The notes under the pieces: generated by a model
Told to the model about the DNA's origin: nothing
Seen by the model: the letters and a program-made list of their open reading frames with translations, nothing else
Database searches by the model: none
Assembly: GCA_951406725.2 (NCBI GenBank)
Contig: OX597818.1
Location: 21,266,001 to 21,330,000, forward strand
DNA from: Octopus vulgaris
Lineage: Eukaryota
DNA: 64,000 bases
Direction: 5' to 3'
In this document: piece after piece, positions 1-64,000 of the stretch
Position numbering within the stretch: the stretch's first letter is position 1
Layout: every line of letters starts with the position of its first letter
Program-made: the position numbers and the translations under genes

Positions 1-177
1 AATAGTCTAATAAAGGGGCATATAAGACTTCGACAGAAAAAAGAAGGCTTTCCCATCCATGTGTAAAGGTAACACACTTAGTCATGTTAACAAAAGGATG
101 TAGGTTCACGTCCCACACGGATGGGAAAGCCTTCTTTTTTTCTGTCGAGGGCTTATATGCCTTGTTATTAGACTATT
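1..177. repeat. Inverted repeat (fold-back element cut by the window start)
   Basis: 1-63 pairs with 115-177 with few mismatches. Confidence 0.85.
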
Positions 178-294
178 TTCCTTAGTCATTGCACTGTGAA
201 CGGCATAAGCTTTAAGCTTATATAAAAATACCATTATTATTATTTACAGGATTGTAAAATATGGCACCATATAATAAAACCATTCACACCGAAA

Positions 295-349
<55 letters not shown>

Positions 350-418
350 CTTATTGTAGCCTCAGGCCGACCAAAACCTTATGAGTGGATTTCGTACTCG
401 GAAACTGAAAGAAGACTG

Positions 419-472
<54 letters not shown>

Positions 473-741
473 ATATTTGTGTATGTGTGTACCTGTCTTG
501 TGTTTGTACACCCACCATTGCTTGACAACTGATGTTGCTGTGTTTACATTCCTGTAACTTAGCGGTTTGGTAAAAGACACTAACAGAATGAGTACTAGGC
601 TTACAAGGAATAAATCCTGTGGTTGATTTCTTTAACCAACAGCGGTGCTCCAGCATTGCCGCAGTCGCATGACTGAAACAAGTAAAGCAATAAAAATCTA
701 TTCTATTTTAATTCCGAGCAAGGCCTAGGTATCACTGCTAG

Positions 742-773
<32 letters not shown>

Positions 774-849
774 CATAATAACTGCTGAATTTCATCAAAC
801 AGGTCTTTTCAAGCATCGCATATTGTTGGTCACCCAACTCTTTTATCAT

Positions 850-1185
850 CAGCTACATAAATTCAACCTTCACTTCAACCAATGTTTTCTTGGATCTCCC
901 TCTTCCACAAGCTCTATCCACATTATGTGATTGACACGTCTTTATAAAGTCAATACCTATACACATCACTTGTCTATACCAGCACAGTTTTCCTTCTTGT
1001 ATATAACATGTGATTCCAGTTTTTCTACCAACACATTTGTACTTTGTCAGTGCTATGCCAATATTATTCAAGTTGCAGTTGAAAAATTGTAAATACTTTG
1101 CATGAAACCATTGGTACTGCATTAACACTACCGATTCTATTAAAATAAATGATCCATTCATCAATGTGGTATTGTTTCATGTTGC
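850..1185 (-). mobile_element. Old RTE 3' ORF relic
   Basis: CWY...ACGRGRSKKT fragment similar to the RT ORF C-terminus. Confidence 0.6.
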
Positions 1186-1397
1186 TCTGCGATCATTTCA
1201 ATATATGACATGCAGCACCCAGTTGTACCTGTACAGGTAATGGCAATATGACGGAGAGAGTGAGATTATGTCTACACAAACATTTGATCACTATAAACAA
1301 ATCATCTGTGTGGTTGTTTTGTAAGAAATTGTTGAACCCTCATACATTATCTAACAATGGGAGAGTCCATTTTATATATATATATGTGTGTGTGTGT

Positions 1398-1650
1398 AGG
1401 CGCGTGGCTTAGTGGTTAGGGTGTCAGTATCATGAACGTAAGATTGTGGTTTTGATTCCTGGACCAAGCAACATGTTGTGTTCTTGAGCAAAACACTACA
1501 TTTCACATTGCTCCAGTCCACTCAGCTGGCAAAAATGAGTAATGCTGTGATGGACTGGCGTCCCGTCCAGCTGGGGAACACATACACCATTGAAACCAGG
1601 AAACTGGGCCCTTGAGCCTAGCTAGGCTTTAAAAGGGCGCATTTATTTTA
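1398..1650 (+). mobile_element. tRNA-derived SINE family B
   Basis: TGGCTTAGTGG A box, TTTGATTCC B-box-like, TTGAGCAAAACACT...CTCCAGTCCACTCAGCTG body. Relatives at 4208-4527 (-), 11500-11815 and 23925-24240. Confidence 0.8.
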
Positions 1651-1819
1651 TATCATTATCATCATCATCATCGTTTAGCGTCCGCTTTCCATGCTAGCAT
1701 GGGTTGGACGGGTCAACTGGGGTCTGTGAAGCTGGAAGGCTCCGTCAGGCCCAGTCAGATCTGGCAGTGTTTCTACAGCTGGATGCCCTTCCTAACGCCA
1801 ACCACTCCGCGAGTGTAGT

Positions 1820-2372
1820 GGGTGTTTTTTACGTGCCACCTGCACAGGTGCCAGACAGAGCTGGCGAACGGCCACGAACGGATGGTGCTTTTACGTGTCA
1901 CCGGCACGGGGCCAGGCGATGCTGGCAACGGACACAAATGGATGGTGCTTTTACGTGCCACCGACACGGGGCCAGACAGAGCTGGCAACCGGCCACGAGC
2001 GGACGGTGCTTTTATGTGTCACCGGCACGGGGGCCAGCCGAGGCTGGCAATGGACGCGGACGGATGGTGCTTTTACGTGCCACCGACACGGGGCCAGACA
2101 GAGCTGGCAAACGGCCACGAACGGATGGTGCTTTTACGTGCCACTGACACGGGGCCAGACAGAGCTGGCAAACGGCCACGAACGGACGGTGCTTTTACGT
2201 GTCACCGGCACGGGGCCAGGCGAGGCTGGCAACAAACACGAACGGATGGTGCTTTTACGTGCCACCGACACGGGCCAGGCAGAGCTGGCAAACGGCCATG
2301 AGCGAATGGTGCTTTTACGTATCACCAGCACGGGTGCCAGACGAGGCTGACAGCGGACACGAACGGATGGGT
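1820..2372. repeat. Minisatellite of about 9 units of 60-61 bp in the RTE 3' UTR
   Basis: GATGGTGCTTTTACGTG recurs at about 1821, 1881, 1941, 2002, 2063, 2124, 2185, 2245 and 2305. Confidence 0.92.
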
Positions 2373-2417
2373 CACTTAACCCCTGCTTTCTGATATATGA
2401 TTTGATTTTGATTGTTC

Positions 2418-4047
2418 TCACTGGTCTTGCCGGGTCTTCTCACGCACAGCATACTTCCATAGGTCTCGGTCTCTGGTCATTTCCTTGGTGAGACCTAGAG
2501 TTCGAAGGTCGTGCTTCACCACCTCGACCCAGGTTTTCCTGGGTCTACCTCTTCCACAGGTCCCCTCAACTGCCAGGGTGTGGCACTTTTTCACACACCT
2601 ATCTTCATCCATTCTCACCACATGACCATACCAGCGCAATCGTCTCTCTTGCACACAACATCTGATTCCTCTTATGTCCAACTTTTCTCTCAAGGTACTT
2701 ACACTCTGTCGACTATGAACACTGACATTACACATCCAACGGAGCATACTAGCTTCATTTCTCGCGAGCTTACGCATGTCCTCAGCAGTCACGGCCCATG
2801 TTTCACTGCCATGTAGCATGGCTGTTCGTACACATGCATCATACAGTCTGCCTTTTACTCTGAGCGAGAGGCCTTTAGTCACCAACAGAGGTAAGAGCTC
2901 TCTAAACTTTGCCCAGGCTATTCTTACTCTAGCCGTTACACTTTCAAAACACCCACCCCCACTACTGACTTGGTCACCAAGATAACGGAAGCTATCAACT
3001 ACTTCTAGTTTTTCCCCCTGGAAAGTGACGGAAGTTGTTTTCTGCAGATTTTCAGAGGTTAATGCTCCCGAGCATCTGCCACATACAAAAACCATCTTCC
3101 TAGTTAGCCTTCCTATGACATTGCTGCACCTCTTATGTGTCCATAGCTTACACTTGGTGCATTTTATAGAGTTTCTACCTACACCTTTTCTACAGATCGA
3201 GCAGGGCCATCTACCTGAAGGCGTTTGTGATTTGTCTACCTTCCTACTTATTAGGACTTTGGTTTTAGCTAGGTTGACTCTAAGGCCCTTCGATTCTAAA
3301 CCATGCTTCCACACCTGAAACTTCTTCTCCAGTTCTGATAATGACTCAGCAATTAGAGCAAGGTCATCAGCATAGAGGAGCTCCCAGGGGCATCCTGTCT
3401 TGAATTCCTCCGTTATTGCCTGGAGGACTATGATAAATAGGAGGGGGCTGAGGACTGAGCCTTGGTGGACCCCTACCTCTACCCGGAATTCTTTACTGTA
3501 CTCATTTCCAACCCTCACCTTACTAGCAGCGTCCCTGTACATGGCTTGCACAGCTCTCACTAACCATTCTTCTATTCCTAGTTTCCTCATTGACCACCAT
3601 ATGAGGGATCGGGGGACCCTGTCGAAGGCTTTCTCCATGTCAACAAAAGCCAGGTACAGGGCCTTATCTTTTAGGTATTTCTCCTGCAGCTGCCTTACCA
3701 GGAATATAGCATCAGTGGTACTTTTCCCTGGCACGAAACCAAACTGCATCTCATCTAAACTAACTCTCTCTCTAATTAGTTGGCTTATGACCCTCTCTGT
3801 AACCTTCATCACCTGATCCAACAGCTTGATACCTCTGTAATTATTTGTATCTAGGGCATCACCTTTACCTTTGTAGCAGTTGACTATTATGCTGCTACAC
3901 CAGTCATTGGGTATGACTCCTTCATGTATCACCTGATTAACTATACAGGTGACTAGGCTATAGCCGACACTACCAGATATTTTGAGCATCTCTGCAGTGA
4001 TACCTGATGGGCCTGGGGCTTTCCCTGTCTTCATGCTTCTAATTGCC

Positions 4048-4049
<2 letters not shown>
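2418..4049 (-). CDS. Non-LTR reverse transcriptase (partial) with embedded PHD-like zinc finger
   Basis: KAPGPSGI, NYRGIKLL, QFGF, FVDMEKAFDRV, GVHQGSVLSPLLF, LYADD, FRYLG, LHGSETW, RRLRWYGHV, RGRPRKTW. The N-terminal IYIY run in the ORF track is microsatellite read-through. Confidence 0.93.
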
Positions 4050-4094
<45 letters not shown>

Positions 4095-4977
4095 CTTGAA
4101 CAGTACAAAACACATTGAGACCAGTGGTGTATAACAACATCAGATAGTCTGGCTGAAACCGTGATATATATATGCGTGAGTGTATATACATATACATACA
4201 TATATTTATTACATGTGCATGGAACTCCATTGGTTACAACAAGGGTTCCAGTTGATCCAATCAATGGAACAGCCTGTTCATAAAAATCAAAAAGCAAGTG
4301 GCTGAGCACACCACAAACATGCTTACCCTTAATGTAGTTCTAAAAGAGATTCAGCATGACACAGAATTTGACAAGGTTGGTCCTTTGAAATACAGGTACA
4401 ACTCATTTTTCCAGCTGAGTGGACTAGAGCAACATGAAATAAAAGTCTTGCTCAAGGACACAACACACTGCCATTAATCAGCTTACGACTGTGAGCTGAA
4501 TACGCTAACCACTTAAGCCAAGCACATTCACATGTATCTATATATATTTTTATACAAATATAAGTATATTAAGTATATGATTTAAGTTATAGAATGAAGT
4601 TCAACAAATTCAATCATATTTTTTATAAATGGAGGAGATTAGATGTTAATATGGTATAAATTATTTATACAAATATATATACATACATGCATACAAACAC
4701 ACACACACACTTATTTCCTCTCTTTTTTTGTGTGTGAAATACAGCGATTTTCTGTCTCTGGGTTGTAGACTTAATCTATATAACATCTTAACTGGTTTTT
4801 ACATGCTTTTAAGTGTTCCCCTGTGTTAAATCTATCCAGGTCAGATCTCCTCTGATAGGTGAGTTACTTCTCTCTCTCTTTCTCTCCCTTTTTCATTTTC
4901 TTTTGCCAACAGACTTAGAACATTGGTAGAAGGTATGATCATACCACTGTTTGTGTTAACATATTTAATGTACTGAG

Positions 4978-5890
4978 ATCCATCCTTCTTCTCTGTCCAC
5001 TATTCTTAAGAGGGTTGCTGGGGTAGAGTCTGCAGGTACTTCTACCACATAGTCCTATCAAGAGCAACTGCCATTAGACTTTCTGGCTGGATTCTTAAGC
5101 ATGACCAGCTGAGACTATGGACATTACCCAACCATCTCATTCTTAGTCTGTCCTTAGGTTTCCTGCCAGTTGGCCCAGCTTAAAGAATCTGTCTTACAAT
5201 TGCTTCCTTCAAAATTCTAACCACATGTTCATAGTACTGGATCTGTGACCTCTGAATGTGGAAAGGTAGTGACTTGTTCTAAAGAGACTCCCTGATCTCT
5301 GAGCTATGCACCCTGTTGAGTAACGTTACTCCACAGATCCTTTGGAGGAACTTCATTGCAGCTGTTTGTATTTGCAATTGTACTCTTTCGGACATTACCC
5401 ATTGTATTTGCAATTGTACTCTTTTGGTCATTACCCATTGTATTTGCAATTGTACTCTTTTGGACATTACCCATTGTATTTGCAATTGTACTCTTTTGGT
5501 CATTACCCAACAGTTTTGACTATAGGTGAGAATAGGCACAAAAAACAAAATTGAAAATAGAAAATTTGGCCTTTTTTACCAACTTTTCCTCTTCTGAAGA
5601 TTGAATGCTGGATTTTGGCACATTACTGTACCAACACCTGCACTTTTAGCTTTAAATTCAGCTTCCTGCTTCTCATCACTTAATATGGCCCTAAGATGCT
5701 TAAACTTCTCCACATGATGTTCCCCTAGTATGTAGAGTTCATTGGGAAGACTTTTTTAAGAGGACAAATGTCTGTCTTTGCAACACTAATTTTCATCCTT
5801 GCTTTGCAGCACTCAGCAACAAACCGTGTATGCTGGAGATCACCTTCTGATAAACCAAGTAGCAACATGTTGTCTGCAAATATCAGCCAA
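4978..5890 (-). mobile_element. Different RTE (BovB/Expander-like) 3' relic
   Basis: FVPILTY..CWVMT..IQTAAMKFLQRICGVTLLNRVHSSEIRESL; degenerate FADD-like motif near 5870-5880; Expander-like 3' end near 4980-5030. Confidence 0.75.
5366..5509. repeat. 4 x 36-bp in-frame tandem repeat inside the RTE relic
   Basis: TTGTATTTGCAATTGTACTCTTTTGG(A/T)CATTACCCA x4, contiguous, no spacers. Confidence 0.95.
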
Positions 5891-6505
5891 ACAAATTAAT
5901 ATTATTTTCATTGTTTTGGCAAATTGAGAAACAACTTTGGATATATTTCGACTTTATTAGACCTCCACGATGGAAAAAATATACATCGTTATATTTGTGA
6001 AAAGAACTGTAAGGGAATCACTAGTAGAAAATTAGCATATTAAAAAAATAAATCACTGAGGTTAATTACTCATTGACGCTACTCCTCTAAAAATAAATAG
6101 GTGATAACGAAAAGACAATATTCTCTGGCTTATCCTTTTGTCTTGTTTTTAATTCTCATATTTTGATGTTTTGTTTTAGAAACACTATACTCTGTCCCTG
6201 GTATGTGGAGGTGGAATTAATTATTCTTTGGTTAAGAAAAAGAAAGTAATACAATCATAATTCATTTGTTCTTTTCTTTCTTAATGTCTAAGATGAATTA
6301 TTGTTAATACGATCAGATTATTAATCTTCATCTTTTTAAAAATAATTACACTATATATATATCAGTTTGCTGTCTGGTCGTCGTCAGGTGTTTTTTTCTT
6401 AATCTGTACATAGTTCTAAAACTGGATTTGAATAACAAATCTTTATGCTAATACAAAGGGTAATGACGCTTTTAACCACTGGCTCCTTGTTTGAAACGAG
6501 TGCGG

Positions 6506-6565
<60 letters not shown>

Positions 6566-6719
6566 AATTTCACGACGTTCGGATATTAAACCAATATTAA
6601 TATTTTGAAAGAGATTTTATTCTTTCCTTTTCGATTCAGACAATTTCACTTTTGTTTTCTACAAACTTTCGTTACATTTCGTAATATTTTATTTACATTA
6701 TTATTATTTTTAAATAAAC

Positions 6720-7369
6720 TTTCTCTGCGTTTCGTCGCATTTTAGGAGCTCCTTATAGCGCGAGCGCCACATAGCGGCGAAGAATTGAAAGTTAGAAGTA
6801 AAAAAAAAACAAATAAGTAATAAACAAAAACTAAACAATACAAAGCGTAAAATCAAAATCTGGAACTGAAACGAAACACTAAAACTAAAAATTCCTTGAG
6901 AAAAAGCGCCACCACCTTACTTTGGCATACAGCAATCAAGTGGAAGTAACTCGTGAGATAATCATGTCGAGACGCTTTAAAGATCTGTCAGAAAGCGAAA
7001 CCTAAGAGTTAATGATTGAAAGGCGGGTGACGTGATTCTCACATTTCTTTAAAATATATATATATATATACATATATATATTCATATATAAATATATTAT
7101 AAATTTATGTAATAGAAAAGATACATTTTATTGATGTGGGCAGGATTTTTATAACCAAAAACAACAACAAAAAATTAAGAATATTAATCGAAAAAGACTT
7201 CCTGAGAAAGAAGCTAAGGTAAAACTAATATCGATATGAAAAGATTGAAGCTGGGCTACTCGTAATCGAGAGGAAGAAGAGACGAAGTCAAAACACTGAG
7301 TTAATAACGGAAGAGAAAAGAGACAGAGCTGTACTTAAGACTGCTAGACACGGGCGACAGGAGTGACAG
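6720..7369 (+). promoter_or_regulatory. Probable CpG-rich promoter and non-coding first exon of the HERC4-like gene
   Basis: Local CpG enrichment in otherwise CpG-poor DNA; CTCF-like GCGCCACATAGCGG at 6764-6777; GGAAGT and TGACGT motifs; donor CAG|GTAAAT at 7369/7370. Link to the 32321 acceptor is inferred. Confidence 0.5.
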
Positions 7370-7753
7370 GTAAATATATCTACACACGTAATATACAAAA
7401 ATGTATATGATATACACAAGAGTCTCTTTCATGATATATGTATATATATATATGTGTGTGTGTGTATGACACGCGCACGCAAACGTTTGTAAAATTACTT
7501 CTGGCTCAAACACATCATTCATATCGAGCCAACGAAGAAAGGTGCTTTCTGTGTAGTTGTCCAACTTGCTAGAAATAGCAGCAAAATTTCCCTCAAATCA
7601 CATCCAGTGTCTTCGAGGACACGTTGGATAATGCTTCATTCTAGGTTCCTTGCACATTGAAAGACGGGATAGTCACGGCTGAAATACCTTTGCTCATAGA
7701 TCTATCTACTCGATCACAGTTAAACACACACTCACTCTCTCTCGTTCTGCCTT

Positions 7754-7807
<54 letters not shown>

Positions 7808-8004
7808 TGTTTTGTGTGTGTGTTTGTGCAATGTGGAGTGACTTACAAACAGATATTTCTTAGCAGCCTTTTGTTTCTCTATATATCTCTAGCAGTTTAT
7901 TTCGAGGTAAGTACCACAATTTTGTCGTAAAATAACACAACATATCTTAGTGTGTGACATGTATTAAAATACAGTTGTATATCACCGTCCATGCCGTAAA
8001 GTGC

Positions 8005-8048
<44 letters not shown>

Positions 8049-8529
8049 ATACACACACTCACACACCTATATCAATAACATTCATTTGAAATCATTTTGC
8101 AATTCTGTCTTTGTTTATTTTTATGACCAACTCTCCCTTTTAAATCGGCCTTGTGACAATGTAGATAATGAACACACACACACATATATGTATGTTTGTG
8201 TGTGTGTATGTATATATATATATATATATAATTATGTGTGTCTGTGCGTATATTCAAAGAAATGTTTGGTATAATACAAAATTGTAACGTTTGTGTCTTC
8301 GCTATACCAATTACACACAAGATTATGTGATATCATTATTATTATTGTTGTTGTTTTTATAAGCATGCCATGTTTCTCCTTCTCTGCAAAACTGACATTT
8401 TAAGAATTGTTGATCGCATGGCCAAATATATATACATTTTTAAAATAATGGAAGCCTTGTCAGCTACTATGTTTGTAACTACTATTATCTAAAATTATTC
8501 CAGAATAATACGAGTAATAAACTCTCTCT

Positions 8530-8935
<406 letters not shown>

Positions 8936-9988
8936 AGAATTCACAAGAAAAAACAAAAGACGAAGACAGGTGGTGTAGACAACAGATAGTCGTTACAAAC
9001 GGAAAAAATAACTACCTGAAGTAGTGTAAGCACTGATTTTGACGTTTCTCATTGTGTCGGTACGTTTCGAGAAGCTTCATTTTTATGTATCTGTCTATCT
9101 ATCATGTGTGTGTGTGTATACCTTTACCAATAAAGAGGACGATGATAGGCCAAAACAACAGTTCGAAACAGTTATTTTTTTTTTAAAAAGTTATATTACT
9201 TCGATTGCCTTGTGCCTGTATGGGAATAATAATAATTATTATTGAGTGGAGTATCAGAATACAACGCCGGACAAATGTCTTGCAGTGTTAATTACATCCC
9301 TTTATGCTCTAAGTTCAAATCGCACTAAGGCCAACTTAGCTTTTTATCCTTCCTGGGTCGATATAATCAACACCCCCCACACACGCACAAATCCATTTCA
9401 GGCCTTGCGGCTACGTTAGAAACAATTGTTATTTGGGCGATCAGCTAACAGAATCGTTGAAATATTAGGTAAAAAAAATGCCTTGCTGTGTTTCTTCTGA
9501 CTTTTGACGTCCTGAGTTCAAATCTTTCTAGTCAGATGAAATAAAGTACCAGTCAAATACTAGGGTTGGTTTGACTAAACCCATTCCCAGATTCATGGCC
9601 TTGTGCTTATGTTAAAAGTTCATTTATTATTTAGATAGTTGAGGGAAGTGAATTGGCACGTTCGTTATTGTTGGAAAATTAACTTGCAATATTTATTCTA
9701 GTATTTACGTTCTAAGTTTAAATCACATCGATAAAATTAAGTACTGAGGTCAATTTAATAGACACCTGCACACCCACTAAATTGCTTGCCTTATGCCAAC
9801 ATTTTGAAGCAGTTATTAGTATTGTTGAAGATTTTAACTCGTTATGGAGGAGGAGCAACATAATATATACGTGCAAATATTGTTTATATCACATTTCAAC
9901 CAGGTTATATTTTGTCTTTGTATCAATAACAAAAAAAAAATATCTACATTGGAAATTTTATTTCAAACATACCTGTAACTCTTATGAT

Positions 9989-10031
<43 letters not shown>

Positions 10032-10919
10032 ACATTTAACTTCCATCTTCCATGCTGGCATGGATTGAATGGTTTGACAGGAGCCAACTGATCCAAAGAC
10101 TGCATCATGCTTCAGTGTCTGCTTTGACATAGTTTCTACAACTGGATGCCTTTCCTAATGTCAACCACTTTACAGCATGTACAGTTTGTTTTCCTTCGTG
10201 GCACCAGCACCAGTGAAGTTGCTACACAGCCTGCATAACTGCGATCTCCTTTGATTGAGTAGGTCTACATTAGCGAGTGTGATGGGCAGCTTTATACAAT
10301 GGAATAACTGAAATTTGAGAGGTTCCAGAACAGGTTTCTTGCTGTAGATGAGCTGCATGACTACTCAAATTCTACAAGGGCGACTGGGTGTAGTTGGAGT
10401 GAAGCTGGAAGGAAATTAAAAAAATAGTGATATTGAGGTGTCAGGGTGGGCTCTTAAGGTGCAAAGTGGATAAGTTGGGGATAGGAGAACAGGAAGTGTG
10501 GGTGAGTAGATGTAAAAGTGTATGGCGGAGAGAGATGGTTACAAATAGAGAATGTGTGAGAGGGTGAATATAAAGAATAAGTGTTGAGAGAATAAATAAG
10601 GAAGATTAGGTGATAACTGTAAAAATTATGTAGGGTTGAGAGGTGATCAGTGATATGGGTCAGCTGAGGGAGATAGGGAAGCAGACATGGCTGAGTGTTA
10701 AAGGAGATAGGTAAAGAGTAGCAGAATAGTAATAATAATAGAGCAGACAGAGGAAGGAAGAGAGAAGATGAGACAGAGAGATATGATAAGTAGTTTGCTT
10801 GATTGTAAGAGTATGGAGCAGGCATAGTTAATAGAGAAGGAGAGGTAGAATAATTTGGTAGCTCAGAAGGGTGAACAATGTAAAATGTGTATAGAGAGGA
10901 CAGTCTTACGAATGAACAA

Positions 10920-12460
10920 CAAATCACTCCTACATAGTTTCATCCACATTAAGTGATTGCACTTTTTTATACTGCAGCCATTATCCATAAGCCTCATTTG
11001 GTCATACTAGTGCAATCTTCTCTCTAGCACACTACATTTAATTTCCCTTTTGTACTATGTCATTCATGCTAATTTACATTGCATAGCCATTGGAATATGC
11101 TAGCATCAGTTCTTTCCAGTCTTTCAAGGCTCATGTCTCACCACTATGCAGCTTCAGTTATAACACAGAGATCATACAATCTGCCATCTACTCTGAGGGC
11201 AAAGAACTTAGTTAATACTAGCAGCAGTAGCTCCCTGAACTTTTCAAAGCCATTCTTACTCTATTTACTATAACTTCCCCTGCTAATTATATCTTCTAAT
11301 TAACAAAAGTTATCAAGTACTTGTAGAGAGCCATCCAAGCATTTAAGAAAATTTATTTCCAATGTGCTGTTAATACATACTGCTCCAGTACATCTGTCAC
11401 AGATGAAGCTTACTTTCTCTTTGAGTCTACCTGTGATTCTACTCTACCACATGTGTGTCCATAGCTTATATTGGGTGCAGTGTATGATACTTCTGTGAAG
11501 GCATGGAACTTTGTGGTTTCAAGTATTCAGCTCATGATTGTAAGGTCATGAGTTTCACACCTGGCAGCACATTGTACCCTTAAGCAAGACACTTTGTCTT
11601 GTTACTCTAGTTCACTCTGCTGGCAAAGTCAGTTGTAATTCAAGAGCATCAGCTTTATCACATTCCGTGTCACACTGAATCTTTCTGGGAACTACGTTAA
11701 GGATATGCATATCTGCTGAGTGCTTAACCATTTGCACATTAATTTCAGGAGCAGGCTGTTCCATTGATTGAATCAACTGTAACCCTTGTCATCTTAACCA
11801 ATGGAATGCCAGTTTCAATGGAGCTTCTTTTCTGCATATTTAGCAAAGCCATTTCTTTGGAGATAGGGTCCTGTCTTCTTTCCTACTGACTAAAACCTCA
11901 GTCTTTGTTAATTTTACCTTCAGGCCTCTTGATCTAGGTTTAGATTCCATGCTTGGAATTTCCTGTCAAACCATCCAACCCATGCCAGCATGGAAAACAG
12001 ACATTAAAGGATGATGATCATGATTCCACTATAGATTATCAGCATACAACTAGATTATCAGCATACAAGAGTTCCCATGGACAGCTAGTTTTAAATTTCT
12101 GTGATGGATTGTAGGACGATGATCAATAAGAGGGGACTGATGGTTAAGTCCTGATGGACTCCTACCCTCATGATAAATTTGTCACTGAAATCATTGTTAG
12201 CACTCACTCACTGCATCGTTTACATTGCTTATACAGCCCATACAGTAGGCAAGAGACCAAGCAGCATCTCATGTAATTCTATTAAGGTATTTGTCTTGTA
12301 ACTCTCTCCATGACCTTCATAACTTGATCCAGTAGTTTAACTCTTCTATAAATTCCTCTCCTAAGGCATCTCCTTTGTCTTTGTAGCAATTCATGCAGAT
12401 GTTACACTGCATGTCTTTGGCTATGACACGTTCCAGTATAACTTGAATAATTATATGGGT
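10920..12460 (-). mobile_element. Old RTE LINE relic interrupted by a SINE (~11500-11815) and an opposite-orientation RTE tail (~11965-12022)
   Basis: Nucleotide similarity to the 2418-4049 ORF (e.g. NCYKDKGDAL, ELLYAD regions) with many stops. Confidence 0.75.
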
Positions 12461-13227
12461 GATGCATGTTTGCACAATCACACACACACGCATATGCATA
12501 AATGTTTATCAAAAGTCCGTTTTCCATGCTGGCATGGTTGGACTGTTTGACAGGGGCTGGCTAAGCAGGAGACTGCACCAGGCTTCTGTTATGTCTACAA
12601 ATACATAAAATATATACATACATTTGCATATTATATATATGTATAAACACATGCACACACACTCACACACAGACATATATATATATAGCCATCTATGTAT
12701 TATACTTTAATGAACATACACAGTTGATAGGCCAGTCACTGCAGTATTTGTCCCAAGATTACATCTCTTATGGACTTTCTGTGTTAGAAACAACAGATGA
12801 AACTTTGTCCCAACAGTGGCTAGTGGGAGTGCCAGTTGCATTTCAGTGTTTTGGGGTCTTTTCAATAGTGCATATTAGTAGCCGGGCACATTCTCAGATG
12901 AGAAATTTTCGTGTCTGATATAGGGAATGGTAAATGAAACATTCACTGATTGAAAATTCTTTGCTGGGACAAGTTTTGTCTCTGTCTGAAATTTGTGTTT
13001 TTTTTAATACAGCAAATCCACAAGAGATGATATCTCAGATCAAATACTACAGCAACTGGCCTATTAAATGTGTATTCATATGGCAGCAGGAAGGGTGTTT
13101 CGTCTTAGAGAATCTGCCTCATTAAATACCATCTGATCCATGCAAACATAGAGAAGTGAATGTTAAAATGATGATGATATGTATATATATATATATACAC
13201 ACACACACACATACATACATGCACACA

Positions 13228-14090
13228 CAGGGTGCAGTGAATAAACTGTCGTCTGAATTACACAAAAATGAATACACATCTCATTTTAACAGATATATTT
13301 ACCAAAATTACATAAAAATATCTTGAAATATTAAAGAGTAAATTTATTCAATAAAATTGCCATTAGCTTCAACCATAGCCTCCAGACGACTTAGGAATCT
13401 CCTGCAACTCTTCTGGGCGGTCTCTTTGTTTAAGTCGGTGAACGCTGCCATAATCCTTGCCTTCAGTTTATCTTTGGTGTTACAAGGAGTTTTGTTGGTC
13501 TCTCACTCAATTGCGCCCCACACATAATAATCAAGGGGTTTGCAGTCTGGGGACTTAGCTGGCCAAATGTTAGGATTGATGTAGTCGCAGAAAGTGTCTG
13601 ACAGCTATGACTGTGTTCTCCAGCTTGTATGGTATGGTGCAGAGTCCTGTTGCCAGACATAGGGTCTTCCAGCAGCCACTCTCTTGACCCAAGGCAGCAC
13701 TACCTCCTCCAGGCACTTGATGTAGGCCTCCGTGTTGAGTATGAGGCCATGTGGGAAGATGAATGGAGGCATAACTTCACTATTACTAGTGATCACACCA
13801 AACTCTATGATGTTGACTGGATGTTCAATTTTTATCCTCGCTACATGTCCTCAAATTGACACCCAAATGCTCTGAAATGTTCATATTGGAGCTTCTGGCA
13901 TAAATGCCAAGCAGTGCAGCATGCCAATTCCAAATTCCTGGCAGAGTGAATTGCATCATGGTGCTGTTTTTCTCACAGACAGTGCCCAACTGACCCTACT
14001 ATACTGTGTAGTTGACAAAATCAAAAACAAATGGTGCACATATGTGAAATTAAGAATATAAAATGGTGACAATTTACTCATCGCATCATG
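13228..14090 (-). mobile_element. Internally deleted maT-like transposon
   Basis: Degenerate TIRs (CAGGGTGCAGTGAATAAACTGTC and GACAATTTACTCATCGCATCATG); MPPFIFPHGL...YVWQQDSAPYH. Confidence 0.8.
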
Positions 14091-14539
14091 TGTGTGTGTG
14101 TGTGTATAAATATATATATATAATCAGGCATATCAGACTGGAGTCTGGTGCAGCCCCTCAGCTTACCAGCCCTGTCAAACCATCTAACCCATACCAGCAT
14201 GGACAGTGGATGTTAAATGTTGATGATGATCATGATATATATACACATACATATGTATTTATGTACCTATATATATCTATATTTGAATATAGGTAAGAAG
14301 TTTGCTTCTCAGCAACATGGTTCTATGTTCAATCCCACTGCATAGCACCTTGGATAAAATACCTTTGACTGTAGATCCAGGCCAACTAAAGCCTTGTTAG
14401 TAGCTGTGGTAGATGGAAACTGAAAGAAGCCCATTTTATATGTGTTGTTGTGTGTGTATGTGTGTTAATGTTTCCTGGCTTTGACATCGCCACCATAATG
14501 CAAATGGTGTCCTTCATTTTCAATATACTGCAAAAGCTC

Positions 14540-15000
14540 TCAGCTTCCACCATGGCCCTGGAACCTCGTACATGTGTTCCTCACTCTGTCCCTGGGAAAA
14601 TCTTTAAACACCTCCTTGATCTTGGCCACCAACTTTGTCTCGGTGTTGCAGATAGAGTAGTTGGTGTCTTTCTCAACTGTGCTCACACATAGTAATCCAT
14701 GAGATTGCAAATGTGGGAACTAGGAGGCCAGAAATCGGGGCTGGGGAAGTCATAGAAATTCTCCGACAACCACTTCTCACTCTTTGTGGAGATATGGCAA
14801 GGAAAATCCTGCTACCCCATATAAGGCCTTCCAGCAGCAACCCTATCCAACCAGGGAGTGACTAGTCTGCAGCAACTTCACATTGTAGTCTGAATTGAGC
14901 CTAAGACCCTGTTCAGAGATGTGGGGATGAATTCTGGCATGCAAGTGAAGTCAGAAAGCCTGCTGGCCACAGCTTTGTGGTCTCCATTTCAGCTGTCCTT
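14540..15000 (-). mobile_element. maT-like transposase fragment
   Basis: WPPSS..CN.MDYYV-like motif and similarity to the 13228-14090 element. Confidence 0.6.
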
Positions 15001-15499
15001 GTCATGTCATACAACCTTTACGGTGTTCACAGAGCACTGACTAGCAATCACGATGTCAGCATTTTGATACCTGGCACAAATCATCATGTAACTCTTTTCC
15101 AGTATTCAGATAACTTCCAATCTTTCACGTCAGCTAACTTTTTCTTAACTATAACCTTAATCTTTATGCTCTCCAACATTAACTGTTCACCAATACATCT
15201 AGCTTTTCCTGAAGAAAGGAGACATAGTATATCATCAAATTTAGCCCCCAAATCCTATATCATCATCATTTAATGTCCGTTGTCTGTGCTGGCATGGGTT
15301 GGATAGTTTGACCAGGGCTGGCAAGCTGGAAGGCTGAACCAGACTCCAGTCTAATTTGGCATGGTTTCTATGGCTAGATACCCTTCCTATTGCCAACCAA
15401 TCTGAGAGTGTAATGGGCGCTTTTACATGCCACCAGCGTGGGTTCCATTTGTGTGACTCTGGTATCTACCACACAATACAATATTTTTACAACCGTTAT

Positions 15500-17326
15500 G
15501 GCTTCAAAACCTCACACCAAGTCATCCAATGCATGATTGAAATAAATATAACGTCTGTTTTGCAAATCACATCATCCAAGTAAATTTTCGAATTTATTGC
15601 ATACTGACAATTTTTTGATAATTTTAAGATGAAAAACATCGCTGGTTTTTGACACAGAAAGGGCAGTGTCTCTGGCATATCTGATTTCTAAATAAACCTT
15701 TTCTTTATCTGGTATATCTGCCATGAGATAGGCATCTACCTCAGTGCTGCAAGTAAACAGTCCACCATGATTTTTCAAAATATCTGAGTCAGCTGTTTGT
15801 CATCTATCCACTGCAATGTTGATTTTCTTCTCCTGTCCCTCCACCATTAACTACTGCTGGCAGTTATCCCATTCTTTAATGATGTCAGGCACTCATCCCA
15901 CCACCCAATCCCACCAAGTTTGGTGAATTTGGTATATTGCCTCAATGCCCTGGACTCTCGACGTTCAATCAGATCAGCCGACTTGGATTTAACTTGGGAA
16001 GAAGATGCTAATTTGAGTTGCTTGGCACCTCAACAACTCAACTCATTGATAAATTCCACACTGTGTTCTGAGTCAAGATTGTGAATGGAAGCTCTCTCTA
16101 GCTAAGTCTGTGTTTGCCAGAGCATGAGGAGACTGATGATGTTTCCAAAATGAAACAGAACTTCCTTCTGGTTCTGGAAACCATCTGCTAACTTTGGAAG
16201 AAGCCTTGACAGTACTTTGAATAACCTCTGGCTTCAACTTGGTTGCAATAGCTTCAACAGTACAGCATATATCTTCATTATATCTGGTTTCTTGGAATCT
16301 GCTTGAAGATACAAAACTGAGTGCAGGACTATATACATTTAGCAGTAGGTTTGGATCTACTATGGAAAGGTCATCATAAAGTTGTTTGAAAGCAGGTACA
16401 AGTTTTGAGTAGGTTGTGTTTGTTGAAGTGATGAGTGAAAGGAATGGTTCAACAAGGTGCAATCCAATCAGTGCTCCTGTGCAATATAATACTTTGAGGA
16501 ACTCCAGATCTATGAAACATACGATAGAAGCCAGTTGGTTTGTAACATGCTCATATTTTGCCAAATACGATGCAACATAATCCAGGTGGTACAAAGTTAT
16601 TCCACATGTCAAAATGAGACGGTTAAAGCGTTCATTCTTCAGGGCAACAAATTTATTAACCCATGGTTGAGTGAGCATGTCGAATTCACTGGCTTTGTTC
16701 TAGGACTTGTGATCAAAATGATGATTGATTAATTTTGTTATGCAGTCAAGAGCCTGTTCAGCGACACTGGATGAGCTTGATGTTACATTTACAAGAAAAC
16801 TCAAATAAATTTTGTCTCGTCCAGTTGTGTTCTCAATGTCACTCCACAATTTAGTTATTATAAAATTGAACATAACTGAAGGGTGCACATTGCAAAACGT
16901 GTTCATGTATGTGTTCTGTGCTGGGATTTCTTGCTACGACCTCTTCAACCCCAACATTGTGTGGTGTTTGATCTGAGATAACAAAATCAATTTTTTCAAA
17001 TAGTGTTTCAACTAAAATATTACTTGTTGCTTCTAGCAGCAAAAGTACAGTCACTTTCAAATCAGCCAGGTTATTTCTTGCTTCTGATGCTACAAGCGGA
17101 ATTGGCAGAGGTCTGTAATGACCATCAATAGTCAGCCCCAGGGTGGAGAAAGATCTGGCTTCCTGTTTTTTGAGATCCATTACCAGAATAAGTAATTACT
17201 AACTTTGTATCAGAAGAGATGATTTCTTTTACAAATTCATCCAATGCAAGGAGTTCAATATTTTTACCAGCCTCCCAAATGTTATAGTGTGCAGGTAAAG
17301 TGTCCAGATCCATGAAATCTGCCCGG

Positions 17327-17360
<34 letters not shown>

Positions 17361-19010
17361 GGGTGCATAAGATATTTGAGGACAGATTTATGTTTATGAA
17401 AAAAACCAGATATATAATAACAGATAACTTTATTTATCAAAAAATGCTATGAGGATAAAAATAAACCTTCTTTTCTATAATGTTATTCAATAAAGTCACA
17501 TTCAGTTTCAACAACTGCTTCTATATGAGATCTGAATCATCTACCTGCTCAAATCAAGAAGTCCTGGTTCATTTTGGACATTTCTCTGACTATGGCAGCT
17601 TTCAAAGAATCTTTGGTGTTATGGGTGTGTTCATTGACCTCTCTCTCAACAATGCTCCACATGTAATAGTCCAATGGATTGAGATCTGGGGAATTAGGAG
17701 GCCAAATGTTAGGGGTTATGTGATCATGAAAATTTACAGCCATCCATTCCTGTATTACTAGAGCCATGTGTGATAGTGCAGAGTCTTACTGAAACATATG
17801 GCCTTCCATTGCATACACTGTCTATCCAAGGCTTAACAATTATTTCCAGGACCTCAATGTAGGCAGAAAAGTTAACTCTAAGGCCTTGTGGAAAGAAGTA
17901 AGGAGGCATCACATGTCCTTCATTACTGACGACCCCTAAAACCATCACTATTGCAGGAAATTTTGTATGCATAACACTTGGAACTTCAGAAGGGTCTGCA
18001 CATAACCATCTGTCATTCCCTATTAACTTTTTGATCTTGGTCAAAGCTTTTCTTATTTGAGAAAAACCAATTCAAATCTTCTGCCGGATTTTTCAGTTTG
18101 TTTAAGAGCCTTTTAGATCTGATGTAGTAATTTTCTTTTGCTTTTTCTGACAAATTGACCTTTCCTCATCATATAAGACTTATATCTGATGTCTTCATGG
18201 ACAACATTTCTGACTGTTCTTTCTGACACATGGAGATCTTTTGCAATTGACCTCATGGACTTTCTGGGATTGTAATCAATGGTCTGTTGAATTTGTTGGA
18301 TAAATTCAGGTGTACTGATGATTTCAGTGTGTTTAGATTGCTTTTTATGCTTTGATACTAGTGACAGGTTTCCATCTTCAGTCTCTAGCTCCTTACAAAC
18401 TCTGCGGACGAAAGATCTGGCAACTTTTAAAAATAGAGATATTTCTGAATAGCTATGCTTAGCCTTTATAACCACGCATGCCTCTTCATTTCTTGAGTAA
18501 GCAGGACTGGTATTATTATTTTCTGAAACAAAGATTATACAGAATTAGCAAAAAATGCAGCAATGACCCCCAAAAAGGTATGTCCTCAAATACCTTATGC
18601 ACCCTGTATATGTGTGTGTGTATGTATGTATTTACATGTTTATATATATACCTATCTATGTATATGTGTTTTTATATGTATATATGTGTGTTTAGATGCA
18701 TATATGTATATTTGTGTATGTTTTTTTTTATTTCCTATATACTAAATGGAAAGTTATGCTATTGTTGTAGTCTCTGGTCACTATGCTTCAAGAGTTTTGG
18801 TGTGTATTTCCCCCAGTCAGTTCATGACCCCTTGACGCTGTATAAACTTCTTTGCATAATGTAATATGTACCCTACATGCATGTATGATGTATTGGAGCA
18901 GCTGTAGTCTCTTGAACTGAATATGGTAAATATTTCCTGCAGGCCAATGGTAGGACCAAATCCAGTGATGAAGCAGACTAGCAGTATTTGAACACTGTCA
19001 TCAGTCAACG
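15500..19010 (-). pseudogene. Decayed DDE-type transposase with CxxH motif, split by the maT insertion
   Basis: Fragments TYSGNGS, ISDQTPHN, FCNVHP, LKNERFNRL, HNLDSEHSV; the frame F-H-L-V|Y-R-A-D-F-M-D-L-D rejoins across the 17330-18740 insertion. Confidence 0.6.
17359..18606 (-). mobile_element. Full-length decayed Tc1/mariner-superfamily transposon, DD37D (maT) type
   Basis: TIRs CAGGGTGCATAAGATATTTGAGGACA and TGTCCTCAAATACCTTATGCACCCTG; HTH fragment (SMRSIAKDLHVSERTVRNVV); D-SALSH...PPNSPDLNPL-D spacing counts to 37 residues; stops and frameshifts. Confidence 0.9.
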
Positions 19011-19605
19011 AAGTTAATTACTGCTTAGCTCATTACCATCTGTGCTATCCTTACAAACCTAATGATAATACCACAATAAATTGAATTAAGATACTAGTAA
19101 TAATAATGGTTTCCAATTTTGGTTACAAGACCAGTAATTTTAGGTAGTGGGAGTTAGTTGTGTGATTGAATTTTGCATGTTTTTGAAGTAACTAGTGATT
19201 GAAATTTAACAAGGTTTCATATTGTTTATTTGAGAGGATTAATAATTATTTCAAATTTTGCCAGAAGGGCAGCTTGTGGGAGGTGGGAATGAGTCAATTA
19301 CATTGACCTCAGTATTCAACTGATATTTATTTTATCAACCCTGAAAGGATGAAAGGCAAAGTTGACCTCGGCAGAATTTGAACTTAGAATGTAGCAACGG
19401 GCGAAATACCGCTAAGCATTTTGTCCACAGTGCTAACGATTCTGCCAGCCTGCTGCTTTTGAGAGGATTAATAATGCTTGTTGATTGGTTATTATTGGTC
19501 ATGTTCATGCAACATCTTGTAAGAAGCAAATCAGTTCTACAAATGTTCCCTAGTGCAGCATTGTAAGTGAGCTTGCTAGTATGCATGAGCATACACACAC
19601 ACACA

Positions 19606-20165
19606 CACGTGGTGCATTCCAGAAGTTTTCAAACTTTAGCAGGAGAGACATCAATTTCAAAGAAGTACAAAATTCTATTCTCCTCAAAGATTGATCTTCT
19701 GACTTCAAAGCACTTGCAACACTCTGGCCACTTTGTGAAGGTGTCCAGGACCTTTCTGACAATCTGCTTCATCTTCAAAACTATTGCTTCTGAGGTCTCC
19801 TTCAGCTTGGGAACAACAAAAAGTCACAGGGAGCAAGGCCTAGACTGTAAGGAAGATGAAGGGCAATTTTGATACCCATCTCTGTCAAGTAGTTGGTTAC
19901 CTGGATGCACCTGGGAACAAACTTTGCACAAATTCTGTGCATGTTCAGATCTTCTTGATCCTCTTGTACCAGTGAAAAGTTAACCCATATGCAGCCTTTC
20001 ATATGTTTCTGTAGCATTTTCACACAGTTTAACAAAAAATTTTATTGCATTAGTGAGCTTTCAGACATCCTGACTGCATTTTGCAAACTAGTCAGCTGTG
20101 ACCAGCAGTGTTTAGTATGGTGTGTTCAAAGTGCAGTTACAGTTGTTTACTTCAGTCTGGAACAA
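19606..20165 (-). mobile_element. Mariner (YSPDLAP-type) deleted relic
   Basis: CAKFVPR and HLPYSLGLAPCDFLLFP motifs. Confidence 0.75.
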
Positions 20166-21194
20166 CAAAAGTTGGCAGATCAGCTTACTAGATGTATATT
20201 AATGATATACTAAAATTACAATAATTTAGGTCAGTTATAACTACCTCTTCTATGATATGAGATATCTTCTGTAATTTTACTATTACAAAGACTCAGTAAT
20301 TTTAAGAATTGAAAACAACTCTTTCTTCTTAGCCAGAAGGCCACTTCTGAACATTTTATCTAAAATGAAAGTCATTAGCAATTTGAAAAACTTATAACAA
20401 TACACACATTCGTATGTGTGGTGTATGTAGATGCTTTCGTATGCATTATTATTGATGCTTAGAGATTGTGAGATGGTATTTTTCATTGTGAATATTTGTG
20501 TATATGTTTGTATATATATATATTTGGGATCTCGATGAGCATCTATTTATTTGTCTTTCTGTCTATATCATCATCATTCAATGTCTACTTTTCAATGCTG
20601 CATGGGCCAGGTAAAATTTGTTGAGGCAAATATTCTATGGTTGGATGCTCATTCCTGTCATCAACATTCACCTGTTTTCAAGCAAGGTAATATTTCCCTA
20701 GTCACTTGATATCAAACTAGATTGTTTGTTTGATGGTGATGCTTCTTTACAACCATCATGCTGTATTAAGACTAGGGTACACACAAAAAGACACATATGT
20801 ACAATGAGTTTCTTTCAGTTTCCATCTACCAACATTTACTCACAAGGCTTTGGTCAACCTAGAATAGAAGAAACTTGCTCCAGATGCCATGCAGTAGAAC
20901 TGAACCTGAGACCACATTCTTAGGAAGCAAGGTTCTCAACCACATAGCCATGCCTATAAAAAAAATATCAATCTTCTTCACCATCACTGTCATCAATACC
21001 AGCACAACCTGCTACAACACCCAAGACCAATGCAACCACCACCATTACCAACCCACCAACTCTAATGACCAACAACAACTGTATGAACAGTATAATTTGC
21101 TATTCCATCTAAACTAAAAAACAATTACATGAGACAATGTAGTACTCTAGTGTATTAAAAAGTTGAACAAGATCTTTGATATTAGGTCAATGAA

Positions 21195-21405
21195 AGGTGG
21201 TGAGCTGATAGAATCATTACCGTGCCAAGCAAAATTTTTAGCATTTCGTCTGTCTTCACGTTCTAAGATCAAATTCTACCAAGGTTGACTTTACCTTTCA
21301 TCCTTTTGGCGATGATAGAATAAGTACCAGTTGAGCACTGGGCTCAACGTAATTGACTTATCCCCTCCCATGAAATTGCTGGCCTTATACCAAAATTTGA
21401 AATCA
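21195..21405 (+). mobile_element. SINE family C
   Basis: GAGCTG..AGAATC..GTTCAAATTC..GACTTT.CCTTTCATCC..AAGTACCAGTTGA. Relatives at about 9250-9810, 19270-19450 (-) and 52485-53070 (split by an RTE tail). Confidence 0.7.
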
Positions 21406-24400
21406 ATATTAGGTCAATGAGGATTGAGGTGGAACTAAATATCAGCAACAATTAAGAATAACAATGGTACTATTGCCACCATCCATAATACCCTTACTGT
21501 CATCATCAAAGCTAATACAACCCATCACCACTATAAACCCACCAACTTTTGAATTACTAATTGGCTACAACAATTATAGTACCAGCATATGTATTTGTGT
21601 GTGCACATGTGTATGTGAGTAGATTGTAGGGTTTTTATGGTTCAAGTCAGATGCAAGGAGCAAAGTGCCTATGAACCCAGTAACCCTTCAACTAACATCC
21701 CATCACACTCCTTCACCTTTTCATCTTCTCACTTCCATTTTTACGCCTAAAGGAATAGGACAACAATTCTTTGCTTTCACAAAATAGTTCTTTCTTGGTG
21801 CTATTTTTCTTTTACTGCATATTTGTTGTGGATAATTGTTGATCACTGCTGTCGTTGGATTTATCTTCAATTCAAAATGTTTGGAAAGGATCTGTCAAGT
21901 GGAATAGAGGGCTGTAGTGTGAAATGGAAACTGTAAAAGGATTACGCTGGATATTAAACTTGTTGTTTTATAAAGGTTTGATGCAGGAAGAAAAATCAGC
22001 CACATAGCTAAAACATTAAAACTTGCAATGTCTAGGACCTACCTCATTAAGTTCCTATGTGTTTTCTGAGAATTTCACTGAGTTCAATTCAAAACCTTGC
22101 ACATTAACAGCACTGGATCTCTGTTGAAGATACCACTTTTACATGGCTTCTACATGTTTTATTTTACTCAACTTTCATGTTGGGCAAGATAAAAAAACAG
22201 TTTGCTTTTTTTTAACACTAAATTTCACAAACATACTACGAAGGCACTTTGATATAATTTACTGTCACTAATTTTTCTGTCACATTTAAGTTCAAAGGCT
22301 TTCTTTTTGTTTTTGCTTAATGCCATTATCGGTTGAAATAATTGCAAAATTTTACAAAAATGAAGTAACGATTCAGAAATCACAGAAGCAGTTCGTGGAA
22401 TTAAGGCAGACCAAGGCCAGAAGTGAATTTTCCCCACATTTCATGAAACAAATGTGATAGTTCTGTTTGTATGTGCATATGCACACACACACACACACAT
22501 TTCCTTCTTGCTGTTAAACCTTTCTAATGAGAGATTAAAGAGAAAGTAAAGCAAAGAAACCATATGTTGTCAGTTGACATGCTAAAAATAGAGGCAAAAT
22601 CTTTTGATTACAACCTACCATTGGAAGGATAGATTTCATGATAATTTAAAATAACACGATGAGTGTAGCTGGAATGTCTTTAATCATAGGTCTACTCAAT
22701 CAGAGCTGTCCTGTGATTAAACACTGTCATTGTCAACAGGAGTAATTTTTGTATCTCTTTTCTTTTGGCTCTCTTTCAAAGTGAGCTTTGTTAATAAAAT
22801 AGAGATTTCATTTTCTCAAGGTATAGCTACTATGGCTCTGTTTGGTCGCTCAGAAAGGTTTTATTTTTTTCAACACAGTACTATGGCCAGCTTGTTTATC
22901 TTCAGTGATGGTAATTGAAGTTTTTTGCTATTGGATTTTAAACATCTTTGTATGCAACACAAAAATGAAAAACAGCAACCCAAAGCTCAATTTGCAACCA
23001 TGTTGTTTTGAGTTCACTCCTACTGCACAGCACCTTGGGCAAGTGTCTTTTGTCCCAGGCCAACCAATTTCTTGTGAGTGAATTTAGTCGGCAGAAACTG
23101 TGCCGAAGTATGTCAAGTCTATGTGTCTAGGTGTTTGTCTCCCCCAATATGTCTCTGAAACTTTGTGGTTCTGCAAAAGACAAAAGAGGCTGATAAATTA
23201 AATATTAGGTTTAATTTATTCAACTAAACCCTTCAAGGTGGTGCTCCAGTATTGCCACAGTCCAATGACTGAAGCAAGTAAAATACATAAGATGAAAGAA
23301 CACAAAAAAATAATTCAATAATAAAAAATGTTAATTCAACAACATCCCTAATGAAAAATGAGGTGACCACTGAAGTGAAAGCAGCAACAGTTTGATGAAG
23401 TGAAATTAATACATTATTCACAAAGATTGCTACACTTCATTCCATAACTCTCATACTCCTCTTTCTGTTCATTCTCACTTAGAAGTTCTTGCTCACACTT
23501 ATTCTTTCTTTCTTGCTTTTTACCTGTTACTCTTTCATCTATTTGCTAACCACATCAGCGGTATTTCTTTTTTACTCTTTTATTTCTTTGACATGCTGGG
23601 TCACTGCCTGACAGGATTTTAGTCAATTATTTCAACCCCCCAGCACACACTTCAGTCTTGTACATATTTTATCGTTTTCTATTTGTTGAACAGCTAAGTT
23701 ATTGGACATAAGGGAGTACTATATAAACCCCTTCTTTCTTCTTAAACTAGTGTAAACAGGCATGGACCCCACACAAATCTACTAAAATAACCTTGTAAGT
23801 TTGTCGCGCTTTGACTGTGACTTGAACTTCACCTCTTACAACTTTTCTCAGTGAAGTGTATTTGGTAGGAGTAGTTTGTTTCTTAGACATCAAACAAATA
23901 TATTTGCAGGCGTATAAGTGAAGGTTCATGGCTCAGTGGTTAGAGCATTGGGCTCACAATCATGAGGTTATGAGTTTGATTCCTGAACCGGGCTGTGTAT
24001 TGTGTTCTTGAGCAAGACACTTTGTTTCACTTTACTCCAGTTCACTCAGCTGTAGAAATGAGTTGTGACATCACCAGTGCCAAGCTGTATCAGCTTTTAC
24101 CTTGCCTTTGGACAACATTGGTGGCATGGAGAGGGGATGCTGGTATGCATGGGCGACTGCTGGTCTTCCATAAACAACTTTGCCTGGTCTTGTGCCTCAG
24201 AAGTGCAATCCCATGGTCATTCATGACCAAACGGGGTTTTTACTCTTTACCTTCTTTTTATATAATTTGCACTCTCACAATGCCTCTCTATTTTACAAGT
24301 ATATTTTATGGAAAAAAACAAAACAAATTTAGTATGTTTCATCATACATCCATTGAAAGGTTTTTTTAAAGTGGTTTTGTAGGAGGAAATTTATGAGTTT

Positions 24401-26586
24401 GTACATGTAAATACAATGTTGTGATAGTATACTAGAACGCAGTTTGAAACCATAAATTTATCATAAACTACATTATGAGAGTAACATATTTCAACTTTAT
24501 CGTCTTTCAGTTCAGCTGTATATTTGTTTATATTTTGACCAAGAGAATTCCCATACAGGACATAAAACTTGTATTTCTGGTTGTGGTGTTTTCTGTAAAC
24601 ATGATCAGCCATTAGGGTGGTGCACAACCACAATGGTTTTGTTGTCGTTTTTTTTGTTGCAAATTACTGATAGGCAAATGGAAATTAAACATTCCTTTCA
24701 TATGTTTTGGGAGAATTTTTCATTTAGACAATTAGAAAATGTTTCTTAAAGGTAACAGTCATTAAATAGTGTAAGACCTATATCAAGTGTGAATTATGTA
24801 GGTTGGGGATGGAGGTGTATTGAGTTGATGTATCCTCCCCGCACAACTACCAACGTACTGTTTACAATTTTTTGTAAGTTTCTACTGACATTATCATCCT
24901 TTAACATCTGTTTTCCATGCTGGCATGGATTGCACAGTTTGAAGGAGTAGGCAAGCTGGGGAGCTGTACCAGGTTCTGATTTGGCTTGGTTTCTATGGTT
25001 GGATGCCCTTCCTAACACCAACCACTTTACAGTGTGTGCTGGGTGCTTTTACGTGGCACCAGCACAGGGCTCTTACAGGCCAACCCCTTTCATTAGGAAG
25101 AGCAGCCTTAACACTTCTGCTGTTGAGGACAGGTCTTCTTGAGTGCAGCAAGGTGCCAGATAAAAGACTGAGATAATTTAGCTTGTTTTCAATATTATAT
25201 TATTCGTAATCAATAATATTAATACACTTCGTTTTGTTTGTTTTTGTCCATACCTGTGCTGCGTGTCACTCTTTACTTCAAAGGAAGAAGTGAGTGGCAA
25301 AGTAAGAGAGAAGAGGACAGAGAAAAAGTAAAAGAGAAAGAGAGTGAATGGTGATGGCATTCATTTTGTGTTTTTAAATGTTTCAGAGAGGAAGTAAGAG
25401 AGAAAGAGAGACAGTGAGTGGTGACAGTGTTCATTTTGTGTTTTTAAATGTTTATCACATTGCAAGAAAAGTAGATACATAGATGGAAAGAAAAGTTGAT
25501 GCATGGATACAGACACACATTGTTAAATTAAAAAGAGAAAAGTTGCCAACAGGTGGCTACACGAAATTCAACTCTCTACTTTAAAGAGTGGGTTCTACTA
25601 TAGCCTCAGGCCGACCAAAGCCTCATCAGTGGTAGACGAAAACTGGTAGACGAAAACTGAAAGAAGCCCGCCATATATATAGTTATGTGTGTGTTTGCCC
25701 CCCCCCCATTGTTTGACAACCGATGTTGGTGTGTTTGCATTCTCGTAACTTAGCTGTTCAGCAGAAGAGACAGATAGAATAAGCCCCAGGCCTACAGGGA
25801 ATAAGTCCAGGGGTTGATTTCTTTGACTAAAACATAGTGCTCCAGCATGGCCACCATCAAATGACTGAAGCAAATAAAAGGATAAAATACCAGAAGAACA
25901 TTCTATACCACTAAACCAAGAAGGTTCTTTGAATATATACAATGTATTTTAAGGCTAAATAGTAATTATGTTTGCGTCACAGATATTTTGGTTGGATGTT
26001 ATCGGTTTTATACTTCTTTCTATATTCTGTAACAGTCACAATATAGAAACATTTCTAATAGCACCAACAGACAATTTACAGATGATTATATTTTTATATT
26101 TTCTGTGAATTTTTCATGCGTCCAGCTAGTAATTATTATTATTATACCTGGCGGACTTATGCACATCTGGCTCCCTAGTGTATGGTATTCAGTCTTTCAT
26201 CCTTATTACAGACACACTAGGCACAGAGCAATTTTTTGATATATTTAAAAACACAAGGTGTGTGTCTTATACGCTAACAAATATGGTACTTTCAGTGTAT
26301 TTTATTTCACCTGTACTGTGTGTAGTGAAGAGGATAGTAGAAATATTATTGAAAAGGATTTTGTTTGCTTTTCATAAATTCCTATACAGGATGAATACAA
26401 AGAGGTGACAATTGGAGAACCTCAACATGTACAAAAACATTTGGTGCATACTAATGGAGACACTATTGCACAGAGAAAACCTAGATTGTTAAGTGGAAGA
26501 ATATGCTATCATCTGCAAAAGTCTCCCTCATCCATTTACTCTGACTTTGAAAAAGTGATGAGTTGTCATGCTGTTGTGATATTTAA

Positions 26587-26808
26587 TTCTTTAGCTTTCA
26601 GATTAGTTTTGTCAAATATAATGCATATTTATTCACATTGTTTTGAATTAATCATGTATTATCTTGTAGCTTTGAGATTTTGAAGATGGGATTGTTTAAT
26701 TTTAGTATGACATTGTAGTGCAGGTGTAAGAAACTGTATTTGGCTGGTTTGAACATAAAACAAAATAGAATATCATGGCCAGATATGGCTAGTTTAAATG
26801 TTAAAGAG
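26587..26808. mobile_element. piggyBac-like TTAA MITE, second copy
   Basis: Reverse-complement similarity to 59814-60033; TTAA at 26583-86 and 26809-12. Confidence 0.7.
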
Positions 26809-27233
26809 TTAAACAAGGCTAATGAACTGTGTTGAACCAGAACTTGAATAATCTATATTTATGAATGCATGATTCAAAGCAACCTTGTCACAGATGGTGA
26901 ACATTGTGAAAAAAACACATTATTGTGCCAAGAATTAACAGACCTTTTGACACCACTGCCACTCACCCTTACATAATTGCATTTTCTAATTCTAGTGACT
27001 CTCACAGCAACAGTTAATATATTTCAATGATAATCATTAAATAAAATAGGTCAGTTCTTTTCTTATCTATTTCCACATAGAAAATAGTATATTGTTCTAT
27101 TAAGAACTCCTAGGTATGATGCAAGTATAATGGCAAATCTAAAAAAATAGTCACCAATATCCTGTACACTCAAATTACCTGGTGTAAAAAACCTTCTTAT
27201 GTATCATATCATCTGGATACTTAATTCAGATAA

Positions 27234-27267
<34 letters not shown>

Positions 27268-27438
27268 TCATCATCATCATCATCATTTAACGTTCGTTTT
27301 CCATGCTTGCATGGGTTGAATGTCTTGACAGAAGCTGACTGGCTCAAGGGCTGTTCAGGCCTCCATGTCTGTTTTGGCATAGTTTCTACAGCTGGATGCC
27401 CTTCTTAACACCATCTACTTTATAGATTGTACTGGGTA

Positions 27439-27496
<58 letters not shown>

Positions 27497-27499
27497 TTA

Positions 27500-27768
27500 A
27501 TGTATTTGTTTTGCAAGATTCTTGATGTGAAATTGTGCGTTGAAACAGGTATGGTTATACTTGGGGATGGTCATATTTTGCTTATTAAACACTATGTATT
27601 TGGTCTTCACCTCAGCTTTAAGCAGAACGGGAGGGGACGGGGGATAGAGAGTTGCTGAAGAGGTCACAAGGTGTGTGACAAAAGAATTTTGACAAATAAA
27701 CTAAAATAATAATAATAAAGCTGCATATGTTTAATTGGCAAAAATATATGACCATCTCCAAGTTTAAC
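27500..27768. mobile_element. Old fold-back element with decayed hammerhead-like core
   Basis: Arms 27554-27592 and 27727-27768; CTGAAGA-G-GTCAC-aaggtgt-GTGAC-AAAA at 27655-27683. Confidence 0.55.
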
Positions 27769-28239
27769 AACACACACACATGCATGCATGTTTTAATACT
27801 TTTTATCTGCTAAGGAAACCTTAGCTTGATAAACTGTTTTAGAAAGACACTGTTAGGTTATTGCAGTGCCAGAATTTTGCATGTTCATATTGGAATGGTC
27901 TCTTCTATTTTTACTACTTATGAGATTAGTTAAAGTCTTGATGCAATTTTAGCTCTCATTTTTCATATTCATGTCTGTCCTGAACTTTCCTCCCTCTTCA
28001 TTTAATTTATCTTCACCAGGCTTTTTTTTTCTTTTTTTGTTAAAGAGTTTTTTCACCTATCAGTAAAAACAAAATTGTTTCGTTTTTAACTAAAAAGCTT
28101 TCAGTTGTCACAGTAGATAATATTTCTAGACTTTGACATCAAAACATAAACCAAAATTGCATCATATCCAACTAAATCCACCATTTCTCTGTATGCGTCC
28201 TGAATTCAAGTTTCAAGTCTTCTACTGTCATCCTTGGGG

Positions 28240-28597
28240 TACCAGGGCAGTCCACCACCAGTCCTTGTTGTGGTGTGGTGACTTGTATGCTTCAATGACC
28301 CTGAGAACTATACCAGTTGAGCACATGCTCTTGGTAGTGTTTCCCATGCTGGACAGGTCAAAAGAAAAAGGACTGATTAATATCCACCACCCCTTTCCAG
28401 GGGTAAAAATGGGTTTGTGTAGGGCCAACACCTCTACCTAGAAAGCAAAGTTACAGAAGTATTGATGACAATTCAAAACCAACAAGACCTGGGAGATAGA
28501 GGTCTTCTTACAGGGAAAGACAACCTAGAGTCAAAAACAATGGATAAAAGTTGTTGGGGGCTTACACTTCATTGGAAGCAAAGGGCCTAAGTATGAA
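28240..28597 (+). mobile_element. Probable non-autonomous bipartite RTE derivative (5' UTR joined to 3' end)
   Basis: CCTTGTTGTGGTG...CAATGACCCTG...GGACAGGTCA resembles RTE/BovB 5' UTRs; ends GGCTTACACTTCATTGGAAGCAAAGGGCCTAAGTA like RTE 3' termini (recognised from recall). Confidence 0.5.
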
Positions 28598-29993
28598 GTC
28601 CAGGGCAGTGGTAGAGTGCCAGACAAGAGGTCTTGTGGTGTCTATTCCAGCTCTGTGCACTCAAAATTCAAATCTTGCCCCATCATCAAAAAAGAATAAT
28701 ACTTTTGTTGTGATTGCAACTGACACATAGTTACAGCAATTTGGAAAACCAATGGAAACAGCTTCTTGGATTCAATTGTAAAATGACTGGCACCATTACC
28801 ATATATCGTTATCATTTATTCTGTCCAAGGCAATGTTTATTTATTCACAATTTTTGAATTAATCTTTGCATTATCTTGTAACTTTGGGATTTTGATGAGG
28901 TAACTGCTAGTTTTTAGAAGAATATTATGGGGATGGTGTGAGAGGCCAGATCTGGTTAGTTTGAATGTAAAAGAAGTAGAATATTTGGGCCGGATATGGC
29001 CAGTTTAAATACTAAAGCATTAGCATCCATTTTCCATTGTTGGCATGGTTTGGATGATTCAGCAGGATTCAATGAGCCAGAGGGCTGCAACAAGCTCCAA
29101 TGTCTGTTTTGCATGGTTTTTATGATTGGATGCTCTTCCTAACACCAATCACTTTACAGAGTGTACTGGGTGCATTTTTGATAGCACCAATACTAGTGAG
29201 GTCACCAAGTACTTTACAAGACAAGACCCCTCAATGGAGGAAGGTGGTTTTATATCAAGTGTTGCTTCTCAATATTTGGTACAATGCCACCTCTCTCAAT
29301 ACCACACCCTCTTTCACTCAATATATATATATATTCATGTACAAATAGATATTTACATATCCACATACAAATATTAGGTGTAAACAAAATAAGATAGTAC
29401 TCAAATAAGATGTAGAGTTTGTTCAGATATTTATTTAAACAGATTTTGGATATTATCCAGCTGTCACAGTATGCAAACTTTCAGGTCATCTAAAACATGA
29501 CTATCAGACTTCAGTAGTGGACAAAATGTTTGTGTCTTTCTACTTATATATGTACATGTATGCATGTACGTAGATGTGTATATAGCGCATAAATGCATAT
29601 ATTTTCAGGATACCTTGGCTGTTTTAGTTCACACACATTTTGTTCTCTCCATCTTTTTCTTCTCATCTATCCTTTCTGAAGAAGGGCATCGGCTTGAAGT
29701 ATTAAGACTTCCATTTTTCCTGTGCATAAACCCAACACGCCGTGTTTATTGTTTTCACTTAGTCTTCATGTTTTTTCTTATTTTGGACTACATACATCTG
29801 TACGTACGTATGTATATTGGTATGTGTATGTAGGTGTATATGCTCATGCATGTACATGCACATACATGTTAGTACATGTGTATGCATGTTTGTATGTACA
29901 TGTGTGTGTGTGTGTGTGTGTGTTAAACGTTCACTACTTAGTGTCAGTGACCAGATCATGGATATATCATGAAAAACTTTATATCAAGTACTC

Positions 29994-30044
<51 letters not shown>

Positions 30045-30542
30045 TTATGTATCATTACAATATAATAATGAAGTGACAGTAAATATGACAGTGTATGTAT
30101 GTTGTCAATTTCTACCATGACTGCCACAATGTAACTATAATTTGTGTGTTGATACAGTTGTTTGTGTAGATATGTGTGTGTTGTTTTGTATATACTGAAT
30201 AAAATTGATAAATGCATTATATACCGATGTTGTGCAGCAATGGCAGACTGCTGTTGTATGTCCCTCCCTTTCTCTCTCTCCCTCCCTCCCTCCTTCCTTC
30301 CTTTGCTGCACTTTCTCTCTCTCTCTCTCTCTCTTAACTTTGACATACTTTTCACAGTTGATTGCCTCTATCACCCAGTACTGGTTCATCCCTCCTCCAC
30401 CAATTTTCTCCATTCTGAAGTATATTTTTCTATTTTTGTGTTTTATTTCTCTGTGTATGTGTGTGTGTGTGTAGGCATGTGAGTATACAAATATATGTTT
30501 ATATACATATGTCACACACACAAGCAAGCAAGCAAACATTGG

Positions 30543-30585
<43 letters not shown>

Positions 30586-32453
30586 AGATGTACAAAAACA
30601 ATGAAGAAAAAAAGACAACCATAAATGGTTAATTTTTTTTTTTGAAAAAAGCAAAAATTAAAAAGAAAAAGAAAAGCAAATAGGGAAAATGTACAAGTTA
30701 AAAAAATAGAAATCAAGAAAACAAACATTAAGGAAACAATGTGCAGAACAACAACAAAGTGTATACTAAAACAACAACAACAACATTGAGAACAATAAGA
30801 TCTACAGATTCCAGTCAAATCTATTTGCTGGAACCCATTGTTTCATTCTTAATTGGTGGAAATATTTCTTTCTTTACAGATTGTCATTGATTTCCTCCCT
30901 CCCCCCACCATTTATTTTCTCTCCCTCTCCTATTCACCCTTTCTTTCTTACTTTAATGTGCCTCTCCCTCTCCCCCATTCTGACTTTCTTTCTTACTTTA
31001 ATGTACCTTTCTTTCTTCCTCCCCTTCTCTCTTACACATGTATACGCGTGCACACACACACATACACACACACACACACATATACATACAGATATTGTGT
31101 GATTTTCCTAATACTAATTCTATCTGCCTTTCCCTTTCTTCCTTCACATTTCCCACTTATTTTGTTTTCATTTATGCCTGTTTTCTGTGCTGTCTTTGCA
31201 TGCTCTCTCTCTCTTCTTTTCCTTTTATTTCGTACCTTCTCTTGCATTTACACACATACACATGCGTATTCTCTGTTTTTCTGCATTATATACATTTTGG
31301 TTTCTTCAGTTTTTGTTTGTGTTTCCCTACATCCATGTTGATCAATAGTCGTTTTTTTTTTTCATTGTATCATTCTCTACTATTGTTATTTCAACTACCT
31401 CAAGGTTTCACTCTTTTATTGCTCCAGAATTGTTAATATAATATGGCACTGAACATATTACCCTTCTCCTTATGCAAAGAAGAGCTTTTGCCTATGCACA
31501 GCCTTGTTTGCAACATAACATACAAGGGCAGTGTCAGCTGACATGGAAGACACCAGCATCAAGGTGATGTCTTTCATGCCTCAATAATCAAGTTGGTCTG
31601 CACCTAATTGCAGAAGCTCAAGGTGGTAGGAAAAACAAAGATTATCCAGAACATATTCACACTTTACGTTGGATCATTGACCTTGTTAACTTGTTCAGTA
31701 TTTGGTTCATTTGATACTTGCTGCAATAGGGAGGCAACCAGGCTGTTAAATCTAATTCAGAAAATAATGTCAATAGAAAGCTGTCCCTGAAGTGTCAGCT
31801 TGTAGATTGCTTTGCTAATTTACAAGCAGCATTTGATTGGCTTACTTGTACATAGGTGATAATTTTACAGTCTGCATTTGACTGGCTTGCTTATATAAGT
31901 TTCTACTCTTCTCCCCTCCACACTCCAAAAAAAAAACAACAACAAAAGAACTTCTAAAGGTGGAAAAATTGATGTTCAGCAGTAATGATTTCAGAAGTAC
32001 TTTGAACTATTTACTGATTCAGTCAACAAAGTTTTGTAGGCCTATGTTAATACCATCACATGGCTCCTGGATATCTTTGGCTACGTTCTCCCTACCTGTG
32101 GTTTTCTTGCCGATGTTTTCATGCTTAACGAACCACATCAACCTCATTAGTTTGAGTGGACCTGTGTGGGTCATTGTTACTACCCATCTTCTGATCAACA
32201 CTAGTTTCTTTAAGCCAAGTAACTGTCCTACTTTTGTTGTTTACTTATTTATCTTTGAGACTTTTCTCATATATTGTTTAAATGCTTTCATTTAATAATT
32301 TTTCTGTTTACTATTTGCAGCTGTCAATCTTGGAAGCAAATTTCCTAAAAGCAAGATATAACCTGAATTGAAGCAAAATACAGTTCTGGCTGAATGAAGT
32401 AATTCATTGTCTTTGGCCAGTGGCTTTTTTTTTTTCCTGCCCTGTAGCCCACT

Positions 32454-32694
32454 ATGTCCAATGTAGTGTTCTGTTGGGGTAACTCTCAAGATGGACAATT
32501 GGGCATTGGAGCTGATGATGTCAACATAGTAGCAAGTCCTAAACAACTGTACTCTGATGACATAAACAATATTATTGTGAGCATTGCTTGTGGTCAACAC
32601 CACACTTTAATTGCCCTAGAAAGTGGTGAAACCTACTCCTGTGGTAACAATGACTACAGTCAGTTGGGACACAACAAATCTAGAACCAGACTAG
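32454..32694 (+). CDS. HERC4: HERC4-like (small HERC) E3 ubiquitin ligase, first coding exon (RCC1-like repeats)
   Basis: ATG at 32454 reads MSNVVFCWGNSQDGQLGIG...VSIACGQHHTL...TYSCGNNDYSQLGHNKSRTRL (RCC1 repeats typical of the HERC3/4 N-terminus). Donor G|GTAAGA at 32695 (phase 1). Likely acceptor tttgcag ends at 32320, so the exon probably starts at 32321 with 5' UTR. Confidence 0.88.
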
Positions 32695-34443
32695 GTAAGA
32701 GTATTTAATTGTTTTCTTTTTTTCTAACCATATCATTGAATTTGTTCTCCCACTCACTCACTCACTGTCTCCTGTTTTTAATTATATCTCTTGGATATCT
32801 AAAAGGAATATTGACAGTTTAATTAGCAAAAATGCCTTGCAATATTTAGTTGTGACCCTCTTGTAATTCTTATTTTGATTCCTGCTGAAAGTTTTCTTTA
32901 CCTTTTTATCTTTCCATGATTGATAAAATAAAACTACTAGTTCAGTACTAGGGTCAATATTAATATAACTGACTATACTCATTCCCCAACTTGAGGTCTT
33001 GAAGCCTGTGGAAGAAATCAGTATTTGAAATAAACACCACATGAAATACAATGGTTGTAACACAATAGTGTTCAACTATTTCTCATCATGCAGTAGGTGA
33101 TTTAAATTTTACTACAGCCATTTCATGTGTCTGAAACTGGTATATAATACTGCTTGCACCAGTTTGCTTGACCAGCATCAAACCTGCTTTTGTTCTAATT
33201 CATGGTTTGGTTATAGAAAGGATATCAATCTGTAAAAATATAATTGCTCCAATAACAAAAACATCCTTCTTGGGCTTGAATGGAAAAAATGATATCAAAC
33301 AGCTTTTATTTTAGAATATCATCATCATCATCATCAAACATCTGTTGTCCATGCTGGCATGGGTTGGACAGTCTGATGAAACCTGGCAAGCTGGGGAGCT
33401 GCACTGAACTCCAGTCTGATTTGGCATGGTTTCCTAATGCAAAATACTTTACAGAGTGTGCTGGGTGCTTTTACATGGCACTGCACAGGTGCTTATATGT
33501 GGCACCACATGGGCACTTTTATGAAAAAATGGCACTGTGTTCCTGTGATTATCCATATTTACATGGAAATAGTTATTTACCCAACCAGGATAGATTTATC
33601 ATCTTTATTGAACTTTGAAGGTTTGTACTGAGCACTGTAATTTAACAGTAAACTTGTTAAATCCCTTATACTGTGACCCTTCTGTCAGTTACTGCAGTGA
33701 ACAGTGATTTTACTATGGAACTGTTTATAGTTAGGCAGTCTTGAGCATTAAGTTTCTTCTTGATGACCATAAAGCAGTGCCAGTAGACTATAAGTTACCA
33801 GTACATTGGTCCATCTGCATGCTCTCATGACATATGTGTAGGAAATCAATCATTCTGAACCATGCTACTGTAGAAAAATGGACATGCACTTGGGATAGTG
33901 CATGTGTTGTCATTGTCATCATCTTCATCATCGTTTTAATGTCCACTTTTCCATGCTCTCATGGGTCAGATGGAATTTGTTGGGGCAGATTTTCTACAAC
34001 CATATATCTTTTCTATCACCAACACTCACCTGTTTTCAAGATATTTCTCCTTGGTTGGACATGTTTTCATGGAAGTTTAGAAATGGACACCACTTGTATG
34101 AAAGTGACACTCATTTACAACTAACATACAATGTCAAAACAAGAAAACACATACACACACATGATGAGGTTCTTTCAGTTTCCATCTATCAAATTATAAG
34201 GCTTTGGTTTGTCTGGGGCTAAATTAGATGTTTGCCTTAGATGCCACAGTACAAAGCCAAAAACTATATGATTGGGAAGTGAATTTCTTAACCACACAGC
34301 CATGCTTGTGCATCTGTATACTAAAAAATATTTTCATTTAATAATATAATTTTGAAGAAAATATTGATTTCATCTATTGTTAAATGATTACTTCTGTCAA
34401 GAAACACTACTTTCAAGGATATAGCACACTATACTTTATTGAA

Positions 34444-34649
34444 AGGTAATATTTATCCCCACTTAAACATGGATGTTCTGTTAGAACAAACTATACTGTG
34501 GTAGATACCATGAGAGAAACTCTCATATTGGCTTTTGGTGTGAAATGCAGTCTTGTTTATATCACTTGTTTGTATGCACTCTAGTTTATAGATTATCTAC
34601 CACAGTATAGTTTGATGTGGGGATGTTTAAGTGGGGATAAATATTACCT
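34444..34649. repeat. Bipartite inverted repeat (MITE-like)
   Basis: AGGTAATATTTATCCCCACTTAAACAT and CAAACTATACTGTGGTAGATA both have exact reverse complements within 34594-34649. Confidence 0.85.
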
Positions 34650-36727
34650 CTCGGTCTAAATATTGCCTCTGTCGCTATATATTTTAACAGTACTTTATTG
34701 TGATTTATAACACTGCATAACCATTGCCATCATCTGTATTATCATTATATCTCCTGGTATGATCTCACTGATAACACAACAATCACCATCATCACACCTT
34801 AAATAGAAATACATCTTCATATTTTTCGCAGTTGTTGCCAAGTTTTTGCAACCTTAAAATGAAGTTGTACACTTTGACTGAACATGTTTGTCATCCATCT
34901 CATACCATGAATAGATACTGTGATTATTATAACTGCAATAATACAATGAGTGGTGCAACTGAGACTAAAGCACCACTTTAAATGCATTGTAGGTATCCCT
35001 CCCTCTTTTAGTTTAATTTTTTTTGATACTGTATTTAAATCCTCCTGAGATCAGCATTGTCTTTTATCCAAGCAGTAACCAGTTATGTACTGAGGCCATT
35101 TCAATTGGCTGTCTCTTTCCATTGACAAAATCAAAGACCTTGCAATTAATAAGACCAAAAATTACTATATTATGATGTGGTACTTGTTTCTAAGAAAATA
35201 TCGCCAAGCACAGGTGTGGCTGTATGGCAAGAAGTTTTTCCCAACCACATGGTTCTAGGTTCAGTCCCACAATGTGGCAGCTTGGGCAAGTCTCTTCTGC
35301 TATAGCCTTGGGCTGACCAAAGCCTTGTGAGTGGATTTAGTAGGCAGAAACTGAAAGAAACCAGTTGTGTGTGTTTGTGCCTAAAGATGTCCCCTACCAC
35401 TGCTTCACGACTAGTGTTGTCATGTTTACTTCCCCATAACTTAGTAGTTTGGCAGAAAATACCAATAAAATAAATGTCAGGTTTAAAAAAAAAAACATTA
35501 CTGAGTTTGAATCATTTGACTAAAAAATTTTTCAAGATGGTGCTCCAGCATGGATGCAGTCTAATAACTGAAACAAGTAAATGATAAGACAAACAATACC
35601 ACCTGAATTTTAATCCAGTTGAAAGCCATTTCATTCCTAGTAAAAGTTGATTTCTTTCGAGTTGGCAAAAAGCCATTTTGTAAGGAGATGGCATATGATT
35701 TTAATGTTTTATGGCTGCATATTATGTCAACATTGTAATAACATTGCCTCTCACAGAATTTGAAATAGAAATGTAGTGATGTAAAAAGAAATACTGCAAA
35801 GTGTGTAATGTAGCCATCACCATCTTTGCCATCTAGATTCAAGGAGTATAAGGCAAGTTATTGATGAGCTGCTAAATGGTCCTTTATCTGCTGAAAATAA
35901 TAAAATCTCCCTCAGATCATCTTAGAAAAAGTACTTATAAGATTATGTCATCTTAGATACATTGTACCTTTGAAAAAAGTTGGGATGGTGATGATTAGAG
36001 TGCCCTTATTCATAAGTCTGTTAAATCATAGCTGACCTTTAGTTAAACAACTGAGCACAAGATTCTCTATCAGATGAGAAATGAGATATGCTTTTCCCAA
36101 AGCAATGAGAAGTGATGTCTTTTGACTGGAAATTAAAACTATATACAGAACTTATCTTTTTGGAAGATTGCATTTTTTCTGTATAAAAATTGCCACATTT
36201 CTAGTTGAAATATTGCTTTTATTGTCAATCAGATCATCACTAATAAATTGTTGGAACTTATGATGTATACAGAGGCTTGAAAGGTAAAGTGTACACTACA
36301 ATAACACAGGCAACTAGAGTACTGAGACTAAATATCATAAGGTATTTAGACTGTCACTTAGCTATTCCTGTCAACCTACTGTATCTGTCAGGCATGCAGT
36401 GACTGACAACAGAATGTGTGTCTGACAGTATATGCCTTGGTTGCAAATGAAAGTGTAAGGGGGCTGTAGCCATTTGCCTGATTGCATATTATTGGTTAAT
36501 TTTCAATCATCATCAACCAATGAGCGATAGTTTGGCCGTGCAGCTGTCTTTGAGAATTTTATTTTACTCATTTTCACCTTCTCTTCCTTGTATAGTATGT
36601 TGTTTTAGATTTTGCTATGGCTGCCACACCTTTAGGAGAAATACAATACATATATAAAATATTACAAATGGTGCCATAAAAAGCACAAAACTAGAATTGA
36701 AAAATGCACACTCTCAAAAGGGTTACA

Positions 36728-37407
36728 GAATGTCATAATTAACCTTAAAAAGTATGGGACTAGCATTGTTACTCAAAAATATTGGAATCACTATATGTTG
36801 TACATTCTGTGGCATCCTTTTATCACAAAAAATTTGTTTAATTCATCAAAATTAAGTTATATTAAAAATTAAGTTATCATATACACAATTTTAACAAAAC
36901 AATTGTGTACAAATGCTAATGTCATCTTTATGAAATAATTCAATCTATGAATGATATTTTTTATAAATTTATAAGTAATCAATCAAAAGTAATTTAGTAA
37001 TAATTTGCTTAATTGCATAACTATTCCATTAATATGTGTATCATAATGCAAATTATCTTTGCTTATAACTATTTCGGTTTCATACTTTCGCTGTTAAATA
37101 AATTCAACTTCATCATAAATCCTTTTTTTTTTTTTTAATGGTAACTTGCATGCAGTGTTAAGTATGTTTTTTTTTATATATATTGGTATGAAGAGTATTA
37201 TAATGAATTTACTTATTCGAAGTTAAAGATCATAATTTGAACATCTTCAAATTTTTATTTTAAGAACTTGGTTTAATAATTATCATGGCATCATAATTCA
37301 CACATGAGTCTCTTTTAAGATACCACAGAATGTACAGCATATAGTGATTCCAATATTTTTTAGCAACAATGCTAGTCTCATACTTTTTAAAGTTTATTAT
37401 GACATTC
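36728..37407. mobile_element. MITE/fold-back element with ~90-bp terminal inverted repeats and AT-rich core
   Basis: 36728-36819 is the reverse complement of 37317-37407 with few mismatches. Confidence 0.8.
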
Positions 37408-39894
37408 AATTCTAGTAGAAATATGGATTTCTAACAAAGCAAAAAATGACTATATGGAAGAGACATAAACTCCATAAAGCTGACAACTGTGTAGTAGATC
37501 AGTAACTCTAATTAAAACTGATAGAGTTGATAGGACTCAGCTCTTTATTTCTACTGAAGACAACTTTTTCAGTGCTGGTAACATAATGCACCCAGTCCAT
37601 GCTGTAAAGTAGTTGATAATATGAACGGTATCTAGCTAATTAACCATTTTATTACTATGTTTCTGTTGAAATATATCGCTATCATTGCAATTCATCATCA
37701 TCATCAACATTTAACACTTGTTTTGCATACTGGCATGGGTTGGATGGTTAGACAGGAACTGGCCAGGCCAGGGGCCACACCAAGCTCTGAAGTCTGTTTT
37801 GGCTTGGTTTCTAAGGTTCAATGTCCTTTTTAATGCCAACCACTCCTCAGAGTGTGTTGGTGCTTTTTATGTGGCACCATCACCACTGCTTTTTACATAG
37901 CACCAGCAGTTGATTTTGAAAATAATGAAAACGTTAATAAAATAACTTTCGTGTTTTGGTGGCATAAATTTATATGAACCACAGGTAGCACGAGACAGGC
38001 TGGTATCAAAAGGCTTTAAAAAAATTATCACACAAAATGCAAAACAAAGTTGACTAGTTTTTTTTTCTCTTGGTATGTGTAGCAGATAATGAAGGATTAT
38101 GATAAGTGGTGAGATACTTGGCATCTGTCCAACTCATTCCAATATTTAAAAAATGCATAAAATGAGGATGATGAAGAACCAATGAGGGAGTTTTTACAGG
38201 CTCAACCTGCTAGTAATGGCAGCCAAATCTCTTAAATTTCACCCTACCATCTTGGAAGTGAAGGGGACATACTGAATAATTTAGTAATAATAATTATACA
38301 ATGCTGAGGGGACAGGAGGCTAAATTTGAAATGCTTATGATTATAGGTTTGTTTATTCAAAGTTGAGGAACATACCTCACATTCTCACATACAGTGGTTG
38401 ATTGTATGGATTGCTATATGACATCCTGGGCATGTACCCATCTCACTGTCTTGTCTATTTTTGTATGTCTATAGAGTCTACTTGTGCAAGATGAACTCAA
38501 TCTGTGCAACAGTTGCTGTTCTCCTGCACAGTGCTGGGTTATTGCAGTTTTTCTTTAGTCTTTGTTTGTTTTTTTTTGCATGTGGAGGGTGTGGGATTTT
38601 TCATGTTTGAATGGGAATATGTACGTTTATGTTGCAAATAACAAGGAAAAGATTATTAATTTTGTATATGATATGCATGGGAATACTGTATAGTATATAG
38701 AACACTCCACTACCGTCCTTTAGTATACAGAAATAATTACCAATTTAATAGTGTGATTGTGTGTTAGTACACACTAGAGTTCAGTAACCAGAGAGTAGTT
38801 GATTAGGACATGATAGCTTGATAATGAGATGTGATGGTAATAGAGTGGATTGGTATTGTGGGTGTTATTTTACAGATCTTTTATGTCTGAATTTTTTGTT
38901 AGTAATCAGTTGTCATTAGGTAAATTTGGTCAACTTTATTTGAACTTATCTTTTGTACAGCAGTAACCAATTGCAGAAAAGTACTGGATATGCATTTTTA
39001 GATGCAGCTACTCTATCTTTTGTTTTGTTCTAAGAATTTAGGACTTAAAGCATGTTGTTGCTTAGCAACAGGTCAACACTAATTGTGCGGATCTATGCTC
39101 AAAAACGTTCTAGCTATGTTTATATCCAGGGCTGCCTCATCCAATACAGCCGTCTTTATTTAAGACAGTAGGATGTGATCTGAAGGAGATTTGGCTGCTA
39201 TATTTAGCAGGTTGAATAACCACATGAAGTCTCACGTTATAAGTTTTAATTTTTGGGTCAAATTACCATTAACCCTTTAACCGCCAAAAACAGACTTGGT
39301 GTTTTCTGCAAGTCATGTTTCCCCAATAAACTTGGAATAGTTTCAAACATGACATTCCTCAACAAAAATTGGTATGTAAAAATTCTTTCTGCAGTCAAGG
39401 GCATTGACATTTTGAGTGGATACATCAAATTTCCGCAATAAAAGAATTCATGCTAATGATAAATTTTAACCTCAATTATAATCTCTTGTATAATCTATTG
39501 CATGAAAAAAAAGATATAGATATAAAGCTCAGGAATGGCTGTGTGGTAAGTAGCTTGCTAACCAACCACATGGTTCCGTGTTCAGTCTCACTGCATGGTA
39601 CCTTGGGCAAGTGTCTTCTACTACAGCCTTGTGAGTGGATTTGGTAGACGGAAACTGAAAGAAGCCCATCGTATATATATATATGTCTGTATGTGTTTGT
39701 CCCTGCAACATTGCTTGACAACCAATGCCGGTGTGTTTACATCCCTACAACGTAGCAGTTCGACAAAAGCAACCAATAGAATAAGTACCAGGCTTATAAA
39801 GAATAAGTCCTGCAGTTGATTTGCTCGATTAAAGGGTGTGCTCCAGCATTGCTGTAGTCAAATGACTGAAGCAAGTAAAAGAAAAGAATAAAAA

Positions 39895-39928
<34 letters not shown>

Positions 39929-42900
39929 TAGCTTAAAAGCCACCCTATTGGGCGGCTCTTAAGCTAGCTCCTGTGGCGGGTTCTTCATTAGGCCTTGGGC
40001 CCAACAATGATACTTCATGCATTGAATACATATTAGGTTTTATTAAACTTGACGAATATTTTTCAAGTAATGAACAATGCTGAAGTAAGTGAACAATCCT
40101 GAAAATTCTTCATTTATGTGGTTTTCGTTTTTCAAAAATACTAAATAGTTTGTAGAGAGATATTTGGCTGTTTCAAATCTACTGACGATATAAACTCTTT
40201 CACTGGCCTCCAGCTCATAGAAGTTAAATTTTGTGTAAAGTAGTAACATTTTTTTCGTTTTTGTGCAATTAAATTAAGCATTGTCCTTTATAGCCCAGAA
40301 CCTCTAAGTAGTAACAGAAGTGCTGATAGTATGGCAAAACAATTAATGGTTTCCCTGTTGTGTTTCGCTGCCAAAATGACTTGTTTTCAGACAACTGACA
40401 AAGTCAGAGAGATGATTCAGTTTTAAATGTGAAGTAAACCAAAGTACAAAGAAAAATTAACTAAACCAAAGCTTTCACTCTGTTTCCAAGATTGCCAGAC
40501 TTAATAACAGTGAACATCAATTAGACTGTAATACTGAGCTTTCTTTGGATTTGGCCAAATAATATAATGTTCTTTTCTAACTCATTTCCTCACTAATAAC
40601 ATCTATTCAATGTGAGGTAAAGCCACATGGAGACACTTGCTTTTCACCTCTATGACTGATTGCTCATTGTTTATCACCTTTCAATCCAAGTCTGCCCAAA
40701 CACACTCATGCATAAATGTCATGTGGCTGTGTGGTTACAAAGTTTGCTTTGCAGCAGCATGGTTTTCAGTTAAGTCCCATTGCATGGCAACTTGGATGTC
40801 TTGTGCAGTAGCTCTGGGTTAAGTAAATCCTTCTAAGTAGATTTGGTAGACAGAAGTTGTATGGAAACCCATCCTATGTATATGCATCTGTGTGTGCATA
40901 AACTAGTGAGTTACATTTTCTTGTTAACAGTCATTCTGCATGTTTGTAGACGAGTGAATAAAAAGTTCTCTGAAAACAGATAAAGGTTGCCAATAGGAAG
41001 AGCAATGTACTGTAACATGCTGCTTCAAATAGGTCCTCATCCAACCCAAGGTCACATGGGAAAACAGACATTAAAATGAATTGGTCAAGCACTAAACATG
41101 CTTGACCCAACATTTTGTTGGGTCAAGCAAATGTGCCTTCACTATATTTCCGTAACCTTGCTGCACATTAGAAAAATCAATTTTTTACGATTTTTTAATG
41201 TTATATATATGAAATAGCTATTGATGAGTTGGCACTTCTCTTATAGCCACTATATTTCTCACATTCTGAAGGGTGATGAAGCAAAGTATAGATAAATAAT
41301 CATGCTGTATGTATTAAATACATTTTTTCTCATTTCTGAAACAAATGTGTCTGTGTGTAATGGTAAATACTTTTTGTGTGTTGCCTGATAATTCCTTAGT
41401 GAAAGTGTAAATGTGAACGTCCCCATAAACACTGAAAGACTCATCATAAGGCAGGTACTTATTTCCAGTTTCAGGATGTTAAGTGGGTGTTAAAATATAA
41501 ATCTTCTCTCCTACCTTCTCTTGATAGGTTACTGGCTTGTTAGACTTAATACATGGAAGGTCTGGTTCTTCTCGTAATTAAAGAAATTGCGTATGTGTGC
41601 CACTTAGTATACTTGCCTTTCTTCCTCTCATTACCTCCCATCTCATACAAAACATATCCAAAGATCAAAACTCAATCGCTTATTATACCTAGTTGTGGTT
41701 GTTTATCTTCAGTTCAATCTGATTGAGCAAAGCTCTGACCAAAAGTGTTTCAGTAAAATTCCGTCTGAGCTGAACATCAAGAGACATCACTAAATACTAG
41801 AAAAAAGTATTACGTCTTGTGCTGTAATGTAATCTGTTTCCTTATTGTCATAATAATGTTGCTGATTTTTCTAGTAGTACATAGTACAAACAGTACAAAT
41901 CTATGAATTTTAGGGCTGAACACAGTTAATTTAATTGACCTCAATACTGATTTTATCCACTCCTTGGAAGGATGAAAGTCAGTCATCCTGAACATGTATT
42001 TAACTCTAAATGTAAAGGGTATTATTAATACCACAAAGTAAATGAAAAATCACAGATCACTAAGTGTGCAAAACAGCATTTGCAAGAGATTCAAGCTCAA
42101 GTTGACCTACATGTTGCAAGTTCAATTCTTTATTTAGCCTTTACTAATGTCCTTTCCTTCCTCCATCACTGCAATTCTCAGAGTTCAGTATAAAAATTCA
42201 TCCTTATTGTTTTCACATCCACTTTTCTATGTTTGCATAGGTTGGACAGAATTTGTTGAGGCAGATTTTTCTACAGCTGGATGCCCTTCCTGTCCCCACC
42301 CTCACTTGTATTAAAGTAAGGAAATGGGAAATGAAAGACATTACTTGTATAATGCGGACACTTGTTTACAGCTATTGCATGAAGGCAAGGCAAGAAGATA
42401 GTAACACATTCATACATAGGCTAGTTTCACTCAAAGAGTTTTGGTCAGCCCAAGGCTATAGTAGAAGACACTTGCACAAGGTATCATGCAGTGAAACTGA
42501 ACCAAAAACCATGTAGTTAGGAAGCAAACTTCTTACCACACAGCCATTTCTGCACCCAAATATTTTCAGTTTTCTTCCTTTATTTTTCCTTTCTTCATGC
42601 TCTTCTAAACTGCGATGCTGTAATAACTTAGATTACTGTATAATTTGTGGTGGGTTTTTTTTTCTTTTTTTCTAACACTTCATCTTTCTACAACAGAGTA
42701 CCTACCCATCCTACTACAACTAACAAATCTATAAAGTAGAAATAGAAGTGGTACTTATTGTCAGCCACACTGGCTGAAGTGGAGATTTCTGCTTTGACTA
42801 ACAGCATATCAAAATTACTATAGCAAAAATGTTTATCTTCTAGTTTGAACTCTTGATACTCTCTTTACCATTAACCACCCAATTTGTGAAGCAGAAGTAG

Positions 42901-45223
42901 ACCAACTTGTCTGTTTTTCAGTCTGAGCCAAGTTGGTTAAGGTGTTTCACAGTGACTATGGTAAAGCTTGGTCCCTTAATGTTCTTCTATCAGCTGTAAA
43001 GTAGAAGTCATTTCTGGTGGGAATGTTTGCTTTTTCCAGCTGTTACTAATTGACTGAAGCAGGGACAACACTGGCACTATAGTAAAATTTGAAATACTGC
43101 CCATCGGATCAGTGGTCTAGTACCTTAGGCTTACAACCATTATTCCTTATAACAAGCAGTCTCTCTCTCCAGATAATCACATGTCTAGTTTTTTTATTAT
43201 TTTATTTAACAACCTACATAGCATCATCCTTCATGCATAGGAGTTAGCAAGTCAGGACATGTTCAGAGAAACATCTCTGTAATTCATCTTTCTCTGTCAT
43301 CATGGTGTTTGAATAGTAGTGGTGTTAGATGATAGGCATCAACATTAATCTGCTGAATGTTTATGTGTTATGTTTTTTTTCCTTGCTTTCTTTCTTTTCT
43401 AGTCCCATCTTTTGCAATATTTCTGTTCTACTATCCCACCTAAACTACATCTATTGCTGTATTAATATAACATCTCATAAACTGCAGTAGCTGCAGCTAT
43501 AGTTTTTTTTTTTTTCTTATTTATCATCTTCATATGTAGATGTCAGGAAATGAGTGAAGACACCCCTCACAACAACAAGGAACTAACAAGGGAGACTCTA
43601 AATGGTTACTCATTTTGCTAGAAGAAATAGCAACAAAATCTTCTTCAAATCATAAGCTACTATTTTAAAAGAAAGTCACATTGGATAATGTAGTACTAGC
43701 TACAGTGTGGTTGAATAATAGATGAGCTGAGCACAGCTGGAGTGTTTCTGGTTGTAACCTCGTTGGATCAGAGATTACCAGAGGTTAAACAGTAACAGCT
43801 GAATTGGACTATGTCCATGAAGAAGTTTCTACATGCTCTCTTGATCTATTAGAAATACCAGTCAAATCTCTCTCAAATCATTAAAAAGAGAAGAATATCT
43901 TTGCTCATAAGCCTGCTGGATGAGGGCTTCCCTGGGGCTAAATAACTACTGGTTTATGTTTAAGCAAGGTGGCTGACAAATGGCATACTGAATATAGTTA
44001 TTCATTGTTTGTTGGTCAATGGTTAAAATCTGTTGCAACCTTTCTGTTGTTCTAGGGTAGAACATTTTGATCTATAGTAGTTTGTTTCTTTTATTTATCA
44101 ATGGAGTAGTTAGCAGATTATTTGGAAATGTTACGTATGGTAGACTAAGGTATATCCAGTGGAAGATATATCTATCATTTATTTCATGCCCAGAAAATGA
44201 GACTGAGCACTAACTCCTTATGGGTTGAAGGAGATTTATTTATAAATTAGAGAGTTGGGGTGGATGAACAATGTGTGGTCAGTATCTTTATGGAAGAATG
44301 TCCATCAACACTGAGTTAACTTCTTTTTTTTTCATACTTTTAAAATTTTCTATAAATGGTATCAAGTTCAAATATCTAAAATTTATTTACCCTAACTTAA
44401 TGTTTGAACTTGGTTTTGTAACTTTTGTTTTAAAACCATCACTTGAAAGACTATCAAGAGAATAAAATCTTTTTGTGTGTGTGTGTGTCCTGAATATATA
44501 TACAATTTAACTGACTTAGTTAAGTGGACCTATACATTGGTGTATGGAGTCTGCAGGTCTTATTGTCCCACCTTTGACTGCATTCTTCACATAGCTCATT
44601 GTGTGTATCATAAAAGGTTGGATTTCCTCTTCAAAGCCAAAACAAAATGTTGGCCTTCAACAGTTTCTAACACAGCATTTACACAGAAAAGTACTTCCTC
44701 TACACTAGAGTAACATTCACGCATATAAGACAAATAGTACACATACACAATTCTAGATTGTATCTAGTTGAAATAAAGAATGATCAATACATTAACTGCT
44801 AACTCCCTATCTAGTTCTGTTCATTTTAGCCTCCTAACTACTATAATAGCCTCTGATCTGGTATAAATACACTAAATTTGTACTGCTCTTAATCTTAATT
44901 CACTCACTGCCGCACCTCATATCGTTACTACTTTGTCATTCCTGCTGGTTTCATTATGGCTGCCATCAGGATCCACAATTATACAGAAAAGCCAATAAGA
45001 GAACCTTTACATAGCCATTTATTTTGCTAACCAAATCTTAAAATCAAATTTTGCAATCCTTGAAAAAACAAGGCCATGTTTGATGATGTAATGTTAGATA
45101 ACTAATGCCTTTGATCATAGATTTGCTCAGAGCTAACTTAGTTTAAACAATTACAAGTGTATGTAATAGACTGGGCAGTGGAAAGGATAGAACGTGTCCA
45201 AACTTTTGCACTTCACTCCACAT

Positions 45224-45392
45224 AGGCACAGGAGTGGCTGTGTGGTAAGTTGCTTGTTTACCAACCACATGGTTTCGGGTTCAGTCCCACTGCGTGGCAC
45301 CTTGGGCAAGTGTCTTCTACTATAGCCTCGGGCCGACCAAAGCCTTGTGAGTGGATTTGGTTGGCGAAAACTGAAAAGAAGCCCATCGTATA

Positions 45393-45440
<48 letters not shown>

Positions 45441-45660
45441 TGTGTGTGTTTGTGTGTCTGCGTTTGTCCCCCTAGCATTGCTTGACAACCGATGCTGGTG
45501 TGTTTATGTCCCCGTTACTTAGCGGTTCGGCAAAAGAGACCGATAGAATAAGTACTGGGCTTACAAAAAGAATAAGTCCTGAGGTTGAGTTGCTCGATTA
45601 AAAGGCGGTGCTCCAGCATGGCCGCAGTCAGATGACTGAAACAAGTAAAAAAAAAAAAGA
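45224..45660 (+). mobile_element. tRNA-derived SINE family A, full length, with internal (TA)/(TG) tract
   Basis: A-box-like TGGCTGTGTGG, B-box-like GGTTCAGTCCC, body CACCTTGGGCAAGTG, tail GACTGAAACAAGTAAAA. Other copies at about 348-696, 14293, 22990-23295, 25595-25890, 35208-35590, 39527-39895, 40720 and 48102-48458 (+), and 20780-20955, 34150-34310, 42420-42555 and 57222-57572 (-). Confidence 0.88.
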
Positions 45661-46072
45661 GACAGTCAACCATTGCATTCTCTGTGCACCCAGTGTTGTT
45701 TTCAGCTAAGCATAGGTATGGTATACACGAAGCAATAGATTTCTTGGGTGTCTGACTGATTATTTGCATGCCATAGGTCTGCTTGATCAAAGCTGACCTT
45801 GGATTACATAACACCCACACTTGAATAAGTACTCCAACGACACCCCATAAGCACTTAACCCCAATCTTGTCTTCTAACAACTGCAAGCAACATTGTTTAT
45901 TGAACTACTAACCTGCAACAGTTCAAGCAGAACATCCTTCCCTCACACCATTTTTATTGACTCATCACTCACCATGAACAGTCTTTTTTGCTCTATTTCA
46001 GACTCCTTAAGAAAAAAAAAATTACTTCAGGTGCCCAATCTTTGTTTAAGTGGGGATGTCAAGTGTTTGGTT

Positions 46073-46164
46073 CAGCATTTCTCAGCCAGAGTTCCACAAA
46101 AAGTTCCTAGGGGTTCTGCAAGAAAGTGAGATAAGCTAATGCTAATTTCATGATAGTAATATAT

Positions 46165-46198
<34 letters not shown>

Positions 46199-46586
46199 CA
46201 CATACGTTAAATTCAACTTACGTTGAAAGTCAACAAAGTAAGTTTGCTTTAGAAGCGTTGAGATGTATTGAAATATACAGATAAGGAAATAATTTTATTC
46301 TCAAATGTAGGATAATGCTAATAATATAGCATGAACAGGATAGACTATCCATATTTTGCAGAAAAATGTGTTGGTGGCCAGCCATGAGACTCAAACTCAC
46401 ATCCCTGTGATTACAATTCAAGTGCTTTACCATTAACCTAAACTGCCCAGCAACAAATTCAAGTCCCATGGCTGGCCACCAACAGATTATGGATAGTTTA
46501 TCCTGTTCATGCTATATTATTAGCATTATCCTGCGTTTGAGAATAAAATTATTTCCTTATCTGTATCTCTTATATATATATATATA

Positions 46587-46619
<33 letters not shown>

Positions 46620-46738
46620 GAACTATGATGAAAAGATATGAGAAAGATATGGTATATAATTTTTTTTGTGCAGGGGTTCCTTGAGACATGTAATTTATTT
46701 TAAGGGTTATGTAAGGGTAAAAAAGTTGAAAAACACTG
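46073..46738. mobile_element. hAT (Charlie-like) MITE with nested insertion
   Basis: Termini CAGCATTTCTCAGCC and GTTGAAAAACACTG; 8-bp TSD GTTTGGTT (46065-72) and GTTTAGTT (46739-46). Confidence 0.7.
46275..46566. mobile_element. Fold-back element with a central tRNA-like head (- strand)
   Basis: Arms 46275-46391 and 46462-46566; the minus strand of 46381-46448 reads GGGCAGTTTAGGTTAATGGTAAAGCACTTGAATTGTAATCACAGGGATGTGAGTTTGAGTCTCATGGC (A box, T-arm GTGAG/CTCAT). Confidence 0.7.
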
Positions 46739-48734
46739 GTTTAGTTTGTCAGTAACAGTATACTAAAGCAAGCATGTTCTTATTTCATATACACCTTGTC
46801 AAAAAATATGTACTGCCTTTTGTTAGGGAGTGTTTGTTTCCATAGTCGCATTAATTTTCATTCTACTTGACTTTACACATTTTTGTTTTAAAAAATTATC
46901 CTATAAATATATCCAGTTAGTTTAACTAAATGCAGTGTCCTATAAGCCTGAAATCTTTGTTTTAAAAAAATCACTGCTAGATTAAATATATTTTTTTTAA
47001 TATTATGATTTAACCCTCATGAGCCTTCTCAGACTGTTGAGCTGGATACTGTCGATGTTTAACTTGAACATTTCAAGGAGAAACGTGGATGGAGAGAGGG
47101 GGCTGATGTTCTGGAGAGAAAGGATTGGAAAAGGAATGAATGTTGGGTGTGATAGTGAGAGACTAATAGTGAAGAAAAATTAGTGGACCTAGGTCGTGTG
47201 CATCTTGCTTTTTAGAAAAACTAAGGCCACTGTAATAGCTATAGAATGGGGTTGTATGAAGACATGTCTGTGAACCAGAGATTGCAGTTTGTTAATGAGT
47301 AAGCCTTCAGCCAGTCAATCAGGTGCTCATTTTTTTTTCTTTAATGTGATCTTAGATGATTTGTGTTAGTGTAACAAAGTAGCAGTAGCCTAGATGTTGA
47401 AGAAATATTCCATTGTGGGTCTTACTTGAGCTAATAGGCCAGCAACTGTTAGAGTTGAAATGTTAACTGATGTTATGAAATAATAATATTGCATGTAAAT
47501 TACTTTATCTTGTTAAGCTAATTTTCCTTTATGACAAGTCTACAGAGCTAATGCTTATATTCATTCTTTGTTGCATTATGTTGGTAGTGGCAGCAGCTAT
47601 TTTTTGTTCTTTTCCTGTCATAATTGTTGTTATATCAGTATTTCTGGTGACTGAAGAAGTCCTTCCTTTCATGAAAGATGTGAACAGACATAGACAGAAT
47701 TGTGCAACTGAACTTTGTAGATTTTTCAAATACTTCAGCAAGACATTTTGATTTGCTGTTTGTACTTTCCATGTTATGAGGCTGGTCTCTTTTATAGTCT
47801 GTTTTGAGTTTATATTTGGAACATTGTGGAGGGCATCTTTAGAGTCTTTTACCTGGGTTGAGTTTGCCCTACAGGATCTAATGTGAAAAACTCTTGCAGT
47901 TGAGCAATAAAATAACAGCACTTCTCCAGCTTAACGTGTGTTACTTTAATGTTATGTTAAAAGTATTTTATTTTGTAATGTTTCACAAATAAAGTAACTG
48001 GCTCCTGTGAATCACTATTTGATTTTTGCATTGTTAACCATAATCTCATCTGTATCTTTTAAAATCATAGCACTATCTTACAAAATAATAATCAAGTTAA
48101 TCAGGCGCAGGAGTGACTGTGTGGTAAGTAGCTTGCTAACCAACTACATGGTTCCGGGTTCAGTTCCACTGCTATAGACTCGGGCTGACCAAAGTCTTGC
48201 GAGTAGATTTGGTAGAGGGAAACTGAAAGAAGCCTATCGTATATATGTACATGTGTGTGTGTTTGTCCCCCCTCCCCCAACATCGCTTGACTACCGATAC
48301 TGGTGTGTTTACACCCCCATAACTTAGTGGTTCAGCAAAAGAGACTGATATAATAAGTACTGGGCTTACAAAGAATAAGTCCTGGGGTGGATTTGCTCGA
48401 CTAAAGGCAGTGCTCCAGCATGGCCACAGTCAAATGACTGAAACAAGTAAAAGAGTAAGTTATCATCTGGTAATGTTCAGTACACTTTGACTTAATATTT
48501 CTGATATGCTAGATGTGTGCATACAACCATGCAGTATTGTTGCTTCTTTTTGTACATATCAGAATGATTAATCATCCTCATTTCTTGTGTGGAGGGTGGA
48601 GGGGGGTTAACTGAAATTTAAAATATTTGCAGACTACCTCATATAGATGTAACTTTTAAACTTTAGGTGCCCCTCCCACGATGTGTTGTGTTACTGTACT
48701 CATGTAAATTTTGTTTTTCTTTCTTGCTTTACAG

Positions 48735-48900
48735 TACATGTGGCCGCATTGAAGAACCTGCATGTGAACCGAGTGGCAATTGGTGTCTATCACAGTTTGG
48801 TGCTGCACACAGGTGGTGAGGTATACAGCTGGGGAGATAACAGCAGAGGACAGTTGGGAAGAGCTGCTATAGCAGATGATGAATGGTGGCGAATACCAAA
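48735..48900 (+). CDS. HERC4: HERC4-like coding exon 2
   Basis: Polypyrimidine tract plus ttacag acceptor; VHVAALKNLHVNRVAIGVYHSLVLHTGGEVYSWGDNSRGQLG...RIPK; donor GTAAGT at 48901; 166 nt, phase 1 to 2, in frame with the previous exon. Confidence 0.9.
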
Positions 48901-49446
48901 GTAAGTACTAGGAGGTGGGAAGATACTATCTTCTTCAATATCTTGGTGTTTATCTTTCAATTCTAACCATAATCCAGATCCAAACCTATTAAGATTGGTT
49001 CAGTATTTGCAAAACCTCTAAGGTACTTAGGAGAAAATTTCCATGTTAGGAAGAAAGATGGAAAATTGTTAAAACAAAAAGATTATCCTCAGCTATCTAA
49101 TGAACTGGGAGTCTAGTAACTGGCACCTTTCTTGCCAGCTGCTTATCTCCTAATCCTTTTATATTAATTACATCCATCAAGGGTTTCAGGCTAACATCAA
49201 TCCCAGTAATTATTTCAGTCTGATATTTATTTTATCAATTTCTGTTTGTTGATTGGCTCGTTTATCCTGTGACATAGAGAGATGCAACTGCTACACCATT
49301 TTGTACCAGTAATACACAAATGCAACAGGTTTCAGTACATCAAATTCCACTTTAAAAAACATAGGGTGATTTGGTTATAAATACTATGTGATAGGGGAAT
49401 GTAGGGAAGAATAAGTGATGACTGGTGGGACAGAAGTAGGTGAGGA

Positions 49447-50010
49447 ATCATCATCATTATTTAACATCCGCTTTCCATGCTAGCATGGGTTGGACGATTT
49501 GACTGAGGTCTGGCGAACCAGACTCCAATCTGATCTGGCAGAGTTTCTACAGCTGGATGCCCTTCCTAACGCCGACCACTCCGAGAGTGTAGTGGGTGCT
49601 TTTACGTGCCACCGGCACGAGGGCCAGTTTGGTGGTACTGACAACAGCCACACCCAAATGCTACTTTTTACATGCCACCTGCACAGGAGCCAGTCCAGCG
49701 GCACTGGCGATGACCTCGCTTGAATGTTTCACATACCACCAGCACAAGTGCTAGTAAGGCGACGTGGTAACGATCACGCTCGAATGGTGTGTTTAAACGT
49801 GCCATTGGCACGAAGGCCAGCTTGTTGCTCTAGCAATGATCTCACTCGTATGGTACTCTTTGCACTCCACTAGCAACGGATGCCAGTCACTGAGTTTGAT
49901 TTTGACTTCGATTTCACTTGCCTCAACTGGTCTTCGCAAGCAGAGTTTAGTGTCCAGTGAAGAAGAGGCATGCATAAATGGACTGGTTACACCCCTAGCA
50001 TAGGCCACAA
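49447..50010 (-). mobile_element. RTE 3'-end copy (tail plus several minisatellite units)
   Basis: (CAT)n..TTTCCATGCTAGCATGGGTTGGAC. Similar tails at about 10030, 12510, 15260, 20570, 24893, 27263, 29025, 33318, 33915, 37695, 42205, 52604 and 53523, and in + orientation at 14130, 55440, 56640 and 61075. Confidence 0.85.
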
Positions 50011-50439
50011 GGTTATGGTTAACAATAGTAAATATACAACATACAGAGAAATGATGAGAGTGAGGGGAGAGGCAGATGTAGTACTGGAGGAGAGTGAGAT
50101 ATGTACGGTGATTGAGAAGGAGAGATAATTTTGGTAGCATACAAGGGTGATTAGTGTAAAATGAATGTGCAGAAGGACAATAATAATTGAGGATGAATAT
50201 TGTGTGAAGTGGTTCTGCTAAGTGAGAAAGATAACTAGTATCACAGAGCAAGATGATGAAATATGTAGTTCTGCTCCCATTTTAATAACAGGCGTAAAAT
50301 AATATAGTTATGAAGATATTGGAGAGGTAGATTATAGAGATAATGAGTGGTGGCGAAGGCTTGAGAAGAAAATCGTGCTAGGGGCATAATAATGTGTGTG
50401 TGTATGTACACACATACATTGTTTCCATGATGGGTGGGC

Positions 50440-51590
50440 CTTCTTAAGCACCATATATCTCCGGTCATCCCAGTCCTTTTTCATCGTCATGAGGTTCAAA
50501 GTCCTGAGATCAGCCTTTACTACTTTGTCTCATAACTTCTTGAATCTCCCTCTTAAAAGATGAGCACGTCTTTATACAGACGTTCTCGTCAATATGCATT
50601 ACATGTCCATACCTGTGCAGTCTTCTTTCTTGCAGACTACATCTGATTCCTCTTATGCCCATTTGTAATTCATTGTTTATGCACACTTGTGTTGTACATC
50701 CAGTGAAACATGCTAGTTTCGCTTCTTCCTAATCTTCACAAGTCCTCTGCATTCAGGGCCCATGTTTCACTACCATGTAGCATTGCAGTTAGTAAGAAAG
50801 CGTCATACAAGCTACCTTTTCATTTTGAAAGAGAAAATCCTTTTGCTACTAACAGAAGTAAAATCTTTCTAAGCTTTCTCCAGCCTGTTCATGTAGCAAC
50901 TATACTTTTGGGACCTCCACCTTCATTGCTAATTAGGCCACTTAGGTAACAGAAAGTATCTACTGCAACAAAAAAAATCCATTTGTTAAAGACTCTTTTT
51001 CCATATGCTTATAGTATTTATTGCTCCTGAGCACCTGCCACATACAGAGTCTATTTTCACTTTTAATCTGTCTTTGATACCACTGCATCTTTTATGTACC
51101 CACAGTTTACATGGGCACACTGTTTAGAATTTCAACCTACACTTTTGTACATATTGAGCAAGACCATTCCTCTGATGGAAACAAAGATATGTCTGTTTTT
51201 CTACTTACGTCTTCACTAGATTGATTTTGAGATCCTTTGTTTCCATACAGAGAGTTTCTTCTCTAAATCTCCTACAGAATTCAGCATATATATCAGTTCC
51301 CACAAGCAACTTAAACTTGTCTATTATAACTAGGAAGACTATGATGAATAGGAAACTGAGAGCCAAGCCTTGATGAACTCTTATGTGCACATTAAACTCA
51401 TTGCTGTGCTCATTGCTAACTCTAACCTTGCTGGCAGCATCTCTGTATATGGCTTGTATTGTTCTCACAAACCATTCATCTACCGTCTAGCTTTGTCAGA
51501 GACCACCAGATCACAGAACAAGGCTCCCTGTTGACGGCATTCTTCAGGTCAACAAATGTTAAGTGTGGAAGCTTAGTTTTACTTAAATAC
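50440..51590 (-). mobile_element. Old RTE LINE relic
   Basis: IQAIYRDAASKVRVSNEHS...VHQG fragment; colinear with the RT ORF 3' half. Confidence 0.8.
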
Positions 51591-54038
51591 AAGCAGGTCT
51601 CTGATCATTGGCACTCCAGTCATGAATGTCTTTGTAAGGGCATCTTGGACTGTATTATTTCACTGTAACCTTTCCATTTTTTAAATTAACATCTGATTAA
51701 AAAATTTTAGCTGCTATTTCTAGCAGGTTGTGTGACTATTTAGAGGCTCTATTGTTGACCTGAATAAAACCCAACCTTACAAGCTAACAAACCACTGCAG
51801 CTGTTTACTGTGGCAAATACTTCTAATACCCTATTTAGAGCCAAGTGACCTGAGGATTTTGAGATTTAAGTGTCTATGCCAAGGGTAAAGTATGAGGCTA
51901 GCGACAAAATTTGAACCCATTAATCTCTCAACTGGTTGGTTCATTCATTTGTCTGCTACCCTCCATCATTGGTCATCCATTTAATCATATGCATTAAATT
52001 TAAATGCAATCACTAGCAGATTGAAATGTACTGCATATCAAAATATTTCTTATTCACTGTTACCACCTCTATTCTATATATAGCCATATAACCACTTGCC
52101 TGTAGGTTGTTATCTGTGTTTTGACACACATGCAGTGTGAAGTCTGAAACCACTTCCTGGCTGTTTGCTTCTGTTGAGTCAAATATGTAGAGTTTTACTT
52201 ACCTTCTTCAATGTGGTTTCTCTAAGAAGTAAATAGAATAGTTTGGATGGTGTTGTGCTCAGATCATGCAGAGCAGTGGGCTACTGCTGCTACCATTGCT
52301 ACTTTTACTACTGCAGCTATCACCACTTAATACTACTATTACTGCTACTACTCGTACCAGCTCTAAATATTTCATATTACTACTATTTTTACACTATCAC
52401 TATCATTACAGCAACTGCTACTGGTGTTTCCTCTAACTATTACTACTACTACTACTACTAATAGCGACTAATTACTAACAAAAGCAGGAGTTTGTAGAAT
52501 CAGTACCATGGCAAACAAAATGCTTAGCAACGTTTCCTTTGGCTTTACATTCTGAGTTCAAATTCCACCAAAGTTTGACTTTACCTTTCATCCTTCCAGA
52601 CTTCATCATCATCATTTAACATCCGTTTTCCATGCTAGCATGGGTTGGACAGTTCGACCAGGGTCTGGAAAGCCAGGAGGCTGCGCCAGGCTCCAGTCTG
52701 ATCTGGCAGTGTTTCTATAGCTGGATGCCCTTCCTAATGCCAACCACTCCATGAGTGTAGTGGGTGCTTTTTACGTGCCTCCGGCACAGGGGCCAGAGGG
52801 GGCTGGCAAACAGCCATGATCGGTTGGTGCTTTTTACGTGTCACCAGCACAGATATCACAACTACAATTTCCATTTGATTTTTATTTTGATGTTGGTGTT
52901 GACGTACTTGACTCAATGGGTCTCTTCAAGAACAGTGGGTCACTCTATGATCCAAGGTTAGCACAGCAGGCCGGATAAAATAAATACCAGTTGATGAACA
53001 CTGGGGTCAATGTAATTGACTTACCTAAATCACTAAAAATTGCCGTCTCTGTGCCAAAATGTAAAACCATTATGACTAACACTAATTAGTTATTATCACC
53101 ACAGTAAATTGGGTGTGGGTAATGTGATAAATTTATTTTCATGAAACAAAATCATAGGATTTTATTTTTTCTTTTCTTTTCATTTTACTGCTTTGCAACC
53201 ATTTCTCTTTTCTTGTCTGGCTGTGATGTGATGTTTTTGCCAATTGCAGATGCAATTTGTTTTACAAGTCAGTGTTATTCTTGCAGCTAGCCACTTAATC
53301 ATAACAAACTAGTGATGCCCGTTTTATGACAGTGTTAATATATCCTAATGTATGCCACTTTAAAAATGTAACTAGGAATGTGTGATGAGAAAAATAACTT
53401 GAAATTGTTTTTGTAATTTTTCCTAAAAATATGGGGAGACAACTTTAGTCATGTTTTTTGGTTTTATGACTTCATCAGTAAAACAGCTTTCAGTGTACTT
53501 GCTGAAGTTGTGATGAAAGGATCATAATCATCATTGTCATCTAACGTCTGCTTTCCATGCTGGCATGGGTTGGATGGTTTGACTGAGGATTGGTGAGCCA
53601 GAAGGCTGCACCAGGCACAATCTGATCCAGCAAAGTTTCTACAGCCAGATGCCCTTCCTAATGCCAACCACTCTGAGAGTGTAGTGGGTGTTTTACGTGC
53701 CACTAGTACAAGGGCTGGTCAGGCGGTTCTGGCAACGACCAAGCTCAAAAGGTGTTTTTTACGTGTTACCTGTGGAGGAGCCAGTCTGGCGGCACTGGCA
53801 ATGACCACACACGAATGTTATTTTCCACGGTAATGCTGGCAACGATCACACTCAAATGGGGCTTCTTATGTGCCACCGGCACGGGAGCCAATCCGTGGCC
53901 CTGGCAACGATCACGCTCGGATGTGCTTTTAGCGTTCCACTGGCACAAGTGCCAATCAGGCGGCACTGTCATCAGCCATGTCAGCGATTTTGATTTGATT
54001 TCACTTCCCTCAATAGGTCTTCACAAGCAAAGTTTATC

Positions 54039-54491
54039 GTCCCATGGAAGGAAGAATGCTACTGTTATTTAGCTCTAGGAAGCACCATTTCCTGTTGGAC
54101 TTGACACATTTCCTGTGTCCTTGTTTTCAAAGTGGAGTTAAGCATCTCCACCCAGCAAAACCAGCAACAAGAGACTAGTTTCAGAATCATTGCTCATCAT
54201 CAGTCTGGAGTAGCATGGCCTGCTAGCTGTCGATGCCTATCCGCCTTTGTAAACATATATATTTCAAGTGAAATGCATTCATTGATTTTTGAAAATAGAA
54301 ATAATACATTTCTAAATCTCTCAGAGATGACAAGCAATGACTCTGAAACTAGTCTCTGGGTGCTGGCTTTACTGAGTGGAGTTGCTTATCTCCATTTTGA
54401 AAACATAAGGACACAGGAAATGTGCCAAGTCGAACAGGAAATGGTGTTTCCTAGGGCTAAATAACAGTAGCATTCTTCCCTTTCATGGGAC
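54039..54491. mobile_element. Fold-back element with hammerhead cores (second family)
   Basis: Arms of about 170 bp (54039-54207 and 54322-54491); hammerhead motif at the inner end of each arm. Confidence 0.8.
54168..54208 (-). ncRNA. Minimal type-I hammerhead ribozyme motif
   Basis: CCAGA-CTGATGA-tgagcaatgattct-GAAA-CTAG-TC-TCTTG: intact core, palindromic stem III (ACTAGT), GUC cleavage triplet; stem II weak. Confidence 0.7.
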
Positions 54492-55438
54492 TGTCACATT
54501 AAGTTGACAACATGCTATCACTTCATTTTGAAATTGTTTGAAAGCCTGTTGGATGGACTATATCTAATTCTGAGGACCACTCACACTGATTCTCCTTCAG
54601 AATTACATTAGCAGTACACATTTTCAAGTGCAGTAACTTATTCCACATTTTGGTATGAAGAACTATATCTTATAAGGCTGTCTCAAAGATAGAATGCATC
54701 TATAACAAGTAATCACATGGGTTGAATGTAAGTCTATCCTGGAGCATCTACATGTGCAAGCATGCACACATAAACATCACGTCTTTTAGTCAAGAGGGAA
54801 GGTAATGCACATGGCACTTTAGAGGGCCTCTAAGACTGGTTACATGGTGTGAGGAAGGTGTCCTTAAACTGAAGACCTGACCCAAATACTTGCAACAGAG
54901 TGAACTTTGAATTTGAACTCGGAATATAAAGAGACAGAACAAATTCCACTGGGCATCCTGTCCAGTGTTCTTACAGTTTCCACTAACTAACCTAGTTCTA
55001 TTTTATTAACCCCCACCTCCTTGATTGAAAAGTAAAGTGACCTTCATGAGATTTGAACTCAGAACACAGCTGGAACAAATACAATAAGGCATATTTATAT
55101 ATGGTTTCTTTGTTGTAGTTTAATTAATAATGTTAGTGTTTAATCCTTCCTAGAATTAAGATTGAATGAATTTGGTGATATCTAAGGTATGTTTGTTCCC
55201 AGACAAAACTTATTTTAGTGCTGTTGACACTGCCAGATTCAATGGTACTGCCCAGGTGTCAAAACCATAATGATATCTGTGGAGCAGCTGATGATGGCGG
55301 TGTGTTGGATTGTTGGTATGGCTGTTATTGTATGTGTGTTTTATAAGACATCCATTTGATTATATACACACACACACGCACACACACACACACGTATGTG
55401 TGTTTGTTTCGTATATACCTATATAATATACATCTATT

Positions 55439-55740
55439 ATAAAAGCACCATCTGATTGTGGCCATTGCCAGCCTCGCCTGGCCCCCGTGCCAGTGGCACG
55501 TAAAAAAAGCACCATCCGATCATGGTCATTTGCCAGCCTCATCTGGCACCTGTGCTGGTGGCACATAAAAAGCACCCACTACACTCACGGAGTGGTTGGC
55601 GTTAGGAAGGGCATCCAGCCATAGAAGCACTGCCAGATCAGACTGGGCCTGGTGCAGCCTTCTGGTTTCCCAGACCCCAGTTGAACCGTCCAACCCATGC
55701 TAGCATGGAAAGCGGACGCTAAACGATGATAATGATGATA
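55439..55740 (+). mobile_element. RTE 3'-end copy, + orientation
   Basis: Reverse complement of 1655-1900; ends in (GAT)n. Confidence 0.88.
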
Positions 55741-55797
55741 TATGCTGTGATAAAAGTACCTGGTACACTCTTAAAAGTAGTTAACATTAAGAAGGAT

Positions 55798-56638
55798 ATC
55801 ATCATCATTTACCATCTGCTTTCTATGCTGGCATGGGTTAGATAGTTTGACTGAAAACTGGTAAGCTGGAGACCTGCACCAAGTTCCCTATCTGATTTAG
55901 CAAGGTTTCTACAGCTTGATGCCTTTCCTAATGCCAACCACTCCATTAATTTAACATCAGCATCGGCCATAACTACAGTCTCACTTGGTTTGAGAGGTCT
56001 ACGCAAGCATGGTATATCGCCAAAGGTCTTGGTCACCTATCACTGCCTCCATGAGGCCCAACACTCAAAAAGTGCCTTTTACATGCCAGTCACATAGTAC
56101 TGGCATCAGCCACGACTAAGATTTCACTCGGCTCAACAGGTCTTCACAAGCACATAATATTGCCCAACAATTGAAGAGTGCTTTTAACAGGCTGGTTACG
56201 CGACACTGACATTGGCCACGACTACAATCTCATTTTTCAAGCATGGTATATTGCCAAAGGTCTCAGTCAGTTGTCATTGCTTCTGTAAGGCCCAACATTC
56301 GAAGATCATGTTTCACCACCTCGTCCCATGTCTTCCTGGGTCTACCTCTTCTTCAGGTACCCTCTACCGTTAGAGTGCAACACTTCACACAGCTATCCTC
56401 ATCCATACACATCACATAACCATACCAGCACAGTCATCTCTCTTGCACACCTCATCTGATGCTTCTTGTGTCCAACTTTTCTTTCAGGATGTTCCCACTG
56501 TTGTGCATGCACACTGACATTACTAGCTTCATTTCTTACAAGCCTATACATGTCCTCAGCAGTCACAGCTCACGTTTCACTGCTATGTAGTATGGCTGTT
56601 CGCACATGGGCATCATGCAGTCTGCCTTTCACTCTCAA
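55798..56638 (-). mobile_element. RTE 3' fragment (ORF end plus variant 3' UTR with ~120-140 bp internal repeats)
   Basis: Matches the ORF end at 2500-2860; repeated GGCATCGGCCA..ACTAC..TCTCAC blocks at about 55960, 56100 and 56210. Confidence 0.8.
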
Positions 56639-56994
56639 GCTGTATCAAGCTGTAGAAACCATGCCAAAGCAGATATTGGGATTCAGTTCAGTACTCTGGC
56701 TCCGAGTTCCTGTTTAACCATCTAATGTCTGCTCTCATGAAAAAGGAATGTTAAGTTGTGATGGTGATAAACACATATTTACACATACACATTGAAAAGA
56801 GATAGCAGGTTTTGAAATATCTGCTTTCAATGGCTTTGACTCACAATAATTTCCAACATCCTTCATACACACCATTCACTACATATGTTTGTATCTATTC
56901 TGTGTCAGATTTCAATGAAAGGTGGTGGTGGTAAATTAAAAGTGCAAAAAGATTGAAACTGAGAAATGAAATGGTGTCTGTTCTAATATTTCAG

Positions 56995-57071
56995 ATTAGT
57001 GAAAGAACTAGCCTTGCACACTGTGATACAAATAACCTGTGGAGCTTACCACTGTATAGCCCTCACTGACA
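56995..57071 (+). CDS. HERC4: HERC4-like coding exon 3
   Basis: tttcag acceptor; LVKELALHTVIQITCGAYHCIALTD; donor GTAAGT at 57072; 77 nt, phase 2 to 1. Absent from the ORF track. Confidence 0.88.
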
Positions 57072-58390
57072 GTAAGTAACTCTTTACAGTCTCTTCTCTT
57101 TTTTTAAAATCTTTGTATTAACAGCCAAGCAGTCTGGTGAATCCATAATCTCTTTTTGTAGCACATGTAGAATTTGAATTCAGCAATGCAAAACTAATTT
57201 GCTGGCCACTTGTAAAGTGTTATTCTTTTACTTATTTCAGTCATTTGACTGTGGCCATGCTGGAGCATCACCTTAAAGGGATTTTATAATCGAAGAATTC
57301 GACCCCAGGACTTATTCTTTGTAAGCTTAGTACTTATTCTATCGGTCTCTTTTGCCAAACCACTAAATTACAGGGATGTAAGCGAAGGTAGGGGGACAAA
57401 TATAGACACAAAGACACACACATAAATATATACATACACGACAGGCTTCTTTAAGTTTCCATCTACCAAATCCACTTGCAAGGCTTTGTTCAGCCCAAGG
57501 TGCCATATAGTGGGATTTGAACCCAGAACCATGTGGTTGGAAAGCAAGCTTCTTACCATACAGCCACACCTGTTCTTGCTCATTCTTCTGATTTTTACAT
57601 CCATTTATTTTTTTCCTCTTCAGTTCTCATGTTTCTTCATCATCTGCTAGAAAAAAACAGGCATGTCAAGCTTTATTTTGTGGGCAGTGGGTATCACAAC
57701 CTTACAATAATCAGTTTCTTTATAGTGTGTAGCCCTAGAGAGGTCAGCAGTAGATATAAAGAACCTGCTCTACTTTTGCCCTCATTGCTTCCTGCAAAAG
57801 TTACGTCATACTCTGTTTGTTCTGTTTTCAGCAGGTATTTTGTGGATCGATGCATTTCTGTCACCAACCACTTTTAGACCATGGACTGGATATATTTTAT
57901 CATCTCATGGCACTAGAAACTGTCACTGGCCTAGTTTGAGTGACATTAAGTAGTGACCTTTGGAGAAAGGAAAAAAATGAAAAAAAGAATTATCTCTGTC
58001 ACCATTGTTAACTCTTGTATCAGTCTAAACTTGGTACCCTTTCCTCTTATTCAGGAAGTTCCAGTAATTCTTATCTCAGAGTTTCACCCTATCCTGTCAC
58101 CATTGTAAGCATACAATGAGCATTTAAAAATAATGCTAACTCATATCTCTGACTAACTCACTGATAAGAATTTTATTTTATTACTGCTGTCGATTAATGC
58201 AAGTGGGTGACACTTTTCTATTAGCTTTGTAGGATAGGATGTGAACCATAAAATATTTGGATCTTTGGTCAGTTTTCCAACACTGTTGATTCAGTTAACA
58301 GCAACTCGTATATCCCTACCACAATAGAAATTAGATGAAAACTGCGGATGAGGAAAATCTAAAACTCTGTGTGTAAGGGTAAACTTGTAT

Positions 58391-58894
58391 GATACAGTTC
58401 TGTACTTAAGAGATGAGGAATTATGTACATTATTTACATTTGATGGATATTTATCCTCATCTTGTTTGTTGTTAACACAACACTTTGGCTGATATACCCT
58501 CCAGCTTTCATCAGGTGTCTTGGGAAAATTTTGAACCTGGGTTCACATTCCTAAGGTATTTTTCGATATTATTATTATTCGGGTCACTGCTTGGAATCGA
58601 ACTTGGAATCTTGGGGTTAGTAGCCCACGCTCTTAACCACTACGCCATATGCTAGTGGGCATATGACGTTGTGGTTAAGAGCGCGGGCTACTAACCCCAA
58701 GATTCCAAGTTCGATTCCAAGCAGTGACCTGAATAATAATAATAATAACAATAACATCGAAAATTACCTTAGGAATGAGAACCCAGGTTCAAAATTTCCC
58801 CAAGATACCTGATGAAGGCTGGAGGGTATATCAGCCAAAACATTGTGTTAACAACAAAGATGAGGGCAAATATCCATCAAATGTAAATAATGTA
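58391..58894. mobile_element. Palindromic tRNA-head plus hammerhead element (putative non-autonomous Penelope-like)
   Basis: Arms 58426-58652 and 58659-58894; A/B boxes on both strands; CTGATGA-stem II-(G)AAA core in both arms; unpaired tail at 58391-58425. Confidence 0.8.
58804..58849 (+). ncRNA. Decayed minimal type-I hammerhead motif
   Basis: GATAC-CTGATGA-A-GGCTG-gagggtatat-CAGCC-AAAA-CATT-GTGTT. Four-copy consensus inferred as ...CAGCC-GAAA-CGTT-GTGTT; differences here are CpG transitions. Confidence 0.65.
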
Positions 58895-59392
58895 AACAAG
58901 CTTGTATAAGTTGTCAACGTCTAATAGTAGAGACAAGGTGAAAAAATTTTACAAAACTATTTCTGCTAGCCACAGAGATTTTCTGTCTGGGCAAATGACT
59001 GATTATATGATTGTGGGCCAGCTGTGTTAACTATAGAGAATATGCAAAAGTTGAATAGAATTGAAGCAAACATGCTTCATTAGATATATAATTCCAGTGT
59101 TTACAAACAGTTGAAGACATGTGATCAGAGAGAAAAAAAGAGCATTAGAGGACTTAACTATTGTGCTCAAGTTCAAAAGAGAAAACCACTATTACAAACA
59201 TGTGATGCATATGAAATACTAGGTTGGACACCAAACAGACAAACTAAGTAAATAAATGGTGAAGTTACCTATAGCTATGAGTTTGTTATGTTAAAGTAGA
59301 CACACTTGGGAAGTGATGGCCTTTTGCCTATAGTTATAAAACACTCATAATTATGCTCTACAACTAGGTGGTTCAGGACAGAGGATAGAAAA

Positions 59393-59617
59393 TAGTTCTA
59401 TATTTAAGGGATGAGGAATTATGTATATTATTTACATTTGACAGATATTTGTCCTCATCTTGTTTGTTGTTAACACATTTCAGCTGATATACCTTCCAGC
59501 CTTCATCAGGTGTCTTGGAGAAATTTTGAAACTGATGAAGGCTGGAGGGTATATCAGCTGAAACGTGTTAACAACAAACAAGATGAGGACAAATATCCAT
59601 CAAATGTAAATAATGTA
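59393..59617. mobile_element. Second copy of the same family lacking the tRNA heads, with 13-bp TSD
   Basis: TSD AGAGGATAGAAAA at 59380-59392 and 59618-59630; same tail and same right terminus (AATGTAAATAATGTA). Confidence 0.85.
59532..59572 (+). ncRNA. Hammerhead core in copy 2
   Basis: CTGATGA-A-GGCTG-gagggtatat-CAGCT-GAAAC-GTGTT; core intact but stem I 5' strand and cleavage triplet altered. Confidence 0.6.
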
Positions 59618-59813
59618 AGAGGATAGAAAAGCCCATGTTTTCAAATTTGATATTACCATTTTGGAATTTGTTTACATACACTCACACTCAGCCCTAATGT
59701 ATTTTTCATCTCGTGTAGGGGAACATTTCTTAAGAAATGGACCAGATTTAATTCTCTTGTCTATGTGATTCACCTTCTTTTACCTTTGACTCAACATTCC
59801 TTTGCTAAATTAA

Positions 59814-60033
59814 CCCTCTAGCATTCAAACCAGCCATGCCTGGCCCAAATGTTCTACCAGTTTTATGTTCAAACTAGCCAGATCCAGCCTCTCGCACCTT
59901 TCCTACCATGTCATTCTAAAAATAAACTATCACATCATTGAAATCTTGAAGTTACAATACAATGCATGATTAATTTATAGCTATGTGAACAAATAAGCAT
60001 TACATTTATTAGAATAATCTAAATGCCAAAGGT
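59814..60033. mobile_element. piggyBac-like TTAA MITE
   Basis: TTAA-CCCTCTAGCATT...AATGCCAAAGGT-TTAA; inverted sister copy at 26587-26808 (also TTAA-flanked) and a partial copy at about 28830-29020. Confidence 0.75.
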
Positions 60034-60663
60034 TTAAACTTGGTTGAATTTTTCCTCCTACTCCAATTGTTGTCCATTATTCAACTTTTGACCCTACCTT
60101 TTGCACCACTTGGTGTGTGACAAAAATTAGTTTAGCTTCTTTTTTCTTAAGTTTTGAACTGCAACTACTATCTGATACTGTTTTGAACTACAACTACTAT
60201 CTGATACTGCCCTGTGTAGTGTCAAATAAAAGAGCACCAATTTAATATTGCTTTTAAATAAGTTTTAATCAAAGACTAATCATATATGGACATTATAACT
60301 CTGACTTGAAACAAGAGAAACAGCCGACAATACTAAAACCACGTGTTGTTTGTGAAGTGACTACTTTATCGAGTGAAGAATTTTCTACTAAAAGTGCTAA
60401 AATCACTTTTCATTTGACTTAAACATTTTTACAAGAGTCTGTAAAATATATTACAGCATGCTTGTTATTCAATATCAAGTTAGGTGCTATATTGAGCTTT
60501 TGCCAGTTTAACTGTAGTATTTATCCCTGCAAGGACTATAGTTAGTTTGCTTAAAATGACTAATAATACAATTTACATTAAATTCTTACCAGTTAATTAA
60601 CAACTAACATATTAAAATACATGATTTAAAGTTTCTTTTGTTTTATTTCTCTTTTCTGTAAAG

Positions 60664-60853
60664 TTGGAGATGTTTGGTGTTGGGGAGCCAATAATCACGG
60701 ACAACTAGGCGTGGGAATGAACTCGGAACAATGTGATAGACCGCGGCATTTAATATGTCTACGTGGAATACCTGTGGCTCAAATCGCTGCAGGTGATTAC
60801 CATAGTTTTATTATGTCAAAATCAGGAGCAATCTTTGGGTGGGGAAGAAACAG
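60664..60853 (+). CDS. HERC4: HERC4-like coding exon 4
   Basis: Long pyrimidine tract plus AAG acceptor; IGDVWCWGANNHGQLGVG...LRGIPVAQIAAGDYHSFIMSKSGAIFGWGRN (SGAIFGWGRN matches HERC4 from recall); donor GTGAGT at 60854; 190 nt, phase 1 to 2. Confidence 0.9.
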
Positions 60854-61073
60854 GTGAGTTATGCTGCTAGTGTTTTATTTTTCTAGCCCATTTGTATTCA
60901 TGATTTTTCAAAAAAAGTTTATTTTATTTTCTGTAGCAGTTTTTGACTAAAGAAAACTAATACACAATGTACTTACACAAATATGTGCACAAAACCATTA
61001 CAACTGTTAGACACACACACATAGTCTATGATCTTTTTTTTTTAATTATTTGTAATCCCACATATATAATACG

Positions 61074-61362
61074 TGGCCGATGCCAGCGCCGCCTCGACTG
61101 GCTTCCGTGCCGGTGGCACATAAAATACACCAATCTGACCGTGGCAGTTGCCAGCCTCGCATGGCACCTGTACAGGTGGCACGTAAAAAGCACCCACTAC
61201 ACTCACGGAGTGGTTGGCGTTAGGAAGGGCATCCAGCTGTAGAAACATTGCCAGATAAGACTGGAGCCTGGTGCAGCCTTCTGGCTTCCCAGATCCCCGG
61301 TCGAACCGTCCAACCCATGCTAGCATGGAGAATGGACGTTAAACGATGATGATGATGATGAT
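61074..61362 (+). mobile_element. RTE 3'-end copy, + orientation
   Basis: Near-identical to 55439-55740; (GAT)n tail. Confidence 0.88.
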
Positions 61363-61460
61363 AACTAAGATTGTATCCTAAAGTGTAGCCTTTTCCTCCA
61401 GAACTAGAAAGTACTTCAGCTTTGATTAGTTGCTGATCCCCTACATACTGCTCACATATA

Positions 61461-61675
61461 CAAGGGTGTACTGAAAAGTTCCTGATTTTGGGTAAAAGAA
61501 AATACAGGAGAATCAGTTAATTATGGTTCTATTCAACATATTCTCTTCTCAGATCCACGATTATTGTAGTGATCCTTCAGTTTTTCTAAGCCCTGTAAAA
61601 TAACTCAGACAGTTGGGCCTCTAACCAGGCTTTTTGTGATACCCTTAAAGCCAGGAACTTATCAGCACCCTCTCA
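61461..61675. mobile_element. Mariner-type MITE
   Basis: TA-flanked TIRs CAAGGGTGTACTGAAAAGTTCCTG and CCAGGAACTTATCAGCACCCTCTCA. Confidence 0.75.
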
Positions 61676-61676
61676 T

Positions 61677-63637
61677 ATCATCATCATCATCATTTAATGT
61701 CCACTTTCCATGCTGGCATGGGTTGGATGGTTTGACTGAGGACTGGCATGCTGGAAAGCTGCATCAGGCTCCAATCTGATTTGGCATGGTTTCTACAGCT
61801 GGATGCTCTTCCTAACACCAACCACTCTGAGAGTGTAGTGGGTACTTTTTACATGCCACCGGCACAGGAACCAATCAGTACTGGCATTGGTCACGCTCAA
61901 ATGGTGATTTTTATGTGCTACCAGCAAGCAGTACTGGCATCAGCAATGCTTGAATGGTGCTTTTTACATGCCACCTGCACAGGTGCCAGTCAGGTGGCAC
62001 TGGCATTGGCCATGGCTACAATTTCCCTCGGTTCAACAGGCCTTCACAGGCACAACATATTGCCAAACAATTGAAAGGTGCTTTTAAATGGCCAGTTATG
62101 CAACCCCGGCATCGGCCATAACTACGAGGTCACTTGGCTTGCCAGGTCTTCTCAAGCACAGCATATCTCCAAAAGTCTCGGTTGCTTGTCATTCCCTCTA
62201 TGAGGCCTCATCCCATGTTTTCCTGGGTCTACCTCTTCCACAGGTTCCCTCCACTGTTAGGGTATGACACTTCACACAGCTGTCCTCACCCATACACAAC
62301 ACATGACCATACCAGCACAGTCGTCTCCCCTGCACACCACATCTGATGCTTATCAACAACTTTTCTTTCAGTGTGCTTACACTCGGTCATGTATGCACAC
62401 TGACATTACACATCCAGCAGAGTATACTAGCTTCATTTCTTTCAAGACTATGCATATCCTCAGCAGTCACAGCCCATGTTTCACTCCCGTATAGCATGGC
62501 AGTTCGCACACCTTTCACTCTCAGTGAGAGGCCCTTTGTTACCAACAAAGGTAGCAGCTCTCTGAACTTTGCCCTGGCTATTCTTATTCTAGCAGCTACA
62601 CTTACAGAGCATCCACTCCCTGCTACTGACTTGGTCACTTAGGTAACGGAAGCTATCAATTACTTCTAGTTTTTCCTCTTGGCATGTGATGGAATCTGTT
62701 TTCTGTACATCTTCGGTGTTTATTGCATCTGTGCATCTGCCACACACAAAACCTATCTTCCCAGATATTCCTTTGATATTGCTGCACCTCTTATGTGTTC
62801 ATAGCTTACACCAGGTACATCTTATAGAGTTTCTATCTATGCTTTTTCTTCAAATTGGGCCATCTACCTGAAGGATTTGTGATTTGTCCGCCTCCCTACT
62901 TACTAAGACTTTGGTTTTTGCTAGGTTAACTCTAAGGCCCTTCGATTCTAGACCTTACTTCCACATTTGAAGCTTTTTCTCTAGGTCTGGTAGTGATTCA
63001 GCTAGTAGAGCAAGATCATCAGCATAGAAAAGCTCCCAGGGGTAACCTCTCTTGAATTCCTCTGTTATTGCCTGGAGGATTATGATGAACAAGAAGGAGC
63101 TGAGGACTGATCCCTGGTGAACCCCTAGTTCTACCCAAAATTCTTTCCTATACTCGTTGCCAACCCTCACCTTACTGACAGCATCCCTGCACATGGCTTG
63201 TACAGCTCTCACCAACCTATCTCTAGTTTCCACATTGACCACCAAATAAGGGATCGCGGGACCCTGTCAAAGGCTTTCTCCATGTCAATGGAAGCCAAGT
63301 ACAGAGGTTTATCTTTAGCCAAGAATTTCTCCTGCAGCTGTCTTACCAGAAATATAGCATCAGTGGTGCTTTTCCCTGGTACAAACCCAAACTACATCTC
63401 ATCTAAACTAACTCTCTCGTTTCATCACCTGATCTAACAATTTAATATCTCTGTAATTATTTCTATCTAATATGTCACCTTTACCTTTGTAGCAGTTGAC
63501 TATGGTGCTGCTACACCACTCATTGGGTATGGCTCCTTCGTGTATCACCTGATTAACTATATGGGTGACTAGACTATAGCCTACAATGCCATATATTTTA
63601 AGCATCTCAGCAGTGATTCCTGATGGGCTGGGAGCAT
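61677..63637 (-). mobile_element. Degenerate 5'-truncated RTE LINE (same family as 1652-4050)
   Basis: Colinear with the first copy; fragments GVHQGSVLSSFLF, FYADD and LYGSETW broken by frameshifts; same 3' tail. Confidence 0.9.
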
Positions 63638-63956
63638 ATATGGGATAGTATTACAGTTACACTTACAAATATCTTAAACTACATCCAAATGAAGGCCATT
63701 CATCTGAGTGGTAAAACTTCACTTACCAACTGATTTAACTACAGGCTCACAGATATACTGTTTCTTCCATTTGCATTTCACTCTTCAACTACAAAGGCCT
63801 TTGCTCCTCTGAACCTCTTAGTTGCACAATAGCTTTACTCAAGCCCCCTCAACATATCCATCACTCTTTTGTTTATTATCTCTCCTAGACTACTTAAATA
63901 CAATTGACAGTTATTAACTTTATTTTTCATTGTCCTTTTTTCTTTTTGCTTTTCAG

Positions 63957-63988
63957 TTTTGGACAGTTGGGTTTGAATGATGAAATTG
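63957..63988 (+). CDS. HERC4: HERC4-like coding exon 5 (32-nt mini-exon); gene continues past the window
   Basis: tttcag acceptor; (S)FGQLGLNDEI; donor GTAAGT at 63989; completes the GRNxFGQLGLNDE motif. Confidence 0.85.
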
Positions 63989-64000
63989 GTAAGTTATTTT

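Follow-up and report, generated by a model that had tools for sequence, protein, structure and literature searches.

A tRNA-derived module in the terminal repeat of a Penelope-type retroelement of Octopus vulgaris: a probable Pol III promoter

A palindrome in the 64,000-nucleotide stretch of Octopus vulgaris DNA analysed here (the window) is the insertion by-product of a Penelope-type element and consists of two dead copies of that element's terminal repeat, or pLTR. The repeat opens with a tRNA-like head, and comparison of its copies across the genome suggests that this head is probably a tRNA-derived Pol III promoter in use within a Penelope pLTR, giving rise to short, SINE-like copies. More tentatively, we consider it possible that an autonomous protein-coding element captured the tRNA-derived promoter, is read end to end by Pol III, has been purged of TTTT across its 2.5-kb ORF, and carries a terminal repeat that doubles as a SINE-like element. 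Because the repeat starts with a tRNA-type promoter and the gene lacks Pol III stop signals, the short copies are likely Pol III products and the whole gene may be Pol III-read.

The insertion spans 58393-58894, with its start at 58393. An earlier note on this DNA had described it as a near-perfect palindrome with an extra tail of about 35 bp on one arm. Inverted symmetry is evident, but near-perfection is not: the arms are 88-95% complementary where they pair without gaps, and over 484 columns the inverted self-match comes to 86.8%. The tail is indeed one-sided, measures 33 nt and lies on the left arm (58425-58393); the tRNA-like heads, A and B boxes, (AAT)n, hammerhead-like motifs and one-sided tail are all present at the positions that had been assigned to them. 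The features of the locus are as follows.

58381..58392, no strand: left copy of a probable, decayed 12-bp target site duplication (TSD), matching 58898-58909 at 10/12 positions by eye
58393..58652, minus strand: tail-bearing arm, a near-complete pLTR unit covering family positions 3-268, with 247/260 aligned bases as in the family consensus
58393..58425, minus strand: 33-nt Penelope-type tail, on this arm only, which is coding sequence of the partner ORF (frame open across the tail in a single genomic copy, L118)
58474..58519, minus strand: minimal type I hammerhead, inactivated by changes in GAAA, G10.1 and stem III (sequence comparison with the consensus)
58546..58548, minus strand: first ATG of the partner element's 835-aa ORF, unit position 113 (from the consensus ORF)
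58567..58579, minus strand: (AAT)n spacer (read in the sequence)
58593..58602, minus strand: B box (read in the sequence)
58637..58647, minus strand: A box, identical to the family consensus (consensus comparison)
58653..58656, no strand: head-to-head junction, where both tRNA-like heads start (similar junctions in other copies, and loose ends of RNA reads)
58657..58894, plus strand: inverted tail-less arm, family positions 1 to about 235, with 226/237 aligned bases as in the consensus
58664..58674, plus strand: decayed A box (consensus comparison)
58709..58718, plus strand: B box (read in the sequence)
58804..58849, plus strand: minimal type I hammerhead, inactivated by two CpG-type changes, in GAAA and stem III (consensus comparison)
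58898..58909, no strand: right copy of the probable decayed TSD, pairing with 58381-58392
59394..59617, no strand: second, independent inverted insertion of the same family, 5′-truncated and without tRNA head, covering positions 122-265 (minus strand) and 147-235 (plus strand), within a perfect 13-bp TSD at 59380-59392 and 59618-59630

The second insertion, which is absent from the earlier note, has lost 3 nt in stem III of both arms.

A search of the whole genome (2.80 Gb, 227 contigs) with one arm, of the kind the earlier note had proposed, returned 5266 first-look candidates; 40 of these were scored, and 30 loci were fetched. All 30 fetched loci align as a unit of about 268 bp with a sharp 3′ end, in the order tRNA-like head, (AAT)n, minimal hammerhead and tail, and half of them (15/30) carry an adjacent inverted partial copy. 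The family is not a product of chance, since these 5266 candidates are joined by 3054 genomic occurrences of the exact tail 31-mer, against 0 for a reversed control. Copies differ at 4-8% of non-CpG positions, and from this divergence and the k-mer counts our own estimate suggests a copy number on the order of 10^4.

The ends of the copies were surveyed in 90 of the 3054 exact tail matches, all on contig C1 and taken in position order. An inverted upstream partner accompanies 56 of the 90, and 40 of these 56 partners end at 231-242 and are thus tail-less. Target site duplications of 8-17 bp, one microsatellite case apart, flank 31 of 84 copies as compared with 1.75 in shuffled pairs; the count required a duplication score of at least 8 and omitted two copies that run into the ORF and four with no boundary inside the locus. 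An inverted 5′ partner, a one-sided tail of 30-40 nt and a short TSD are characteristic of Penelope and Poseidon elements. The same arrangement of inverted partner and short duplication has been reported for Adineta Pen2a (PMC3846280) and is general to Penelope-like elements, or PLEs (PMC8557442); here and below, comparisons with published elements draw on portions of the papers cited. The palindrome had been put forward as the element itself; it is instead the usual inverted Penelope insertion, and 34 of the 90 sampled copies have no inverted partner. Asymmetric ends, variable inversion points and TSDs of 8-17 bp rule out a MITE or DNA transposon. Two further observations concern individual ends and loci. 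At 71-100, in or close to the (AAT)n tract (family positions 76-95), there are 15 of the 90 5′ ends, for which expansion of the tract, priming at ATT repeats in the genome and breaks in the alignment are possible causes. Two copies lying 3.4 kb apart on contig C20 (L009 and L020) have about 600 bp of flank in common at 91%, a local duplication after insertion.

The autonomous partner is present in the same genome. Upstream of the head, 2 of the 30 arm-fetched loci (L013 and L021) contain the end of an ORF for an RT thumb and GIY-YIG, and in 24 of 30 loci fetched with that ORF piece the head sequence lies directly behind the ORF. A direct-orientation 5′ pLTR precedes the ORF in 5 of 30 loci selected by the 5′ part of the ORF, and in L149 this 5′ pLTR is itself preceded by an upstream ORF end. 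Together with L118, these loci display the pLTR as a partial tandem overlapping the ORF start, as in Penelope and Poseidon elements. The consensus element unit is 2649 nt long (∼2.65 kb), and its ORF encodes 835 aa with RT and GIY-YIG, starting at unit position 113 and stopping 29 nt before the next head, so that the hammerhead and tail encode its first 52 codons. The unit is the pLTR of this element, because it directly follows the RT and GIY-YIG ORF, precedes the ORF in direct copies, and encodes the ORF start. The dependence on a Penelope element that the earlier note had proposed is borne out by a partner carrying the same terminus. Its view of a separate, non-coding element is not: the unit is the autonomous element's own pLTR, holds the first 52 codons, and has subfamily variants in common with ORF-attached copies.

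Alignments place the element, as far as sequence can tell, among the Penelope/Poseidon elements. One real copy, L118, keeps an uninterrupted frame from the hammerhead into the ORF, and this frame can be aligned with the Anolis protein P0016 (E 3e-23). Homologues of the ORF are RT/GIY-YIG proteins of 27-68% identity, the named ones coming from coral, beetles, lizard, brine shrimp and tapeworm, and a relative of 53% identity (P0003) has kept the hammerhead-coding N-terminus. The single ORF, with RT, C-terminal GIY-YIG, a DKG motif and no Zn-finger linker, aligns end to end with P0016 and others. Pfam recognizes RVT_1 in a real copy of the ORF and returned no GIY-YIG match for its C-terminal piece, where the domain assignment rests on alignment. 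No intact ORF was seen among the copies, the longest stop-free match being 569 aa, and a metagenome scan for relatives with DNA context gave 73 pattern matches and 0 confirmed cases.

Other, younger Penelope-like families with 781-aa frames, returned by a genome search with Pfam GIY-YIG, were tried as partner and rejected, as their 40 loci lack the shared tail except for an unrelated nearby insertion in L059. One of them (L037, L042, L039 and L049), which we take to be Neptune-like, is young and has many 781-aa open frames with a Cys-rich linker; its 3′ end carries a hammerhead-like variant, in which U and A replace the C3-G8 pair, followed by (AT)n. Among L051-L066 there are at least three further GIY-YIG families, whose members are 91-99% alike within a family, and several of their copies are truncated at (AT)n or (GT)n tracts.

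What sets the octopus pLTR apart is its head. Aligned to genomic tRNA-Arg(UCU), the head scores 16, while 300 shuffles reach at most 3.5, and the four best of 35 genomic tRNA sequences, an incomplete set of 10 anticodon classes, are all Arg. The A and B boxes are intact in the family and keep tRNA spacing, in agreement with the tRNA-derived head recognized in the earlier note. Rfam found no tRNA in the window, where it returned only miRNA-type hairpin matches below threshold, and nothing on the L180 copy; ARAGORN found no tRNA gene in the window and matched the consensus head only after its threshold was lowered to 70.

A tRNA-derived A/B-box head at the 5′ boundary is a SINE feature, and 5′ ends do pile up at this head. 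The 5′ ends of the 90 sampled copies lie inside the unit in 51 cases and at −30 to +20 in 31, while 8 copies run into the ORF. Among the 39 copies that reach the head, 31 thus stop at −30 to +20, where the background truncation rate predicts 18% (P 1e-16). Genome-wide, a CpG-free exact 20-mer from the head occurs 5148 times, compared with 919 for one in the leader 57 nt upstream. Junctions retain 0 to about 8 nt of the leader or are exact fold-back palindromes, a structure that fits an RNA start just before the head. As a separate observation, the last 14 nt of the leader (in L021 and L149, for example) repeat the first 10 nt of the head imperfectly and in inverted orientation, which may be left over from the capture of the tRNA module.

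The strongest competitor of Pol III initiation at the head, though in our judgment an unlikely one, is that the short copies are ordinary 5′-truncated Penelope copies, transcribed by Pol II with a captured SINE head in the 3′ UTR, and that a hairpin at the junction halts reverse transcription or primes fold-back. A 10-bp hairpin of −9.6 kcal/mol as RNA does span the leader/head junction, many junctions are exact palindromes at this hairpin, and the fold-back junctions centre on it. It could stop RT or prime fold-back without any promoter, which we count against the Pol III reading. A second palindrome, at about unit positions 116-127, also collects inverted ends, with 9 of the 56 inverted partners ending at 112-129, and the Penelope of D. 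virilis and Chlamys-3 have internal pLTR promoters that overlap introns (PMC8557442). However, stem II of the hammerhead is similarly stable (−8.1 kcal/mol) and yet shows no pile-up, with 7 of 90 5′ ends at 141-180. Simple truncation is further opposed by the A and B boxes, which remain intact although the remainder of the tRNA is too decayed to be detected, and by the depletion of TTTT along the whole ORF.

TTTT serves as the terminator of Pol III. The sense strand of the 2649-nt consensus contains 0 runs of TTTT and 32 runs of four A. A codon shuffle predicts 2.9 TTTT runs (P 0.03), a four-fold-site base model 5.3 (P 0.003) and a first-order Markov model 2.6 (P 0.08), with GGGG equally absent (P 0.06); the strength of the depletion varies with the null model, and this too is counted against Pol III. 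Real, decayed copies contain 19 runs of T≥4 in 50.9 kb (0.37 per kb), all sporadic, as opposed to 3.0 per kb (22 in 7245 nt) in six other retroelement ORFs (P 0.001). These controls are six frames of similar T content from this genome, belonging to RTE and other Penelope-like lineages and including no head-less Poseidon; two additional frames were excluded, being either of the same family or very short. The depletion is suggestive, at the level of sequence, of Pol III transcription across the ORF. One control is a 573-aa open frame in the window itself (2418-4139, minus strand), presumably an RTE-type LINE, with an RVT_1 and a weak PHD match and with related copies near 62130-63632, 50601-51556 and 56234-56635.

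Raw RNA-seq from organism B, which derives from unstranded cDNA, neither supports nor refutes Pol III use. Both strands are equally represented, 88% of reads run into unlike sequence, and copies inside host transcripts dominate, as does one embedded copy over the ORF; among the places listed, none has many molecule starts or ends.

Less probable still is that the short unit is an independent SINE lineage, along the lines of the earlier note, in which a tRNA head was fused to a Penelope end and propagated from its own master genes, to be recaptured later by the autonomous element. Head-start copies outnumber ORF-attached ones by about 5.6 to 1, and the layout of head, body and tail fits the definition of a SINE (PMC3531059). 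The variant 155A, found in 13 of 84 head-start copies as against 2 of 56 ORF-attached ones, hints at some independent short lineage. Against a separate lineage as the general explanation, both classes contain the linked variants 64, 151 and 220 (151A in 8/56 ORF-attached and 18/84 head-start copies, 220G in 8/51 and 15/84), and the short copies therefore have masters or history in common with the autonomous element. Among 30 loci fetched with a distant homologue, none was a Poseidon-type partner lacking the tRNA head, all 30 being the tRNA-headed family itself, and some head-start copies retain up to about 8 nt of the element's own leader. A SINE would also be separate from its partner and have only its 3′ part in common with it, whereas here the whole unit, head included, is part of the partner; and in place of a LINE partner and a simple-repeat 3′ tail we find a PLE and a fixed, unique 3′ end.

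The hammerhead of the family consensus has the CUGANGA and GAAA core, stems I and II, a palindromic stem III and an NUH site. The minimal type I ribozyme that the earlier note had read at this locus thus exists in the family, but neither arm of the palindrome retains the G of GAAA or a palindromic stem III, and the Rfam search that it had recommended found no hammerhead in the window. Of 284 aligned pieces, with both arms of a locus counted, 134 retain an intact core; copies are too alike to display stem covariation, and the frequent 155A breaks the 10.1-11.1 pair without compensation. Unit position 151, which carries a subfamily change, is the one free base of the core (N7).

Self-cleavage does not appear to define the end of the element. 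The fixed 3′ end lies about 85 nt beyond the predicted cut at unit position 182/183 and is thus not a self-cleaved one. The 5′ ends of copies do not pile up at the cut (5 of 90 at 181-220), nor do RNA ends among the places listed, and the self-cleaving end once proposed is not upheld. Copies end near 266-268, in the tail-selected sample and also in the 30 arm-fetched loci. Work on Anolis Poseidon (PMC11167929) places the onset of reverse transcription at two internal sites, one at each boundary of the tail; insertion persists when the hammerhead is mutated, and the cut site is not an endpoint of any RNA-seq read. The octopus 3′ end lies at codon 52, opposite residue 39 of P0016 in the alignment, and it would fall inside the 111-118 nt RT start region of Anolis Poseidon if P0016 is the protein of that study (PMC11167929). 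These data also largely refute a retrozyme or Sm-alpha-like element, cut out by its hammerhead and copied as a circle or tandem: although a tRNA-type promoter joined to a hammerhead is the Sm-alpha layout (PMC6765202, PMC2770079), copy ends lie off the cut site, tandem direct copies were flagged in just 2 of the 90, and the unit belongs to a coding element, which makes this reading highly improbable.

The mechanism that we propose, with Pol III initiating at the head, builds on the identity of the unit as the pLTR of an element encoding an 835-aa RT and GIY-YIG protein. Pol III would start a few nucleotides upstream of the head and, since neither pLTR nor ORF contains TTTT, could produce full-length RNA from the 5′ pLTR. 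By analogy with the biochemistry of Anolis Poseidon, the protein would nick AT-rich DNA and prime reverse transcription at two internal sites about 33 nt apart, which would account for the fixed 3′ end and one-sided tail and would not require ribozyme cleavage. The cDNA may run off at the 5′ end of the RNA or stop earlier, and then fold back or switch template; what would remain is a tail-less partner in inverted orientation, enclosed by a short target duplication. For head-to-head palindromes a model with an antisense template has also been raised (PMC3846280), a point that weighs against our reading. In the copy at 58393-58894, later CpG decay broke both hammerheads. Translation of an uncapped Pol III RNA is a further weak point of the Pol III reading.

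Much of this architecture is familiar. With Penelope/Poseidon-clade elements such as Poseidon of Anolis (PMC11167929) and Adineta Pen2a (PMC3846280) the octopus element has in common a single ORF of about 835 aa with RT and C-terminal GIY-YIG, a hammerhead in the pLTR, a pLTR overlapping the ORF start, a one-sided tail of 30-40 nt, an inverted 5′ partner, a TSD of about 8-13 bp, and AT-rich targets. Unlike the Poseidon-clade elements described, its pLTR starts with a tRNA-derived A/B-box module at which 5′ ends pile up, and its sense strand lacks TTTT. Penelope promoters have been described as TATA/Inr-like or intron-overlapping (PMC11167929, PMC3846280, PMC8557442), and the words tRNA and SINE do not occur in the paper on Adineta Pen2a (PMC3846280). 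The ribozyme resembles the minimal hammerheads of metazoan PLEs (PMC4209133) in its short stem I, unpaired base between 9 and 10.1, palindromic 15.2-16.2 and missing loop 3; it differs in having a stem II of 5 bp rather than 7-8, and both copies at 58393-58894 are mutated in the core.

Sm-alpha and Sj-alpha of Schistosoma (PMC2770079, PMC6765202) are likewise short repeats of high copy number in which a hammerhead comes after a tRNA-related promoter of the Pol III type. Those repeats are non-coding, often tandem and released by their ribozyme, whereas the octopus unit is a coding element's pLTR whose minimal PLE ribozyme does not set its ends. In the TRIMp3 elements Cassandra, Helenus and Ajax (PMC10886601), a Pol III promoter derived from a small RNA likewise lies within a retroelement terminal repeat, but these are non-autonomous LTR elements of 311-1263 bp whose autonomous partners, it is argued there, must use Pol II; the octopus module sits in an autonomous element's own repeat. 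Animal non-LTR retrozymes (bioRxiv 10.64898/2026.07.22.740005) are similar in being hammerhead-bearing, non-coding derivatives of PLE pLTRs and, unlike the octopus unit, are defined as tandem repeats; the words tRNA, Pol III, octopus and cephalopod are absent from that preprint. No description of a tRNA-headed pLTR in an autonomous PLE was found in searches of the openly accessible literature, and the covered text of a 2026 paper on octopus repeats (PMC13282606) does not mention a tRNA-headed PLE. Already known, then, are the Penelope architecture with a minimal hammerhead (PMC4209133), the tRNA promoter with a hammerhead (Sm-alpha), and Pol III promoters in the repeats of non-autonomous TRIMp3 elements; apparently new is a tRNA-type promoter in the pLTR of an autonomous PLE, combined with the 5′ pile-up and the absence of TTTT.

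By definition, SINEs are transcribed by Pol III and copied by a separate LINE, and Pol II is taken to be indispensable to autonomous elements (PMC3531059, PMC10886601). If our interpretation is correct, a Penelope element whose own repeat carries a tRNA-type promoter would break both rules and illustrate one way in which a SINE can arise from its partner. If Pol III also reads the element end to end, it would amount to a LINE-SINE pair in one molecule, and a Penelope counterpart of the use of Pol I by R2. The finding bears on two questions about Penelope elements, namely where transcription starts and what purpose the hammerhead has; if the transcript has no cap, the 5′ end of the mRNA could be shaped by the ribozyme, as in R2. 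The mapping of the 3′ end to the Anolis RT start region suggests that this site is conserved across distant animals. A repeat of about 10^4 copies with this layout is also easily misfiled as a SINE, a MITE or miRNA hairpins.

The short unit may already have a name. Ohshima and Okada reportedly described in 1994 three octopus SINEs, OK, OR1 and OR2, that are tRNA-derived and of high copy number, two of them said to derive from tRNA-Arg and one to be about as long as this unit; OR1 or OR2 were classed as CORE-SINEs in two later papers. The unit may therefore be among them. The window also contains, at 1650-2370, 357-695 and 14292-14473 and in further copies, at least three other dispersed repeat families, one with tandem units of about 61 bp, which are candidates for the named octopus SINEs.

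What the first reader, a model, noticed from the sequence alone, without database searches (positions are those of the whole stretch)
59380..59630. Sister copy with a perfect 13-bp TSD shows the ribozyme palindrome is a mobile unit with defined ends
Seen: 59393-59617 is flanked by AGAGGATAGAAAA on both sides, has the same one-sided tail (AGTTCT..TTAAG.GATGAGGAATTATG) and ends at the same nucleotide as the 58391 copy. Its inversion point lies just upstream of the CTGATGA core, so the tRNA heads are absent. Copy 1 has a weaker possible TSD (AAACTTGTATGA and AAGCTTGTATAA). Inference: a long TSD, fixed outer ends and a variable inner junction fit target-primed reverse transcription with inversion, not cut-and-paste.
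Basis: partly seen in the sequence, partly recalled or inferred. Interest (0 to 1): 0.72.

Follow-up and report, generated by a model that had tools for sequence, protein, structure and literature searches.

The report
Octopus Penelope-type palindromic jumping repeat
This is an old, broken copy of a very abundant octopus jumping repeat that seems to pair a tRNA-like start with the end of a Penelope-type retrotransposon and lands as a ready-made hairpin; the landing pattern is known, but I found no description of the tRNA-headed passenger.

Summary
The 13-bp direct repeat is exact, occurs only at these two places in the window and is far beyond chance. Contigs of four related organisms show a huge family with two fixed 3' ends 34 nt apart and many different inner junctions. 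Head-to-head arms, one 5'-truncated, a one-sided 30-40 nt tail, a long TSD and a minimal hammerhead motif are the published signature of Penelope-like elements (PLEs), so the insertion pattern is not new. It is not L1-type twin priming and not cut-and-paste. What may be new is the passenger: a ~265-nt non-coding unit with a tRNA-like head fused to a PLE-type 3' end, that is, a SINE that appears to use PLE enzymes. A second tRNA-headed inverted element lies at 46275-46566. Both arms of copy 2 lack the ribozyme's cleavage triplet. No empty site was seen, no autonomous partner was found, and I could not compare the family with the octopus SINEs described in 1994 or with Repbase/Dfam. Verdict: new variant of a known kind, interest 0.55.

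The parts
59380..59392 (+). Left target-site duplication, 13 bp
   Evidence: Exact match to 59618-59630, only two places in the window
59393..59423 (-). One-sided tail of copy 2 (31 nt; 34 nt in copy 1 and at the family's modal end)
   Evidence: 29/34 identical to 58392-58425; loose ends of 115-167 contigs per run at 58392 in 3 of 4 runs, among rows shown
59424..59534 (-). Long, tailed arm of copy 2, truncated 25 nt upstream of its hammerhead core (core at 59503-59509)
   Evidence: Alignment of four arms, coordinates
59530..59534 (.). Head-to-head junction on a microhomology: CTG shared; 5 nt (ACCTG) by comparison with copy 1, complementary to CAGGT at 59507-59511
59532..59617 (+). Short, untailed arm of copy 2, starting at the CTGATGA core; stem I 5' strand missing; 3-nt deletion removes the cleavage triplet
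   Evidence: loose ends of 193-270 contigs per run at 59618 in 4 of 4 runs
59618..59630 (+). Right target-site duplication, 13 bp
   Evidence: unchanged in the orthologous contigs of runs X5 and X7 (records 14 and 22 carry 3 other letters, all listed further right)
58392..58655 (-). Copy 1, full-length tailed arm: tRNA-like head, (AAT)n linker, hammerhead-type region, 34-nt tail
   Evidence: A and B boxes at 58602 are the only such pair in the window, against 1 in 20 shuffled windows
58656..58894 (+). Copy 1, full-length untailed arm; tRNA-like head 58656-58735, core at 58809
   Evidence: ARAGORN at relaxed threshold 90 calls a tRNA-like fold, 0 of 500 shuffles do; no call at default settings and no Rfam tRNA match
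58381..58392 (+). Possible degenerate TSD of copy 1 (partner 58898-58909, 10/12)
   Evidence: suggestive only
60663..60854 (+). RCC1-repeat exon of a host gene 1 kb downstream; the two copies probably lie in its upstream intron (inferred)
   Evidence: Pfam RCC1 E 7e-16; splice-like ends in the sequence

Best explanation
59393-59617 is one insertion of a non-autonomous retroelement that borrows the reverse transcriptase and GIY-YIG endonuclease of a Penelope-like element (PLE). The mobile RNA is one arm of about 265 nt: tRNA-like head with A and B boxes (probably an internal Pol III promoter, inferred), (AAT)n linker, minimal type I hammerhead motif, AC-rich stretch, and a 3' stem-loop holding two end points 34 nt apart. 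Steps: (1) a full-length arm is transcribed from the head (inferred; a fixed 5' end is seen in genomic joints). (2) The PLE enzyme nicks both strands of AT-rich DNA, 13 nt apart here (inferred from the TSD). (3) The left 3'-OH primes cDNA at the outer, tailed site, perhaps helped by a 2-of-3-nt match (inferred). (4) A second arm ending at the inner, untailed site is made, either by a second priming from the other nick (I favour this about 55:40) or by fold-back of the first cDNA. (5) The two 5'-truncated arms are joined head to head on a 3-5 nt microhomology and gaps are filled, leaving the TSD (junction shown, process inferred). The copy is old (arms 5.8% apart, roughly 8 My at the published octopus rate), headless, and its ribozyme is dead.
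For: The geometry matches published PLE insertions. [quoted passage not shown] A. vaga Pen2a: inverted pLTR, 31-bp tail, 9-bp TSD. Frangieh 2024: tail = distance between two RT start sites, both strands cut and extended, AT-rich targets, ribozyme activity not needed in vitro. Family-wide ends at 58392 and 59618 and 14 junction positions from -27 to +68 relative to the core. Hammerhead anatomy as in PLE min-HHRs: 5-bp helix I, bulged A, G-C first pair of helix II, and GAAA-CG-TT read in the loose-end consensus at 59477 and the GTT insertion at 59564. tRNA-like head beats 500 of 500 shuffles, and its depth is of the same order as the 3' part. The 3' end folds better than shuffles (z -2.6 and -2.0). 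Host lineage is Octopus by two protein hits that contain a translation of this repeat; PLEs cover 6.83% of the O. vulgaris assembly.
Against: No autonomous PLE sharing this 3' end was found (weak searches), so the partner is inferred from geometry alone. No empty site: no joint skipping the element is among the 15 of 708 joint rows shown, and junction contigs exist in all four runs. Rfam finds no hammerhead and no tRNA in this family, none of the four arms in the window has an intact core, and the hammerhead regions fold no better than shuffles (z -0.1 to 1.1). ARAGORN sees the head only at a relaxed threshold and in one of two arms. One arm has a T4 run that could stop Pol III. Only one clean TSD was observed, so variable TSD length is untested.
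Confidence: 0.8

Rival explanations
1. An ordinary LINE-mobilised tRNA SINE; the inversion arises by twin priming as in L1 (the closest literal reading of the first reader).
For: tRNA-like head and 13-bp TSD are SINE-like; RTE-type LINEs are present in the window.
Against: Both arms carry the same 3' 86 nt, whereas twin priming (recalled) inverts a non-overlapping 5' part. No poly(A) or terminal simple repeat; two fixed 3' ends 34 nt apart; hammerhead motif of PLE type.
Confidence: 0.06
2. A fold-back/MITE DNA transposon (Mutator-like, long TIRs, 9-11 bp TSD; recalled) that moves by cut-and-paste.
For: Long inverted arms and a long TSD.
Against: Termini are asymmetric by 31-34 nt, the interior varies from copy to copy (14 junctions), and the centre holds a tRNA-like head with a fixed 5' end.
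Confidence: 0.04
3. The element is PLE-derived but not a SINE: a solo pLTR-type family driven by its own or a host Pol II promoter, with the tRNA-like sequence a captured passenger.
For: PLE pLTRs capture unrelated sequence in trans; the head is not an Rfam tRNA; no transcript data were obtained.
Against: 10 of the 15 joints shown start at one fixed position, the 5' end of the tRNA-like head, which is where a Pol III transcript would start; A and B boxes are correctly placed.
Confidence: 0.15
4. Single-arm insertions became palindromes later (a second insertion next to the first, or repair-driven inverted duplication), and arms were homogenised by gene conversion.
For: Shared changes between arms could come from conversion in a hairpin.
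Against: One TSD encloses both arms; head-to-head joints recur in all four runs; the arms differ independently at the second CpG while sharing the 3-nt deletion.
Confidence: 0.05

Closest known systems
EN+ Penelope-like element insertions (Penelope/Poseidon clade; A. vaga Pen2a, Anolis PAc; PMC3846280, PMC11167929, PMC8557442)
   Same: Head-to-head inverted 5'-truncated arm, one-sided 30-40 nt tail, long TSD (8-10 bp in A. vaga, 13 here), hammerhead in the terminal repeat, AC-rich 3' region.
   Different: No ORF, about 265 nt, tRNA-like head with A/B boxes in place of a pLTR promoter; no head-to-tail tandem seen in the window.
PLE minimal hammerhead (min-HHR; PMC4209133)
   Same: CUGAUGA core, bulged base before helix II, G-C first pair, 5-bp helix I, palindromic CG at 15.2/16.2 in the family's common form.
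   Different: Helix II is 5-6 bp rather than 7-8; all four arms in the window are mutated; activity untested.
Schistosoma Sm-alpha / Sj-alpha SINE-like elements (PMC2770079, PMC6765202)
   Same: tRNA-related, Pol III-type head followed by a hammerhead; tens of thousands of copies.
   Different: Described as head-to-tail repeats released by the ribozyme; the passages I read give no PLE tail, no head-to-head insertion and no PLE partner.
Non-autonomous Chlamys elements (PMC8557442, PMC9977147) and animal non-LTR retrozymes (PMC7229834)
   Same: Short non-coding elements moved in trans; Chlamys ones share 3' ends with a PLE.
   Different: No tRNA head in the passages read; retrozymes are tandem repeats with canonical type I hammerheads.
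Octopus tRNA-derived SINEs of Ohshima and Okada 1994 (OR2 named in PMC4758252; OK and OR1 recalled)
   Same: Octopus, tRNA-derived, abundant.
   Different: Not compared: paper and sequences not held. OR2 is listed as a CORE-SINE. This family may be one of them or sit in repeat libraries as an unclassified SINE.

Membership tests
Autonomous PLE | ORF with RT and GIY-YIG endonuclease | tested here: not met
   Whole element is 225-503 bp; no Pfam family in the 50-aa open frame; protein hits are only octopus gene models that include the repeat
Non-autonomous PLE derivative | Inverted head-to-head arm with variable 5' truncation | tested here: met
   Two copies in the window; 14 junction positions from the rows shown
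Non-autonomous PLE derivative | One-sided 30-40 nt tail | tested here: met
   31 and 34 nt; modal ends 58392 and 59618
Non-autonomous PLE derivative | Long TSD of variable length | tested here: inconclusive
   One perfect 13-mer, one degenerate 12-mer; no further copies with flanks available
Non-autonomous PLE derivative | 3' end shared with the pLTR of an autonomous PLE | tested here: inconclusive
   Three protein searches found no RT-bearing hit; no octopus DNA collection to search
PLE minimal hammerhead | Conserved core, helices I and II, palindromic 15.2/16.2, NUH triplet | tested here: inconclusive
   Met at motif level in the family's common form; broken in 4 of 4 window arms; no Rfam match
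PLE minimal hammerhead | Self-cleavage, probably as a dimer or protein-assisted | not testable with these tools
   Needs an in vitro assay
tRNA-derived SINE | tRNA-related head with A and B boxes | tested here: met
   ARAGORN at threshold 90, 0 of 500 shuffles; boxes (recalled consensus) in both heads, one A box with mismatches; weaker: no Rfam hit
tRNA-derived SINE | Transcription by RNA polymerase III | not testable with these tools
   Only contig runs were laid
tRNA-derived SINE | LINE-derived 3' end or poly(A)/simple-repeat tail | tested here: not met
   Ends are the two PLE-type sites; so it works like a SINE but is not a classical LINE-dependent SINE
Octopus SINEs OK/OR1/OR2 | Sequence identity to the described consensus | not testable with these tools
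   Paper seen only in reference lists; search found nothing
MITE / fold-back DNA transposon | Symmetric terminal inverted repeats | tested here: not met
   Ends asymmetric by 31-34 nt

The most novel reading that the evidence does not exclude
Octopus genomes carry a class of tRNA-headed, Pol III-type SINEs that parasitise Penelope-like elements instead of LINEs. At least two unrelated families occur in this one window: the hammerhead-bearing one here, and a hammerhead-free one set in a (TA)n microsatellite at 46275-46566, as Naiad PLEs are. Because PLE integration builds each insertion as a head-to-head palindrome, these SINEs seed introns with tens of thousands of ready-made hairpins and may be a main source of the exceptional dsRNA content and hyper-editing of octopus. 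Their junctions would also be a large natural record of PLE integration, including whether ribozyme-cleaved RNA and ribozyme-dead RNA serve as templates.
Probability: 0.4. Interest if true: 0.78.

Novelty: new variant of a known kind. Interest (0 to 1): 0.55.

Why it matters
SINEs are normally passengers of LINEs; one that rides PLE enzymes would extend that rule. I found none described in six targeted searches of the open-access library, though Repbase, Dfam, SINEBase and subscription papers were not searchable. The PLE integration cycle is still open: one paper argues for self-priming, another shows two RT start sites. A short family with tens of thousands of two-armed copies makes this testable by counting which arm carries the tail. 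Each copy is also a long hairpin on either strand (97 pairs, -139 kcal/mol for copy 2; 223 pairs, -363 for copy 1). Octopus has an exceptionally high density of near-perfect dsRNA and hyper-editing, and lizard Penelope is heavily edited, so the family is a concrete candidate substrate. That link is inference; no RNA was examined.

Tried and rejected
No whole genome is held, so TSDs could not be tabulated. The core pattern has 0 matches in the metagenome, prokaryote-genome and viral collections. Empty-site search in 4 of 24 listed runs (X5, X7, X8, X13): none seen; only X5's left junction reaches the tool's 31-letter bridging rule, the other copy-2 junction contigs reach 20-27 letters into the element. 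Rfam microRNA matches (mir-944 and others) are hairpin artefacts far below gathering score. The 50-aa stop-free frame is not a gene: two hits, both octopus gene models containing the repeat. The ATG frame read through its stop found nothing. A relaxed hammerhead scan gave 11 hits in the window against 1-5 per shuffle (10 shuffles); it caught 3 of the 4 arms and missed the 54203 motif, so it is not decisive. Five look-ups of earlier findings returned nothing. Albertin 2015 and Lunse 2017 are not held. Term searches in the supplements of PMC11167929 (3 text files) and PMC13282606 (1 file) gave no sequence; the O. vulgaris repeat library is on Zenodo and figure supplements were not visible, and either could already contain this family.

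Full report
1. Observation. The 13-mer AGAGGATAGAAAA flanks 59393-59617 exactly and occurs nowhere else in the window. Its chance is about 6.5e-7 under local composition, and 137 of 200,000 random position pairs reached this length, microsatellites included. The window holds only two copies of the element, 58392-58894 and 59393-59617. Both end at the same base on the right. On the left both carry a tail absent from the other arm, 34 nt in copy 1 and 31 nt in copy 2, identical at 29 of 34 positions. Copy 1's candidate TSD is 10 of 12 (P about 0.006) and starts 3 nt off the end. At its arm divergence two or more mismatches have a probability of about 0.2, so it is plausible but not proof.

2. 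Anatomy. Read outward from the centre, a full arm is: tRNA-like head with A and B boxes, (AAT)n, about 50 nt of linker, CTGATGA core, bulged A, helix II GGCTG/CAGCC, GAAA-CG-TT, GTGTT pairing with GACAC before the core, an AC-rich run, then a stem-loop that contains the untailed end and finishes at the tailed end. The 3' region folds better than shuffles (z -2.6, -2.0), the hammerhead regions do not. ARAGORN calls the head only at a relaxed threshold and in one of two arms, but 0 of 500 shuffles pass that threshold. Rfam finds neither tRNA nor hammerhead. Copy 1 has two full arms head to head. Copy 2 has a long tailed arm cut 25 nt upstream of its core and a short arm starting at the core, joined on a 3-5 nt microhomology. 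None of the four arms has an intact core: both arms of copy 1 have G12 changed to A, and both arms of copy 2 share a C-to-T change and a 3-nt deletion that removes the cleavage triplet. The intact form is read from contigs: the loose-end consensus at 59477 and a GTT insertion at 59564 in all four runs. The shared deletion suggests that both arms came from one ribozyme-dead template; gene conversion between arms is the alternative.

3. Family evidence. No genome is held, so I laid contigs of 4 of the 24 listed runs, one each for organisms B-E. Single-copy flanks have depth near 54 in X5 and element bins reach 1.9-4.4 million, a ratio of 35,000-82,000. The tool warns that this is not a copy number, but it shows a very large family, and the head is about as abundant as the 3' part. 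Among the 24 loose-end rows shown (of 3,920), contigs break at 58392 (167, 153, 115 in X5, X7, X8; not among X13's rows) and at 59618 (270, 233, 193, 224). These are two fixed 3' ends, 34 nt apart. Of the 15 joint rows shown (of 708), 10 start at the 5' end of the head (58648-58660); with four more from the 12 rows of table 5c (of 553) they land at 14 positions from -27 to +68 relative to the core. So inner junctions vary while the RNA's 5' end is fixed. Three of the 14 lie at the core start, as in copy 2, and two at the predicted cleavage site; two further joints centre on the GTTAAC palindrome just after it. That hints at cleaved RNA as an occasional template but is untested. Copy 2's junctions are present in all four runs (right side only in X7), mostly by 20-27 letters, short of the tool's 31-letter rule; no empty site was among the rows shown. 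Flanks differ from the window by 1.6% (X5), 3.6% (X8) and 4.7% (X13). The arms differ by 5.8%, about 8 My at the 0.0036 per My rate given in PMC13282606, and a 13-mer would still be perfect with probability 0.46. The insertion is old and probably fixed. Two protein hits place the family in Octopus.

4. Mechanism. Best model (0.8): a non-autonomous element moved by PLE RT-endonuclease. Staggered nicks give the TSD. cDNA primed at the outer site gives the tailed arm. A second arm ending at the inner site arises by a second priming or by fold-back, and microhomology joins the truncated 5' ends. Shown: TSD, two fixed ends, variable junctions, microhomology, motif anatomy. Inferred: Pol III transcription, the PLE partner, the order of steps. 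Copy 2 cannot separate dual priming from fold-back, since its tail is on the long arm and its junction 5-mer can pair either way. Published statements that the tail sits at either end and that both strands are extended from two start sites tilt me to dual priming. L1-type twin priming and cut-and-paste are rejected because the arms duplicate the same 3' segment and the termini are asymmetric.

5. Comparison. The geometry is the published PLE signature: PMC8557442 (passages), PMC3846280 (passages), PMC11167929 (parts 1-2 of 4 and a supplement term search). The motif fits min-HHRs: PMC4209133 (passages and part 2 of 4). A tRNA-related head plus hammerhead is known from Sm-alpha: PMC2770079 and PMC6765202 (passages). 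Non-autonomous PLEs are known in Chlamydomonas and retrozymes in animals (PMC7229834, passages). Octopus repeat surveys list abundant SINEs and PLEs as separate classes: PMC13282606 (parts 1-2 of 3 and supplement search) and PMC8967140 (passages). Passages of PMC10886601, PMC6962438, PMC5786205 and PMC4758252 gave no PLE-dependent SINE. Ohshima and Okada 1994, Lunse 2017 and Albertin 2015 I saw only as citations. The element works like a SINE riding a PLE. It is not an autonomous PLE and not a classical LINE-dependent SINE.

6. Novelty. The tRNA-headed passenger was not found in print in searches, but the sequence is so abundant that it is probably catalogued somewhere as a SINE. A second tRNA-headed inverted element at 46275-46566 (Rfam tRNA E 0.0012, 27.2 bits against a cut-off of 29), with a truncated second arm, a one-sided extension of about 70 nt and (TA)n on both sides, suggests the arrangement is not unique; that rests on one copy. 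The link to octopus dsRNA and editing (PMC5625713, passages) is a testable inference.

7. Verdict. Real feature; new variant of a known kind; interest 0.55; boldest reading has probability 0.4 and interest 0.78.

Noticed in passing
window 46205-46566: Second head-to-head element of an unrelated family: arms 94% alike, tRNA-like head at 46376-46447 on the minus strand (Rfam E 0.0012; ARAGORN relaxed, 0 of 500 shuffles), second arm truncated in the T-arm, about 70 nt extra on the long-arm side, (TA)n on both sides, no hammerhead seen. Resembles a Naiad-type PLE insertion.
   Followed up: partly
window 54039-54491: Third head-to-head element: arms 88.6% alike, with a different hammerhead-like motif (core at 54203 minus strand, GAAAC-TA-GTC, 5-bp stem I); the short arm again starts near the core. 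No TSD found; the left end abuts another repeat whose paralogue at 49898-49955 resembles the element end.
   Followed up: partly
window 53440-53480: Isolated hammerhead-like motif on the minus strand (core, bulged A, 5-bp helix, TAAA) with no other copy in the window.
   Followed up: no
window 59810-60040: Another very abundant repeat (summed depth up to 0.8 million at 59846-59987; two diverged copies at 26.6-26.8 kb and 28.8-29.0 kb).
   Followed up: no
window 61073-61998, 55461-55944 and others: A frequent dispersed repeat of about 290 bp with many copies in the window, sometimes as inverted pairs.
   Followed up: no
window 36728-37407: 89-bp inverted arms (92%) around an AT-rich 500-bp spacer, probably a MITE.
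   Followed up: no
window 2418-4139: LINE reverse-transcriptase frame of 573 aa on the minus strand (RVT_1 E 3e-31, weak PHD; RTE-like by recalled resemblance); decayed relatives at 56.0-56.6 kb and 62.0-63.4 kb.
   Followed up: no
proteins P0001, P0002: Two O. bimaculoides gene models contain a translation of this repeat, one as the N-terminus of a dystrobrevin isoform: exonisation or mis-annotation.
   Followed up: no
joint 58652 to 58877: One identical inner junction recurs in all four runs at several times single-copy depth (847 and 1039 against about 50 in X5 and X13), suggesting a two-armed unit that was itself re-amplified.
   Followed up: no
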